Position numbers and translations under genes: made by a program
Origin: Planctomycetota bacterium
Lineage (GTDB): Bacteria; Planctomycetota; UBA1135; UBA2386
DNA: 64,000 nucleotides
Assembly (NCBI GenBank): GCA_965228735.1
Contig: OZ245838.1
Span: 1,568,001 to 1,632,000, forward strand
Direction of reading: 5' to 3'
The notes under the pieces: model-generated
Database searches by the model: none
What the model saw: only the letters and a program-made list of their open reading frames with translations
Told to the model about the DNA's origin: nothing
Part shown: positions 1 to 64,000 of the stretch, in pieces
Layout of the letters: the number at the start of each line of letters is the position of its first letter
Numbering within the stretch: position 1 is the stretch's first letter

Positions 1-202
1 GCGCCCGCAGGTCGGGGCGCTCGGGCGTGAAGGCGAAGTTCTTGGGGTAGTCGTAGATCCAGGCGATCGGCAGTCCCGCGAGGACGAGGCCGAAGTAGCC
101 GAGGACCACCCCGAGCGAACCGAACCCCAGCCGCCGCCAGAAGCGCCGGCGCGGTCGCGCCCGCGGCGTCGACGCCGCGACGTCAGTGCCCGGCGCCGAC
201 AT
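1..202 (-). CDS. Membrane-anchored hypothetical protein, partial (runs off the window start)
   Basis: ATG at 202 overlaps the miaE 3' end. Hand translation MSAPGTDVAASTPRARPRRRFWRRLGFGSLGVVLGYFGLVLAGLPIAWIYDYPKNF shows a basic stretch followed by a TM helix, with no stop before the edge. Confidence 0.6.
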   Translation of the reverse strand, partial: MSAPGTDVAASTPRARPRRRFWRRLGFGSLGVVLGYFGLVLAGLPIAWIYDYPKNFAFTPERPDLRA

Positions 203-845
203 CGACCTCTGCCGTTGTGCCGTTCGTCGCATCGGCGGCGATCAGCCCGCTGTGCAGGCGCGCGTCCCACGGCAGGCCGGCGAGCACGGCGGCCTCGTGC
301 GCCGTGAGCGCGCGCCAGCGCTCTGCCACGTACCCGGCGTCGGTGAGCGCGATCGCGATGTCGCGATAGAGCACTTCGTGGCGCGCCTCCGCCTCGACGA
401 GGTCGGCGTAGAACGCCGCGAGCTCGGCGTCGGTGTCCGCGAGCTCCCGCGACAGCAACGCCATGCGTTCCGACGACCGGGCTTCGATGATCGCCGCGAC
501 GAGCAGCTCGTCGACGAGGCGGTGCGGCATGTCGCGCCCGATGCCGTCCTTGAGCCCGGCCGCGTAGCCCGTCTGGCGCTGGCGGCCGAACGGGACGCCG
601 CGCGCATCGAGCAGCCGCAGCGTGCGCTCGAAGTGCACGAGCTCTTCGCGCGCGAGCGCCGACAGGCCGCGCTGCCAACGCGAGTCGTAGGGCACGCGGA
701 AGAGGAACGTCGACGCGCCGGCGGCCGCCTTCTTCTCGAGGTGCGCCTGGTCGATCAGCAGGTCCCGCCGGCAGGACTCGGACCGCAGACGCCGCGCCCA
801 ACTCGCGGGAGTCGTGCTGGCGAGGGTCGCGGCGGTGTCGGTCAT
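183..845 (-). CDS. miaE: tRNA-(ms2io6A) hydroxylase, ferritin-like diiron protein
   Basis: LLIDQAHLEKKAA, LAREELVHF, IIEARSSER, EAEARH and C-terminal RLHSG match MiaE motifs. Start placed at ATG 845 (MTDTAATL). Confidence 0.85.
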   Translation of the reverse strand: MTDTAATLASTTPASWARRLRSESCRRDLLIDQAHLEKKAAAGASTFLFRVPYDSRWQRGLSALAREELVHFERTLRLLDARGVPFGRQRQTGYAAGLKDGIGRDMPHRLVDELLVAAIIEARSSERMALLSRELADTDAELAAFYADLVEAEARHEVLYRDIAIALTDAGYVAERWRALTAHEAAVLAGLPWDARLHSGLIAADATNGTTAEVDVGAGH

Positions 846-865
846 GCCCCGCGAACGTAGCGCGG

Positions 866-1429
866 TCAGCGGCGCCGCGCGACCGCTTCGCGAACGAGCG
901 CGGCCGGCGACGTCGCCGCCCCGGCACGACGTGGGCCGACAGCGTCGACCGCCGTCACGGCCGCTTCGTGCGAACCGTCGAGCCGCAGCCGCTGCCCGTC
1001 CCACTCGAACTCGAGCACCTGCGCCTGACCCGAGCCCGGGTCCTTGTCGATGGCGACGGCCGCGCGGGCGCCCCGCACTTCGGCAGCGAGCACGGGTTGT
1101 CGCATCAGCTCCGCGAACGTCCACGAGCGCTCCGTAACGAGCGCCTGCAGCGTCGCCGGGTCGAGCTGGCGCTGCACGGTCTCGAGCTGGCGCTGCAGCC
1201 GCTGGCGGTGCGCCGGCGTGACGGCCGCCTCGAACTGCCTGATGTCACCGCGCGCGCATGCCACGTCGACGCGCGCCGCCGCCATCTTGAGCTGGAGCAG
1301 ATCCTGCGGCCGCAGTTCGACCCCTTCCTGTAGGGGGCTCGGCCAACTGCCCGGGAGGAACGGGAACGCGACGAGCGCCGCGCCTAACGCGGCGACGGCC
1401 GTGAGCCACAACGTGCGGTCAGTTCGCAT
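866..1429 (-). CDS. Exported or membrane-anchored hypothetical protein
   Basis: 187-aa ORF with an N-terminal hydrophobic helix; overlaps the stop of the upstream large gene, so operon-like. Confidence 0.65.
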   Translation of the reverse strand: MRTDRTLWLTAVAALGAALVAFPFLPGSWPSPLQEGVELRPQDLLQLKMAAARVDVACARGDIRQFEAAVTPAHRQRLQRQLETVQRQLDPATLQALVTERSWTFAELMRQPVLAAEVRGARAAVAIDKDPGSGQAQVLEFEWDGQRLRLDGSHEAAVTAVDAVGPRRAGAATSPAALVREAVARRR

Positions 1430-4400
1430 AGGTCACCTTGGTCACTCCGGGAGCGAACCGCACGAGCACGCCGCCGGCAGCGGCCGCGCTGCGGGTGATG
1501 GCGCTCTGGTGCGGCAGTTCGTCTTCACTCACGATCACGCCGTTCTCGATCGCGCTCGGTCGCGGGCCTCGCAGCACCGCGGTGTAGGGCAGACCGGTCG
1601 GCCGTTCCGGCACCGCCGCCGTGACGAGCAGGAGCTCGCGCGCGGCCTCGTCGTACTCGCAGCGCACGAGCGGCGCGCCCGTGCACGCGACGTGCGGCGC
1701 GGTCGCGTTGCGCGTGCTCGTCTCGATGCGGTACTCCCCGGGCCGATCCGGGAGGTACACGGTGCGACCATCGAACCACGACCATGTCGCGCCGTTGACG
1801 GTCACCGCATCGAAGTCGCGCGCCATGACCACGCAGGGCGGCGCGAGGCGTCCGGGCTGCAGGACCCGCGCCGTGACGCTGCCGGGCGCCGGATCGCGCA
1901 ACGCGAGGATGCGGAGGGCCCCCGGGCCCGGGCGCGTGCGCGCCAGCACGGCAGGTCCGCCGACGACCTCGATCGTGTCGCCCGGCGCCTGGAACACCCG
2001 CAGGTAGCGGCCCGCTCCCGCCCCGGCATCGGGCGCGAACTGCGCGCCGCGCCAAGTCCACCACCCGTTCTCGCGCACCATGAACGGCGTGTTCCCCGCG
2101 GGACTCGACGGCGTGTGCACGCGCAGCAACCGGGTCCACGGCGTCGTCAGCCCCTGCATCAGGGTCCCGACCCCGCGGTCGCCGAGTTCGAGCAGCATCG
2201 GCTGGTCGACGGCGCGCAGGCGCACGCTCGTCTCCTTGACGTTCACGGCCAGAGCCCGGCCCTCGCCGCGCGGCGCGAGCCAGAACCCGATGCGACTCTC
2301 GCTGCCCGTCTCGGGCGCGCTGTGCATCGTCAGGCGACCGGCCTCGAAGCGGAAGTGGTCGTAGCGCGCGAGCTGCAGCGGCACGACGACGAGGTCGGGC
2401 AGGCCGGCCTTGCTCGAGCGCAGCGCGAACGGGCGCCGCAGGCGGGTCGCGGGCTCGGCCGCGTGCGTCAGGCCGTCGTAGTCGCGGAGGCCGAACGCGC
2501 GTTCGACGCGCAGATTGCGGACCGCGCGTTCACAACGCAGTCGCAGGAGGAAGCCGGGGAAGTCGCCGATCGTGCGCAGGTCGACCGTCTCCGCGTGGTA
2601 GCTCGACGCCGATCGTTCGACGACCTCGGCGACGTGGCCCGCCGCGATCGCGACCTCCGCTTCGGCGGCGACGTCACCGCGCCGCACGAGCCGCAGGCGA
2701 TCCAGCGCGACGGCGCCGCCCTCGAGCACCGCGAGCTCGAGCGTGCGGACTCCCTCCACCGCGACGTGCACCGGGACGGTGAGCGCCGGGGATCGACGCT
2801 GGACGGAGAACGGTTCGCAGTGCAGCAGCGTGCCGTCGAGGCCGATCGCGAGCACGCCCTGCCGCCGCACCGCGCGCAGCTCGATATCGAGCTCGTAGTA
2901 GCCCGTCGCGAGCGTCTCCTCGAGGTGCACGCGCTGCGGCCAACGCGGCTGCTCGTCGAACGCGATCGTCGCGGGCAGCCGGCGCGCCTGACCCAGCGCG
3001 TCGCCGACGACGCTCGTGCGCCCGTAGCCGCTCGGGCCGCCGCGTTCGCCCGGTCGTTCGGAGCCGCGTTCGCCGCCGACCCCACTCCGGCCCCCGACCC
3101 GGCCCCCGACCCGACCTACGGGCGCGAGCCCGGGCGCGAGGAAATCGACGTCGTACGACCGGATCGAGCTCGCGCTCGGCCGCCCGCCGTGCAGCCTGGT
3201 ATGCAGGAACTGCGGACTCACGACGACACCCTCGCCGGGCCGGAAGCGCGCCTCGCCCGTCGGATCGAACAGCAGGCCGCCTCCGCTGCCGAGCAGCCGG
3301 AACCAGTTGTTCTGCAGCAGGTGCACCGCTGCGGGCACCGGCAGTTCGCCGCCGAAGCCTGCCGGCGTGGCGTCGTCGAGTCGGCCGATGGCGGCGCGAT
3401 ACCCGTTCCGGCCCGTCGCCGCGCATTGCGTGGCGACGGCCGCGCGGAGCGGATCGAGCGAGATGCCGTGCACGTACTCGAGCCCACGCGAACCGAGCGT
3501 CGCCGGGTCGTGATGGCGCCACCACATCGCCGCCCCGCGGCCGCGACGCGGGCGCACGAAGTCGTTCGCCTGCGTGACGATCCAGTCGCCGAAACTGCCC
3601 CCGCCGTAGGTCGGCCCGAACGCCGACGGCAGCGGTCGTTCGACCCGCGCGTCGAGCACACCGAACGGGAACAGGTCGGCCGGGAAACCGTCGCGCCAGT
3701 CGCTCGACACGCCGGCCGCGCCGAGCCCGCGCAGCGCGCCGTCCTCGGCGTCGAGCACGCGCACGCTGCCCGCGATCGCCGGTGCGCGTTCGCCGACGCG
3801 GTACAGCTCCGCGGCCGGATGCAGGTCCTGCACCATCGCCTTGCTATAGCCCGCGCGATCGACGAACCACTCGCGCAAACCGAACCCGTCGAGCGCGCGG
3901 TCGCCGAGGCGGCGCCAATCGGCGAGCTCGCGCGCGAAGAAGCGCAAGCTCGCGAGCCGCTCGTTGGTCCGTTCGCCGTGCGGCGGCGCGTCGAAGAAAC
4001 CGTGCGCGAGCATGCCGCGACCGTGCGCTTCGGTCGCGACGACGCCGAACGCATGGGCGTCGAACTGACCGCCGAAGGCATCGCCGCGATACCCGGCAGG
4101 GCGCCGCAGCGCGTCGCGATCGGCCCAGGCCAGCGGCGACCCGTGATCCGGATCCGTGACCACGAGCTCGAGCAGGTCGGCGCCGGCGGCCCAGCTCGGC
4201 GCGATCACCTCGTTCGCGAGCTCCGCCAGCGAGCGCGAAAGGCCCGGATCGTCACCGCTCTCGAGCCGGGTACTCCAGCCCCAGTGGGCGACGGTCGGCG
4301 TCATCGGCAGCTCGGCGCGCGGCGCCGTCTCGCCAGCGGGCGCCGCCGGCTGGCTTCCGGAATTGGAGGCGGTGTCCGCGCCCGGCAACGTGAGGAGCGC

Positions 4401-5279
4401 GACGGTCCGGTCGGCCCGTGACGTCGCAGCGTCGCCAGCGTTCGCGCCTGGCAGCCCGCCCATGAGATTCTGCAGCAGCCGTCGCGCGTTCCGCTGCAAC
4501 ACCGCGTCGTCGTTCTCGAGATCCGGCGCGAGTCCGAGCGCGACCGCCACGCCGCGCCCGTGCGGCCACGCAACGGCCACGGGCGGCCCCACGGACGGTT
4601 GCCCGTCGAACTCGGCGGCGAGCCGCGCGATCACGGCGCCGCTGCGCGGGGCGCCGACCGACCAGGCGCAGAGCGGCGTGCAGCACGGCGCGCCCCCCGC
4701 GAGGAAGAACGTGAACTCGTTCACCAACCCCGGGGTCGTACGAGGGGCATTCTGCAGGCCGTCGAACAGGTCGGCGTAGCGCCCCGACACGACCTCGACG
4801 CCGAGCTCCGCGCGCCCGGCGACGGTGCGCGCGTCGAACCCCCAGCGCAAGGCCTCGAGTTCGGGCCGTTCGGGTTCGAACCCGAGGTCGGTCGCGAGCG
4901 CCGCGGCATAGCCGAGCAGCACGAGATGACCGCCGCGCTCGACGAACTGACGCAGCCGCTCGACGACGGCGGGCTCGATCGCGAGCTCGGGTTCGCGCCA
5001 GCCGGGCACGGTGACGAGAATGCAGTCGATGCCCTCGATCGTCGGCGGCAGCGTCGTCGGGGTGAACGCGGCGACCCGCACCGCGGCTTCGTCGGCGAGC
5101 TCGCGCACGGCGGCCGGCACCACGCCGCCGCGGTGACCTCCCGTCGCGAGACACGCCGCGCCGACGAGGCCGAGGATCACGACGGTGATCGTCCGCCAGG
5201 CGCGCGCGGCGACCCGTGATCCCGATCCGGGATCGGTGGATCGGGCCGTCGCGCTCGCTGCCGATTCGATTCTGGCCAT
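1419..5279 (-). CDS. Large (~1290 aa) exported multidomain protein; GATase/ThuA-like, TIM-barrel-like and beta-sandwich segments, possible glycoside hydrolase
   Basis: N-terminal TM/signal (ITVVILGLVGAACLA); VVERLRQFVERGGHLVLLG (class I GAT-like); ATEAHGRGMLAHGFF; GYYELDIEL...VALDRLRL (CBM-like). Start uncertain; the upstream part of the 1511-aa ORF is the antisense of the MBL gene. Confidence 0.7.
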   Translation of the reverse strand: MARIESAASATARSTDPGSGSRVAARAWRTITVVILGLVGAACLATGGHRGGVVPAAVRELADEAAVRVAAFTPTTLPPTIEGIDCILVTVPGWREPELAIEPAVVERLRQFVERGGHLVLLGYAAALATDLGFEPERPELEALRWGFDARTVAGRAELGVEVVSGRYADLFDGLQNAPRTTPGLVNEFTFFLAGGAPCCTPLCAWSVGAPRSGAVIARLAAEFDGQPSVGPPVAVAWPHGRGVAVALGLAPDLENDDAVLQRNARRLLQNLMGGLPGANAGDAATSRADRTVALLTLPGADTASNSGSQPAAPAGETAPRAELPMTPTVAHWGWSTRLESGDDPGLSRSLAELANEVIAPSWAAGADLLELVVTDPDHGSPLAWADRDALRRPAGYRGDAFGGQFDAHAFGVVATEAHGRGMLAHGFFDAPPHGERTNERLASLRFFARELADWRRLGDRALDGFGLREWFVDRAGYSKAMVQDLHPAAELYRVGERAPAIAGSVRVLDAEDGALRGLGAAGVSSDWRDGFPADLFPFGVLDARVERPLPSAFGPTYGGGSFGDWIVTQANDFVRPRRGRGAAMWWRHHDPATLGSRGLEYVHGISLDPLRAAVATQCAATGRNGYRAAIGRLDDATPAGFGGELPVPAAVHLLQNNWFRLLGSGGGLLFDPTGEARFRPGEGVVVSPQFLHTRLHGGRPSASSIRSYDVDFLAPGLAPVGRVGGRVGGRSGVGGERGSERPGERGGPSGYGRTSVVGDALGQARRLPATIAFDEQPRWPQRVHLEETLATGYYELDIELRAVRRQGVLAIGLDGTLLHCEPFSVQRRSPALTVPVHVAVEGVRTLELAVLEGGAVALDRLRLVRRGDVAAEAEVAIAAGHVAEVVERSASSYHAETVDLRTIGDFPGFLLRLRCERAVRNLRVERAFGLRDYDGLTHAAEPATRLRRPFALRSSKAGLPDLVVVPLQLARYDHFRFEAGRLTMHSAPETGSESRIGFWLAPRGEGRALAVNVKETSVRLRAVDQPMLLELGDRGVGTLMQGLTTPWTRLLRVHTPSSPAGNTPFMVRENGWWTWRGAQFAPDAGAGAGRYLRVFQAPGDTIEVVGGPAVLARTRPGPGALRILALRDPAPGSVTARVLQPGRLAPPCVVMARDFDAVTVNGATWSWFDGRTVYLPDRPGEYRIETSTRNATAPHVACTGAPLVRCEYDEAARELLLVTAAVPERPTGLPYTAVLRGPRPSAIENGVIVSEDELPHQSAITRSAAAAGGVLVRFAPGVTKVTYAN

Positions 5280-5318
5280 CACGAACTGGGGGCTGGGTCC
5301 TACCATCGTTGCCATCGC

Positions 5319-6059
5319 ATGGATCGGCACGAACCCACCCCTGCCCTTGAGCAGCGTCTGTATTTTCGACAGTGGCTCGCGGGTCGCGACTTCGCGATCG
5401 GCGACCCGGTCGCCGCCCAGATGGCCAATTTCAGCTACGCGATCGGCGACAGCGAGTCCGGTGAGGCCGTGCTCGTGGACCCGTGTTACGCGGTGAACGA
5501 GCTGCTCGACAAGGTCGAGGCGGACGGGTTGAAGGTCACGGGCGTGCTCGCGACGCACTACCACCCCGACCACGTCGGCGGCGACATGATGGGCCATTCG
5601 ATGGAGGGCGTGCGCGAGCTGCTCACGCGTTGCCCGTGCAAGGTCCACGTGCAGCGGCCCGAGGTCGACTGGGTCAAACGCATGACCGGCTGCAGCGACA
5701 GCGACCTCGCGCAGCACGACAGCGGCGACGTCGTGCAGGTCGGCGAGATCCCGATCCAGCTGATCCACACGCCCGGGCACACGCCGGGATCGCAGTGCTT
5801 CCTCGTGCAGAACCGGCTCGTCGCCGGTGACACGCTGTTCCTCGAAGGCTGCGGCCGCACCGATCTGCCGGGTGGCGATCCGCGGCAGCTCTATCTGTCC
5901 ATCACGCAGAAGCTCGCGCACGTGCCGGACTCGGCCGTGCTCTATCCGGGGCACCTCTACGCACCGGAGGCGAGCGCGCCGCTCGGCGAGACCCGGAAGA
6001 GCAACTTCGTCTTCAAGCCGACGACGGAGGCCGAGTGGCTGCAGATGTTCGGCGGGTGA
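5319..6059 (+). CDS. MBL-fold metallo-hydrolase (glyoxalase II/HAGH-like)
   Basis: THYHPDHVGG, HTPGHTPGS, GDTLFLEGCGRTD and YPGHLY motifs. Confidence 0.92.
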   Translation: MDRHEPTPALEQRLYFRQWLAGRDFAIGDPVAAQMANFSYAIGDSESGEAVLVDPCYAVNELLDKVEADGLKVTGVLATHYHPDHVGGDMMGHSMEGVRELLTRCPCKVHVQRPEVDWVKRMTGCSDSDLAQHDSGDVVQVGEIPIQLIHTPGHTPGSQCFLVQNRLVAGDTLFLEGCGRTDLPGGDPRQLYLSITQKLAHVPDSAVLYPGHLYAPEASAPLGETRKSNFVFKPTTEAEWLQMFGG

Positions 6060-6063
6060 GTTC

Positions 6064-7773
6064 TCAGCGAGCCGGGGCCGCCGGCAGCTTCAGCGTGACC
6101 TCCGCCCGCTGATCGGCGCGGACCTCCACGTCCTCGCCTTCGACCGCTTCGCGATCGGGGAGGAAGGCGCGCCAACCGCCGAGCTGCAGCCCGCGACACG
6201 CGAACCGCCCGGCCCGATCCGTGCGCAGGTCGACGAACGGCCGGCCGCCGAGCGGCAAGCCGGCGCCGTCGATCTGCTCGGGAGAGGCCAAACGAACGCG
6301 GACCCCGGGAACGGGTTGGCCGTCGGCGTCGACGATGCGCCCCGCAACGCCCCCGCTCGGCTCGCGCCGCCACTTCGTCACGACCCGACGCTCGCGTTCG
6401 TCGACGACGACCTCCGCGGTGACGAGGTCGCCCGCCGTCGAGATCGCCGCGAGCATGTACTCACCCGGTTCGAGCCCGCCGAGCGCGAACGCACCCAGTC
6501 GGTTCGCGCGCAACTCCGCGCAGAGCGCCTGCGGCCGATCCGACGGCGCGACGTAGACCTCGCCGAACGCGAAGCGGTTGCCGTTCTCGTCACGCACCTC
6601 GCTAAGCAGCGCGGTGGCCGGCTCGACGGCGAGCGTGAACGGCTTCTCCTCGGCCTCCATCTCGTGCCATGAATAGTCGCTGCCGATCGCGAGCAGCGCC
6701 TGGTGGCCTTCGAACTGCCAGCGCCCGAGCTCGATCCCGATGCGGCAGTAGGCGTCGGGCATGAGGCTCGTGCGAATCACGAACCGGCCGTCGGGCCCGC
6801 TCTCGCCCGAGCCGACGTGACCGCAGAGGCGGTCCTCGACGACGAGATCGGCGCCGACGATCGGCTTGCCGTCCTGGTCGATGAGGCGACCGCGCAGGAC
6901 GACGCCCTTCTGCTTCTGCCCGCGCGGCGCGGCAGCGAACACGAGCTCGCCATCGCTGCCGTCGACATCGATGAGCCAGCCCTTGGGCCTGGCGACGTAG
7001 CCCGGGGCGCGCAGGCGCAGGATGCCGGTATCGCCCGGCACGAACTCCGCCGTGCCGTCCGCACCGAGCGGGAACCGCCCGCGATCGTGGCGCACCGCTA
7101 GGTCGTACGAGACGAGCTCGAGCGTCGCGGCCGCGAGCGCCTCGGCGGGCAGACCTTCGACGCGTACGCGGCGGCGGCCCCCGGATGTCGGCGGCAGCTC
7201 GAGATCGCAACGCACCGCGGGCTCGCGTGGCCACACCGTGCTCTCGGCAAAGCTCGTATCGCCCCAGGCCCGAACGTGCAGCCGACGCATCGGTGCCGCG
7301 TCGAGTCGGTAGCTGCCGTCCGCGTCCGTCACGACGACCTCGAACGTGCCGCCGCCGACGAGCGTCACCGTCGCGCCCGCGACCGGATTGCCGAAGCGAT
7401 CGACGACGACACCCGACACCGCGCATGCGTCGTCCAGCACGAGCGTCTGGATCGGCTGCACGCTGAGCCCGCCCCACGACTGCCGCGCGATCGCCTTCCC
7501 TGGCGCGCGGGTGCGCAGCTCGGCGCCCGACAGCGCCGCGGCGCGCAGCGCGTAGAAGCCCTCGGCGTCGCTGAACGTGTGTGCCAGCACGCGGTCGCCG
7601 ACGACCACGTCGAGCCGCGCCGCCGGCACGGGTTCACCGAGCACGTCGACGACCCGGCCTTCCTGCACGCGGGTCTTCGCCTCGACCTGCGCGGGTGCGA
7701 CGGCAGTCCATGCCAGGACGGCGAGCAGCAGTCCGGCGAGGCCGGCGGCGTGAGTTCGCGCGGAGGTGGACAC
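6064..7773 (-). CDS. Secreted carboxypeptidase regulatory-like domain (repeat) protein
   Basis: Signal peptide, then four G-x-V-V-D-x-x-G-x-P-V-x-G-A modules (GRVVDVLGEPVPAA, GVVVDRFGNPVAGA, GRLIDQDGKPIVGA, GRIVDADGQPVPGV). GTG start at 7773. Confidence 0.8.
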   Translation of the reverse strand: MSTSARTHAAGLAGLLLAVLAWTAVAPAQVEAKTRVQEGRVVDVLGEPVPAARLDVVVGDRVLAHTFSDAEGFYALRAAALSGAELRTRAPGKAIARQSWGGLSVQPIQTLVLDDACAVSGVVVDRFGNPVAGATVTLVGGGTFEVVVTDADGSYRLDAAPMRRLHVRAWGDTSFAESTVWPREPAVRCDLELPPTSGGRRRVRVEGLPAEALAAATLELVSYDLAVRHDRGRFPLGADGTAEFVPGDTGILRLRAPGYVARPKGWLIDVDGSDGELVFAAAPRGQKQKGVVLRGRLIDQDGKPIVGADLVVEDRLCGHVGSGESGPDGRFVIRTSLMPDAYCRIGIELGRWQFEGHQALLAIGSDYSWHEMEAEEKPFTLAVEPATALLSEVRDENGNRFAFGEVYVAPSDRPQALCAELRANRLGAFALGGLEPGEYMLAAISTAGDLVTAEVVVDERERRVVTKWRREPSGGVAGRIVDADGQPVPGVRVRLASPEQIDGAGLPLGGRPFVDLRTDRAGRFACRGLQLGGWRAFLPDREAVEGEDVEVRADQRAEVTLKLPAAPAR

Positions 7774-7850
7774 GCGTCCGAGAACGCCGCGATGGCACCG
7801 GAACTCCCCGGCGGTCCGTGTCCTGGACGACGGCGCGGCCGTCCCGCGCT

Positions 7851-8756
7851 TCACGTTCCGGCGGCGCGCCGTTCTTCGAGCTCGGCCAGCGTCCGCGGCC
7901 AGTCCTTCTTGAGCAGCGCCGACAGCCCCCGGTCCGCGAGGAGCTTGCCGTCGCACTGACATTCGGCGCAGTAGTTGCATTCGTTGTCCGCGTATCGGAT
8001 CCGCTGCACGGGTTTGCCGCACTCGGGGCACGGTTTGCCATATCGGCCGTGGACCGCCATGCCCTCACGGAACGCGGTCACGCGGTCGGGAAAACCGTCC
8101 CCGACGTCGTTGCGCAGCTCGTCGGTCCAGTGCTGCATCACGGTCACGATCGCGTCCCGCAGCCGCGCGCTCTGCTCCGGCGTGAAGCGCGACGTCAGCA
8201 GCGCCGGGCTGAGCCGGGCGCGGTGCAGGATCTCGTCCGAGTACGCGTTGCCGATGCCCGAGAACAGCCGCGGGTCGCAGAGCGCGCGTTTGATCGTGCG
8301 GTTCTCGCGCCGCAGCGCCGCATCGAACTCCGCGGCGCTGCTGTCGAGCACTTCGAGTCCGCCGCGATCGAACTCCGCGAGACCGTCGCGACCGCGCACC
8401 GCGTGCAGCGCCGCGCGCTTCTTGCTGCCGGCCTCCGTGAGCACGAACGTGTGCTCCTCGAAGTCGAACGCCGCGAGGTCGATCTTGCCGCCGATCCGTT
8501 TGCCCGGATCGTACCGCCGCAGGCGCCCAGCGATCATCAGGTGCAGCACGAGGAACAGATCGCCCTCGAACGCGAACACGAGCCGCTTGCCGAGCCGTTC
8601 GACGGCGCGCAGCGAAAGCCCCGCGAGTTCGTCGAGCGCCGGCTCGACCGTGCGCAGGAGGAACGGACTCTTGAGCCGCACTCCGAGCAGCGGACGGTCC
8701 TTGACGAGCGCCTCGAGGCGTTCGCGGTAGACGGTGACGTCGGGCAGCTCGGGCAC
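7851..8756 (-). CDS. Fpg/Nei family DNA glycosylase/AP lyase
   Basis: N-terminal (M)PELPDV, HLMIAG, H2TH motif GIGNAYSDEIL, and C4 zinc finger CPECG...CAECQ. Confidence 0.95.
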   Translation of the reverse strand: MPELPDVTVYRERLEALVKDRPLLGVRLKSPFLLRTVEPALDELAGLSLRAVERLGKRLVFAFEGDLFLVLHLMIAGRLRRYDPGKRIGGKIDLAAFDFEEHTFVLTEAGSKKRAALHAVRGRDGLAEFDRGGLEVLDSSAAEFDAALRRENRTIKRALCDPRLFSGIGNAYSDEILHRARLSPALLTSRFTPEQSARLRDAIVTVMQHWTDELRNDVGDGFPDRVTAFREGMAVHGRYGKPCPECGKPVQRIRYADNECNYCAECQCDGKLLADRGLSALLKKDWPRTLAELEERRAAGT

Positions 8757-8765
8757 GCGATTGCG

Positions 8766-10097
8766 TCAGTCCTTTCTGTTGCCCTTCTCTTTCGGGCCGT
8801 CCTTCGGTTCGACGACGAGCACGACGTCGTCGACCCAGACCTCACCCGCGAGCACCATGACGAACTGGATCACCGCGCGTTCGGCCGCACCCCGCGCGAG
8901 CGTCTTGTTGAAGCGCCGCCAGTCCTGGTCGCCACGCAGATGCGCGATATCGATGTCACGTTCGTTGAGCACCTTGCCGGCGCCGTCGTAGAGCCAGAGC
9001 TTGAGGAACGCGTTCTTGCTGCCTTTGCTCTTGCACTGCAGCGCGAACCGCACGACCTCGTCGTCGCCGGACGGCTTCGGCAGTTCGATCGTCTGCGTGA
9101 CGAGATCGAGCGGCATTCCGCCGGACTTCTGCAGCTGCAGCGACTGCGCCCCCTCGACCTTGACGTCCTTGTCGACCCGCAGTCGCAACGTGCCGCTGTT
9201 GCCGACCGACGGCCACGCCTTGTGCACGCCGTCCTCGAACCCGCCGTTGCGCACGAGATTGCCGGTCGGATCGAGCGGCTCTTCGCCGGCGGGCCATTCG
9301 GGCTCCGCCGCCGGCTCGTCACCGAACAGCCACGCGAGCAGCTTCTCCAGGCGGATGTTCGGACTGTCACGCCAACCGTGACCCCCCGAGTACGTCGACA
9401 GCTGCACGGCCGCGCCGGCTTCGTCGAGTGCCTGGAACGCGGTACGCACGTGCGAGAACGGCGTGACGTTGTCCTGCGGCGACTGATCGAGCACGAAGCG
9501 TCGCCCCTTCACCGCCTTGAGCTGGTTCTTTTCCAGCGGCCGCCACACCGACATCGCGACGTAACCGCGCGAGAACGGCGAGCGCCGATCCGACAACAGG
9601 TGATACGCACACGGCCCACTCGACGACCACGCGAGCAGCGCGATGCGCTGCGGGTCGACACCGTGCTCCTTCTTCACCTGCTTGACGACGTCGAGCACGT
9701 AGCGATCCGTGGAGTAGCGCTGCCCTTGCACCTTGCTCTTGCCGTAGGGCCAGACGATCTTCTGATCCTCGGTCCACTGGTGCGCCGTCACCATGACCCC
9801 GAGCGTGTCCGCGGGCGCATTGCCGAGGATCCCGTTCTCGACCCAGGGCAGGAATTCCTTCGTCCCATCCCCGCCGGGCATGACGACGAGCAGCGCGGGC
9901 TTGCTCACGTTCTCGGCCTTGGGCGGAATGACGAAGAATGGGCTGTGGGCGTACTTCTTGTGCGTGTGCTCGGTCGCCCTGGACGGCGCATCGTCACCCT
10001 GCGCCCGCGCCAGCGAGCTGGTGCCGGCAGTGACGAGCGCGAGCACGACGAGAGCACGAACGGAGAACGCAGAGGCGTGGCAAGAGCGACGAGCCAT
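8766..10097 (-). CDS. Secreted alpha/beta hydrolase with C-terminal carbohydrate-binding-like (CBM4/9-type) domain
   Basis: Signal peptide; LLVVMPGG, VDPQRIALLAWSSSG (nucleophile elbow), D..V and GGHGW; then NLVRNGGFEDG...VWVDDVVL. Confidence 0.75.
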   Translation of the reverse strand: MARRSCHASAFSVRALVVLALVTAGTSSLARAQGDDAPSRATEHTHKKYAHSPFFVIPPKAENVSKPALLVVMPGGDGTKEFLPWVENGILGNAPADTLGVMVTAHQWTEDQKIVWPYGKSKVQGQRYSTDRYVLDVVKQVKKEHGVDPQRIALLAWSSSGPCAYHLLSDRRSPFSRGYVAMSVWRPLEKNQLKAVKGRRFVLDQSPQDNVTPFSHVRTAFQALDEAGAAVQLSTYSGGHGWRDSPNIRLEKLLAWLFGDEPAAEPEWPAGEEPLDPTGNLVRNGGFEDGVHKAWPSVGNSGTLRLRVDKDVKVEGAQSLQLQKSGGMPLDLVTQTIELPKPSGDDEVVRFALQCKSKGSKNAFLKLWLYDGAGKVLNERDIDIAHLRGDQDWRRFNKTLARGAAERAVIQFVMVLAGEVWVDDVVLVVEPKDGPKEKGNRKD

Positions 10098-10139
10098 GGC
10101 GGCGATCATACCGACAACCAAGAGGCCGAGCCCCGTATC

Positions 10140-10207
10140 CCGGCGTACGGTACCCGGTTCGAACTGCCGGGCACCGGCGTACGGTACCTGGTTCGAACTG
10201 CCGGGCA
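10140..10207. repeat. 34-bp direct tandem repeat, 2 copies
   Basis: ccggcgtacggtacc(c/t)ggttcgaactgccgggca at 10140-10173 and 10174-10207, one mismatch. Confidence 0.9.
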
Positions 10208-10527
10208 CGGCGCTACTCGACACACCGGCGAACAGCAGATGCGCGCGCTCGGATCGCCCGCCGGCCAAGGTCACCGCCGTCCCCTTGCGTTCGACCATCT
10301 CGAAGCGCAACCGCTCCGGATCGTCGGCCGGGGCGAAGTGCTCGAACACTCGAGCACCCGAGACACCGCCAACCGAGATCGCAAACCCAGCCTTGCTCGC
10401 TGCGATGATCACCGACCCCGACCTGATCACCGCGGATCGCGGCACGACGAGCGTGGCGCCGCCATCGACGCCCGTTCGCGCACTGCGCCGCAGCAGGCCG
10501 CGGAACGGCCCCGGCCCGATCCGAGAT

Positions 10528-10640
10528 GGCGGTACCAAACCCGTTTCGAATCCGCCACCCGCCCGCCGCCGCAAGGCGGTGGCGGGGCGCCGATCGCGCG
10601 TGGGCGTGGGTGGCGGATTTGAAACGGGTTCGGTACCGCC
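10528..10640. repeat. REP/REPIN-like inverted-repeat element, copy 1 (unoccupied)
   Basis: 33-bp arms ggcggtaccaaacccgtttcgaatccgccaccc (10528-10560) and gggtggcggatttgaaacgggttcggtaccgcc (10608-10640), 2 mismatches; intergenic; the same arms recur at 35915. Confidence 0.88.
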
Positions 10641-10721
10641 GCTTCGGTATGCTCGCGCTGGAGAATGTCGGTCGCTGATTCTGGATCTGCTCGGTCTTTG
10701 CCTGGGCCGCACAACCCGCGG

Positions 10722-11384
10722 ATGCATCAGGGGGGCAAGCTGTCGTTTCGCGGTCGGCAGGGTGAGGCCGATGATCCGGGGAAGTTCCTCGTACTCGGGG
10801 GGGATGATCCGCCGAGCCTCTCCGACCTCGCGCCGAAAGGGCTTCCGGTCGAGATCGAGATCGGGCCGGGGAAGGGCGCGTTCGTGCTCGCCGCGGTCGA
10901 GCACAAGCCCGACACGTTCGTGCTCGGGATCGAGGCGGCGCCGGGCTACGCGAGCCTCGCGGCGACGCGGCTGAAGGCGAGCGGGCGTGACAACGGGCTG
11001 CTGCTCGTCGACAACGGCAAGCTGTTCCTGCAGGACCGCGTCGACGAAGGCGCGCTGCGGGCGCTGCACGTCTACTTCCCCGATCCGTGGCCCAAGCGCC
11101 GGCACCGCGGCCGCCGCTTCTTCACGCCCGACGTCACGGCGATCATCACGCGCGCGCTGCAGGACGACGGCTACTGCTACGTCGCGACCGACAACGCGTG
11201 TTACGCGGGGCAGATCGCGCGCGTGCTCGGCAGCTGCCCGGAGCTCGTGCGCGACCCCGACGAAGAGGACCGAGCCCGTGCGGCCGGCGCGGGCTACGCG
11301 TTCTCGCCGACCAACTTCGAACGCAAGTACATCGAAGAAGGCCGCGTGATCCGGCGCTACGCGTTCCGGCGCGTAGAGCGATAG
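10722..11384 (+). CDS. trmB: tRNA (guanine-N7)-methyltransferase
   Basis: IEIGPGKG, YFPDPWPKRRH, VATD and TNFERKY motifs; start approximate. Confidence 0.92.
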   Translation: MHQGGKLSFRGRQGEADDPGKFLVLGGDDPPSLSDLAPKGLPVEIEIGPGKGAFVLAAVEHKPDTFVLGIEAAPGYASLAATRLKASGRDNGLLLVDNGKLFLQDRVDEGALRALHVYFPDPWPKRRHRGRRFFTPDVTAIITRALQDDGYCYVATDNACYAGQIARVLGSCPELVRDPDEEDRARAAGAGYAFSPTNFERKYIEEGRVIRRYAFRRVER

Positions 11385-11399
11385 GGCGACGACACGATC

Positions 11400-11720
11400 A
11401 TGAGTGAGTGGCACGACGTCGGCAGCCCCGACGAGCTGAAGTTCGAGCCCGGCGCGGCGATCAAGATCGGCGATCGGCAGATCGCGGTGTTTCGCCACGA
11501 CGGCGGCTACCGCGCGCTCGACAACCCCTGCCCGCACGCGGGCGCGCCGCTGTCCGACGGCTCGGTCCTCGACGGCAAGGTCGTGTGCTTCCTGCACTGC
11601 TGGGAGTTCGACCTCGAAACCGGCAGGTGCGACGTCGGTGACGAGTGGAACGTGCAGACCTACGATGTGCGCGAGACGGACGGGCGGTTGCAGGTTCGCG
11701 TGCCCCAGAGCACCGACTGA
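11400..11720 (+). CDS. Rieske [2Fe-2S] ferredoxin (NirD-like small subunit family)
   Basis: CPHAGAPL...VVCFLHCWEFDL Rieske ligand motifs. Confidence 0.9.
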   Translation: MSEWHDVGSPDELKFEPGAAIKIGDRQIAVFRHDGGYRALDNPCPHAGAPLSDGSVLDGKVVCFLHCWEFDLETGRCDVGDEWNVQTYDVRETDGRLQVRVPQSTD

Positions 11721-11806
11721 CCGGGCAGGCGACTGAGAAAAACGCCGGCGGTTCGGTCGCGCGAGTCGTTAGCATCCTGCGCTGCAACCAGCCCCCTCAG
11801 GACCAC

Positions 11807-13357
11807 GTGACCGACGGCATCCAGAACGACCGACTCGAGAAGCTCGAAGCGCTGCGCGAAAGCGGGCGTGACCCCTTCCCCCCGCGCGTGGCCCGCGGCC
11901 AGCCCATCGCGAGCCTGCTCGAAGGATTCGACGATCGCCACGGCGAGAAGGCCGTCGTGTCCGGCCGCCTCGGCGTCGTGCGCGACTTCGGCAAGCTGCG
12001 CTTCGCGCACGTGAGCGATCGCACGGGTTCGATCCAGATCGGGTTCCAGCGCGATCGGTTGCCCGACTTCTGGCCGGACCGCAAGAAGATCGAGAGCAAC
12101 GACCTCGTGAGCATCCGCGGCGAGCTCGGCGTCACGAAGAAGGGTGAACCGACGCTCTGGGCCGACGACGTGACGCTCGCGGCCAAGGCACTGCGCGCAG
12201 CGCCCGAGAAGTGGCACGGCCTGCAGGATCAGGAGCAGCGCTACCGCGCGCGCTACGTCGACCTGTTTGCCAACCCCGACGTGCGGCGCGACTTCATGAC
12301 GCGCAGCAAGATCGTGCGCGAGGTCCGCGCCTACTTCGACTCGCTCGAGTACCTCGAGGTCGAGACGCCGATCCTGCAGCCGCTGTTCGGCGGCGCGGCC
12401 GCGCGCCCGTTCACGACACACCACAACGCGCTCGACATGCCGCTGTTCCTGCGCATCGCGCCGGAGCTCTACCTCAAGCGCCTCATCGTCGGCGGCATGG
12501 AGCGGGTCTACGAGATCGGTCGGGTCTTCCGCAACGAAGGCATCAGCACGCGCCACAATCCCGAGTTCACGATGCTCGAGAGCTACGAGGCGTGGGCCGA
12601 CTACCGCGACATCATGGCGCGGGTCGAGGGACTGTTCGCGCACCTGTGCGCGACCGTGCTCGGCGGCGAGTCGAAGGTCTCGTTCCGCGACGTCGAGTAC
12701 GACCTCGCGCCGCCGTTCGACAAGCAGGCCTACCTCGAGCTGTTCGAGGCGGCCAACCCCGGCGTCGACTGGTTCGAGCACGACCAGGTGCTCGCGCGAG
12801 CGCAGGAGCTCGACCTCAAGACCGACGGCATCGAGCCGGCCAAGCTCGCCAACGACGTGTTCGAGGCGACGGTCGAGGACAACCTCACGGGACCGGTGTT
12901 CGTCTACGACTACCCGGTCGCGATCAGTCCGCTCGCGAAGAAGAAGCCCGAGGACCCGCGGGTGACCGAACGGTTCGAGCTGTTCATCGCCGGCATGGAG
13001 CTCGGCAACGCGTTCAGCGAGCTCAACGACCCGATCGACCAGGAGGAGCGCTTCGAGGCGCAGGTCCACGATAAAGATGACGAGACGCCCGGCGAGGTCG
13101 ACATCGACTACGTCACCTCGCTGGAGTACGGCATGCCGCCGGCCGGCGGGCTCGGCATCGGCATCGACCGGCTCTGCATGCTGCTGACCGGCAGCGCGTC
13201 GATCCGCGACGTCGTGCTTTTCCCGCTGCTGCGCCGCATCGATCCCGCCGCGGCCGCCACTGCCGGCGACGACGCCGCGACTGCCGAGGCCGCGCCGGAT
13301 GGAGCGACCCCGAGTGCGACTGCACCTGATGAAACTGGGGGCGAGACCGCGCAGTGA
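11807..13357 (+). CDS. lysS: Lysine--tRNA ligase, class II
   Basis: EKWHGLQD..RYRARYVDL, GGAAARPFTTHHN, FRNEGISTRHNPEF and YGMPPAGGLGIGIDR; GTG start at 11807. Confidence 0.97.
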   Translation: MTDGIQNDRLEKLEALRESGRDPFPPRVARGQPIASLLEGFDDRHGEKAVVSGRLGVVRDFGKLRFAHVSDRTGSIQIGFQRDRLPDFWPDRKKIESNDLVSIRGELGVTKKGEPTLWADDVTLAAKALRAAPEKWHGLQDQEQRYRARYVDLFANPDVRRDFMTRSKIVREVRAYFDSLEYLEVETPILQPLFGGAAARPFTTHHNALDMPLFLRIAPELYLKRLIVGGMERVYEIGRVFRNEGISTRHNPEFTMLESYEAWADYRDIMARVEGLFAHLCATVLGGESKVSFRDVEYDLAPPFDKQAYLELFEAANPGVDWFEHDQVLARAQELDLKTDGIEPAKLANDVFEATVEDNLTGPVFVYDYPVAISPLAKKKPEDPRVTERFELFIAGMELGNAFSELNDPIDQEERFEAQVHDKDDETPGEVDIDYVTSLEYGMPPAGGLGIGIDRLCMLLTGSASIRDVVLFPLLRRIDPAAAATAGDDAATAEAAPDGATPSATAPDETGGETAQ

Positions 13358-14874
13358 TCGCCGTCCCGGCGTTCAGCCCGTTCGTCGCCCTGCGGTACCT
13401 GCTGCGCCGGCCGATCATGCTGATCGGCGTGTTCGGCGTGACGTTCGCGGTGTGGGCGCTGCTCGTCGTCGACGGCGTGTTCACCGGCTTCGTCACGGAG
13501 ATCCGGACCGACGTGCGCCGCAGCGCGCCGGACCTGCTCCTCACGGACCTCCCCCACGACACGAGTTACGAGCCGCTGCAGCTGGCGCTCGAAGCGGACG
13601 ACGCGGTCGTCACCACCGCGCCCCGGCTCCGCCACCACGGGCTCGTGCAGGCGCGCCACGTCGGCTCCCGCGCCGGGCAGAGTCAGCTGGAGCTGAACAC
13701 GGTCAACTTCGAGTCCATGACGATGGACAGCGGGTTCGCGATGCTGCTCGGCGTCGATCCCGCGCGCGAGATGCAGGTCTCCGACCTGGACGGCTGGCTG
13801 CAGCGCGGCGAAGAGGTGCTGCGCGCCCACAACATCTTCCAGGTCGAGAAGTCGCGCATCCTCGAGGAGGACGACCCCGACACGCTGTCGTACCTCAAGT
13901 TCCCGGACGAGGTCGAGTTCGAGATGCGCCGGCTGCTCGACATGCCGCGGCCAGAACGCGCCGAGGACCACGTGAGCCAGTGGCCGGGGCTCATCGCCGG
14001 CTGGCGGCGCATCGCGTCGCTCCGGGTCGTCGACGAGGGCTACCCCCTGCAGCTCGTGACGGCGCACTTCGGACCCGGCGCGAACGGTGAACCCGAGATC
14101 AAGACGCGCAAGAAGGACATGGCGTTCGCGGGCTACTTCGCCACGAGCCATCGCCTGTTCGATCAGAGCACGATCATCGTGCCGATCGAGACGCTGCGAA
14201 CGCTGCTCGGGCACGACATCGACGACGACAACGCGATCGCCATCGTGACCGACGTCGCGATCAAGCTCCAGCCCGGGCTCAGCCAGGCAGAGATCCGCGC
14301 CGCGCAGACGCGGCTGCAGGCCGCGGTCCAGGCCGAGCTGAACAAGGCGACGCCCGCATCCGACGCTCCGCCCTGCGCCGTGCTCGACTGGCAGGAGCAG
14401 AACACCGTGTTCCTGCGCGCCATTGCGCAAGAACACTCGATGATGCAGTTCGTGCTCTTCGTCGTGATGCTCGTCGCCGCGTTCGTGATCTACGCGACGC
14501 TGCACATGATGGTCACGCAGAAGTGGAAGGACATCGGCATCCTCGCCGCGGTCGGCGGCACGCCGCGCGGGATCGGCGCCGTGTTCGTCTTCTGCGGCCT
14601 GGTCGTCGGCGGCCTCGGCGCGCTGCTCGGTTCGATCTTCGGCTACCTGTCCGTGCGCTACCTCAACGACATCGACGCGTGGCTCTACGAGACCGCCGGC
14701 CTGTCGCTCTTCCCGCGTCATCTGTTCGACCTGCCGACCATTCCGGTGCACCTCGACGTCAGCTGGATCGTCCAGGTCGCGGTCGGCGCGATGGCGATGG
14801 CGCTCGTCGTCGCGATCCTGCCCGCGCGCAAGGCCGCGAACATGGAACCGGTCCAGGCGCTCTCCTACGAGTGA
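13354..14874 (+). CDS. Lipoprotein-releasing ABC transporter permease (LolC/E, FtsX family)
   Basis: ALRYL N-terminus, MMVTQKWKDIGILAAVG, PARKAANMEPVQALSYE; follows lysS. Confidence 0.9.
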   Translation: MIAVPAFSPFVALRYLLRRPIMLIGVFGVTFAVWALLVVDGVFTGFVTEIRTDVRRSAPDLLLTDLPHDTSYEPLQLALEADDAVVTTAPRLRHHGLVQARHVGSRAGQSQLELNTVNFESMTMDSGFAMLLGVDPAREMQVSDLDGWLQRGEEVLRAHNIFQVEKSRILEEDDPDTLSYLKFPDEVEFEMRRLLDMPRPERAEDHVSQWPGLIAGWRRIASLRVVDEGYPLQLVTAHFGPGANGEPEIKTRKKDMAFAGYFATSHRLFDQSTIIVPIETLRTLLGHDIDDDNAIAIVTDVAIKLQPGLSQAEIRAAQTRLQAAVQAELNKATPASDAPPCAVLDWQEQNTVFLRAIAQEHSMMQFVLFVVMLVAAFVIYATLHMMVTQKWKDIGILAAVGGTPRGIGAVFVFCGLVVGGLGALLGSIFGYLSVRYLNDIDAWLYETAGLSLFPRHLFDLPTIPVHLDVSWIVQVAVGAMAMALVVAILPARKAANMEPVQALSYE

Positions 14875-14893
14875 TGCAACGAAGGCTATCCGC

Positions 14894-15589
14894 ATGACCG
14901 CCCCCGTCCTCACCGCCCGCGCCGTCCACAAGACCTACCGCATGGGCCGCCGCGACATCGAAGTGCTGCGCGGCGTCGACCTCGAGGTCCAGCGCGGCGA
15001 GATCACCGCGCTGCTCGGCGCGTCCGGCGCCGGCAAGTCGACCCTGCTGCACGTGCTCGGTCTGCTCGATCCGCCGACCACGGGCGAAGTGCTCTACGAC
15101 GGCCGTCCGGTGCACGGGCTGTCGATCCGCGAACGCGCCAGGCTACGGCACGATCACACGGGCTTCGTCTTCCAGTTCTATCACCTCATCCCCGAGCTCA
15201 CGGCGCTGCAGAACGTGCTGCTCGCGCGCATGATGACCGACTCGGTCACGCGCTACTGGGGTCGCCGCAAGGACGCCAAGAAGGCCGCCGTCTCGCTGCT
15301 CGAACGGGTCGGCCTCGGCGACCGCCTCAAGCACCGCCCCACCGAACTGTCGGGCGGCGAACGCCAGCGCGTCGCGATCGCGCGCGCGCTGCTGGCCGAG
15401 CCGCGCGTGATCCTCGCGGACGAGCCGACCGGCAACCTCGACTCGGGCACGGCGAGCGAGGTCCTCGAGCTCATGTTCGAGCTGCAACGCGAGCGCGGAG
15501 TCGCGTTCGTCCTCGTCACCCACGACGAGCAGCTCGCGGGCCGCGCCAACCGCATCGTGCGACTCAAGGACGGCGTCGTCGTCGGCTGA
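14894..15589 (+). CDS. lolD: Lipoprotein-releasing ABC transporter ATP-binding protein
   Basis: GASGAGKST, FVFQFYHL, LSGGERQRVAIARAL, ADEPTGNLD; lies between two LolC/E genes. Confidence 0.9.
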   Translation: MTAPVLTARAVHKTYRMGRRDIEVLRGVDLEVQRGEITALLGASGAGKSTLLHVLGLLDPPTTGEVLYDGRPVHGLSIRERARLRHDHTGFVFQFYHLIPELTALQNVLLARMMTDSVTRYWGRRKDAKKAAVSLLERVGLGDRLKHRPTELSGGERQRVAIARALLAEPRVILADEPTGNLDSGTASEVLELMFELQRERGVAFVLVTHDEQLAGRANRIVRLKDGVVVG

Positions 15590-15592
15590 ACG

Positions 15593-16984
15593 ATGTACCG
15601 GCTCTACCTCGCGCTTCGGTATCTGGTCACGCGGCCGATCAACCTGCTCGGCATGCTCGGCATCACGCTGAGCGTGTGGGCGCTCGTCGTCGTCGTGTCG
15701 CTGTTCTCGGGGTTCATGGTCGTGATCGAGGAGCACGTCCAGGACGCGAGCGCCGACATCTCGGTCACCGAACTGCCCGCGTGGGCCGATCACGAGAAGG
15801 TGACGGCGACGCTGCGCGACGATCCCAACGTCGCGGCGACCGCGCCGCGCATCGTCCACTTCGGTCTGCTGCACCAACCCGGCCAGCGGCCGCCGCCGCC
15901 GCCGCTCCCCGGCCGCGGCGCGCTGCACGGCGGCGACCAGCCGTTCTTGTTCGTCTACGGCGTCGATGACGCGGCCGAACGCGAGGTGTCAGCGTTCGCC
16001 GACTGGCTGCAGTCGCCCGAGATCCCAGCACGCATGCGAGTCCGCGACCCGGCCGCGCCGTTCCGCACCAGCCCGTCCAGTCTCGGGACGAGCGGCCGCA
16101 CCGGCGTGCTCATCGGGCTCGATCGGATGACCCGCGAAGGCCTCGCGATCGGCGACCGCGTCGACCTCACGACGGGCCGCCAGCTCACGCAGGACGGGCA
16201 GGGCACGTTCGTACCGTTCACGATCGAGCTCGAGGTCTGCGGCGCGTTCAAGACCCGGCACGGCGGTTTCGACGGCAACATCGTCTTCGTCGATCTCGAC
16301 ATCCTGGCCTCCGAGCTCGCGCCGCCGACCGACCCGGAGGCGGTGCCCGAGACTCCGGCACAGCGCCGGTCCATCCAGGAGATCGCGGTCCGGGTCCGCG
16401 ACGACGGACAACTCACGGAGACGGCGCGGCGCCTGCAGGACGCGGTCCTGCGCACACTCGATCCCGGCACGGCCTTCGGCTACGGCCGCGTGCTCACGTG
16501 GCGCCAGCGCAACGCCGAGTTCCTCGGGTCGATCGAACACCAGCGCGGCCTGCTCAAGATCGTGCTGTTCGTCATCCTTGTCGTCGCCGCGTTCCTCATG
16601 CTCGCGACGTTGTCGATGATGGTCACGGAGAAGACCGGCGACATCGGCATTCTCACCGCCATGGGTGGCACGCCGGGTGGCGTCACGCTCACGTTCTTGT
16701 TGTGTGGACTCACGGTCACGGCGCTCGGTGTGCTGCTCGGCATCGGCACCGGGGTGGTAACGTCGGTCTACCTCGAGGAGATCCGTCAGTTCCTCATCTG
16801 GGCAACCGGCGTCGACCTGTTCCCGCTCGACGTCTACAACCTCGATCGCGTCCCGTGTGACATCGACACCGCGTGGCTGCTGCAGGTCGCGGGCATGGCG
16901 TTCGCCACGGGCGTGCTCGCATCGGCGCTGCCCGCGTGGCGCGCGGCGCGGCACGATCCGCTCGTGTCGCTGCGCGGCGTCTGA
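15593..16984 (+). CDS. Lipoprotein-releasing ABC transporter permease (LolC/E, FtsX family)
   Basis: LALRYL, MMVTEKTGDIGILTAMG, PAWRAARHDPLVSLR. Confidence 0.9.
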   Translation: MYRLYLALRYLVTRPINLLGMLGITLSVWALVVVVSLFSGFMVVIEEHVQDASADISVTELPAWADHEKVTATLRDDPNVAATAPRIVHFGLLHQPGQRPPPPPLPGRGALHGGDQPFLFVYGVDDAAEREVSAFADWLQSPEIPARMRVRDPAAPFRTSPSSLGTSGRTGVLIGLDRMTREGLAIGDRVDLTTGRQLTQDGQGTFVPFTIELEVCGAFKTRHGGFDGNIVFVDLDILASELAPPTDPEAVPETPAQRRSIQEIAVRVRDDGQLTETARRLQDAVLRTLDPGTAFGYGRVLTWRQRNAEFLGSIEHQRGLLKIVLFVILVVAAFLMLATLSMMVTEKTGDIGILTAMGGTPGGVTLTFLLCGLTVTALGVLLGIGTGVVTSVYLEEIRQFLIWATGVDLFPLDVYNLDRVPCDIDTAWLLQVAGMAFATGVLASALPAWRAARHDPLVSLRGV

Positions 16985-16999
16985 ACCGCGTCTGCCAGG

Positions 17000-17635
17000 A
17001 TGCACGATCCGGCGCTCGCGCCGGCGACCGTACCCGCTACGATGACGCAGATGCCGCGCCCCTCGCGAGGCCCGTCCGATGAGTTCCGACCCCGCGCCCA
17101 CCTCGTCGCGGTGCTCGCGGGTTGCGCGCTGCTCATGCCGGCGCTGACGACGGGCTGCAGCACGTCGCCCGAGCATCCCGGCCTGTCGCCAATGGACAAG
17201 GTCGCCCGCCTGTTCGCCATCGACTTCGGCTCGCGCGCCGCGGCACGGCGCGAACGCGGGCTGCGGCGCGTGTTCGACATCCCGTCCGCCGAGCTCGCCC
17301 GCCTGCCTGCGATGCGCGCTCTCGCCGAGGCCGCCCCGCCCAGAGTCGTCGCGCGCATCGATCGCCTGCCCCCGGCCATCCGCAGCGCCGCGCTCGCGGA
17401 AGCCGAACGCAGCCTCGCGCTCACGAGCCCGAGCCCGCTCGTCATCGAGCAACTGCCGACGCCGTCGTCGATCGCCGCGAGTACGGCCCGCGACCTCGAA
17501 CGCCTCGGCTACCTGCTCGGACTCGAGCGCCGCCCGCTCCCCGAGATCGACGACCGCCGCCACCGCGTCGATCCGCGCGACGACCACCCCGAGAAGACGC
17601 TCTGGGAACGGCTCGCGCGCCGGATCTTTCCGTAG
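17000..17635 (+). CDS. Hypothetical lipoprotein
   Basis: Hydrophobic stretch ending in lipobox-like LTTGC; directly follows the lol genes; start uncertain. Confidence 0.55.
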   Translation: MHDPALAPATVPATMTQMPRPSRGPSDEFRPRAHLVAVLAGCALLMPALTTGCSTSPEHPGLSPMDKVARLFAIDFGSRAAARRERGLRRVFDIPSAELARLPAMRALAEAAPPRVVARIDRLPPAIRSAALAEAERSLALTSPSPLVIEQLPTPSSIAASTARDLERLGYLLGLERRPLPEIDDRRHRVDPRDDHPEKTLWERLARRIFP

Positions 17636-17760
17636 TCCCGGCGAGCTCGCGTGTCACGATTGCGTCTGCGCTCGCCGTCGCGGCGCCGGGGCCGTAGAAC
17701 CCCGGGCGCCGGATCCGTCGGCGCCGCCGGCCCCCCGCCGCACTCCTGACCACGACCCCG

Positions 17761-19425
17761 ATGCAACGCTTCCTCCCGTTCACCGCTTCCCTGCTCGTCG
17801 CCGGCTCCATCGTGACCGGCCTCGCCGCCCAGGAATCCCCATTCACGGCACCGCACGCGCTCCCCGAGGATCGGCAGACGGGCGGCCGCTCCGTCACGGT
17901 CGAGCAGTGCAAGGAGTGGCTCTACACGCTCGCGTCGCCCGAGTACGAAGGGCGGCAGACCGGCCACCCCGGGTTCGAGAAGGCGGCCGAGTACGTGTCC
18001 GCGCACTTCCGTGATCTCGGCCTCGTCGCGCTGTCGGACGACGGCAGCTACTACCAGCACGTGCCGTGGTCCCGCAGCGACGTCGACGAGAAGAAGACCT
18101 ACGTGTCGTTCGTCAGCGGCACGGACGAGATCCTGCGCATCCCGGCCGACCGGCTCAGCGGCTCGGTCACGGCACCGCTGTCCGCGAGCGGTGAGGTCGT
18201 CTTGCTCGTGCTCACTCCCGAGGCCCAGCCCGCGGACGAACAGGGTGGTCGCCAGCGCCGCTTCCGGATGCCGAAGATCGACGGGCTCGACGAGCTCGAC
18301 CTCACGGACAAGGTCGTCGTCGCGTACATCCGCAACACGGGCGACCGGGGCGCACAGGCGATGATGTCGTTCGCTCTGCGGCGCGCGATGTCGGGCAAGG
18401 ACGCGGCCGCGGTGCTCTACGCCACGGCCGACGCCCCGGCGACCTCGCTGCGGGGAGCGTCGAGCAGCCGCCGCACGACCAATCCAGCTGCGGCCGGCCG
18501 GCGCCGGCGCCCGACGACGGCCACGTTCGGCGGCGAGGACTTCGAGCGCATGCTCGACGCCGACGACCTCGACCTCGCGCAGCTCGACGGCAGCGTGCTC
18601 GCGCCGCCGATGACGCTGAAGGCCGAGGTCGAGATCCACACCAAGGAGGCGCAGGCCCCCGCGATGAACGTCTTCGGCGTGCTGCCGGGCAGCGATCCGG
18701 AGCTGCGCGACGAGTACGTCGTGATCGGCAGCCACCTCGACCACGTCGGCATGCGCGGCGGTCTGCACCCGGGCGCGGACGACGACGCGTCGGGCACCAC
18801 GGGCGTGATGGCCGTGGCCCAGATGTTCGTGAAGAACGAGATCAAGCCGCGCCGCAGCATCCTGTTCGTGTGCTTCGCAGGCGAGGAGGACGGTCTCGTC
18901 GGCTCACGGTTCTTCGCGAACAACCCGCCGATCCCGCTCGAGTCGATCGCTGCCGAGCTGCAGATGGACATGATCGGCCGCGACGAGGAGGCCAACCGCG
19001 AGAGCCGAACGCCCGAAGAACGCAGCGAGAAGGCCGAGGACAATCGCGACAGCCTGCACCTCATCGGCACGCAGAAGCTCGCGCCCGCGCTGCACGCGCT
19101 CTGCCTGCAGAAGAACGAGTCCGCGGGCTTTGCGATCGAGTACGACCAGGAGGGCATGTTCGGCCGCAGCGACCACGCCAACTTCGCGCGCAAGGGCGTG
19201 CCGATCGCGTTCTTCTTCACGGGCCTGCACGCCGACTACCACGAGACGACGGACACCCCGGACAAGATCCACTTCGAGAAGCTGCTCCGCGTCGCGTCCT
19301 ACGTCTACGACATCGCGTTCGACCTCGCGCAGAGCGACACGCGCCCGCTGATCGACCCGGAGCTGTGGCAGAACATGCGCAACCGCGGCAGCAAGGACCC
19401 GGCCGCGCCGCTCATGGACAAGTAG
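17761..19425 (+). CDS. Secreted M28 family peptidase with PA-like insert
   Basis: Signal peptide; GSHLDH, GADDDASG, GEEDGLVGS, RSDHANF and YHETTD. Confidence 0.93.
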   Translation: MQRFLPFTASLLVAGSIVTGLAAQESPFTAPHALPEDRQTGGRSVTVEQCKEWLYTLASPEYEGRQTGHPGFEKAAEYVSAHFRDLGLVALSDDGSYYQHVPWSRSDVDEKKTYVSFVSGTDEILRIPADRLSGSVTAPLSASGEVVLLVLTPEAQPADEQGGRQRRFRMPKIDGLDELDLTDKVVVAYIRNTGDRGAQAMMSFALRRAMSGKDAAAVLYATADAPATSLRGASSSRRTTNPAAAGRRRRPTTATFGGEDFERMLDADDLDLAQLDGSVLAPPMTLKAEVEIHTKEAQAPAMNVFGVLPGSDPELRDEYVVIGSHLDHVGMRGGLHPGADDDASGTTGVMAVAQMFVKNEIKPRRSILFVCFAGEEDGLVGSRFFANNPPIPLESIAAELQMDMIGRDEEANRESRTPEERSEKAEDNRDSLHLIGTQKLAPALHALCLQKNESAGFAIEYDQEGMFGRSDHANFARKGVPIAFFFTGLHADYHETTDTPDKIHFEKLLRVASYVYDIAFDLAQSDTRPLIDPELWQNMRNRGSKDPAAPLMDK

Positions 19426-19440
19426 CGCCCCGACTGCGGG

Positions 19441-20172
19441 TCAGACGAGCCGCTGCTGGTCGGGATCGCGCAGGGCGAGCGGCGGGCCGAGGATCTCGGC
19501 GCCGAGGATCACGCGCTTGATGTCCTGCAGGTCGACGAGGCGGTCGACGCCGGCCGGAACGGGGCCGCTGCCCGCGAGCGGCATCACGGGCTCGCGCTCC
19601 ATGTGACGGCCGCCGAGCGAACCCCAGGCGCGGTCGTGTTTGCCGACCCGACCCTGATACGCGCTCGAGCGCGAGCTGATCGACTCGCCGACGTGTGGGT
19701 CGATGCGGGTCCCGAACATCCGGGTTGCAGCCTCTGGCGAGATCGGCTGCGGCCCGGACTTCGGTTGCGGTACGGGCGGCGGCTCGGCCCGTCGCGTCTG
19801 CGATACCGGCTGGGGCTGCGGCTGCGATCGCGCCCTGGGCGGCGCAGTGTCCGCGACCGGGTCGAGCCCGAGCAGCCGGCGCATCTCGGCCGCCACGTCG
19901 TCGGGACTCCGCGACTGGGTCGAGGTGCGCGGTGTCGGACTGGCTTGCATCGACGGTCGCGGTTCGGACCGCTGCACTGGGTCCGGTCCTCGAGTCGCCA
20001 TCGTCGACGCGGAGCCCGACGTCGACTGCGTGCCCCGCTGCTCCGCACGCTCACGCCGCCGCCGCGCGTCGGCGCGCGACTTGACCACGTTCCCGATTCC
20101 GCCGAGCACCCAGGCCGCGACGATGAACAGGACGATCGGGTTATTGGTGACGAACTCCCAGAGGCCGCGCAT
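19441..20172 (-). CDS. Membrane-anchored protein downstream of floA (YqfB-like position)
   Basis: N-terminal TM helix, Pro/Gln-rich disordered middle, C-terminal KRVILGAEILGPPLALR typical of floA-downstream genes. Confidence 0.75.
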   Translation of the reverse strand: MRGLWEFVTNNPIVLFIVAAWVLGGIGNVVKSRADARRRRERAEQRGTQSTSGSASTMATRGPDPVQRSEPRPSMQASPTPRTSTQSRSPDDVAAEMRRLLGLDPVADTAPPRARSQPQPQPVSQTRRAEPPPVPQPKSGPQPISPEAATRMFGTRIDPHVGESISSRSSAYQGRVGKHDRAWGSLGGRHMEREPVMPLAGSGPVPAGVDRLVDLQDIKRVILGAEILGPPLALRDPDQQRLV

Positions 20173-21224
20173 CAGTCGTCCTGCCCGCGCATCTTCTTCT
20201 TGTTGCTCTCGGTCTTGAGGTGGGCCTCTTCACCCGCGGCGATCTGCGACCGCATCTTGGTGTCGGCCTCGATGTTGCGGATGCGCTGGAAGTCGAGGAC
20301 GCCGAGGTTACCCGACCGGAACGCGTCGGCCATCGCCTTCGGCACTTCGGCCTCGGCGAGCACGAGCTTCGCGCGGTTTGCCGCGATGTCGGCGACGTTC
20401 TCCTGCTCGGCTGCGACGGCCATCGCGCGGCGCGACTCGGCCGCGGCCTGGGCGACGCGCTTGTCCGCCTCGGCCTGGTCGGCCTGCAGGCGCGCGCCGA
20501 TGTTGTCCCCAATGTCGACGTCGGCGATGTCGATCGACAGGATCTCGAACGCCGTGCCGGCATCGAGCCCCTTGTGCAGCACGCCCTTGCTGATCAGGTC
20601 CGGGTTCTCGAGCACGTCCTTGTGCGAGCCGGACGAACCGATCGTCGAGACGATGCCCTCGCCGACGCGCGCGACGATCGTGTCTTCGGTCGCGCCACCG
20701 ACGAGTCGCTGGATGTTCGTCCGCACGGTCACACGCGCTTTCGCGAGCACCTGAATGCCGTCCTTGGCCATCGCCGCGACCTTGCTGTTGGCCGGGCAAT
20801 CGATGACCTTGGGGTTGACGCACGTCTGGACCGCGTCGAGCACGTCACGGCCCGCGAGGTCGATCGCCGCCGCCTGCCGGAAGTCGAGCCCGAGGTTGGC
20901 GCGGTCCGCCGCGATCAGCGCGCGGACGACGTTGATCACGTTGCCGCCGGCCAGGTAGTGCGCTTCGAGCTCACCCGTGTTGAGCGGCAATCCGGCCTGC
21001 GTCGCGGAGATCGCGCCGCGCACGATGACCGTCGGATTGACCTTGCGCAGCGACATCCCGATCAGCTGGAAGAGGCCGATCCGCGTGCCCGACATGTAGG
21101 CCTGGACCCACAGGTTGAGGAACTTGAGCAGGATCAGGACGAGGACGACGAGAACGACCAGCAGGCCGATCAGAACCCACGTGAGTGTGCTGAGGCCTTC
21201 GTCGGGCGGCAGGAATGCGAGCAT
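20172..21224 (-). CDS. floA: Flotillin-like protein FloA (YqfA/UPF0365)
   Basis: [65 protein letters not shown]. Confidence 0.95.
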
Positions 21225-21292
21225 TGCGGAGTTTGGTCTGGCGTGGGCCGCGACAGCCGCGGCATGAAAGGGGAATCAGTGCGAGGGGTGAG

Positions 21293-23455
21293 TCAGTCGG
21301 TCGCGGCAACGACGACGCGGTTGCCGCTGACCTCGAGCACCTTGATCGGGGTCGCGCGGGCGATCATCTCGCCGCGAGTGACGACGTCGATCTTGCGACC
21401 GTCGATGCGCGCGAAACCCGCGGGGCGCAGATCGGACAGCGTCTCACCGGACTGACCGACGAGCGCCGAGAGCCCGCGATCGGCCGCGGCCGCATGGCCC
21501 TGGGTCTTGGGGCCCGCGAGGATCAGCTGTTTGCCGAACGGCGTCTTGGGCAGGATCCTGAACGCCATCGTGAGCACGACCGGCGCCGCGATGGCCTCGA
21601 CGACGAGGATCGTCATGCCGAACCCGGTGGACTCCTGGAACGCCGCGAACACCGCGCCGATCAGCGTGACGCCGGCCAGCAGGCCGATCACCCCGAACGA
21701 GACGAAGAACACCTCGGCGACGAGCAGCACGAGACCGACGATCAGCAGCAGGAACACGACGCCGACGCTGCCGCTCTCCCCGGGGTTGTCCGACGATGGG
21801 TTCTCCGCGGGTGGGCTCTGCGCGGATGGGTTCTGCGAGGATGGGCCCTCCGACCCGGGGCTCCCGGTCTGGGCGTTGGCGCCCACGACGACCCGATTGC
21901 CCTGCACGTAGAGCACCCGCAGCGGCGTGCCGACCTCGTGATACTCGCCCTCGGTCACGACGTCGATCCGATCGCCGTCGATCGCCATCGTCCCGGTCGG
22001 GCGCAGCAGCGTCACCGCGACGCCGGTCCGGCCGACGAGCGCCGTCAACCTCTCGGTCGGCAGCCCGAGGCCGCTCGGCTGGCTCGCGTTGGCGCCGTCA
22101 CCGCCGGCGTTCGGCGGGCGCAGGAACGCGCGATTGAAGAACGGCACCTTCGGCAGCAGACGCCATGTGAAGAACCCGAGCACCAGCACGAGCACGAACA
22201 GCAGCGTGAGGTTCATCAGGTTCGCGAGCAGGATGCCCTCCTCGACCGCGTTGCTCGGCCAAACGAAGGACTGCCGCGACAGCACGAGCGACAGCACGAG
22301 ACAGACGAAGCCCGCGGCGCCGAAGATGAGCATGCCCGGCAGCAGGAAAATCTCGACGGCGAGCGCCGCGATGCCGAGGAAGAACAGGATGATCTCGGTG
22401 ACCTCGGCGAGCCCGACGAGGTAGCTGTGGAACATCGACAGCGCGAGGAACGCCACCCCGAGGATCCCGGGCAGCCCGAACCCCGGCGTCTTGACCTCGA
22501 CGAGGATCAGCAGGAAGCCGGCGACGAGCAGGAACGGCGCGAGCAGCTCGAGCCAGACGATCATGTCCTCGGCCCAGTTGACCTCGAGCTCCTGCACCGC
22601 CTCGGGCGCCACGAGCAGGACGTCGCTCGTCAGGTGCTCGAGGCTGTCGACGGTGCCCATCGACAACCCGGCGTCCTCCGCCTCCGTCGCGTTCACGAAG
22701 AGCGGCCGCGTCAACGGCTCCTTCTCCAGCACGCGACCGCCGCCGGCCGAGAGCGCGGCGAGCTCGGCCTCGTCGAGCAGTCGGGTCCGTTCGAGCCCCG
22801 CTTCGCGGACGACCGCGCGAAACAGCTGCACGCGCGGGTCGGCCATCGCGAGCGCCATCTTGACGGCATCGGCGCGCAGCTTGACCTTGCGGCCGTCGAG
22901 CCGCTCGCGCACCGCGGCCTTGACCTCTTCGAGCCGCAGAGCGATGGCGTTGTCCGGATCGAGGGCGAAGAGGTCGCCCCAGTCCGACTCGGGTTTGGTG
23001 ATCTCCCCGATCTCGGCACCGCGCTGGAAGTAGGTCCGGCTCGTCAGCAGCGCCAGATAGCACGCTCCCTGCGTCGCCCGCCCCTTCACGTAGGTCACCG
23101 TCTCGACCGTCGTCGCCTGCACCTGGTCGAACAGGCTCTGCAGGTCCTCCTGGTCCTCCGTGAAGCTGCCGGTATCCCGGTCGAGCACGAACACGACCCA
23201 CGCCGCGCCGTTGTCCTCGGCGTAGCGCAGCGTGCGCGTGCAGCGCGCGAGCTCCTGGGTGCCGAGCTTGCCGCTGAGCGTGACCGTGAGCACCTGCGGC
23301 GCGACGGCCGCGCCCGATTCCTGGGCCGTCGCGTCCTGGGCCGTCACGTTCCGCCCGCCCAACACGCCGGCCACCAGGACGCCAGCCACCAGCAGGGCCA
23401 CGCCCGACCGGGCCGCGACGAACGACAAGGCTAGCCCGAGAACACTCCCGAGCAC
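21293..23455 (-). CDS. NfeD family protein; long NfeD (ClpP-like, TM, OB fold) fused to a second short NfeD (TM, OB fold)
   Basis: EVKTPGFGLPGILG, GVAVTLLRPTG...IDVVTEG, then a second copy LVAEVFFVSFG...DLRPAG...IDVVTRG; upstream of floA; start approximate. Confidence 0.88.
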   Translation of the reverse strand: MLGSVLGLALSFVAARSGVALLVAGVLVAGVLGGRNVTAQDATAQESGAAVAPQVLTVTLSGKLGTQELARCTRTLRYAEDNGAAWVVFVLDRDTGSFTEDQEDLQSLFDQVQATTVETVTYVKGRATQGACYLALLTSRTYFQRGAEIGEITKPESDWGDLFALDPDNAIALRLEEVKAAVRERLDGRKVKLRADAVKMALAMADPRVQLFRAVVREAGLERTRLLDEAELAALSAGGGRVLEKEPLTRPLFVNATEAEDAGLSMGTVDSLEHLTSDVLLVAPEAVQELEVNWAEDMIVWLELLAPFLLVAGFLLILVEVKTPGFGLPGILGVAFLALSMFHSYLVGLAEVTEIILFFLGIAALAVEIFLLPGMLIFGAAGFVCLVLSLVLSRQSFVWPSNAVEEGILLANLMNLTLLFVLVLVLGFFTWRLLPKVPFFNRAFLRPPNAGGDGANASQPSGLGLPTERLTALVGRTGVAVTLLRPTGTMAIDGDRIDVVTEGEYHEVGTPLRVLYVQGNRVVVGANAQTGSPGSEGPSSQNPSAQSPPAENPSSDNPGESGSVGVVFLLLIVGLVLLVAEVFFVSFGVIGLLAGVTLIGAVFAAFQESTGFGMTILVVEAIAAPVVLTMAFRILPKTPFGKQLILAGPKTQGHAAAADRGLSALVGQSGETLSDLRPAGFARIDGRKIDVVTRGEMIARATPIKVLEVSGNRVVVAATD

Positions 23456-23656
23456 GCCCGGCAGCCCGACCGGCGCAGGCCGGCAGCGCGCCCACCGCTC
23501 CTCAGATCGCGTTGTCACTGGCTTCTTGTTTAGCGCCCCGGGTGAGGTTTGACACCTCGGTTCGACCGTCCATCGGCAAAGGTCCGCGACTCCGCGGGAA
23601 CGGAACCGGGCAACGCCGGGTTGAGCCAACGCAGCCAGTGTTCCGATAGGCGACAG

Positions 23657-24592
23657 GTGCCGCCGACCCAAGCACCTCTCGGCCATCGCCAGGCCGCGCA
23701 GGCCGTCCAGCTCTGGGCGCGCACCGTCCGCACGCTGCGCAACCACGGGGATGTGGAACGGCTGTCCCGCGACGTCCTGCGGCGCGCCGGGCGCGAACTG
23801 GCCGATCTGCTCGCGACCCAGGACCTCGTGATCGAGTTCGGCCGCGACGGCGTGCTGCACGCGGGGGAGCTCGTCCTCCGGGTCGGCCCCACGGACGTGC
23901 CGTTCGGGCTGCTCGCCGAGAGCGGCGTTGGCACACTCGAACTCGCGGCCGGCACCCCGAGCGATGAGATCGAACGACTCCTGCGGACCTGTGCCGCCGC
24001 GCCCGGCATCGTCGATCCGATCTACGACCTGGCCCGCGAACTGCGACGTTCCGAGCTGCCGAACCTCGAACTCCGCGCCCCGGCCGCGGGCAGTCCGGCC
24101 ACCGGCGCGAGCCGGACCGGGCCGGAGATCGACTGGTGGCTCCTGCCCGAACCCCGACCGACGACCGAACTCGGCCATCTCATCGAGCGTGAGCTCGCGG
24201 CCAACCGGCCCACCCGCGTCGTGGACCTGTTGCTCGCCGAACTGGCGACCGACGACGCGGAGGACACGACGATCGGCGGCCACCTGCTGCGGCTGCTCGA
24301 GATCATGCTGCAACGCGACGACGCGGCCGGGGCGACGGAGCTCCTGCAGCGCGCGGAACACACCCCCGGCGTCGCACCGCAGGTCGTGATGCAGCTGCGC
24401 CGGCGCGGCATGCGCGCGCTGCGCTCCGACTGGCTCGGCCGCCAGCTACGCGACGCGCCCGATCAGAGCGGCGTGCTCGCACTCGCGATGCAGCTCGGCG
24501 ACGACGCGGTCCGTTGGGTCGCGCAGGCCGCAGCAGCCCTCGACGTGACGCTGCCGGCGTGGGTCGCGGCGATGCTCGGCCCGCTCGAGTAG
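23657..24592 (+). CDS. Hypothetical helical protein
   Basis: Long Leu/Ala-rich ORF filling the gap between divergent and convergent genes; no recognisable motif. Confidence 0.6.
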   Translation: MPPTQAPLGHRQAAQAVQLWARTVRTLRNHGDVERLSRDVLRRAGRELADLLATQDLVIEFGRDGVLHAGELVLRVGPTDVPFGLLAESGVGTLELAAGTPSDEIERLLRTCAAAPGIVDPIYDLARELRRSELPNLELRAPAAGSPATGASRTGPEIDWWLLPEPRPTTELGHLIERELAANRPTRVVDLLLAELATDDAEDTTIGGHLLRLLEIMLQRDDAAGATELLQRAEHTPGVAPQVVMQLRRRGMRALRSDWLGRQLRDAPDQSGVLALAMQLGDDAVRWVAQAAAALDVTLPAWVAAMLGPLE

Positions 24593-24608
24593 CCGGCGAG
24601 TCGCCGCC

Positions 24609-26468
24609 TCACGCACGCGCCAGCACGTCGAGCACGAGCAACGCCATCGCGGTGCCGTAGGACCGGGCCAGTTCGTGGCTGTCGACGAAGCAGCCGTCGA
24701 ACTCGGGCAGCGCCAGCACGAGGTCGCGGATCGCCGCACACGTCCGCGCCTTCTGCTCGGCGTCGGCCAATCGCACGGCAGCCTCGGCGCGCCCGAGCAT
24801 GTCGAACCAGAAGAAGAACCCGCCGTAGCCGTAGCGATCGGCGTGGTTGTCGTACTTGCGGACCGCGGCGAGCAGCGCGTGATGCTCTTGCCCCGCGGCG
24901 ACGGCCGCCGCGAGCTTGTCGTCGTCGCTCGCGCCGAACAGGAACAGCGCCAGCTCGCAGAGCGGCATGCGTCCCGCCGCGCCCTGCAGCGACGCGCGCG
25001 CCTTGCGACCCGGCCGGGTGTCGCCGTAGGTGAACGCACCCTCCTCGGTCCGGTTCTTGACCAGCGACGCGAGCCCGCGCTGGATCCGCTCGTCGTCCAC
25101 CTCGCAACCGATCGCGCGCGCGTCGTGCAACGCCTGCAGCGCCGTCGCGGTCGCGAACGGGTTGCGATACTCGTGGAACCACGAGCCGGTCTCCGGCTGC
25201 ATCGCGAGCAACGCACCGGCGCCGCGCTGCAGGTGCGGGACGACGGCGTCGCGATCCGCATCGCGCCGGGCGGCCCACGCCGCGAGGAAGCGGACCGCGT
25301 AGGCCCGCGCCCAGACGAGCTCGTCCGAGTCCGACAACGCCAGCCACTGCGCGGACTCCGCCTGCCCGCGAATGCGATCGAGCATGCCGTGCAGCCGCTT
25401 CGTCGTCGCGCCGTCGAGCTCGAGGTCGCCCGCCGCCCGACGATCGTCCGCGGCGAGCAAGGCCATGCCGACGAGACACGTCGTCGCGGCGTAGACGTTC
25501 GGCAGGCTGTCCGTGCCGCCGAAGTCGTAGGTGCTGTCGCGCACGACGCCGCGGCCATCGTCCATCGCGAGCAGGAAGCGCACGGAACGCTGCCACAGCT
25601 CCGACTCGTCGTAGACGCCGGCGGGCGCGCGCGTGCCGTCGGTCGGGTCCTGCGCGAACACCTCGGGCGGCACGTCGAGGTAGTCCTCGAACCCGTGCAC
25701 GAACGGGCCATGCCCCTCCGCTTCGAGCATCGCCTTCCAGCTCAGTGGCTCTTCGGGATACCGCGCCGCGGTCTCGCGCCACAGGGTTCGCGCCGCGTCC
25801 GGACGGCCGGTCCGGAACAACGCCGCGCCCTGCAGCCAACCGAGCTCGCTCCCGACGGCGGGCGCCGGGTCCGCGGCGAGCAACGGCCCGGCGTCCTCGA
25901 TCACCTGCGCGAGCGCACCGCGACCGTACGCGCCCCACAGATCCTGCAGCGCGGGCGCACCGGGAAAGCCCGCCTCGGTCTTGCCGACGTGGCGCCGCAG
26001 CGGCGCCTCGAACCACTGCGGATGGAACGTCGTGAGCTGGTCGACGCGCAGCTGCACTTCTCCCGCGCCATCGAGCACGAGGTAGCCCGGCTCGATGAAG
26101 CTTTGGCGCACGAGCTCGTACCGCTTCTGCAGTTCGCCGCGCGGCACCTCCCGGACCGGAATGAACTCGCGTTCGAGCAGCGCGATCGTCGACGGCCACG
26201 AGAACGGCCCGCCGAGCAGGTAGCGCTCGATCACCACCTTGCGATCCATCGGCGACCGCGCGACCGTCGGCACGAACCAGAACACGGGCTTGTTCGTGCG
26301 CTTGCTCTCGGCGATCGCGGTCTCGACGTCGTCGCGCCACGCGATCGCGGTGCCGACCTTGGCGGCGAGCGGCCCCGGCGCGGGGCGTTCCTTCCGCGTC
26401 GAGTTCTGCGCGAGCGCGGTCGCGGTCAGCAGCAACGCGAGGGAGACGACGATCGACGAGCGGCGCAT
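24609..26468 (-). CDS. Secreted protein with thioredoxin-like N-terminus, TPR-like middle and prenyltransferase/squalene-cyclase-like alpha/alpha repeats
   Basis: Signal peptide; IAWRDDVETAIAESKRTNKPVFWF; LLAMQPETGSW, EEGAFTY, LPEFDGCF, YGTAMALLVL. Confidence 0.7.
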   Translation of the reverse strand: MRRSSIVVSLALLLTATALAQNSTRKERPAPGPLAAKVGTAIAWRDDVETAIAESKRTNKPVFWFVPTVARSPMDRKVVIERYLLGGPFSWPSTIALLEREFIPVREVPRGELQKRYELVRQSFIEPGYLVLDGAGEVQLRVDQLTTFHPQWFEAPLRRHVGKTEAGFPGAPALQDLWGAYGRGALAQVIEDAGPLLAADPAPAVGSELGWLQGAALFRTGRPDAARTLWRETAARYPEEPLSWKAMLEAEGHGPFVHGFEDYLDVPPEVFAQDPTDGTRAPAGVYDESELWQRSVRFLLAMDDGRGVVRDSTYDFGGTDSLPNVYAATTCLVGMALLAADDRRAAGDLELDGATTKRLHGMLDRIRGQAESAQWLALSDSDELVWARAYAVRFLAAWAARRDADRDAVVPHLQRGAGALLAMQPETGSWFHEYRNPFATATALQALHDARAIGCEVDDERIQRGLASLVKNRTEEGAFTYGDTRPGRKARASLQGAAGRMPLCELALFLFGASDDDKLAAAVAAGQEHHALLAAVRKYDNHADRYGYGGFFFWFDMLGRAEAAVRLADAEQKARTCAAIRDLVLALPEFDGCFVDSHELARSYGTAMALLVLDVLARA

Positions 26469-26554
26469 GGTCGCAGCGTGCCGGGACGCGGCCGAGCGGT
26501 CAAAGGGGAAGCCACCCCCGCGGCCATCGCCGTGCTATCCTCGACGGTCGACGC

Positions 26555-27787
26555 ATGCTGCTTCCCGTCACAGCCGCCGGCGTGTTCGCAATCGCGAGCC
26601 TGGCCGCGCAGGGCACCGTGCCACCGTACGCGCTCGGACAGACGACCTCGATCGCGGGCCTCAACGCCTGGGCCCCGGGCGTGCAGGTGCGGCACGTCCA
26701 CTTCGTCCACCTGCCGGGCGATCCGCCCGAGGTGTTCTACGGCGTGGCCAACGTGCGCAACCTGTCGACCGCGCTCGGCGGCGTCGGCAACTGGGATTTC
26801 GTCGCCGGCCGCTACGACGTCTTGACCGACACGTTCTCGCCCACGCTCGAGGCCGCGCCGCTGAACCAGTTCGAGGCGGACCTCAACCTCACGCTGCACC
26901 ACTCGGGACGCCACGCGGTCTTCGGTCGCGAGACCGGCCCGCTGGCGCGCACGATGTGGCTCGCGACGCGCCCGGCGATCGGCCAGCCCTGGCAGGTCGT
27001 CGGCCCGATCCAGAGCGCGTGGGCCTCGTCGGCGCCGCACTCCCGCCATCCCGCGCTCGTCGACGACGGCGGGCAGCCGGTCCTGCTGCATACGCACGGC
27101 GGCCGCGTCGCGCGGTCGCCGATCGACCTCGCCGTCGCGCGACTCACCGCGCCGCCGACGATCGTCGCCAACCCGACCGGCAACGTGTTCGCGGAGGCGC
27201 CGTTCCCGGTCACCGCGCCGAACGGCGAACTCATCGGCTTCGCGCTCGGCGAACGCAGCAGCTTCAACATCGGCTCGATCGACCTGCGGCTCGCGCTCGA
27301 CCTCGATCCGAGCACACCGTCGACGCTCGTGCACCACGGCAACGGCGGCAGCCTGCCGGGCGGTCACATCGGCGGCCGCTTCTTCGCGGGCCAGGAACAG
27401 AGCGGCGTGCCGTCGCTGCACGCGATCGAAACCTGCTGGTTCACGGGCGGCCGTGCACCGATCGGCGGCACGCTCGTCGTGCGGATGTATTCACCGCCGA
27501 CCGCCGGCCCGAAGCTGTACCTGACCGCGTTCGTCGCGAGCTCGCACTTCCTCGCGACCGGCGTTCCGATGCCGCCGCTGCAGGGCCTCGTCGGCGTCGA
27601 GCCGGCCAGCGCGTGGACCAGCCCGCTCTTCGTGCACGACAACCGCAACGGCGAGGCGCAGGCGAGCTTCGCCATCCCGAACGTCGCGGCGCTGAGCGGC
27701 GCCCGCCTGCCGGCGCAGTGCGCGACGATCGAAGCGACGACCGGAGCGCTCTACCTCGGCAACACCGCCTGGCTGCGCGTCGACTGA
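26555..27787 (+). CDS. Secreted hypothetical protein (beta-propeller-like) with a conserved C-terminal beta domain
   Basis: Signal peptide ending LAAQ; C-terminus GEAQASFAIPNVAALSGARLPAQ...LGNTAWLRVD resembles the C-terminus of 33154-35019. Confidence 0.75.
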   Translation: MLLPVTAAGVFAIASLAAQGTVPPYALGQTTSIAGLNAWAPGVQVRHVHFVHLPGDPPEVFYGVANVRNLSTALGGVGNWDFVAGRYDVLTDTFSPTLEAAPLNQFEADLNLTLHHSGRHAVFGRETGPLARTMWLATRPAIGQPWQVVGPIQSAWASSAPHSRHPALVDDGGQPVLLHTHGGRVARSPIDLAVARLTAPPTIVANPTGNVFAEAPFPVTAPNGELIGFALGERSSFNIGSIDLRLALDLDPSTPSTLVHHGNGGSLPGGHIGGRFFAGQEQSGVPSLHAIETCWFTGGRAPIGGTLVVRMYSPPTAGPKLYLTAFVASSHFLATGVPMPPLQGLVGVEPASAWTSPLFVHDNRNGEAQASFAIPNVAALSGARLPAQCATIEATTGALYLGNTAWLRVD

Positions 27788-28806
27788 GTTGCGTCCTCGC
27801 GGCGCGTCGTCGGTTCGGACTGCGGCGCGCGCGTGGTCGGCAGGTCCGGCCACAGCCTGGCCATGAGCCAGGCGGTCGCCCATTGGCGCGCACCCGGTGA
27901 CAGCCAACCCGCAACGCGAACGCCGCCGGTTGCGGTCGCGATGACGATCCCGGGCGAGAGATGGCGGGAACGGCGCGCCACGTCGGTCGCGCTGGCACCC
28001 GTTCGGTCGCGGACCGATTCGGCCTGGCCGCGCTGCGACCGCACCCGCTCGATGGACTGGATCGGGATGCATCGCGAACCGAGCGGCAGCGCGAAACAGG
28101 AGCCAGCGACGCGCAGCTCGCCGTCAGAAAGCGTCAGCACGGCGCGCCGCCCGGTCCAGCTCCGCAACGTCATGACCTCACCGAGCAGCGGGTCGGGCTG
28201 CACGTCGACGCCACGCGGCGCCGGGGTCGCCGGCGCGGGCGGTCGTTCGGTCGGCGGGCCGCCGAGCTGGCCGGGCAGGCGCAGCTCGGGCCGTTCGCCC
28301 GTGCAGTCGAGGAACGCGATCTCGGCGGCCTCGCACAGTCGCCGCACCCACGCGCGCGCGCGGCGTTCGCTCTGGAACGACCGCAGCCGCCAGCGCTCGG
28401 GCACCGTGCCCGGGGCGAAGCGCAGGCCGACGTCGAGCTGCAACCGCCGGATCGCCTCCTTCTGCAGCGCGCCCGCGACGACGTCCGCGTCGAGCTCGAC
28501 GGCGAGGAGGTCGGCCCGCGGGTGGGAGCGCTCGCGCCACCGCAGCCCCCACCCCGGCCGCTTGCGCCACACGACCCGTTCGGGACCGATCGCGATCTCG
28601 ACGCGTTGGCGCAGCGCGACGAGGGCCCCGAGCGCGAGCAGGACGCCGAGCGCGACCGCGAGCCGCGGCCCGCCCGCAAACCCGATCAGCAGCGCCGTGT
28701 GGATCGCCCAAGACGACAGCAGAACCGCGAGCCCGAGCAGAACCCAGCGCAGCGGCGGCCGATGCCGCAGCAGCACGTGACCCGGTTCGGTGACCCGCAG
28801 GTTCAT
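27751..28806 (-). CDS. Hypothetical membrane protein (2 TM helices plus PH-like beta region)
   Basis: ATG at 28806 (MNLRVTEPG), two hydrophobic helices; convergent overlap with the previous gene. Confidence 0.6.
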   Translation of the reverse strand: MNLRVTEPGHVLLRHRPPLRWVLLGLAVLLSSWAIHTALLIGFAGGPRLAVALGVLLALGALVALRQRVEIAIGPERVVWRKRPGWGLRWRERSHPRADLLAVELDADVVAGALQKEAIRRLQLDVGLRFAPGTVPERWRLRSFQSERRARAWVRRLCEAAEIAFLDCTGERPELRLPGQLGGPPTERPPAPATPAPRGVDVQPDPLLGEVMTLRSWTGRRAVLTLSDGELRVAGSCFALPLGSRCIPIQSIERVRSQRGQAESVRDRTGASATDVARRSRHLSPGIVIATATGGVRVAGWLSPGARQWATAWLMARLWPDLPTTRAPQSEPTTRREDATQSTRSQAVLPR

Positions 28807-28897
28807 CCCACTGCATCGGCAGCAGCCGGTCCGCGACCGCACCGGAATCTGGCCGTTGCCGCGCGCAAACCCAAGCCGCTGCCCGTATAGAACGGCC

Positions 28898-31009
28898 ATG
28901 GCACCCCGTCTGATTCTCACCTTCCTCGCCGCTGTCTGCCTCCTGCCCGACGAGGGGCAGTGGCTGCCCACCCAGGTCCGCGACATGGACTGGGCCGCGC
29001 TGCAGAAGCGCGGCATGAAGCTCGAACGCGACGAGTTCTGGCATCCGGAGAACGGCGGCGTGCTGTCGGCCACGGTCCAGATCAACGGCTGCACCGCGTC
29101 GTTCTGTTCGCCGAAGGGCCTGCTCGTCACCAACCACCACTGCGGCTTCAGCGCCGTCACGGCGCTCAGCACACCCGAGCAGAACCACCTCGAGAACGGT
29201 TTCGGCGCCCAGACGATGGCCGAAGAACTGCCGGCCCCGGGCGTCACGGCGTTCGTGCTGAAGCGCATCGAGGACGTGACCGCGAAGGTGCACGCAGCAC
29301 AGCAGAAGGCGACGAGTGACCTCGAGCGCTGGTCGATCACGCAGGAAACGATCGCGGCTCTGGTCGAGGAAGGGCAGGCGAGCGAGCCCAACACCGAGTG
29401 CTCGGTCGCGAGCTTCCTCGAGGGCAAGGAGTATCACCTCTACTATCGCACCAAGCTCACGGACGTCCGCCTCGTCTACGCGCCGCCGCGGGCGATCGGC
29501 GAGTACGGCGGCGAGATCGACAACTGGGAGTGGCCGCGGCACACCGGCGACTTCACGTTCTTCCGCGCCTACGTCGGACCCGACGGGACGGCGCGCGACT
29601 ACGCCGACGACAACGTGCCGTTCGAGCCGAAGCACTACCTGAAGGTCTCGACCGAAGGCAGCGTCGAGGGTGACCTCGCGATCATCATGGGCTACCCCGG
29701 CAGCACACAGCGCTACGAGTCGAGCCGCGCCGTCGCGTTGCAGGAGAGCTATGTGTTCCCCAAGCGCGACATCGTGCTCACCCACGCGATCGACGCACTC
29801 GAGGCCGCGAGCGCGGCGAGCGAGGAGATGAAGCTGGCCTACGTCGATCGCATCAAGAGCCTCGCGAACATCGAGAAGAACGCCCGCGGCATGATCTTCG
29901 GGCTGAAGAACAACGCGACCGTCGCGCGCAAGCTGCGCGAGGAGAAGCAGCTCCGCGAGTGGATCGCGAGCAACGCCGACCGGCAGCAGCAGTTCGGCTC
30001 CGTGCTCGACGAACTGCTCGCGATGGACGAGGAGCAGGCGCGCACGATCGAGCTGGAGACGATGATGTGGTTCACCCTCGTCATCGGCCGCGAGGCGCCG
30101 CTCCTCCAGGTCCTCATGCAGGCGTGCGGCGCGGCCGAGGCCGGCGGGCGCATGGCGGGCCTCGCGCAGGCGCTGGGCGGTCCGCGCTTCGACCAGCACT
30201 GGGACTCCGTGCAGCAGCCGATCCTCGCGGTGCTCATCGATGAGTACGCGGCGATGTCAAAGGCGCAGCGGATCCCGGGGCTCGAGTTCCTCAACGAAGG
30301 TGACTACGCCGAGGCGCCGAGCAAGACGCTGTTCGATCGGACCCGGATGACCGATCCCGAGGCGCGCGCGGAGCTGTTCGGCAAGGGCGCCGAGGCCGTG
30401 CTCGCGAGCGACGACCCGATGATCAAGCTCGCGCGGGCACTCGCGAAGGAACGCGTGCAGTTCTTCGCGCGCCGCCGCGAACGCAGCGGCAAGATGCTCG
30501 ACGTCGGGCGACGTTGGATCGCCGCGCAGGAAGCGTTCCGCGGCCAGAGCTTCTACCCCGACGCGAACAGCACGCTGCGGGTGTCGATCGCCGAGGTCAA
30601 GGGCTACGTGCCGCGCGACGGGGTGCAGTACACGCCCCACACCACGGTCGCGGGGCTGATCGCGAAACACACCGACAGCAGCCCGTTCGATGCGCCCGAC
30701 GCGCTCCTGACCGCGGCCGAACGGCGGATGGACAGCCGCTGGATCGACGCTCGCATCGGCGACGTGCCGGTCTGCTTCCTCACCAACGGTGACACGACCG
30801 GCGGCAACTCGGGCTCGCCCGTGATCGACGGCCAGGGCCGGCTCATCGGGCTGAACTTCGACCGCGTGTTCGAAGCCGTCGCGGGCGACTTCGGCTGGCA
30901 TCCGGCGCGCTCGCGCAACGTCGTCGTCGACATCCGCTACGCGCTCTGGGTCATGGACGAGGTCTTCCCGTGCAACCGGGTGCTCGAGGAGATGGGCTGC
31001 GGCAGGTAG
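28898..31009 (+). CDS. S46 family dipeptidyl peptidase (DPP7/DPP11-like)
   Basis: DEGQWLP, TNHHC, DNWEWPRHTGDF, YPDANSTLR, TGGNSGSPV and GLNFD. Confidence 0.96.
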   Translation: MAPRLILTFLAAVCLLPDEGQWLPTQVRDMDWAALQKRGMKLERDEFWHPENGGVLSATVQINGCTASFCSPKGLLVTNHHCGFSAVTALSTPEQNHLENGFGAQTMAEELPAPGVTAFVLKRIEDVTAKVHAAQQKATSDLERWSITQETIAALVEEGQASEPNTECSVASFLEGKEYHLYYRTKLTDVRLVYAPPRAIGEYGGEIDNWEWPRHTGDFTFFRAYVGPDGTARDYADDNVPFEPKHYLKVSTEGSVEGDLAIIMGYPGSTQRYESSRAVALQESYVFPKRDIVLTHAIDALEAASAASEEMKLAYVDRIKSLANIEKNARGMIFGLKNNATVARKLREEKQLREWIASNADRQQQFGSVLDELLAMDEEQARTIELETMMWFTLVIGREAPLLQVLMQACGAAEAGGRMAGLAQALGGPRFDQHWDSVQQPILAVLIDEYAAMSKAQRIPGLEFLNEGDYAEAPSKTLFDRTRMTDPEARAELFGKGAEAVLASDDPMIKLARALAKERVQFFARRRERSGKMLDVGRRWIAAQEAFRGQSFYPDANSTLRVSIAEVKGYVPRDGVQYTPHTTVAGLIAKHTDSSPFDAPDALLTAAERRMDSRWIDARIGDVPVCFLTNGDTTGGNSGSPVIDGQGRLIGLNFDRVFEAVAGDFGWHPARSRNVVVDIRYALWVMDEVFPCNRVLEEMGCGR

Positions 31010-31039
31010 TCGTGGCGGCGGGCGTTGCCCGGCCGAGGA

Positions 31040-32053
31040 TCAGCCGAGCCGCAGCCACTGGCCCGCGACCATCACCGCGGTCACGACGACGCAGATCGCG
31101 GAGGCGGCGAGGCCGGCGCGGCGCAGGTTCTTCATCTGCCACCACATCAGCAGGCCGCTGCCGGCCCAGGCGACCATCGCGATCGCCATGCCGTCGACCA
31201 TGAGCGCCCACCAGAACCGCGCGCCGAAGTCGTCAGCCGGATAGCCGTGCGCCGTGTGCAGGCGCAACAGGAAGGAGCGCATGCTGCGTCGCACTGCGGG
31301 CGCCGCGGTCGGCTCGACGTCGAGCGAGCCGTCGCGCAGGTCGTAGCTGGCGTCGTAGGCCGCGCCGCTGTCGTCCAACAGGCCGAACTCCACGCACGGC
31401 GCCGAACGCACCTGCCATTCCGCGGTCCTGCCGCCGGGCAGCGCAACCGCATCGGCTGCGGCCGACAAGCTCGCGAGCTCGGCCCGGCCGATGTCAAGTT
31501 CGAGTTCCTCCGTCCGCGCGAGGTCGCGCGCATCGCGGCGCGGCTGCGTGCCGCGTGCGAACACGCGGGCGTCGCCGTTCGGCCGGTCGATGACGACCGA
31601 GTAGCGCGTGCCATCGACCGAGGCCTGCAAGAGTGATCGCCCGGTGAACCGGGCATCGACGGCGGGGTCGAGCTGCCAGCCGGAATCACCCAGCCCATCG
31701 CCGACCGCGGCGACGATCGCATTCACGGCCGGCAGCGCCCGGCGGCCGGCTGCGTCCAACTCGGCGGCCGGGACCGTGCGCACCGAGCTGTCCGACCACA
31801 CCGTCGGGTGGTTGAACAGGAAGGCCGTCACCCCGTAGAGCACGACGAACGGCACGAGCGCGAGTCCGCTGTAGAGGTGGCACCGCCGCACGAACTTCAG
31901 CGCCCGGTTCCACGCCTTGCGAGCCCGACCCGTCCCGCTGCCCGCCAGGCCCTGCCGACGCACGAGCCGCGCGCCGAGCGGCCGCGAATCCCGCGGCGCC
32001 GGCCGCAGGGCCGGCCCATCCGCACGCGCCCAGCCAGGATCGACAGCGCTCAT
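31040..32053 (-). CDS. PepSY-associated TM helix domain protein (iron-uptake associated family)
   Basis: RRCHLYSGL...GVTAFLFNHP and LLRLHTAHGY...WALMVD...SGLLMWW. Confidence 0.85.
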   Translation of the reverse strand: MSAVDPGWARADGPALRPAPRDSRPLGARLVRRQGLAGSGTGRARKAWNRALKFVRRCHLYSGLALVPFVVLYGVTAFLFNHPTVWSDSSVRTVPAAELDAAGRRALPAVNAIVAAVGDGLGDSGWQLDPAVDARFTGRSLLQASVDGTRYSVVIDRPNGDARVFARGTQPRRDARDLARTEELELDIGRAELASLSAAADAVALPGGRTAEWQVRSAPCVEFGLLDDSGAAYDASYDLRDGSLDVEPTAAPAVRRSMRSFLLRLHTAHGYPADDFGARFWWALMVDGMAIAMVAWAGSGLLMWWQMKNLRRAGLAASAICVVVTAVMVAGQWLRLG

Positions 32054-32307
32054 GACCGTGCTCCAGGATCACCGCCGGCCGCCCGGCCACCGCGCGGATC
32101 GAGATCCGGCGCCCGGACGATCTCCCGCCAGTGGTCACCGTGCTCGTCGCGGACCACGAGCCGGCGGCGGCTCGTCAGCAGCAGATCCGTGAGCTGTTCG
32201 AAGGCGCGCCGTTCGAGACGCAGGGCAACGGGGCCAACCGTGAGAACCGTGTGGTCCTCGCTGCACGCATCGAGCGCGCAGCAGCCGTTTCGGGCAATTC
32301 GTTCCAT
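32050..32307 (-). CDS. Small Cys/His-containing hypothetical protein
   Basis: 85 aa, GCCALDACSEDHTVLTVGPVALRL; ATGA overlap couples it to the PepSY-TM gene. Confidence 0.7.
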   Translation of the reverse strand: MERIARNGCCALDACSEDHTVLTVGPVALRLERRAFEQLTDLLLTSRRRLVVRDEHGDHWREIVRAPDLDPRGGRAAGGDPGARS

Positions 32308-32416
32308 CGATGAACTGCGAGTGAAGTGAGCAGGAGAACAACAGGACGACGCGGCTCGTGACGGTCGCGTCGAGGAGTTGGCGCCGGTCGGCCCCGCCTC
32401 GCTACAGCCCCACTAT

Positions 32417-32437
32417 TATTGCGACTGCGTCTCAGTA
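32417..32437. promoter_or_regulatory. Putative Fur/metal-repressor-type palindromic operator
   Basis: TATTGCGAC-TGC-GTCTCAGTA (7/9 inverted match) in an AT-rich patch about 110 bp upstream of the Cys-protein/PepSY operon. Confidence 0.55.
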
Positions 32438-32560
32438 GCAAGAAAAGAACGCAGACATGACCGATGAAGAACCCACGAAGGCGGGCGCATCCCCTTCTCC
32501 ACCTGACATCGCCGAACGCTGCGACCGGCCGGGAAATCCCTGGCGACCGAAGAATCCGGG

Positions 32561-33136
32561 CTAACCGCCCGCAGCCTGCGCGCGCTGCCAGACCTTCTCG
32601 ATCTCGGCCTCGTATACGACGATGTCCTCGAGCTCGCGGTAGCGCCCGTCGATGTCCATGCCGAAGCCGATGACGAACTCGTCAGGGATGTCGAACCCGA
32701 TGTGATCCGGCACGACGTCCACGACGCGCCGGGACGGCTTGTCGAGGAGCGTCACGACGCGACACGCCTTCGCACCACGCTCGGCGAAGTGTCCGCGCAG
32801 CCGCGCGATCGTGCGCCCCGTATCGACGATGTCCTCGATGAGGACCACCGTCCGGCCTGCGCACGGGATGTCCTGCCCGCCGCGCACCTCGACGTTGCCG
32901 CTGCTCTCCGTCCCGGCGCCATACGACTTCGCGGCGATCTCGTGCACGGGCAGACCGCCGGGCAACAACCGCTGCAGATGCCGCGCGAGCGGCCGCGCGC
33001 CCTCGACCACGGCGACGAGACACGGGGGTTCGTGCGCGACCTCGTCGGCGAGCAGGCGCGACAGTTCGTGGATGCGCCGCAGGATGTCGTCGCGACTCAG
33101 GAGGACGCGGAAAGGCGGGTGGTTGGAGGCTGTCAT
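32561..33136 (-). CDS. hpt: Hypoxanthine phosphoribosyltransferase
   Basis: AKSYG.GTESSG, VVLIEDIVDTGRT (PRPP motif), LLDKPSRR and FVIGFGMD. Confidence 0.93.
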   Translation of the reverse strand: MTASNHPPFRVLLSRDDILRRIHELSRLLADEVAHEPPCLVAVVEGARPLARHLQRLLPGGLPVHEIAAKSYGAGTESSGNVEVRGGQDIPCAGRTVVLIEDIVDTGRTIARLRGHFAERGAKACRVVTLLDKPSRRVVDVVPDHIGFDIPDEFVIGFGMDIDGRYRELEDIVVYEAEIEKVWQRAQAAGG

Positions 33137-33153
33137 GCGCGATCGGCTTCCGG

Positions 33154-35019
33154 TCACGGCATCTGGAACGCGACCGCCGGCGACAGCGCCGGGATCGTGA
33201 ACGTGTTGAGATCGAGGATCACGTGGGCGGCGAACAACGTCGCGCCGGAGAAGACGTTGGGGGTCGGCAGATCGAGTCGCAGCGAACGATAGCCCGCCGC
33301 CGGCATCGCCTGGAACGAGCCCGGCAGACCGAGCCACAGCTGCAGGAACGGATCGAGGTTGAGCGGGATCGTCTGATTGAGGAACGGGAAACCGGGCGTC
33401 GAACCGTAGGCCACGCCGATGATGCTCCAGAGCGCCCCGCCACCGTGATCGAGTGCCGTGCCGTGCACCGTGATCCCGCCGCCATCCGTCGACACCCCGA
33501 CCTGCACCGGGTGCAGCGTCGTGTCCGTCGGATTCATCGCCCCGGGGGAGCCGCGGTCACCGATCCCGAACGGCAGCGGCGCGGCGGCACAGTTCGACGA
33601 CACCGCGCTGGCGAACAGATTGCGACGCTCGGTCGCGATCCCGCTGCCGCCCGGGAACCCGCTCGTGTAGGAGATCGAATCGAGGAAGGTCGAACCCTGC
33701 CGCAGCGTCACCGTCTCGCCGCCGTTGCCGAGCGACATCGTGTTGTACGGGACGGTCATGCCGAGCGGCTGCTGGCCGTTGCGGGCCGGGGCACCGTCAC
33801 GCTGGAACACCATCGGGCGGCCCGGCACGAGCATGAAGTTGCTCGCGATCGTGATCGTCGAGCTGTTGTCCTGGATGCGCAGCCCGGCGAGACCGACCGG
33901 TTGCGGACCGACGTTCACGACCTCGACGTATTCGCCGTTGGTGTCGGGCACGACGGACGGGTCGCGATGCAGCTCGCTGATGCGCACGTCGCCGGCGCCG
34001 AGCTGCGGCACGCTGACCTCATCGCAGTAGAAGTCGAGGAAGTCGCCGTTCTCCGCGGTCGCGCGATAGCGCCGACCGTCGGTGTCGATCCGCACGTTCC
34101 CCGTGACGCCGAACCCGATCGTGTTCGAGCTGCCGCGCGTCGTGCTGAGCATCGCCCGCGCTGCGGCGGCCTGGACGATCCGATTGGTGACGTTGATCGT
34201 CGGGTGCCCGTAGGGATTGCCCGTGCCGCAGCTCACCAGCGCGAGTTCGGGGTCGAGCCGCGTCACGAGGTTGGTGTTGGTCGAGGTGTTCGAGCCGTGG
34301 TGGTTGAGCTTGTAGACGTCGACATCGCCGCAGGCGAGCGCCGCTGCACTCTCCACGTCGACCGTGCTGTTGCCGCCACCCGTGAGGTCGCCGCCGAGCC
34401 ACATCGAGAAATCGCCGTAGTCGAGCCGCAGCACGACCGACCGCGAGTTCTCTTCCTGCGACGAGGGGATCGGGTCGATGAACGCGCCGCCGAGGACATG
34501 GCCATCGCGCGCGATGCACGTCGCGGTCGCGCCCCCGCCGAGCTGGAAGACCTGGCCGACCTGCACCGTGCGGCGCCGCGCCCCGGCCGCGTTGAGGTAG
34601 TCCGGCATCTGCGAGCTGCCGTTGTTCCGGCGCAGGTCGCCGCGGTCGTAGGCGAACACGAACGGGCGCGCGTTGAGCAGCTCGTCGAGCCCGCCCATGT
34701 GATCCGTGTGGAAATGCGACAGGAACGTGAAGCCGTAGCCGGTCGGCTGCAGCTGGTTCACGACCGGCAGCATCGACAGGATCCCCTGGTTGTTCGGGCC
34801 GCCGTCGTAGCAGTGGATCGTCCCGTCCGGCGCGCGGATCACGACGCCGTCACCCTGACCGACGTCGACGAGCACGACCGTGAGACCGGTCGGCGCGTCG
34901 GCTTCGCCGTTCTGGGCGGCGAGCTGCAGCCCGAACGAAACGATGGCGGCGACCAGGGCGAGCGCCCTGGCGAAGTTGGAAGCGAACATGGCGGCGAGGA
35001 CCATACCAGATGCGGCCAC
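33154..35019 (-). CDS. Secreted ComEC/Rec2-type MBL hydrolase with lamin-tail domain and C-terminal beta domain (probable nuclease)
   Basis: DVGQGD, SHFHTDHMGG, NHHGS, NPYGHP; lamin-tail VRISEL..P...NGEYVEVVN; start approximate. Confidence 0.88.
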   Translation of the reverse strand: MAASGMVLAAMFASNFARALALVAAIVSFGLQLAAQNGEADAPTGLTVVLVDVGQGDGVVIRAPDGTIHCYDGGPNNQGILSMLPVVNQLQPTGYGFTFLSHFHTDHMGGLDELLNARPFVFAYDRGDLRRNNGSSQMPDYLNAAGARRRTVQVGQVFQLGGGATATCIARDGHVLGGAFIDPIPSSQEENSRSVVLRLDYGDFSMWLGGDLTGGGNSTVDVESAAALACGDVDVYKLNHHGSNTSTNTNLVTRLDPELALVSCGTGNPYGHPTINVTNRIVQAAAARAMLSTTRGSSNTIGFGVTGNVRIDTDGRRYRATAENGDFLDFYCDEVSVPQLGAGDVRISELHRDPSVVPDTNGEYVEVVNVGPQPVGLAGLRIQDNSSTITIASNFMLVPGRPMVFQRDGAPARNGQQPLGMTVPYNTMSLGNGGETVTLRQGSTFLDSISYTSGFPGGSGIATERRNLFASAVSSNCAAAPLPFGIGDRGSPGAMNPTDTTLHPVQVGVSTDGGGITVHGTALDHGGGALWSIIGVAYGSTPGFPFLNQTIPLNLDPFLQLWLGLPGSFQAMPAAGYRSLRLDLPTPNVFSGATLFAAHVILDLNTFTIPALSPAVAFQMP

Positions 35020-35036
35020 GGCGCCGCGCCATCGAT

Positions 35037-35909
35037 ATGCTGCGTCGCGTGAACTGCCGCACCGGCTACCACCGCGCAGACCGAACGTCTGCGCCTTTCC
35101 GCATCATGCTGCTCGCCTTGCTGATCGTGGTGCCCGCGTGCGATGACAAGGGCCCGACGCTCGGCACGATCGACGCCGGAGCACTGCAACTGGACAGCGA
35201 CATCGCGCGCTGGGAGCGCCTCGACGAGCACGAGCCACCACGCCGCCTGCGCGACCCGCGCACGGGCGTCGTCTTCCGGCGCGTCGAACCCGGATCGTTC
35301 CCCCAACACCTGCCGCAGCTCGACATCACGCGGACGATCCGCGTGAGCCGCCCGTTCCTGCTCGCCGAGACCGAGTTCACGGCGGGCCAGTTCCGTGCGT
35401 TCGCGAGCCGGGCCATCGCCGGCCCGACCCTGCCGACCCCGAAGCAGGACGAGCTGCCGATGCCGTTGTCGTTCGACGACTCGGTCGCGCTGTGCGATGC
35501 GCTCGGCTACCGCCTGCCGACCGAAGCCGAATGGGAGCTCGCGTGCCGCGGCGGCCACGCGGACGCGACCGCGCCGTGGTCGACGCCCGCCGCCGTGCGC
35601 GAGCACGCGTGGTTCAACGCCAACGCGGGCAGCGGCCCCCAACCCGTCGCGACCCGCACGCCGAACGCGCTCGGCTTCCACGACATGCTCGGCAACGTCT
35701 GGGAATGGTGCATCGACTACTACGAGATGGCGCCGTTCGGGACCGACCCCGCGCCGGTCGATCCGCAGACCACCAACGTCATGCCGGGCCGCGCAATGCG
35801 CGGCGCCTCGTGGTTCACGCCGGGCAACCCGCAACCGACGGACCGGTCCCAGGACTTCCCGGCCACGCGCAACATCTTCTACGGCCTCCGCCCAGCCCAC
35901 GACCTCTGA
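35037..35909 (+). CDS. FGE-sulfatase (SUMF1/EgtB/PvdO) domain protein, probable lipoprotein
   Basis: RLPTEAEWELACR, PNALGFHDMLGNVWEWC, RGASW; lipobox-like VPAC; start uncertain. Confidence 0.9.
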   Translation: MLRRVNCRTGYHRADRTSAPFRIMLLALLIVVPACDDKGPTLGTIDAGALQLDSDIARWERLDEHEPPRRLRDPRTGVVFRRVEPGSFPQHLPQLDITRTIRVSRPFLLAETEFTAGQFRAFASRAIAGPTLPTPKQDELPMPLSFDDSVALCDALGYRLPTEAEWELACRGGHADATAPWSTPAAVREHAWFNANAGSGPQPVATRTPNALGFHDMLGNVWEWCIDYYEMAPFGTDPAPVDPQTTNVMPGRAMRGASWFTPGNPQPTDRSQDFPATRNIFYGLRPAHDL

Positions 35910-36012
35910 GGATTGGCGGTACCGAACCCGTTTCGAATCCGCCACGGAGCGACGAGCGCAGGTGGCGCTGCCGAACCGCGTTGGCGAACCTGGTCGATGG
36001 CGGATTCGAAAC

Positions 36013-38004
36013 GCCGGGTGGCCCTGGGGGTCTCCCCCCAGGGCTCCCACAGATCCGGACGTGCGCGGCTAACGCATCCGGCTCGTCAGCGACAAGGGCT
36101 CGCTGCGTAGACCGACCGGGTCAGCCGGGGCGGAGGAAGCGGGTATGCACGCAGCAGTTGCTCGAAGCGGGCCCACGACATGTAGGCCGCCCGCGAGCGC
36201 CGGCTCAGCCACCGATGCCAGATGCGACGGGCCTCGTACCATACGCGACGTAACGCAGCAGAGTTGCCGGTCACGCCGAAGTAGAGGTAGTGCCCCCGTA
36301 GCTTCGAGCACAGGGTGGAGTACTGGACGCGGACCTTGTCGTGCCGATTGCGACGGCACCAATCCCGTAGCCCAGTCAGGGTACGGGTCACGACGTGTCG
36401 TGTGGTGCGCCGCTGCACGGTCCATCGGCCGCGCCGGGAGCGTGACCAGTGATGGGTGAAGCCCAGGAAGTCGAAAGTGCCGCTCCCCGCCGCGCCGTCT
36501 TCGGGCGGTTGGAAGCGGACTAACCGGGTCTTGTCCGGATGCAGTGTGAGGCCGAAGCGCCCGAGCCTTTGGGCCAGGATCGACGACATCGCACGTGCAT
36601 CGGCTTCGACGGCAAACAGGATCACGAAGTCGTCCGCATAGCGGACCAACTCCGCGCGACCGGCAAGCCTCGGCTTGACTTCCTCGACAAACCAACGGTC
36701 CAGCACTGCGTGCAAATAGATGTTCGCCAGCAGCGGCGAAATCACGCCTCCTTGTGGGGTGCCTTTGCGAGAGCGATGCAGCGCACCGTCCTCCTGCACC
36801 CCCGCCTTCAGCCACTTGTCGATCAGTCGACGGAACACTCCGTCGCGCACCCGCTGGTCGAGGATCGCTCGCAGATGGGTCGGCTCCAGGTTGTCGAAGA
36901 AACCTTGGATGTCGACTTCCAATAGCCAGCCGCCACCCATCGACATCGCATGCTTCCAAAGCGATTCCAGTGCCGTGTGCGGCGAGCGACCGGGACGGAA
37001 GCCGTGCGAGCAGTCCAAGAAGTCCTGCTCATATACCGCCTCCATCACTTGCGTCACCGCCCGCTGCAAGACCTTGTCCTCCAGCGTCGGCACTCCGATT
37101 GGACGCGTGCCACCCTTCCCTTTCGGGATGTGCACGCGCCGGACCGGTGGTGCGCGATAGCGCCCTGACTTCGCGCGTTCGTGCAGGTCCGCGAGGTTGC
37201 CCTCGAGATCCTGCTCGTAGTCGCGAGCCGTGACGCCGTCGACACCAGGAGCTTTGGACTTCTGCGTGCGGCGATACGCCTCCCGCAGAAGCGCGATGTC
37301 CATGTGGTGTGCCAGTGTGGTCAGGACCAGGTCTGGTCGCTGCCTCGCCAGCTCCGCTACCCGCCGGAGTTTCGTGGAGACCTGCTCGGAGCCCGTCGTC
37401 TCCGTGGTCGGTCCGTCCAGCGGTTCCTTGTCGCCGGTGACGCCCTTCCCTCCGCCGGGTCCCCGTGGGGCGGGTTCCCCGGACTCTTTGGTACTATGAC
37501 GCACTCCGACTCCCTCGTTGGCGTCCCGCGTCGCTTCGTTTCCTTCGCTCGGCGGTACCGGCCGTGTGTCCGGATTCCTTGACGGCACCGACGCGGACAC
37601 GACGTCGCGGCCCTGGAGAGTTGGTTTCCGGGCCCCAGCCGGAGTTGACGATCGGACCAATCGAGGGGATCCCAGGTTCCTGGGGAGTCCGATGGATGCG
37701 TGCGGTCGTTCTCAGGACCCCGGAGAGACTTCCGGGCCAAGCCGGTTGCGGCCCTTCCATGTTGCCTTCCGATGAACCCACCACGTCGGCTCTCTCGCTG
37801 TCGGTACTTTCGGGGCTCAGTCGCGCCGCCCACATCCTCGCTGTCTACGCTTCGCAGCGGCGGTTACCCGGTCGCCACGCAAGACTCGCTTCCGGCTGGT
37901 GGCTAGCCTTCGCCGGGCGGGTTTCGTCACCCGCGGGACTCCAATACGGGGTTCTCATTCCTGTCAGGTCATGATTTCTCCCGTCCAGGCTTCGCCTGGC
38001 GCAA
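36013..38004 (-). mobile_element. Group II intron (IIB-type ribozyme, En-minus RT), 1992 nt
   Basis: 5' end TTGCGCC. Domain I motifs GCGAAGCGTAGACAG, GAGCCCCGAAA, GCCGAC..CGGAAGGCAAC, CAGGAACCTGGGA. Domain V GAGCCGGATGCG..GCACGTCCGGATC. Domain VI CCCTGGGG..CCCCAGGGCCACCCGGC. Removing it restores the repeat arm. Confidence 0.93.
36086..37420 (-). CDS. ltrA: Group II intron reverse transcriptase/maturase, no HNH endonuclease domain
   Basis: APGVDG, VRRVHIPK, RPIGVPTLEDKVLQ, SHGFRPGRS, DIQGFFDNL, GTPQGGVISPLLANIYLH, RYADD, FDFLGF and X domain LRGHYLYFG. The frame is open to 37660 and the start is ambiguous (CTG at 37420 chosen). Confidence 0.95.
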   Translation of the reverse strand: MDGPTTETTGSEQVSTKLRRVAELARQRPDLVLTTLAHHMDIALLREAYRRTQKSKAPGVDGVTARDYEQDLEGNLADLHERAKSGRYRAPPVRRVHIPKGKGGTRPIGVPTLEDKVLQRAVTQVMEAVYEQDFLDCSHGFRPGRSPHTALESLWKHAMSMGGGWLLEVDIQGFFDNLEPTHLRAILDQRVRDGVFRRLIDKWLKAGVQEDGALHRSRKGTPQGGVISPLLANIYLHAVLDRWFVEEVKPRLAGRAELVRYADDFVILFAVEADARAMSSILAQRLGRFGLTLHPDKTRLVRFQPPEDGAAGSGTFDFLGFTHHWSRSRRGRWTVQRRTTRHVVTRTLTGLRDWCRRNRHDKVRVQYSTLCSKLRGHYLYFGVTGNSAALRRVWYEARRIWHRWLSRRSRAAYMSWARFEQLLRAYPLPPPRLTRSVYAASPCR

Positions 38005-38024
38005 AGGTTCGGTACCGCCAACCT

Positions 38025-39143
38025 CTATCGGAGAAGTCGCTCGCGTTGCAGGTACTCGTGGATCACCCGGGCCTGGATCGCGTGGCCGACGTCGTTGGCG
38101 TGCTGATCGCTCGGATGAGCCCAGAGGTCCTGCTCGTCGCCGTCGTAGGCGAGGAACGCGGGCAGCAGGTCGAGCGTGCGAATGTCGTTGTCCGCACAGA
38201 ACGACGTCACCAGCTCGTGCACCGGCCGCAACGGGTAGAGCTCCGGCTCGAGCTGCGACAGCATGGGGAAGACGCAGACGACGAGCGGGACGCCGCGCGG
38301 CCGCAGCGCGTCGCGCAGCGCGAGCAGGCCCTCGCGCGTGCCGCGCCACATCGGACTGTCCTCCTCGATGCGGCTGCGGAAGTCGGTCATGCGCTGCCGC
38401 GCGCGATACTGCCGAACGAGCTGCACCGTGTGATCGAGCGCCAGCGAGACGCCGCCGAGCACCGGCTCGAGCGGGACCGCGCGATACGTCAGCATGCCGA
38501 TCCGGACATCGATGTCGTTGAGGCACAGCCCCACGAGCACGAGATCGGGTTCGAAGTGGATGCCGTTGTCCCGCACCCAGACGTGGTAGCTCGACGGGTC
38601 ACTGCCGGCCGTCGCGAAGCCGGCGTTGATCACCTCCACCGGTCGCGCGAGCTCTTCCCGCAGCCGGGCCTCGAGGACCTGCGGCCAGCTCAGGTCGAGC
38701 CGCACGCCCATGCCATAGGTCATCGAATCGCCGAGCGCGAGGACGCGGTACTCGTTCGGCGCCTTCTGCACGTCGAACTCGAGATCGCGCAGGCCGAGAC
38801 TGTTGGTGTCGATACGCACGCAGCCGTGCTCGTCGAAGTAGTCCCAACGCGGCGCCGGGCGATACCCCCACCGCAGCTTGAGGTTGGCGAGCAGCAGGCC
38901 GTAGGGCGGCTCGGTGAAGCCGTTGTCCGCCGAGAAGTCGCTCGTCGCCATCTTCCCGGAGTAGGCGATCACCTCACCGAGCGGCACCTCGAGCCCGGCG
39001 TCGGTGAAGTAGATCGGATGCGGGGCGACCGGCCGGCCCCGGATCCGGAGCCCGGCTTCGATGAGCAGCACCGGCGCGATGATCCCGAACGCGATCAGAC
39101 CGAGTTTCTTGCCGAACCCGATCCTGCCGCGACGTCGAACCAC
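38025..39143 (-). CDS. Membrane-anchored SGNH/GDSL hydrolase
   Basis: TM helix LLIEAGLR, TNSLGLRD, VLALGDSMTYG, EVINAG, CLND and DQHAN; start approximate. Confidence 0.9.
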   Translation of the reverse strand: MVRRRGRIGFGKKLGLIAFGIIAPVLLIEAGLRIRGRPVAPHPIYFTDAGLEVPLGEVIAYSGKMATSDFSADNGFTEPPYGLLLANLKLRWGYRPAPRWDYFDEHGCVRIDTNSLGLRDLEFDVQKAPNEYRVLALGDSMTYGMGVRLDLSWPQVLEARLREELARPVEVINAGFATAGSDPSSYHVWVRDNGIHFEPDLVLVGLCLNDIDVRIGMLTYRAVPLEPVLGGVSLALDHTVQLVRQYRARQRMTDFRSRIEEDSPMWRGTREGLLALRDALRPRGVPLVVCVFPMLSQLEPELYPLRPVHELVTSFCADNDIRTLDLLPAFLAYDGDEQDLWAHPSDQHANDVGHAIQARVIHEYLQRERLLR

Positions 39144-39225
39144 GAAGGCATCGTGCGCCCGTTCGGTCGCTGCCGCAACCCTGCCGCCGGTCGCGCCGAC
39201 CGGCGCGCCATGGCATAGTCGCGCC

Positions 39226-40473
39226 ATGCCGGCTCACGACCGCCCCGCCGTCCGCCCACTCGACGTGCAGCGCATCGAACACAGCGACGGCCCCGGCATC
39301 GTGCTCGTCGATCGCCTCGGCATCAGCGAACCGTCGTTCATCCCCGAGGACCTGCTCCCGATCGTCGGCCGCTGCACCGGCGAGTGGACGCTCGGCGAGA
39401 TCCGTGAACAGGCCGCACCGCAGTACGGCGGCGAACTCCCCGCCGAGTTCGTGCAACAGGTCGTCGATCAGCTCGAGGATCGCGCGCTCCTGCTCGGCGG
39501 TCGCTTCGAGACCGCGATCGCCGAGCGCGCCGCGCAGTTCATCGCCGAACCCCGCCGGGCGGCCAGCCATGCCGGCTCCGCGGGCTACCCGGCCGACGCG
39601 GCGGCGCTGCGCGCGGCACTGCGCCGGCTCGTGTCGACCGACTGCCTCGCGACCGGGGCGGCGGCCCCCGTGCGCGGCCTCGTGGCGCCGCACATCGATC
39701 TCGCCCGCGGCGAGCGCGGCTACGCCGCGGCCTACGGCCATCTGCTGACCGCGGAACCCGCCGACCTCTACGTGATCTTCGGCACGGGTCATGCCGGACC
39801 GAGCGCTCCCGTGACCGGCCTGTCGCTCGACTGGCAGACGCCGCTGGGCATCGCGGCGACGGACCGCGCGTTCGTCGAGCACGTCCACCGGGCGATCGGC
39901 CCGCCGCGCCCCGGCGACCTGCTGATCCACCGCGCAGAACACAGCATCGAGTTCCAGGTCTTGCTGCTGCAGCACGTGCACGAAGCGCTCGGCATCGCTC
40001 CGCCGCGCGTCGCGGGCTTCCTCTGCGGCGCGCTGCCGTCCGCTACGGGTGACCCGCTCACCGAGGACTACTGCCGTGACATCGTGCAGAGCTTCCGCGC
40101 GGCCGAGGCCGGGTTCGCCGGCACCGTGCGCTACATCGCGGGCGCCGATCTCGCGCACATCGGACCGTTCTTCGGCGATCCGGCCCCCGTGGACGACGCG
40201 CGGCTCGCGCAGCTCGAGACGACGGAACGCGCCCGCCTCGCGCAACTGACGAACGGCAGTCCCGGCCCGTTCCACGCGTCGGTCGACGGCAACGGCAACC
40301 CCGATCGCGTGTGCTCCGCGCCCGCGATCACGCTCACCGCCGAACTCGCGGGCGGCGTTGGCGAGCTGCTGCACTACGGCCAGGCGCGCGCGGCCGACGA
40401 TTCGCAGACGGTGTCGTTCTGCGCGATGACGTTCGCGGGCCCGTCACCCGAGCCCGACACGACGCGGCCCTGA
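39226..40473 (+). CDS. amrB: AmmeMemoRadiSam system protein B (MEMO1 family)
   Basis: HAGSAGYP, VAPHID, IFGTGH, QTPLG, EHSIEFQ and ADLAHIGPFFGD. Confidence 0.9.
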   Translation: MPAHDRPAVRPLDVQRIEHSDGPGIVLVDRLGISEPSFIPEDLLPIVGRCTGEWTLGEIREQAAPQYGGELPAEFVQQVVDQLEDRALLLGGRFETAIAERAAQFIAEPRRAASHAGSAGYPADAAALRAALRRLVSTDCLATGAAAPVRGLVAPHIDLARGERGYAAAYGHLLTAEPADLYVIFGTGHAGPSAPVTGLSLDWQTPLGIAATDRAFVEHVHRAIGPPRPGDLLIHRAEHSIEFQVLLLQHVHEALGIAPPRVAGFLCGALPSATGDPLTEDYCRDIVQSFRAAEAGFAGTVRYIAGADLAHIGPFFGDPAPVDDARLAQLETTERARLAQLTNGSPGPFHASVDGNGNPDRVCSAPAITLTAELAGGVGELLHYGQARAADDSQTVSFCAMTFAGPSPEPDTTRP

Positions 40474-40484
40474 CACTCGCGCCT

Positions 40485-41564
40485 TCAGCCAATCGCTGTG
40501 CGCGCGAGCAGCGCGTCGCCCTCGCGCAGGACTTCGTCGACCGTGATCTGCCGCATGCACTCGTGGTGCCCGAGCGGGCAGATCTTGCGCTGACACGGCG
40601 AACACTCCAGTTCCTTGCGGATGACGATCTGGTGCTCCATGCAATAGCTCGTGTAGTTGGGATCGTTGGGTCCCATGAGGCACACGACCGGCCGATCGAA
40701 CGCGACGGCGAGGTGCCGCGGACCGGTGTCGCCGGTGATCATGAGCGCCGAACGCCTGATGAGCGCGAGCAGCCGATCGAGCCGCAGCACGGGGTCGGTC
40801 ATCGCGATCGCGTCACCCTCGGCCGCGATCTTGTTGCCGAGCTCGACCTCCTTCGGCCCGACGAGCACGAGCGCCCGCATGCCGCGTTCATCCTGCAGCC
40901 GACGCGCCGCGGCGCTGAACCGCTCGGGCATCCACAGCTTGCTCGCGCCGTAGTTGGCGCCGACGGTGAGCAGCACGAGCGGCGTCCCCGGATCGATGGC
41001 CAGCGACCGGAGGTGCTCGTCGACCCAGGCCTCGGCCTCGTCGGTCACGAACAACTCCGGGTGGACACCGCCCGGCGGCAGACCGAGCTCGTCGAGCAGG
41101 TCGTGGTAGTAGTTGGGCATCGGCGTCGGCCAGCGCCGCGGACCCTGGCGCCGCTGGAACCACCGCCGCCGCACGTTCGCCTTGCGCCCGAGATTCATCA
41201 GGCCGGGTCGTCCCTGGCGATAGCCGAGCCGACGCGGGACGCGCGCGAGGAACGGCACGAGCCCGGTCGCGGGGCTGTTGGGCAGGACGACGGCGAGATC
41301 GAACCGCTGCCGCCGCATCGCCGAAACCTGCCGCCACAACGCCGCCGGGCTGCGGAACGACGGCGTGTCCACGACCTCGTCGAACCAGTCGCTGCCGCGC
41401 AGCAGATCGCGCAGGAACGGCCGCATTCCGACCGTGATATGGGCCTTCGGAAAGGCGTCACGCAGTCGGCGGAACGACGCCGTGGCCATCACGAAGTCAC
41501 CGAGCCAATTGGGGGCGCGCACCCAGATTCGGGCTACGGTGTCAGGGTCGAGAGAACGGGCCAT
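40485..41564 (-). CDS. waaF: Lipopolysaccharide heptosyltransferase II (GT9)
   Basis: RAPNWLGDFVM, GANYGASKLW, GDTGPRHLA and C-terminal CSPC..KICPLGHHECM. Confidence 0.88.
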   Translation of the reverse strand: MARSLDPDTVARIWVRAPNWLGDFVMATASFRRLRDAFPKAHITVGMRPFLRDLLRGSDWFDEVVDTPSFRSPAALWRQVSAMRRQRFDLAVVLPNSPATGLVPFLARVPRRLGYRQGRPGLMNLGRKANVRRRWFQRRQGPRRWPTPMPNYYHDLLDELGLPPGGVHPELFVTDEAEAWVDEHLRSLAIDPGTPLVLLTVGANYGASKLWMPERFSAAARRLQDERGMRALVLVGPKEVELGNKIAAEGDAIAMTDPVLRLDRLLALIRRSALMITGDTGPRHLAVAFDRPVVCLMGPNDPNYTSYCMEHQIVIRKELECSPCQRKICPLGHHECMRQITVDEVLREGDALLARTAIG

Positions 41565-41701
41565 CGTGCGGAGGGTGCGTGCCTGGCAGCACCGACTCCG
41601 GATCTTGCGGAACCTCGGGGCACAGGACAATCGTCAAAACGAACCCCACCGTGCTATCGTGCCGGGCCGACTCTCGCCGTCCCCCGGGACCGCCCTCAAC
41701 C

Positions 41702-44700
41702 ATGGCATCACCAGCCACCCTCGATCGTCTCTACGCCGAATTCGACAGCCCGCCGGAAGCGATCCGCGCTGTCATCGACCTGCTGGAGGAGAAGGCATCC
41801 CCCGCCTTCCTCGCCCGCTACCGCCGCTGGGCCATCGGCGCCCTGCCGGAGGACCGCGTGCAGGGGATGGCCGATCGCCTGCACGCGCTCGAAGAGCTCG
41901 AGCAGCGCAAGGCCTCGATCCAGCAGCAGGCGAAGGAACGCGGCAGCTGGACGCCGGAGCTCGAGGCGACCGTGCGCGACTCGGTCGACCAGGACCTCAT
42001 CGACGATCTCTATCAGTCGATGCGGCCGCGCCGGCGCGGCCCGGCGATGCAGATGGAGGAGAAGGGCCTCGGCCCGCTCGCGACCGCGATCCAGCACCGC
42101 CAGCTCGGCGAGCAGACGCTGCAGGACGTCGCGGGTGAGTACATCAACGCCGAGCAGGATCTCGACACCGTCGAGAAGGTGCTCGAGGGCGCGCTGCTGA
42201 TCCTCAGCGACAAGATCTCGCACGACCCGCACACCCGCGCGCGGTGCCGCGACGAGCTCAAGCGCGGCGTCTTGCAGGCCCGCGCCGTCGATCCCTCCAA
42301 GGGCGCGAAGAAGTATCAGGACTTCTTCGACTTCGCCGAGCCGATCCAGCGCATCCCGACGGGCCGCATGCTCGCGCTGCGCCGGGCAGAACGCGAGGGC
42401 ATCCTCAAGCTCACCCTGACGCTGCCCGAAGACCGCCACCGCACGGTTCTTCGCGAGCTTCACTGCCAGGACCTCGAGGACGGCTCGCCCCTGCTCGACT
42501 ACTACAACGTGGTCTTCGATCACGCGTGGCAGGCGTTGCAGGAGACCTGCGGCCGCGACGTTCGTCGCCGCATCAAGGAGAAGGCCGACCGCGAGGCCGT
42601 GCGGACCTACGCCCGCAACCTGCGGTCGCAGCTGCTCGCGCCGCCACTCGGCAGCAAGAAGGTGCTCGCGATCCGCGCGAGCGGCAAGGGCGCCTGGGGC
42701 GTGCTGCTCGGCGAGGACGGCTCCGTCGAGGAGTACAAGACGCTGCCGATGCAGACCGAGGAGCAGCAGCAGGGCGCGATCGAGTGGCTCGCCGAGATCA
42801 TCGAGAAGTCCGCGCCCGCGGCGATCGCGGTCCCCCATGGCCGGCGCCAGGCCGCGACGGAGAAGCTGATCACCAGGCTGCGCGAGAAGGCCGAGAAGCT
42901 GCCGATGATCGTGCCGGTCGACGAAGCCGCGTCGACGATCTTCGCGTCGGGCAACGCCGGCAAGAAGGCCATGCCGGGCGTCGAGGTCGGCGTGCGGACG
43001 ACGATCTCGCTCGGCCGTCGGCTGCAGGACCCGCTCATCGAGCTCGTTCGCATGGACGTGCGCGCGCTCGGCCTCGGCCACGTCGACGACGTGCACCAGG
43101 GCATGCTGCAGCGCGAGCTGTCGCACGCGGTCGCCTCGTGTCTCGCTGCGGTCGGCATCGACCTCAACACCTGCGACAAGGACCTGCTGCAGCAGCTGCC
43201 CGGGCTCTCGCCGGAGCAGGCCACGGCGATCCTCGAGCACCGCAAGAAGAACGGCGGGTTCAAGACGCGCGCCGAACTGCTCCACGTCGACGGCCTCGAC
43301 CCGGTCACGGCGCGCAACATCCTCGGGTTCTTGCGCCTCACCGGCGGTGACGAGCCGCTCGACGAGACCGCGATCCACCCCGACGACTACCCGATCGTGC
43401 GCGCGATCGCGACCAGGCGCGGCGTGGAGCCGCGCGAGCTGCTCGGCAAGAACCTGCGCGACGTCAACGCCAACGAGTTCGTGACGGGCGCAGAGGCGGC
43501 CCCGGCGGCGGCAGGCGACGCGGCGGCAGCTCCGGCGACCGCGACACCGGTAGCCGAAGATGCGGCGACGGAGACCCCGGCGCCGGATACCCCAGCGGCG
43601 GAAACCCCGGCGGCGGAGACCCCAGCGCCGGAAACCCCAGCGGCGGAAACCCCGGCGGCGGAGACCCCGGCGGCGGAGAACCCGGCGACTGAACCCCCAG
43701 CGACGGAGAACCCGGCCAATGACGCAACGGCACCCGAGGTGGCCGCGACCGAGCCGACTCCGGCCGTGGACGCCGCGCCGGAGGCGCCCGCGGCACCGAC
43801 TGCCGCAGCACCAGCGGCGATCACCCCGACGGGCGGCATCACGCGCGACCGCGTGATCGCCGTTCTGCAGCAGCTGCAGCGCGAGGGCAAGGACGCGCGC
43901 GGCCAGCTCGTCGACACGCGCAACGAGGGCCTGCACACGTTCGCCGATCTGCGGCTCGACGCCGAGCTGCGCGGCCGGGTCACGAGCCTGACCGAGTTCG
44001 GCGCGTTCATCGATCTCGGGATCGGTCAGGACGGGCTCGTGCACGTCTCGCAGATCCCACCGCATCGCCTGCGCGACGCCGAGCAGACCCTGCGCGTCGG
44101 CGAGGTCGTCACCGTCTGGGTCGTCAACATCGATCAGGACAAGCAGAAGATCTCGCTGACGATGATGAAGCCGCGGCACGTGCAGGAAGGCCGCAACGCG
44201 ACGATCGGTGAGCGCATGGCGCTGCAGAGCGGTCGTCGGCCCAAGCGCGGCAAGCGCGGGGACGGCGAAGGCGGCGGGCGCGGCCATGACCGCGGCGGTC
44301 GCGATCGCGGCCGTGGCCCACGCGAAGGCGGCGAAGGTCGCGGTCGCGCGCCGGGTGGCCCCGGCGGCCCGCGCCGCGGCGCGCCGCGCGGTCCCGGCGA
44401 CCGGGATCGCCGCGAGGGCGGCTTCGGCGGCGGCGGCTTCGGCGGCGGCGGCTTCGGCGGCGATCGGGGCCGCGGACGCGGGCGCGGACCGCGCGATCGT
44501 GGCCCGCAGCGCCAGCGCGTCTACACCGTCGAACCCGGGCAGCCCGTCGAAGCGACGACCAACAGCAAGGGCGAGGTCACCTCGCTCGGCAATCTCGGCG
44601 CCCTGTTCGGCGGCGGCAGCAGCAAGCCGAAGAAGGACGAGCCCAAGACCAGCGAGCCGCCGGCGGATCCGCCCAAGGCGACAACGCCGGAATCGAGCGC

Positions 44701-44782
44701 TCCGACTGCGAACGCACCGGCGCCGACGACCCCGCCACCGGCGGCCGACGGCGGGGCAACCGCGCCCCCGAGCGACTCCTAG
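41702..44782 (+). CDS. tex: Tex family RNA-binding transcriptional accessory protein, with an Ala/Pro/Glu/Thr insert and an RGG-rich tail
   Basis: FLARYR, RMLALRRAEREG, ISLGRRLQDPL.ELV, GIDLNT, LDETAIHPDDY and S1 domain FGAFIDLG..DGLVHVSQ...KISLTM. Confidence 0.9.
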   Translation: MASPATLDRLYAEFDSPPEAIRAVIDLLEEKASPAFLARYRRWAIGALPEDRVQGMADRLHALEELEQRKASIQQQAKERGSWTPELEATVRDSVDQDLIDDLYQSMRPRRRGPAMQMEEKGLGPLATAIQHRQLGEQTLQDVAGEYINAEQDLDTVEKVLEGALLILSDKISHDPHTRARCRDELKRGVLQARAVDPSKGAKKYQDFFDFAEPIQRIPTGRMLALRRAEREGILKLTLTLPEDRHRTVLRELHCQDLEDGSPLLDYYNVVFDHAWQALQETCGRDVRRRIKEKADREAVRTYARNLRSQLLAPPLGSKKVLAIRASGKGAWGVLLGEDGSVEEYKTLPMQTEEQQQGAIEWLAEIIEKSAPAAIAVPHGRRQAATEKLITRLREKAEKLPMIVPVDEAASTIFASGNAGKKAMPGVEVGVRTTISLGRRLQDPLIELVRMDVRALGLGHVDDVHQGMLQRELSHAVASCLAAVGIDLNTCDKDLLQQLPGLSPEQATAILEHRKKNGGFKTRAELLHVDGLDPVTARNILGFLRLTGGDEPLDETAIHPDDYPIVRAIATRRGVEPRELLGKNLRDVNANEFVTGAEAAPAAAGDAAAAPATATPVAEDAATETPAPDTPAAETPAAETPAPETPAAETPAAETPAAENPATEPPATENPANDATAPEVAATEPTPAVDAAPEAPAAPTAAAPAAITPTGGITRDRVIAVLQQLQREGKDARGQLVDTRNEGLHTFADLRLDAELRGRVTSLTEFGAFIDLGIGQDGLVHVSQIPPHRLRDAEQTLRVGEVVTVWVVNIDQDKQKISLTMMKPRHVQEGRNATIGERMALQSGRRPKRGKRGDGEGGGRGHDRGGRDRGRGPREGGEGRGRAPGGPGGPRRGAPRGPGDRDRREGGFGGGGFGGGGFGGDRGRGRGRGPRDRGPQRQRVYTVEPGQPVEATTNSKGEVTSLGNLGALFGGGSSKPKKDEPKTSEPPADPPKATTPESSAPTANAPAPTTPPPAADGGATAPPSDS
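43565..43715. repeat. Coding 15-bp tandem repeat (AAETP-type, about 10 units) inside tex
   Basis: Repeated gcggcgga(a/g)acccc(a/g) units. Confidence 0.85.
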
Positions 44783-44801
44783 CGCCGAAACCACGACGAT
44801 C

Positions 44802-45512
44802 GTGGCCGACGTCTTCGTCATCGACCGGGCCGCCCTGTTCGGCGGCCAGTGGCCGCACGGCTTCGTCCCGATCGCGCCGGCCGAGGCGCCCGACTTCCTG
44901 CGGGCCGCCCGGGCCGGCCGATTCGAGCCGCGTCCGACGGCCGAATCGACGCCGGCGTGGAAACAGTGGATCCCCTACTGCGTCATCCGCTGTTTCGATC
45001 CGGCGCGCCCGGACCGCTCGCCGACCGGCCGCCCGACCGGTGTCTTCCACGTCCAGCGCACGAGCGGCCAGACCGAAGCCCGCCTGCACGGCTCGCGGTC
45101 GATCGGCCTCGGCGGCCACATCGACCCGGAGGACGTCGAGGGCTCCGCGGCCGACCGCCCGGAGTCGTTCTTCCTCAACGCCTTATGGCGCGAACTCGAG
45201 GAGGAACTGTGGCTGCCGGACAGCGCGCGGGCTTGTGAGCCCCGCCTCGTGGGCCTACTCAACGACGACACCACTCCAGTCGGCGCCGTTCATGCCGGAC
45301 TGGTCTACGTGCTCGACCTGCCGCTGCCGCTGGCGGCCGCGATCGAGTCGGTACAGGTTCGTGAAATCTCGAAGATGCGCGGGGGTTTCGGCCCCCTTGT
45401 CGAGTTGGCGAGGCTTTGGCAAACTCCTAGCCAATTCGAGACTTGGTCAGCCTTCCTGCTTCGCGACGGTGTCGCCGGTCCCATGGGCGATTCGGCCGAA
45501 CGAACTGCCTGA
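44802..45512 (+). CDS. Predicted NUDIX-family phosphoesterase (YmaB/COG4112-like)
   Basis: AESTPAWKQWIPY, EARLHG..SIGLGGHID, RELEEEL and GLLNDD..VGAVH.GLVY. Confidence 0.85.
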   Translation: MADVFVIDRAALFGGQWPHGFVPIAPAEAPDFLRAARAGRFEPRPTAESTPAWKQWIPYCVIRCFDPARPDRSPTGRPTGVFHVQRTSGQTEARLHGSRSIGLGGHIDPEDVEGSAADRPESFFLNALWRELEEELWLPDSARACEPRLVGLLNDDTTPVGAVHAGLVYVLDLPLPLAAAIESVQVREISKMRGGFGPLVELARLWQTPSQFETWSAFLLRDGVAGPMGDSAERTA

Positions 45513-45618
45513 CCAATCCTCGTCCAAGTTCCCGTTCGGGTCACCGACCGGGGGCGCCTCTCAAACCTCAATCCGGGCTCGTGATCCATGCTCACGAGTC
45601 GTCCAGGAGTATCCCCGA

Positions 45619-45840
45619 ATGACCAACCGTAACACCACGCGACCCACCCGCGACGAAGTCTACGACCTGCTGATGAACGCTCGGCAGGCCGACTGGGTCG
45701 AGCTGTCCCTCGAGGACGGCCGCTCGCTCGCAGGCGCGATCATCTTCAACGAGTTCAAGGGCACCGGCCGCCTCATCAACGTCGATGAGGAGTTCTCCTT
45801 CGACTTCAATGTCGATCAGGTCGTCGACGTGAAGATCTGA
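45619..45840 (+). CDS. Small 73-aa protein, possible Sm/LSm-like fold
   Basis: AGGAG RBS, coding-like codon usage; helix followed by WVELSLEDGRSLAGAIIF (Sm1-like) and FNVDQVVDV (Sm2-like). Confidence 0.75.
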   Translation: MTNRNTTRPTRDEVYDLLMNARQADWVELSLEDGRSLAGAIIFNEFKGTGRLINVDEEFSFDFNVDQVVDVKI

Positions 45841-45887
45841 ACCGTGAAGATCCGGACCGTGAAGATCTAGACCGTGAAGATCTAGAG
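45828..45887. repeat. 15-bp tandem repeat, 4 copies, duplicating the gene's last codons
   Basis: cgtgaagatctgaac / cgtgaagatccggac / cgtgaagatctagac / cgtgaagatctagag. Confidence 0.9.
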
Positions 45888-45943
45888 AAGGGCGGCGGAG
45901 TACTCCGTCAGGACGTTCCCCTGCGGAACGAGCCGCCCAGGCG

Positions 45944-45985
45944 ACGGGGCGCGCGGCCAGACACCGCGCGCCCCGTTTCGGTTTT
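45944..45985 (+). terminator. Probable intrinsic terminator
   Basis: acggggcgcgcgg-ccagaca-ccgcgcgccccgt followed by ttcggtttt. Confidence 0.65.
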
Positions 45986-46062
45986 GCTGCATCGCGCCGG
46001 ACCCGGGTCGTGGCGCCGCTGCCGCGCGACGTGGCTGCGGCCCTCGCGCTAACCTCGAAGGC

Positions 46063-47121
46063 ATGAACCCGCTACCGCGACTCGTCGGCATCGCGACGCT
46101 CCTCGGCGCCAGCGTCCTCGCGCAGGATTCCGCGGCCGCGTGGGCGAAGCGGCTCGAGCTGCCGGCGATGCGGGAGCTCGCGAGTGAACGGCTGCTCGCG
46201 CTCGGCGCACCGGCCGTCCAGGCCCTGCGCGATCGTCTGGACGATCCGCGCCCCGAAGTGCTGCGCTCGGCGGCCTACACGCTCGGGTTCTTCGGCGCCG
46301 CCGCGAAGGGCGCGTGCGAGCGCCTGCACGAGCTGCGGGAGCACGACGATCCTGCCGTCGCGCTCGCCGCGAGGAGTGCCGTGAGCGCGATCGAAGGCGG
46401 CCGCGGCTTCGTGTTCGTCGTCGATTTCGGTGGCACCCTCCGCGAGCTCGACGGCGCGGGCGCGCCACGGGTCCAGATCCCCGATCTCGACACTCCGCGC
46501 TCCGGTCAGCGCCTCGGCAACGGCAACTACCTCGTCTCGACCCCGGCCGGGGCGATCGAACTCACGCCCGCGGGGAAGGAAGTCTGGCGTTCCCCCGACA
46601 TCGTCGCGAACGATGCGCAGCGACTGACCAACGGCAACACACTCATCGCCGCGGCCAACGCCGGCCGCGTCTTCGAGGTCGACGCGAACGGCAAGACGGT
46701 GTGGGAGTTCGCCCGAGACGATCGCGAGTTCCGCCCGGTGTCGTGCCAACGGCTCGGGGACGGCCGCACCCTGATCGCGCACTACGCGCTCGAAGACTAC
46801 GATTCGGGCAGCATTCTGGAGGTCGGGCGAAAGGGCGAAACCGCGTGGGCACTACCGTGGCGGATGCCGGCCCGTGCCCGCCGCCTGCCGAACGACCGCA
46901 CCCTCATCGTCAGCCACCGGCCGGGCCGCGTACAGATCGTCGATCGCGCCGGCCGCACCCTGCAGAGCTGGAACGACGTGCGGATCCCGAGCGCGGCCGA
47001 GTATCTGCCGAACGGCCACCTGCTCGTCGGCGGTGAGGGCTACCTGCGCGAACTCGACGCCAGCGGCAAGCGGGTCTGGAACACGAAGCAGAACTGGATC
47101 ATCGATGTGCGACGACAGTGA
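46063..47121 (+). CDS. Secreted HEAT-repeat plus beta-propeller protein
   Basis: Signal peptide; LGAPAVQAL...VLRSAAYTLG (HEAT); repeated RL.NG.TLIA...V.E.D..GK.VW blades. Confidence 0.8.
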   Translation: MNPLPRLVGIATLLGASVLAQDSAAAWAKRLELPAMRELASERLLALGAPAVQALRDRLDDPRPEVLRSAAYTLGFFGAAAKGACERLHELREHDDPAVALAARSAVSAIEGGRGFVFVVDFGGTLRELDGAGAPRVQIPDLDTPRSGQRLGNGNYLVSTPAGAIELTPAGKEVWRSPDIVANDAQRLTNGNTLIAAANAGRVFEVDANGKTVWEFARDDREFRPVSCQRLGDGRTLIAHYALEDYDSGSILEVGRKGETAWALPWRMPARARRLPNDRTLIVSHRPGRVQIVDRAGRTLQSWNDVRIPSAAEYLPNGHLLVGGEGYLRELDASGKRVWNTKQNWIIDVRRQ

Positions 47122-47133
47122 GCCCGCCGTTCG

Positions 47134-47535
47134 TCAGCGCTCGAATCCGATCCGCTCGATCGACCAGGCGTCGGACGCCGGCAGACCAGGAATCGCGCCG
47201 CGCAATCGACCGATGAGTTCGCGCTGAGACACCGACGCGCGCAACAACGCCGGCAGGGTCGGCTCGGCCCCCACCCAGACCGAGCCAATCGCCAGCCGTC
47301 GGCCGTCGACGACCACCATCACCGGGTCCCCGCAGTCATCACCAAGCACAGTCCAGTAGCGCTCGTCGGCCCGCGAGTCGGCCGCGGAGTAGCCCGGGGT
47401 CTCGACAAGAACGGCACCGACCCTGCAGAGGTCGATGGCCTCGTCGACCTCGACACAGCGAGTCACGGAGCAACCCGCTTCACACGCCGCGAGCAGCGAC
47501 AGCCCGATCAGCGGCGACGCTCGCGCAGCAATCAT
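47134..47535 (-). CDS. Hypothetical lipoprotein
   Basis: LIGLSLLAAC lipobox; ATGA-coupled to the upstream ORF. Confidence 0.55.
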   Translation of the reverse strand: MIAARASPLIGLSLLAACEAGCSVTRCVEVDEAIDLCRVGAVLVETPGYSAADSRADERYWTVLGDDCGDPVMVVVDGRRLAIGSVWVGAEPTLPALLRASVSQRELIGRLRGAIPGLPASDAWSIERIGFER

Positions 47536-47912
47536 GGTCGGCCACCACCGCCGAGGAGCAACCCGAGCTCTTTCTCGACCGACGCCTCGACCTTGGCCAG
47601 CGCCGCGGCGCGGGACGGCGCGCGGAAGCCGTTCGGATCGAGGTCATCGCTGAAGTAGTGCCTTCGCTCCAGTAGCACGAACTCATCGCTCCTCGGCAAC
47701 GACCGTTCACCGGTTGCACCGTCCTCCGGGAACCACGGCTGCATGCACATCAGCTCGAGCTGCCACAGTCGTGCGCGGAACCAGCCCGGATCGTCACGGG
47801 CTTCGAAGAGCTCGAGCCGAGTCGGGTACGGTCCGTCATCCGACATCAGGACATCGAACTCGACGACCTCGACGAGGCGGAAGATCGGGCTCTTCACTGC
47901 GGGAAGCTTCAT
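47532..47912 (-). CDS. Hypothetical protein (126 aa)
   Basis: AAGGAG RBS before ATG 47912 (MKLPAVKSPIFRLVEVVEFDV); globular-looking sequence. Confidence 0.7.
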   Translation of the reverse strand: MKLPAVKSPIFRLVEVVEFDVLMSDDGPYPTRLELFEARDDPGWFRARLWQLELMCMQPWFPEDGATGERSLPRSDEFVLLERRHYFSDDLDPNGFRAPSRAAALAKVEASVEKELGLLLGGGGRP

Positions 47913-47929
47913 CGTCGACTTCTCCTTCG

Positions 47930-48292
47930 TCACGGCTCGTGCCCGAACGACTCGAGCAACTGCCGCGCCTGATTGCGCGCTCCCGGCCGATGGTGATCCT
48001 CGCGGTCCACGGCGCGGTGACAGGCCTCGACGTAGCTCGCTGCGAGACAGCTCACCGTCGCGAGACCGTAGCGGGCACGGAGCTTCAAGATCCGTTCCGC
48101 CTCGTCGAACAACTCGTCCGTAGTCTCGCTCCGAAAACTCGGCGGGTAATCCTCGGGCCGGAGGGGCGACGCGTAGAACAGCATCGAGTGCGAGCCCGCC
48201 GCGCACGCCCGTAGGCGCCTTGTCAGCTCCCCACAGAACTCGGCCTCGATGGCGTCGAGTTCGCGCAGCTGCTTCTCCATGCGACGGCTCAT
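47930..48292 (-). CDS. Hypothetical protein (120 aa)
   Basis: Helical, protein-like ORF co-oriented 17 bp upstream of the next ORF. Confidence 0.6.
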   Translation of the reverse strand: MSRRMEKQLRELDAIEAEFCGELTRRLRACAAGSHSMLFYASPLRPEDYPPSFRSETTDELFDEAERILKLRARYGLATVSCLAASYVEACHRAVDREDHHRPGARNQARQLLESFGHEP

Positions 48293-48355
48293 GATCGCAT
48301 GGTCGCAGAACCCGCGCAGAACGGAAACCGCCGGCGGTCAGTACACTGCAGGCGC

Positions 48356-48665
48356 AATGCGCTCCGTCGACTTCGACAGCCGGGCCGATCACCCGTTCCG
48401 AGCCGTGATCGCCCAGGTCGGGATGTGGGGCGGCTTCCTCGTGTTCGGCCGATCCGGGCTCCTGCCGAGCGACCGACTCCTGGGTGACGCCGAAGCGCTC
48501 GCCGAGCACTGGGCGCGTTTTGAGTTCTGCTTCTGGCTCGGCGCCTGGTGGATCGGCGTGGGCTGGGTCTTCGCGTTCTTGCACTACTACGCGCTCCCAG
48601 AACTCGCGCGCCTGCGCGATTCTCAGTATCGATCGCGGCAGAACCGTGCTCCGATGCAACGATGA
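48356..48665 (+). CDS. Small hypothetical membrane protein
   Basis: Two Trp-rich hydrophobic segments; ATGA overlap with the SUI1 gene; start approximate. Confidence 0.45.
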
Positions 48666-48985
48666 GCGACCGGCGACTGGCATGGGACACCGACATCGGC
48701 GCGGTGAACGAGCCGAAGAAAACGGCCGAGGCGCCACCGCAGGGCGACGGTATCGTCCGGGTCCGACGCGAGACCGGCGGGCGAAACGGCAAGACCGTGA
48801 CGACGATCACGGGCGTGCCTTTCGACACCGCTGAACTGAAGAGCCTGCTCAAGCAGCTCAAGAAGAAGTGCGGCGTCGGCGGCGCCGTCCGCGACTTCGT
48901 GATCGAACTGCAGGGCGATCAGCGCGCGGTCGTCGTGCCGGAGCTCGAGGGCCGCGGCTTCACCGTCAAACTCGCCGGCGGCTGA
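48662..48985 (+). CDS. yciH: SUI1/eIF1-like translation factor
   Basis: RRETGGRNGKTVTTITG, LKKKCGVGGAV, IELQGDQR and VKLAGG. Confidence 0.93.
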   Translation: MSDRRLAWDTDIGAVNEPKKTAEAPPQGDGIVRVRRETGGRNGKTVTTITGVPFDTAELKSLLKQLKKKCGVGGAVRDFVIELQGDQRAVVVPELEGRGFTVKLAGG

Positions 48986-49153
48986 TCATCGGAATCGCAC
49001 CCGATGGCGGCGAGGAGCCGCGGCATGCTGGCGGCCGCCGCAGCCACCACCGGAAGACGCGCAGCCGCGAACGCTCTGTCGCTGTGCCCGGCCCGGCCCC
49101 AGAATCCGGCGCGGATTCCCGCCCCGCCATACCCCCGACCGAGATACCGACCG

Positions 49154-49519
49154 ATGTCCCGACCCACCGACGACTCGATCCTGTTGCTCCACAACCCGAA
49201 GTGCTCCAAGAGCCGTGCGACCCTCGCGCTCCTCGAGCAACGGGGCGCGACCCTCGAGATTCGGCTCTACCTCGAGAACCCGCTCGGCGAGGACGAGCTG
49301 CGGGACCTGGGGCGACGCCTCGGCAGGTCGGCGATCGAGTTCACGCGCACCAAGCAGGCGGAGTTCGCAGCGGCCGGACTCACGCGCGACTCGTCCGAGG
49401 CCGAGATCCTCGCCGCGATCGCGACAACGCCGATCCTGCTGGAGCGACCGATCGTCGTCCGCGGCGATCACGCCAGGATCGGGCGCCCGCCCGAGACCGT
49501 GCTCGAGTTACTCGACTGA
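49154..49519 (+). CDS. arsC: Arsenate reductase (glutaredoxin-dependent ArsC family)
   Basis: HNPKCSKSR, LLERPIVV and IGRPPE. Confidence 0.88.
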   Translation: MSRPTDDSILLLHNPKCSKSRATLALLEQRGATLEIRLYLENPLGEDELRDLGRRLGRSAIEFTRTKQAEFAAAGLTRDSSEAEILAAIATTPILLERPIVVRGDHARIGRPPETVLELLD

Positions 49520-49572
49520 CGGACGGCGCGCTACGGGACGAGCCCGTAGCGCCAGCACTGACCAGGACCGCC

Positions 49573-49788
49573 TCAGGCGACGTTCTGCGAGTCGCGATAC
49601 GAGTCGCGCGCGATCGCCACTTCGACCTGCAGCTCGGGATTCGCCTGTAGCTCGGCGAGCAGAGCGTGCGGTCGCAGCCCGCCGTAGTAGGCCGCCTGCT
49701 CGACCGTCGCTCCGAATCTGCGGATCGCCTCGAGGACCAGGTCCAACCGGTGCGCGTTTGCACTTTGGATTACCTGCATGCCCTCCAC
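49573..49788 (-). CDS. Small hypothetical protein, possibly HTH-like
   Basis: GGAGGG RBS-like sequence before MQVIQ (49779); VLEAIRRFGATVEQAAYYGGL resembles a helix-turn-helix. Confidence 0.55.
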   Translation of the reverse strand: MEGMQVIQSANAHRLDLVLEAIRRFGATVEQAAYYGGLRPHALLAELQANPELQVEVAIARDSYRDSQNVA

Positions 49789-49877
49789 TAGGACAAGATG
49801 GGCGCCCGGTTCGCGAAATCTCCGTGTGTTAGGAGTTTTGCACCGGAACGAACCGCGCTATCCAAGGCCCAGCGAAC

Positions 49878-49979
49878 GCCCGGATCGGCCCAGTGCCCGG
49901 ATCGACCCAGTGCCCGGATCGGCCCAGTGCCCGGATCGGCCCAGTGCCCGGATCGACCCAGTGCCCGGATCGACCCGGT
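49878..49979. repeat. 17-bp intergenic tandem repeat, 6 copies (VNTR)
   Basis: gcccggatcg(g/a)cccagt x6 with no spacers. Confidence 0.93.
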
Positions 49980-50189
49980 GCCGCACCGCGACGATCGCGC
50001 TCCGAATCCAGTGCAGCTTCGATGGCCGTAGCGCAGCACGTCGTAACCCGGCGCGACACCCGAGGCGAAGAACGCCATCGGGCTGCCGTCCTTACCGACG
50101 GCGGCGCCCTACCGCGCCCGACCGCACCCGCCGATGACTGTCGCCGACGATGCCGCAACGTCGCGCGCTGCCGCTCGAATCGCCTGGCC

Positions 50190-50231
50190 AAAGAAAAGGG
50201 GCGCCGCCGGCCTCGCGACCGACGGCGCCCC
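50190..50231 (-). terminator. Intrinsic terminator (minus strand)
   Basis: GGGGCGCCGTCGG-TCGCGAGG-CCGGCGGCGCCCC-TTTTCTTT; the one non-Watson-Crick pair is a G-U only on the minus strand. Confidence 0.8.
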
Positions 50232-50239
50232 GAAGATCT

Positions 50240-50418
50240 CCGACCAGTATCCCGCGGCGCTGGATCCCGATGCGCCAGTCAGTCGAGGACCAGCAATCGA
50301 GACGCCGCAAGTGGCAGGAGTGGGCCGCCCGTTCGGCGCCTAGTTCCGAACGGAACGGCCCATGCTGTCGGTCCCTCCCAAGGTGACCGCCCAACACGCG
50401 CCGAACCGTACGGATCGG
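50240..50418 (-). ncRNA. Candidate structured ncRNA (~180-nt rod, possibly 6S-like)
   Basis: Nested pairings CCGATCCGTA/TACTGGTCGG, CGGCGC/GCGCCG, GAGGGACC..CAGCA/TGCTGGTCCTC and an apical 16-bp hairpin; lies just before a terminator; no credible ORF. Confidence 0.4.
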
Positions 50419-50502
50419 GCCGCCGTGCCGCCACCCTTTTCTTGACGCCGCACCACCATGGCTTGTGGGGTCTTGTGCACAACACCCCCACAACAGGAGT
50501 CG

Positions 50503-51870
50503 TCACGAGATGGACGTCGAGGCGAGCGGCAGCACCACGATGAACGTCGTGCCGCGGCCCGGCTCGGTATCGATCTCGATGCGGCCAGCGTGCCGCTCGA
50601 TGATGCCGTGGCTGATCGCGAGGCCGAGGCCCGTGCCCTTGTCGACGTCCTTGGTCGTGAAGAACGGGTCGAAGACCTGCGCGAGCGCCTCCTCGTCGAT
50701 GCCCGAGCCGCGATCGACGACGCGCAGTTCGAGCTCCGAGTCCCGCAGTTCGCTCTCGAGCCGCACGGTGCTCCCCGCGGGCGAAGCGTCCTTGGCGTTG
50801 AGCAGGATGTTGATGAGCACCTGCAGCAGGTGGTTCGGCGAGCCTTGGATCACGGCGGCCGGCGGCAGGGGTTCGGGATCGCAGGCGAGGTGCACCCCGG
50901 CCGAACGGAACGGCACCTTCACGAGATCGGCGGCCTCGCGCAGCAGGCCCGGCACGTCGAGCGGCCTCATCTCAAACGGGGTGTCGCGCGAGAACGTCAG
51001 CAGACCGTCGGTGATCTTCGCGATGCGACGCGTGTGCTTCTCGATCGTGTCGAGCTCGCCGAACAGCGTCTCCTGGTCGTCGCCGTCCTGCACGCGGTAG
51101 CGCAGGATCTGCACCTTGTTGGCGATGACGCCGATCGGATTGTTGATCTCGTGGCTGACGCCGGCGGCGAGCGTGCCGACGGACGCGAGCTTCTCGCTCG
51201 TGGCGAGGTTGCGCGACAGCCGCAGCAGCTGACGTTCACGATCGCGCAGGCGCGACAGCACACTGGCGACGAAGTAGATCGAGAAGATCAGGGTCGCGCC
51301 GTAGGCGAACAGCAGCAGCAGGAACCCGAGCGGCTCGATCGCGTCGAGCCGGTAGAGCCCGAGCGGCAGCGGGTGGTGCGCGAGCCAGCCGTAGAACTCG
51401 GCGAACCCGAGCGCCGCGAGCAGCACGAGGCTCGAGATCCCGACGATCACCGCGGCGCGCACGGACAGCACGAGCGCGGCGATGAACGCGTGGAACAGGT
51501 AGAACAACGCGACCGGGTTGGTCACCCCCCCGCTCCAGTGCAGCAGGGCGGTGAGCAACAGCAGGTCGACCGCGATCTGCAGGTAGACGTGCCGCCGCAC
51601 CCGCGCGAGCGGCCACTGCCGAAGGCGGCGATAGACCGCGATGTAGACGCCGTCGACGAGCGCGATCACCAGGCCGAGCACGTAGAGCGGCCAAGGGTCC
51701 GGAATGATCGCGAAGCCGTGCGCGGCGAGGGCGGTGAGCCACACGACGCTCGCGGCGACGACGAGCCGCAGCCGGTTGAACCACAGAACCTGCGAGCGCA
51801 GCGCCGCGACCTCGTGCGCCTCGTCGGGCAGCACCATCGCCGGGGCCGGAACTGTCGCGCGGTCACTCAT
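50503..51870 (-). CDS. Membrane sensor histidine kinase
   Basis: Several TM helices; SEKLASVGTLAAGVSHEINNP (H box), NILLNAKDA, DRGSGI, FDPFFTTK and GTGLGLAI. Confidence 0.95.
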   Translation of the reverse strand: MSDRATVPAPAMVLPDEAHEVAALRSQVLWFNRLRLVVAASVVWLTALAAHGFAIIPDPWPLYVLGLVIALVDGVYIAVYRRLRQWPLARVRRHVYLQIAVDLLLLTALLHWSGGVTNPVALFYLFHAFIAALVLSVRAAVIVGISSLVLLAALGFAEFYGWLAHHPLPLGLYRLDAIEPLGFLLLLFAYGATLIFSIYFVASVLSRLRDRERQLLRLSRNLATSEKLASVGTLAAGVSHEINNPIGVIANKVQILRYRVQDGDDQETLFGELDTIEKHTRRIAKITDGLLTFSRDTPFEMRPLDVPGLLREAADLVKVPFRSAGVHLACDPEPLPPAAVIQGSPNHLLQVLINILLNAKDASPAGSTVRLESELRDSELELRVVDRGSGIDEEALAQVFDPFFTTKDVDKGTGLGLAISHGIIERHAGRIEIDTEPGRGTTFIVVLPLASTSIS

Positions 51871-52778
51871 TCGCGGAGCCGGGAATCGTACTCGGCACGT
51901 GAGTAGGACAGGACCGCCAACGTGAGCAACACGGTCGTGAGGATCGCCAGCGCGAGCACGGGGCTGCCGATCACGTCGTCGCGCAGCGCCCGGTCGCCGG
52001 GCCAGAGGATGCGTTCGAGGCGCGAATCCGGGTTGACGCGGTCGATCAGCAGGCGCCGCAGCGGGTCCGACACGGTCAGCGCGCGGATACCCGCGGAGAC
52101 GGGCAGCAGCGCCGTCACCATCTGCGTCACGACGAACACCGCGGACCATACGAGCGGGCGCCGGAACGTCGCGGCGACCCACGCGCCGAACGCTGCGTAT
52201 GCCATCGCGCCGAGCACCGCCATCGCGAGGAAGGCGTAGAGCGGCTCGCGCACGACGCCATCGCCCCAGATGTCCGGCTGCAGTGCGACGCCGACGAACA
52301 GGCCGATCACGCCGATCATCACGAGCACCGCGGCAACCGTGAGCGCGGCGAGCCATTTGCCGAGCAACAGCGCCGTGCGCGCGACGGGGCGCAGGAACAG
52401 ATACTGGAACGTGCGGTCCTCGATGTCACCGTGGATGGCCTGCACCGCGAGGTACATCGTCGCCCATGGCAGCACGACCCAGGTCTGGAACCACCACGCG
52501 AGAAGGCAGTAGAGATCGTGGCCATCGAGCCGGTTGCGCGGGAACCCCGCGAGACCGAACGCGAGCACGGCGCCGATGAGTTCACCGATCAGGAGCAACC
52601 ACAGGAGCCGGTTGCCGAGGAGCAGCCGCAGCGACTGCTGCGCGGACACCAACGTGGTCGCTACGAAACCGAGGCGGCCGGCAGTGCCGGCGCCGGTCAG
52701 CACACCGGCCCCGCCGCCGGCCGCACTGGCCCTGTCGCCAGGCCCACTGCTGTGTCGACCGTCCCGTGCTGCGATCAC
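51867..52778 (-). CDS. ABC-2 type transporter permease
   Basis: GDIEDRTFQYLFLRPVARTALLLGKW; multiple TM helices. Confidence 0.88.
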   Translation of the reverse strand: MIAARDGRHSSGPGDRASAAGGGAGVLTGAGTAGRLGFVATTLVSAQQSLRLLLGNRLLWLLLIGELIGAVLAFGLAGFPRNRLDGHDLYCLLAWWFQTWVVLPWATMYLAVQAIHGDIEDRTFQYLFLRPVARTALLLGKWLAALTVAAVLVMIGVIGLFVGVALQPDIWGDGVVREPLYAFLAMAVLGAMAYAAFGAWVAATFRRPLVWSAVFVVTQMVTALLPVSAGIRALTVSDPLRRLLIDRVNPDSRLERILWPGDRALRDDVIGSPVLALAILTTVLLTLAVLSYSRAEYDSRLRE

Positions 52779-53779
52779 GAGACCAGGCTCCCGAACACGA
52801 ATCCGAGGTCGTCGTCGAGCGGTTCGATCGCGCTGATCCCGGGCTCCCAGTCGGCCGCGAGCTCGGTCAACGCGCGGAAGAACCCCGAGAGTTCGTCGAC
52901 CGTGACTTCGAGCACGGCGTCGGGCAGCACGCGAACGCCGCCGACGTGCGGCAGCGCGAGCAGCCGTGCGGCCAGCGCGCGTTCGTCGCCGCCGACGATT
53001 CGGAAGCGGCGCGGCTGCCCCGGCAGTTGATCGCGGAGTTCGTCGACCCGCCCCTCCGCGAGAACGCGACCCTGGTGGATGAAGACGACGCGGTCCGTGA
53101 CGCTCTCGAGCTCGTGCAGCACGTGACTGCTGACGACCACCCCCACCCCGCGCGCCGGCAACCCACGGATCACGGCGCCGAGCTCGCGGCGGGCGATCGG
53201 GTCGAGCCCGGTCATCGGTTCATCGAGCAGCACGACACGGGGCTCGTGCGCGAGCGCCTGCGCGAGGCGAACGCGCTGCCGCATGCCCTTGCTGTACTCG
53301 CGAATGCGCCGGTCCATCGCGTCGCCGAGCCCGAGTTCGGCCAGCACGTCGCCGGCCCGTTCGCGCGCCGCCCGCCGCCCGAAGCCGTGGTAGCGCAGCA
53401 ACCACGCGACGAACGTCCGGCCCGTGAGTGACTCGTAGAGCCGATCGGTGTCCGGACAGAAACCGACGAGCCGCCGCGTGTCGCGCAGGCCGGCGGGCTG
53501 GCCCGCGACGGTGACCGCGCCCTGGCTCGGCGCGAGCAGTCCCGCCGCGATCTTCATCAGCGTCGACTTGCCGGCGCCGTTCTTGCCGACGAGCCCGACG
53601 ACCTCGGTAGATACGGTGAACGACACGCCCATCAGCGCCGTGATCGCGCCGTACCACTTGCTCACGTCGCCGAAGTGGAGCATCGCGGCGGCGGGCGGCG
53701 CGGCCTCGGGCGCGGCTGCCCCGGGGATTGGCGACCCGCGGACTGGCGACCCGGGGATTGGCGACTCGGGGCCGCTCAT
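52775..53779 (-). CDS. ABC transporter ATP-binding protein
   Basis: GKNGAGKST, YSKGMRQR, LLDEPMTGLDP and SSH. Confidence 0.93.
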   Translation of the reverse strand: MSGPESPIPGSPVRGSPIPGAAAPEAAPPAAAMLHFGDVSKWYGAITALMGVSFTVSTEVVGLVGKNGAGKSTLMKIAAGLLAPSQGAVTVAGQPAGLRDTRRLVGFCPDTDRLYESLTGRTFVAWLLRYHGFGRRAARERAGDVLAELGLGDAMDRRIREYSKGMRQRVRLAQALAHEPRVVLLDEPMTGLDPIARRELGAVIRGLPARGVGVVVSSHVLHELESVTDRVVFIHQGRVLAEGRVDELRDQLPGQPRRFRIVGGDERALAARLLALPHVGGVRVLPDAVLEVTVDELSGFFRALTELAADWEPGISAIEPLDDDLGFVFGSLVS

Positions 53780-54669
53780 CCAAGGGCCTCCCGCACGGAG
53801 AACCGTCGGCGTGCCGCGAGCCCGAGCGCGGCGACCACGGAGAACAGCACGAGCAACGCCGGCACGAGCGGGGCGCCGCGCGTCGACATGCCCGCGGCCG
53901 CGCGCGCGACGACCCCGCCAGCGTCCCAGAGGCTGGCCCACGACCGCATCGCCGGACTGTCGAACACCACGGCCATGACGTTCGCGACGGCCGAACTGCC
54001 GACCATGAGGATGCACCATGTCACGATCGACTGGCTCGGTGTCGCGGCGAGGCTCGACACCAGTACGCTGATCGTCGCCCAGCACGACGTGACGACCACG
54101 AGCCCGCCGACGAGTCCGGGCATGAAGCCGACGGTCTCGGCGAACAGCTGCCAGTCGTCAGCCATGAGCACGGCGAACACCCAGAGCAACAGCGGCACGC
54201 CGACGGTGACCAGCGAGATGAGCGCGAGCGCGCCGAGGATCTTCGCGGCCAGGTATCCGACGGGCGTGATGCCGCGCGTCCACAGCAGCTCGAGCCCGTT
54301 CGTCATCCGGTCGCGCGCGACCGCGCCCGCGGTCACGGTCGAGGTCAGGAGCACGAACAGCGGCAGCCCCGGAAACGTCCGCACCACGGCCTCAACGTAG
54401 AAGTCGGGCTGCGTCGGGTCCCACTGCCGAAACGCTTCGGCCCGCGCAGCCATGCCAGCCCGCATGCCGCCGAAGTCGACGACACCGAACCAGACCATGA
54501 GGACGAACAGCTTGACGACGAACGGCAGCACGCAGACGCAGAACACCGCAACGCCCCACTTGCTGCGGAAGAGGTGACCGAACTCCTTGCTCGCGAGCGG
54601 CAGCCAACGGCGCCAGCCCGGAACGCGCGCGAACGCCGCGCCGCGGTAGCCGAGATCGCGAATCGTCAT
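53776..54669 (-). CDS. ABC-2 type transporter permease
   Basis: MTIRDLGYR start, ARDRMTNGLELLWTRGI..GYLAAK; about 6 TM helices. Confidence 0.85.
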   Translation of the reverse strand: MTIRDLGYRGAAFARVPGWRRWLPLASKEFGHLFRSKWGVAVFCVCVLPFVVKLFVLMVWFGVVDFGGMRAGMAARAEAFRQWDPTQPDFYVEAVVRTFPGLPLFVLLTSTVTAGAVARDRMTNGLELLWTRGITPVGYLAAKILGALALISLVTVGVPLLLWVFAVLMADDWQLFAETVGFMPGLVGGLVVVTSCWATISVLVSSLAATPSQSIVTWCILMVGSSAVANVMAVVFDSPAMRSWASLWDAGGVVARAAAGMSTRGAPLVPALLVLFSVVAALGLAARRRFSVREALG

Positions 54670-55664
54670 GGCGTCGCCCCTTTCGACGGGGTGCCGCGCG
54701 AAGGCGCGCGGTCGCCCGCTCGCGCGTCGGCAGTCAGGACCTCGGGGCCCGGCTCCGCGGCGGCGTCGACGACCTGCAGGAACGTGTCCTCGAGCGTCCG
54801 TCGCGCCTCCTGCAGCTGGCGCACGCACCCACCCGCCGCGAGCACCGCCCGGTAGAGCACCTGGAGCGGCAGCTCGGCCGGCAGCGTCGCGATCCAACGG
54901 CCCGCGCCGTCCGGGTGCAGCCGAACCGACGCCTCGACGTGCGGCGTGAGATCGAGCTCCCGAGGTTCGACCGCGAAGGCCACGCGACGTTCCGCGACCT
55001 GCGTCAGCTCCCGAATCGAACCGGCAGCAACCACCCGACCCGCAGCCAACACCACGACATGCTCACAGACGGCCTCGACGTCCTGGAGGATGTGGGTCGA
55101 CAACACGACGGACTTGCCATGGCGGGTGCACAGCGAACGAATGAGGTCGAGCATCTCGGTGCGCCCGTCCGGATCCAGACCGTTCGTGGGCTCATCGAGG
55201 AACAACACCTCCGGATCGTGCACGAGCGCCGCCGCGAGCTTGGCCTTCTGCCGCATGCCAGCGCTGTAGGTCGACACGCCGCGGTAACGCTGTTCTTCGA
55301 GCCCGACGAGGTAGAGCGCCTCGTGCGCGCGCCGCCAGGCATCGCGCCGGGGCAGGCCGCTGAGCCGACCCAGTGTCGCCACCATCTCGAAGCCGGACAT
55401 CCCCGGCAGGTGCGCGTCACGCTCGGGCATGTAGCCGACGCGTTCTCGCACGATCGTGCCAGGCGCGCCGGCTGGCACATCGAGAATCTGGAGGCGCCCG
55501 GACGCGGGACGCACGAGCCCGAGCAGAGCCTTGAGGATCGAGCTCTTGCCCGCCCCGTTCTGCCCGAGCAGGCCGCTCGCCCCGTTCGGGAACGTCAAGG
55601 ACACCGCGTCGACCGCGGTGTGCCTGCCGTACCGAATGGTGACGTCGTCGAGCAGAACCGTCAT
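54666..55664 (-). CDS. ABC transporter ATP-binding protein
   Basis: GQNGAGKSS, YSAGMRQK, FLDEPTNGLDP and STHIL. Confidence 0.93.
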   Translation of the reverse strand: MTVLLDDVTIRYGRHTAVDAVSLTFPNGASGLLGQNGAGKSSILKALLGLVRPASGRLQILDVPAGAPGTIVRERVGYMPERDAHLPGMSGFEMVATLGRLSGLPRRDAWRRAHEALYLVGLEEQRYRGVSTYSAGMRQKAKLAAALVHDPEVLFLDEPTNGLDPDGRTEMLDLIRSLCTRHGKSVVLSTHILQDVEAVCEHVVVLAAGRVVAAGSIRELTQVAERRVAFAVEPRELDLTPHVEASVRLHPDGAGRWIATLPAELPLQVLYRAVLAAGGCVRQLQEARRTLEDTFLQVVDAAAEPGPEVLTADARAGDRAPSRGTPSKGATP

Positions 55665-56482
55665 CGCGTCGCCGCCGAATCCGAGCGCTCCCGGTCGGAC
55701 GCTCCCCCGACCGACCCGCCAGCCTCCGACTCGAGCACGGCAGCAAGACCTGCCCATCCAGCGCCACCGGACCCCAGCGCCGTGAGTCGCACATCGACCT
55801 GCCGATCGAATCCCTGCTTGCCGCGCTGATGCACCCGACGCAGCCCCGTCACGCGCTTCCGGCCGCGGCCGAGTCGCTCGAGGAACGCGATCGACTCGGG
55901 CCGCGACGGGTCCGCGTGCAGCACGATTCCATCGGGCGCGAGAGCGCGCTCAACAGTCGCCAACAGGCCCGCCGCTCCCGAGGCGTGGTAGCTCACGTCC
56001 GCGAGCAGCACGACATCGATCTTCCCATTGAGCTCCGCCGTCCGCACCGGGTCGTCCCAACCGCATTCCAGCTCCTGCACACTGCCCGCTGGATCCACCA
56101 CCCTCGCCCCGTTCCAGGTCGCGAACGCCAGCGCGTCGGCCTCCCGATCGAGGAACGTAACCCGCGCCCCGAGACTCGCCGCCGCGAGCCCCGGGACACC
56201 GAGCCCGCAGCCGAGGTCGAGCACGGCGCGACCACGCAGCCAGTCCGTCGCGCGGCTCCAGCGCGCGAGCGCCCAGACCATGCCGAGGCTGGCAGGCCAG
56301 ACCTCGACCCAGTACGGCGGCTCGTCGTCACGTCGGAACGACCGGGCCCACTCCCCTTTGCGCAGGAAGTCACGGGCAGCGGGGACCACGAGCCGCAGGG
56401 AACGATCCCCCACGGGCACCGAGATCGACCGCGGATCGTACCGTCGCAGCCGATCGTCCTTGCGCGCCTCGGGAACCGTCAC
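55661..56482 (-). CDS. Class I SAM-dependent methyltransferase (family 16, protein lysine MTase-like)
   Basis: PPYWVEVWPAS, VLDLGCGLGVPGL and LLADVSY. Confidence 0.88.
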   Translation of the reverse strand: MTVPEARKDDRLRRYDPRSISVPVGDRSLRLVVPAARDFLRKGEWARSFRRDDEPPYWVEVWPASLGMVWALARWSRATDWLRGRAVLDLGCGLGVPGLAAASLGARVTFLDREADALAFATWNGARVVDPAGSVQELECGWDDPVRTAELNGKIDVVLLADVSYHASGAAGLLATVERALAPDGIVLHADPSRPESIAFLERLGRGRKRVTGLRRVHQRGKQGFDRQVDVRLTALGSGGAGWAGLAAVLESEAGGSVGGASDRERSDSAATR

Positions 56483-56562
56483 GTGCCCTTTGTAGCAGTT
56501 GTCAGCGCGGAACCGTCGCGGGCGTGCCGCGAAAGTCTGCCCCCAGCGGAGCATCGGAAACG

Positions 56563-56608
56563 AAAAAAGCGCCCATCCCGGCAGGCGAGGAGCCTGAGGA
56601 TGGGCGCT
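56563..56608 (-). terminator. rRNA operon intrinsic terminator
   Basis: AGCGCCCATCC...GGATGGGCGCT followed by a T run, immediately after the 5S gene. Confidence 0.8.
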
Positions 56609-56616
56609 GAAGAATG

Positions 56617-56724
56617 ACCCGGCGCTGACCTACTTTCGCACAGAGCACTATCATCGGCCCTGGCTGCTTGACTGCCGTGTTCGGAATGGGAACGGGTATT
56701 TCCAGCCAGGTATGGGCACCGGGA
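56617..56724 (-). rRNA. rrf: 5S rRNA (short, ~108 nt)
   Basis: TCCCGGTGCCCATACC...CCCGTTCCCATTCCGAACACGGCAGTCAAG...CCGATGATAGTGC...AGTAGGTCAGCGCCGGG. Confidence 0.95.
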
Positions 56725-56869
56725 GACGCATTGAGACCGCGATGGGGATCGCGGCGCTGTCCGTCAGGGTGCACGGCTGCTGCCGGCACGCGCTCACGAA
56801 CGAGCGCAACTCGCGCTCAGGAAGAGAGACCGCTGGGGGTCTTCGAGTCCACTTGAAGTGGAATAAATG

Positions 56870-59792
<2,923 letters not shown>

Positions 59793-59837
59793 TGATTCTC
59801 ACTCGAGATCCTCAACGATCTCTCTTCCTGAACCCGA

Positions 59838-59851
59838 GTTGTCAAAGAACG
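59838..59851 (-). promoter_or_regulatory. boxA-like antitermination site in the ITS
   Basis: CGTTCTTTGACAAC upstream of the 23S gene. Confidence 0.6.
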
Positions 59852-59922
59852 AAGCGCCGCGCGGATACCGCGGGCGCTGTGCGTTTGCAGTCTCTTCTCC
59901 GAGCCGCTCGGCATGGCCGAAT

Positions 59923-64000: not shown

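Follow-up and report, generated by a model that had tools for sequence, protein, structure and literature searches.

The closest described counterpart of the system reported here is RmInt2, a class D group II intron of Sinorhizobium meliloti that homes into the inverted repeats of ISRm17 (PMC4615759). As described in the accessible parts of that source, RmInt2 shares with our intron the lack of an endonuclease domain (En-minus), pairing with the target through EBS1 and EBS2, and a bias for the lagging-strand template, and its inverted-repeat target likewise always gives one site on the usable strand. The intron described here differs, however, in belonging to class E and in targeting a non-coding 113-bp doublet, not an autonomous insertion sequence. 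IBS2 is perfect at each of its ten sites, while RmInt2 can insert with -11 unpaired, and no erosion of the target is described for RmInt2 in the same parts of the report. Class E (IIE) introns, in the available portions of PMC3753933, PMC3552965 and PMC8919778, also encode an RT/maturase without an endonuclease domain; our intron departs from them in its UUGCG...GGC ends, its lack of a Watson-Crick EBS3, its lost canonical start codon and its repeat-specific target. Class C introns at terminators and attC sites, and class E fragments in attC arrays, similarly exploit a renewable, structured intergenic signal (PMC8919778, PMC7923331, both available in part), whereas the present intron reads sequence by long EBS1 plus EBS2 pairing and inserts inside an arm, not behind a hairpin.

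Intergenic palindromic repeats are also the targets of ISPpu9, ISPpu10, ISPa11 and ISPsy8, 100% of whose copies lie within them (PMC1525189, available in part). These elements are, however, DNA transposons and not RNA-guided retroelements, and of the nine group II introns of P. putida in the same material just two were at REPs. The repeat itself, here termed family A, resembles REPINs with their RAYTs (PMC3116915) and TIRs with their TIRYTs (PMC3733652; subclass 2.1.2, PMC6006769). As far as the accessible text of these papers goes, both are extragenic inverted doublets with fixed spacing and a hairpin fold, are enriched between convergent genes and lineage-restricted, and have related arms flanking Y1 genes. 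Family A differs from them in its GTAC tag, in spacers that are almost unrelated in sequence and fixed in length, and in that the resident transposase is flanked by a sister family, B.

In a literature search limited to openly accessible papers, none was found on EBS-guided homing into REP, REPIN or TIR families, the nearest being the P. putida introns at REPs (PMC1525189, in its accessible part). A search of the same scope returned no paper in which the target of an intron erodes on one strand only. Supplements, and a review of 2007 on specialised lineages of introns, could bear on novelty. The sequence-only reading that preceded this analysis knew of no description of such a pairing. The idea nevertheless has precedents in RmInt2, which homes into IS inverted repeats, and in insertion sequences that target REPs.

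The window, the whole 64,000-nt stretch of DNA analysed, belongs to a 7.19-Mb single-contig genome (G000) of a Planctomycetota bacterium, where it occupies G000:C1:1568001-1632000, and contains both an empty and an intron-bearing family A element (Table 1). The intron begins with TTGCG and ends with CACCCGGC. An rRNA operon with two tRNAs lies elsewhere in the window (56617-61842, minus strand).

Table 1. Positions of the intron, its target element and neighbouring genes, in window coordinates unless a genome coordinate is given.
Feature	Position	Strand	Remarks
Family A element carrying the intron	35915..38019		113 + 1992 nt
Left arm, empty	35915..35944	+	perfect IBS1/IBS2; lagging-sense orientation, rarely used by the intron
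Spacer, 53 nt	35945..35997		identical to spacer of element at G000:C1:6838626
3' exon	35998..36012	-	inner half of invaded arm; +1 = G
Class E group II intron	36013..38004	-	1992 nt, 38004 to 36013; UUGCG...GGC ends
Domain VI	36013..36050	-	bulged A at -7 (36019); from fold and sequence
Domain V	36051..36084	-	AGC triad
Intron-encoded RT/maturase	36086..37408	-	YADD at 36640-36629; no endonuclease domain
EBS1 GGGUUC (DNA GGGTTC)	37774..37779	-	Id3 loop
EBS2 GUACCG (DNA GTACCG)	37802..37807	-	3' of GAAA motif
IBS1 GAACCT	38005..38010	-	consensus GAACCC; one G-T wobble with EBS1
IBS2 CGGTAC	38012..38017	-	-12 = 38016, -11 = 38015, both eroded in empty leading-sense arms
Empty family A element	10528..10640		perfect target on minus-strand arm, still open
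FGE-sulfatase-domain gene	35010..35909	+	convergent on element
GDSL-lipase-like gene	38025..39227	-	ends 5 nt before arm
Y1 transposase gene, C-terminal HTH	G000:C1:6715991-6717019		flanked by family B arms; family A half-arm adjacent

The sequence-only reading had already located the intron, both EBS and both IBS segments and, at 10528-10640, a second element; all of these coordinates and sequences proved correct. An Rfam scan of the intron region gave no match to Intron_gpII at the gathering score, and domains I-IV matched group-II-D1D4-6 (RF02005) with 123.5 bits, with EBS1 and EBS2 both inside the match. A fold based on the alignment set EBS1 within the Id3 loop, and the minimum free energy fold of the whole domain, though uninformative (z = -1.05), retained the Id3 hairpin. 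The Rfam match and the alignment-based fold agree with the assignment of GGGTTC to the Id3 loop and of GTACCG to the EBS2 position. The ends UUGCG...GC depart from the IIB consensus GUGYG...AY. Across 32 introns, however, the first and penultimate bases covaried (U/G 13, G/A 18, G/G 1), which indicates that the UUGCG...GGC ends are a variant common to the clade. A Watson-Crick EBS3-IBS3 pair was not found: the candidate EBS3, whose position is inferred, is an A that faces G+1. At the same inferred position in 22 introns, the pair was Watson-Crick in five and G-T in two.

The intron protein scored 344.7 bits against the TIGR04416 cut-off of 300, and a Pfam scan of it returned RVT_1 alone, with no endonuclease domain. 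In a quick tree it formed one clade (SH-aLRT 99) with introns to which the Miura table (supplement of PMC8919778, available in part) gives the label E; this tree had 18 rows with a single D and a single F reference, both on long branches, and a g1 reference without usable ORF. Identity was 50-52% to E, 38% to D and 29% to F. A larger quick tree of 44 rows was poorly resolved and placed no sister for the window intron. The earlier description of an En-minus intron of IIB type is supported, the intron being IIB-like and of class E. At the canonical RT start (37420-37400, minus strand) all ten copies have GGACG...ACC in place of the usual ribosome site and ATG, whereas 20 of 22 parsed rows retain an ATG. 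Candidate starts are ACG at 37405, GTG at 37504 and ATG at 37303. Possibly the RT is self-attenuated through a weak start codon; with the canonical start lost, the present activity of the intron is uncertain. A second, unrelated group II intron is present in a single copy at about 7171750-7173750 of the genome (G000:C1), outside family A, with 38-43% identity to the window RT.

Family A consists of 113-bp inverted-repeat doublets, of which 133 arms were found in the genome (at most 5 mismatches, introns removed), against 0 matches for each of 3 shuffled arms, so that the repeat is multicopy, as had been supposed. The arms formed 61 pairings, 53 of them exactly 113 bp, and 12 were lone. By our own crude gene caller, 55 of 56 elements were intergenic (less than 30% gene overlap), and 33 of 56 lay between convergent genes, compared with 219 of 2026 gaps overall. 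The target 13-mer CGGTAC-N-GAACCY occurred 88 times in the 7.19 Mb: in 82 full arms, in 5 truncated arms and once elsewhere. The hairpin formed by the empty element in the window is highly stable (z = -9.7). Spacers are fixed at 53 nt and nearly unrelated in sequence (median 23/53 alike); a weak symmetric GCAAC...GTTGC core can be seen in them. Outside this genome, the family A 29-mer was found in 0 of 60 relatives, and a 20-mer at 2 mismatches in 5 of 90 genomes of the family, with several copies in G080 only, which leaves family A without an intron-free control of its own kind.

The repeat had been called REP/REPIN-like. Its inverted doublets, fixed spacing, hairpin, extragenic position and copy number agree with that name, but the canonical REP tetranucleotide, 5' GT[AG]G, is replaced by GTAC. 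Family A is better filed as the TIR doublet of a TIRYT-type tyrosine transposase, REPIN-like but with a GTAC tag and not GTAG. Known TIR families flank their Y1 transposase genes in the same way (PMC3733652, PMC6006769, in their accessible parts). Related GTAC arms were found in 12 of 90 genomes of the family, and flanked a Y1 homologue on both sides at 3 of 14 loci, on one side at 1 and on neither at 10. Judged from sequence, the arrangement typical of TIRs, arms inverted around a predicted Y1 gene with a C-terminal HTH, is seen for the GTAC superfamily and for family B, and not for family A. Two candidate TIR-flanked transposase loci were ruled out, as their contents are cargo genes. GTAC-type inverted arms surround an exported-protein gene in one (G013:C1:3738399-3740311) and what we take to be a MATE-like transporter in the other (G095:C2:174808-176435); both loci resemble non-autonomous composite elements.

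In G000 itself the locus at G000:C1:6715678-6717075 carries a single TIRYT-like Y1 gene with flanking family B arms. This gene falls below the NF047646 cut-off and is the only Y1 gene in the genome; its flanks are family B with one family A half-arm beside them, and family A appears to have no transposase of its own. Family B comprises about 245 arms, which lie next to or within some A arms and once replace the whole interior (6118580-6118677). It has one IBS2 mismatch, and no copy contains an intron.

All ten genomic copies of the intron share one junction in family A, as the flanks of every copy had been expected to show. Eight copies are intact with 0-1 SNP and two are broken by multicopy insertion sequences (G000:C1:339710-344444 and 6550593-6553893), presumably IS3-like and IS256-like; no old intron remnants were found in the genome. 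Occupied arms were perfect in 10/10 cases, compared with 72/123 empty arms (p = 0.006). By the same crude gene caller, 9 of 10 introns were co-oriented behind a gene and no gene was interrupted. The position at -7 was taken as unpaired between IBS1 and IBS2; a further pairing between intron RNA and DNA is reported (PMC8643678) and may involve this base, and one occupied site has G there.

Another strain bore on the 5' boundary. The strain of run X4 shows four differences in the flanks and, judged by depth, has about four copies of the intron. According to its joint and piece tables, a contig at single-copy depth stops matching at 38005 and passes into an empty element of unchanged length, so that the 5' boundary is confirmed. 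In the same tables the window site is empty with a different spacer, while the window's spacer is single-copy on another contig, without intron. In the window strain this spacer is present twice, whereas all other spacer pairs are at most 38/53 alike. An assembly artefact was ruled out, as the spacer unitig had double depth in run X5 (10.1 vs 5.15). These data suggest that one element was rewritten from another through intron homology, probably by gene conversion or co-transfer of the intron together with its 3' spacer. For splicing and retrohoming, the near-identity of the copies and the empty allele in run X4 are indirect signs.

Homologous introns at 50-65% identity were used to examine the guides, after ten loci with doubtful or missing ends, deletions or duplication had been dropped (two were re-used for 5' ends). 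Among 38 introns with a 5' end call and flanks, 9 did not parse and the remaining 29 include near-identical copies. In these, the Id3 loop paired with the 5' exon of the same intron over 6 nt or more in 19/29 introns vs 41/798 swapped pairs, and the EBS2 segment did so in 11/29 vs 46/798. EBS1 and EBS2 thus covary with the exons. Together with the common junction of the ten copies, this supports the view that EBS pairing directs homing into an abundant family of intergenic palindromes, and we regard homing into family A as practically certain.

Whether close homologues also reside at repeats, as the sequence-only reading anticipated, received a mixed answer. A repeat, inverted or direct, of at least 10 nt within 60 nt was present at 13/27 homologous sites vs 30/318 flank windows, a contrast that is overstated as the controls were mostly coding. 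Among nine sites chosen for their repetitive look, four contained a multicopy host repeat (L018, 31 matches; L008, 66; L035, 76; L045, 45), and a matching own EBS1 parsed at three of these. The other five (L023, L009, L027, L026 and L006) showed no multicopy repeat, in fragmented genomes and, for L026 and L027, with patterns borrowed from other sites. Other homologous introns seem to sit within genes or in unique DNA. In this clade, introns have been retargeted onto repeats more than once, but this is not the rule. Several sites had individual features. At L045 the hairpins occur in pairs with about 1.1 kb between them and could be the ends of an IS. Tandem homologous introns in G067:C4 (L117) are separated by one 11-mer unit of a host repeat, and genome G064 has a second intron in three copies (L114, L118, L120) whose flanks form related palindromes. 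A class E homologue in G068:C41 (L010) lies inside what we take to be an attC-like site.

The ten copies were placed relative to replication, with the origin at about 4.57 Mb (dnaA, skew minimum) and the terminus at about 1.25 Mb. Nine of ten introns were co-oriented with the leading strand (p = 0.011), though just 24 of 82 perfect arms point that way. Introns read with the leading strand entered the lagging-strand template, a route known for RmInt1 (PMC4075523) and RmInt2 (PMC4615759), both sources being available in part. Mutation of the arms showed the complementary pattern. Position -12 or -11 was mutated in 37/67 leading-sense arms vs 5/66 lagging-sense arms (p = 1.8e-9), and the bias flipped with the replichore (21/39 vs 3/35; 16/28 vs 2/31). 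Within empty 113-bp pairs, the leading arm was broken and the lagging arm intact 28 times, and the reverse was found once. Transcription was ruled out as the cause, as the bias was independent of gene direction: between convergent genes, 14 elements were changed in the leading arm only, 0 in the lagging arm only, 4 in both and 14 in neither. Double mutants at -12/-11 were absent, with 5.1 expected (p = 0.0008), and elements with the same variant did not share spacers (p = 0.38). These results indicate recurrent changes, and the spacer comparison rules out inherited subfamilies as the source of the erosion. Avoidance of a restriction site was also rejected, as GGTACC shows no under-representation (1.28) and the bias affects one side only.

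Leading-sense occupancy was confined to perfect arms (9/24, vs 0/43 mismatched arms, p = 3e-5). The 67 arms on the usable strand comprise 9 that are occupied, 43 that are mismatched and 15 that are open; the corresponding numbers for the other strand are 1, 8 and 57. These proportions suggest a cost of insertion and depletion of targets, and they tell against the original proposal of a renewable, harmless landing pad, under which the arm variants would be unrelated drift. That proposal accords with the intergenic position of 55/56 elements, with the absence of interrupted genes, with the co-orientation of 9/10 introns behind a gene and with the 15 leading-sense arms that remain open. However, an asymmetry of 37/67 vs 5/66 that flips with the replichore is beyond drift, and the intron also appears to have caused the replacement of a spacer between two elements. 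We consider it very improbable.

The asymmetry was concentrated on the guide-paired bases. Non-IBS positions were symmetric (28 vs 30 mismatches, leading vs lagging), and the other IBS positions had a weak leading excess (12 vs 4, p = 0.051). Two families served as controls, both of which may be younger than family A: family B, with 68 doublets and no leading excess (33 vs 51 mismatches), and the related arms of G013, a genome without group II RT, in which the equivalent G was retained in 85/85 arms (39 leading, 37 lagging, 9 unsure). In the G013 count, 9 of 94 matches were dropped as non-members, all also with G, and variants with more than 3 mismatches would be missed. A search of the genome for a third large palindromic family as control yielded none.

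A cause independent of the intron might lie in replication itself, with a mutational hotspot at the fork-proximal foot of the hairpin, or with GG needed only in the fork-distal arm, and with the intron using leftover arms. The very stable hairpin would suit such a hotspot, and the arms of a pair agree at +2 in 41/53 cases vs 26.5 expected, which suggests arm-to-arm correction; tolerance of a single mismatch would likewise yield no double mutants. Against this, the 68 family B doublets have no fork-proximal excess, the bias is seen at IBS2 with non-IBS positions unaffected, and 8-mers over -12/-11 that start with GG, TG or GC are non-polar outside the repeat (0.53-0.58). For these 8-mers a Chi- or KOPS-like polar motif is also unsupported. 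Both forms of this explanation seem distinctly doubtful to us.

The spectrum of changes bears on a further candidate. At -12, 13 of 17 changes were G to C, the family B base, and at -11 the changes were A 8, C 6 and T 6. Homing may be real and the erosion the work of a TIRYT that nicks or recombines the sense arm on the lagging template, the GTAC-tag changes being escapes from it or its products. Enzymes of this kind act on the lagging template and rely on a tetranucleotide at the 5' side (PMC6006769, PMC8266576, in their accessible parts), the Y1 gene of this genome has family B arms around it and a family A half-arm beside it, family B adjoins or sits inside truncated A arms at several sites, and G to C at -12 yields family B sequence. 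But the cognate family B is without asymmetry, G013 retains its G in all 85 arms while having TIR-flanked homologues, the -11 changes fit no B sequence, and the six half-arms divide into 2 leading and 4 lagging. We therefore judge this account unlikely. Two of its elements nevertheless count against escape from the intron: exchange with family B could be the source of the G to C changes at -12, and a Y1 transposase, also working on the lagging template, is resident in the genome.

The reading that we prefer, with a probability of roughly 0.6, is that the intron homes to a fixed junction by EBS1 and EBS2 on the lagging-strand template, and that costly insertion has driven the exposed arms to single IBS2 escape mutations. 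Under this reading the intron would be transcribed by read-through, with the GDSL-lipase-like gene the likely source; no promoter-like site was found in 35800-39400. By analogy with RmInt1 (PMC4075523) and RmInt2 (PMC4615759), in the accessible parts of both reports, splicing would be aided by the maturase, the intron would reverse splice into single-stranded DNA at the fork, and the nascent lagging strand would prime the reverse transcription step. Of each doublet, one arm would always lie on the strand open to the intron. There, perfect arms would be invaded, the invaded alleles purged or mismatched alleles favoured, and mismatches would collect at the two IBS2 bases most dispensable for the repeat.

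Some known properties of these introns temper the escape reading. RmInt2 inserts naturally with -11 unpaired (PMC4615759, available in part), so a single mismatch in IBS2 does not necessarily prevent homing. IIE introns can splice in vitro without EBS2 (accessible part of PMC3753933). Moreover, as the ten copies are nearly identical, tens of escape mutations require a longer history than the present copies record.

In the wider interpretation, to which we give slightly better than even odds, the intron and the repeat would be engaged in an arms race, in which exactly one arm of each palindrome acquires single IBS2 escape mutations and its mirror image is left unchanged, and in which class E introns time and again retarget their guides to whichever repeat is present in the host. 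Erosion of one arm per palindrome would follow from an intron able to strike the lagging-strand template only. The cost of introns at intergenic 'safe' sites has so far been argued mostly from occupancy counts (selection-driven extinction, PMC3522654, in its available part). Mirror-image arms supply a built-in control for selection on the target site, which makes cost and escape directly testable, and the comparison of leading with lagging arms at guide-paired bases is applicable to any repeat targeted by an intron or an RNA-guided IS. The pattern also suggests a role for EBS2 in class E homing in vivo, a point left open in the accessible part of PMC3753933. If the arms-race reading is true, each element carries its own internal control, and the pattern suggests that protection of such repeats pays off, either for the host or for the propagation of the repeats themselves.
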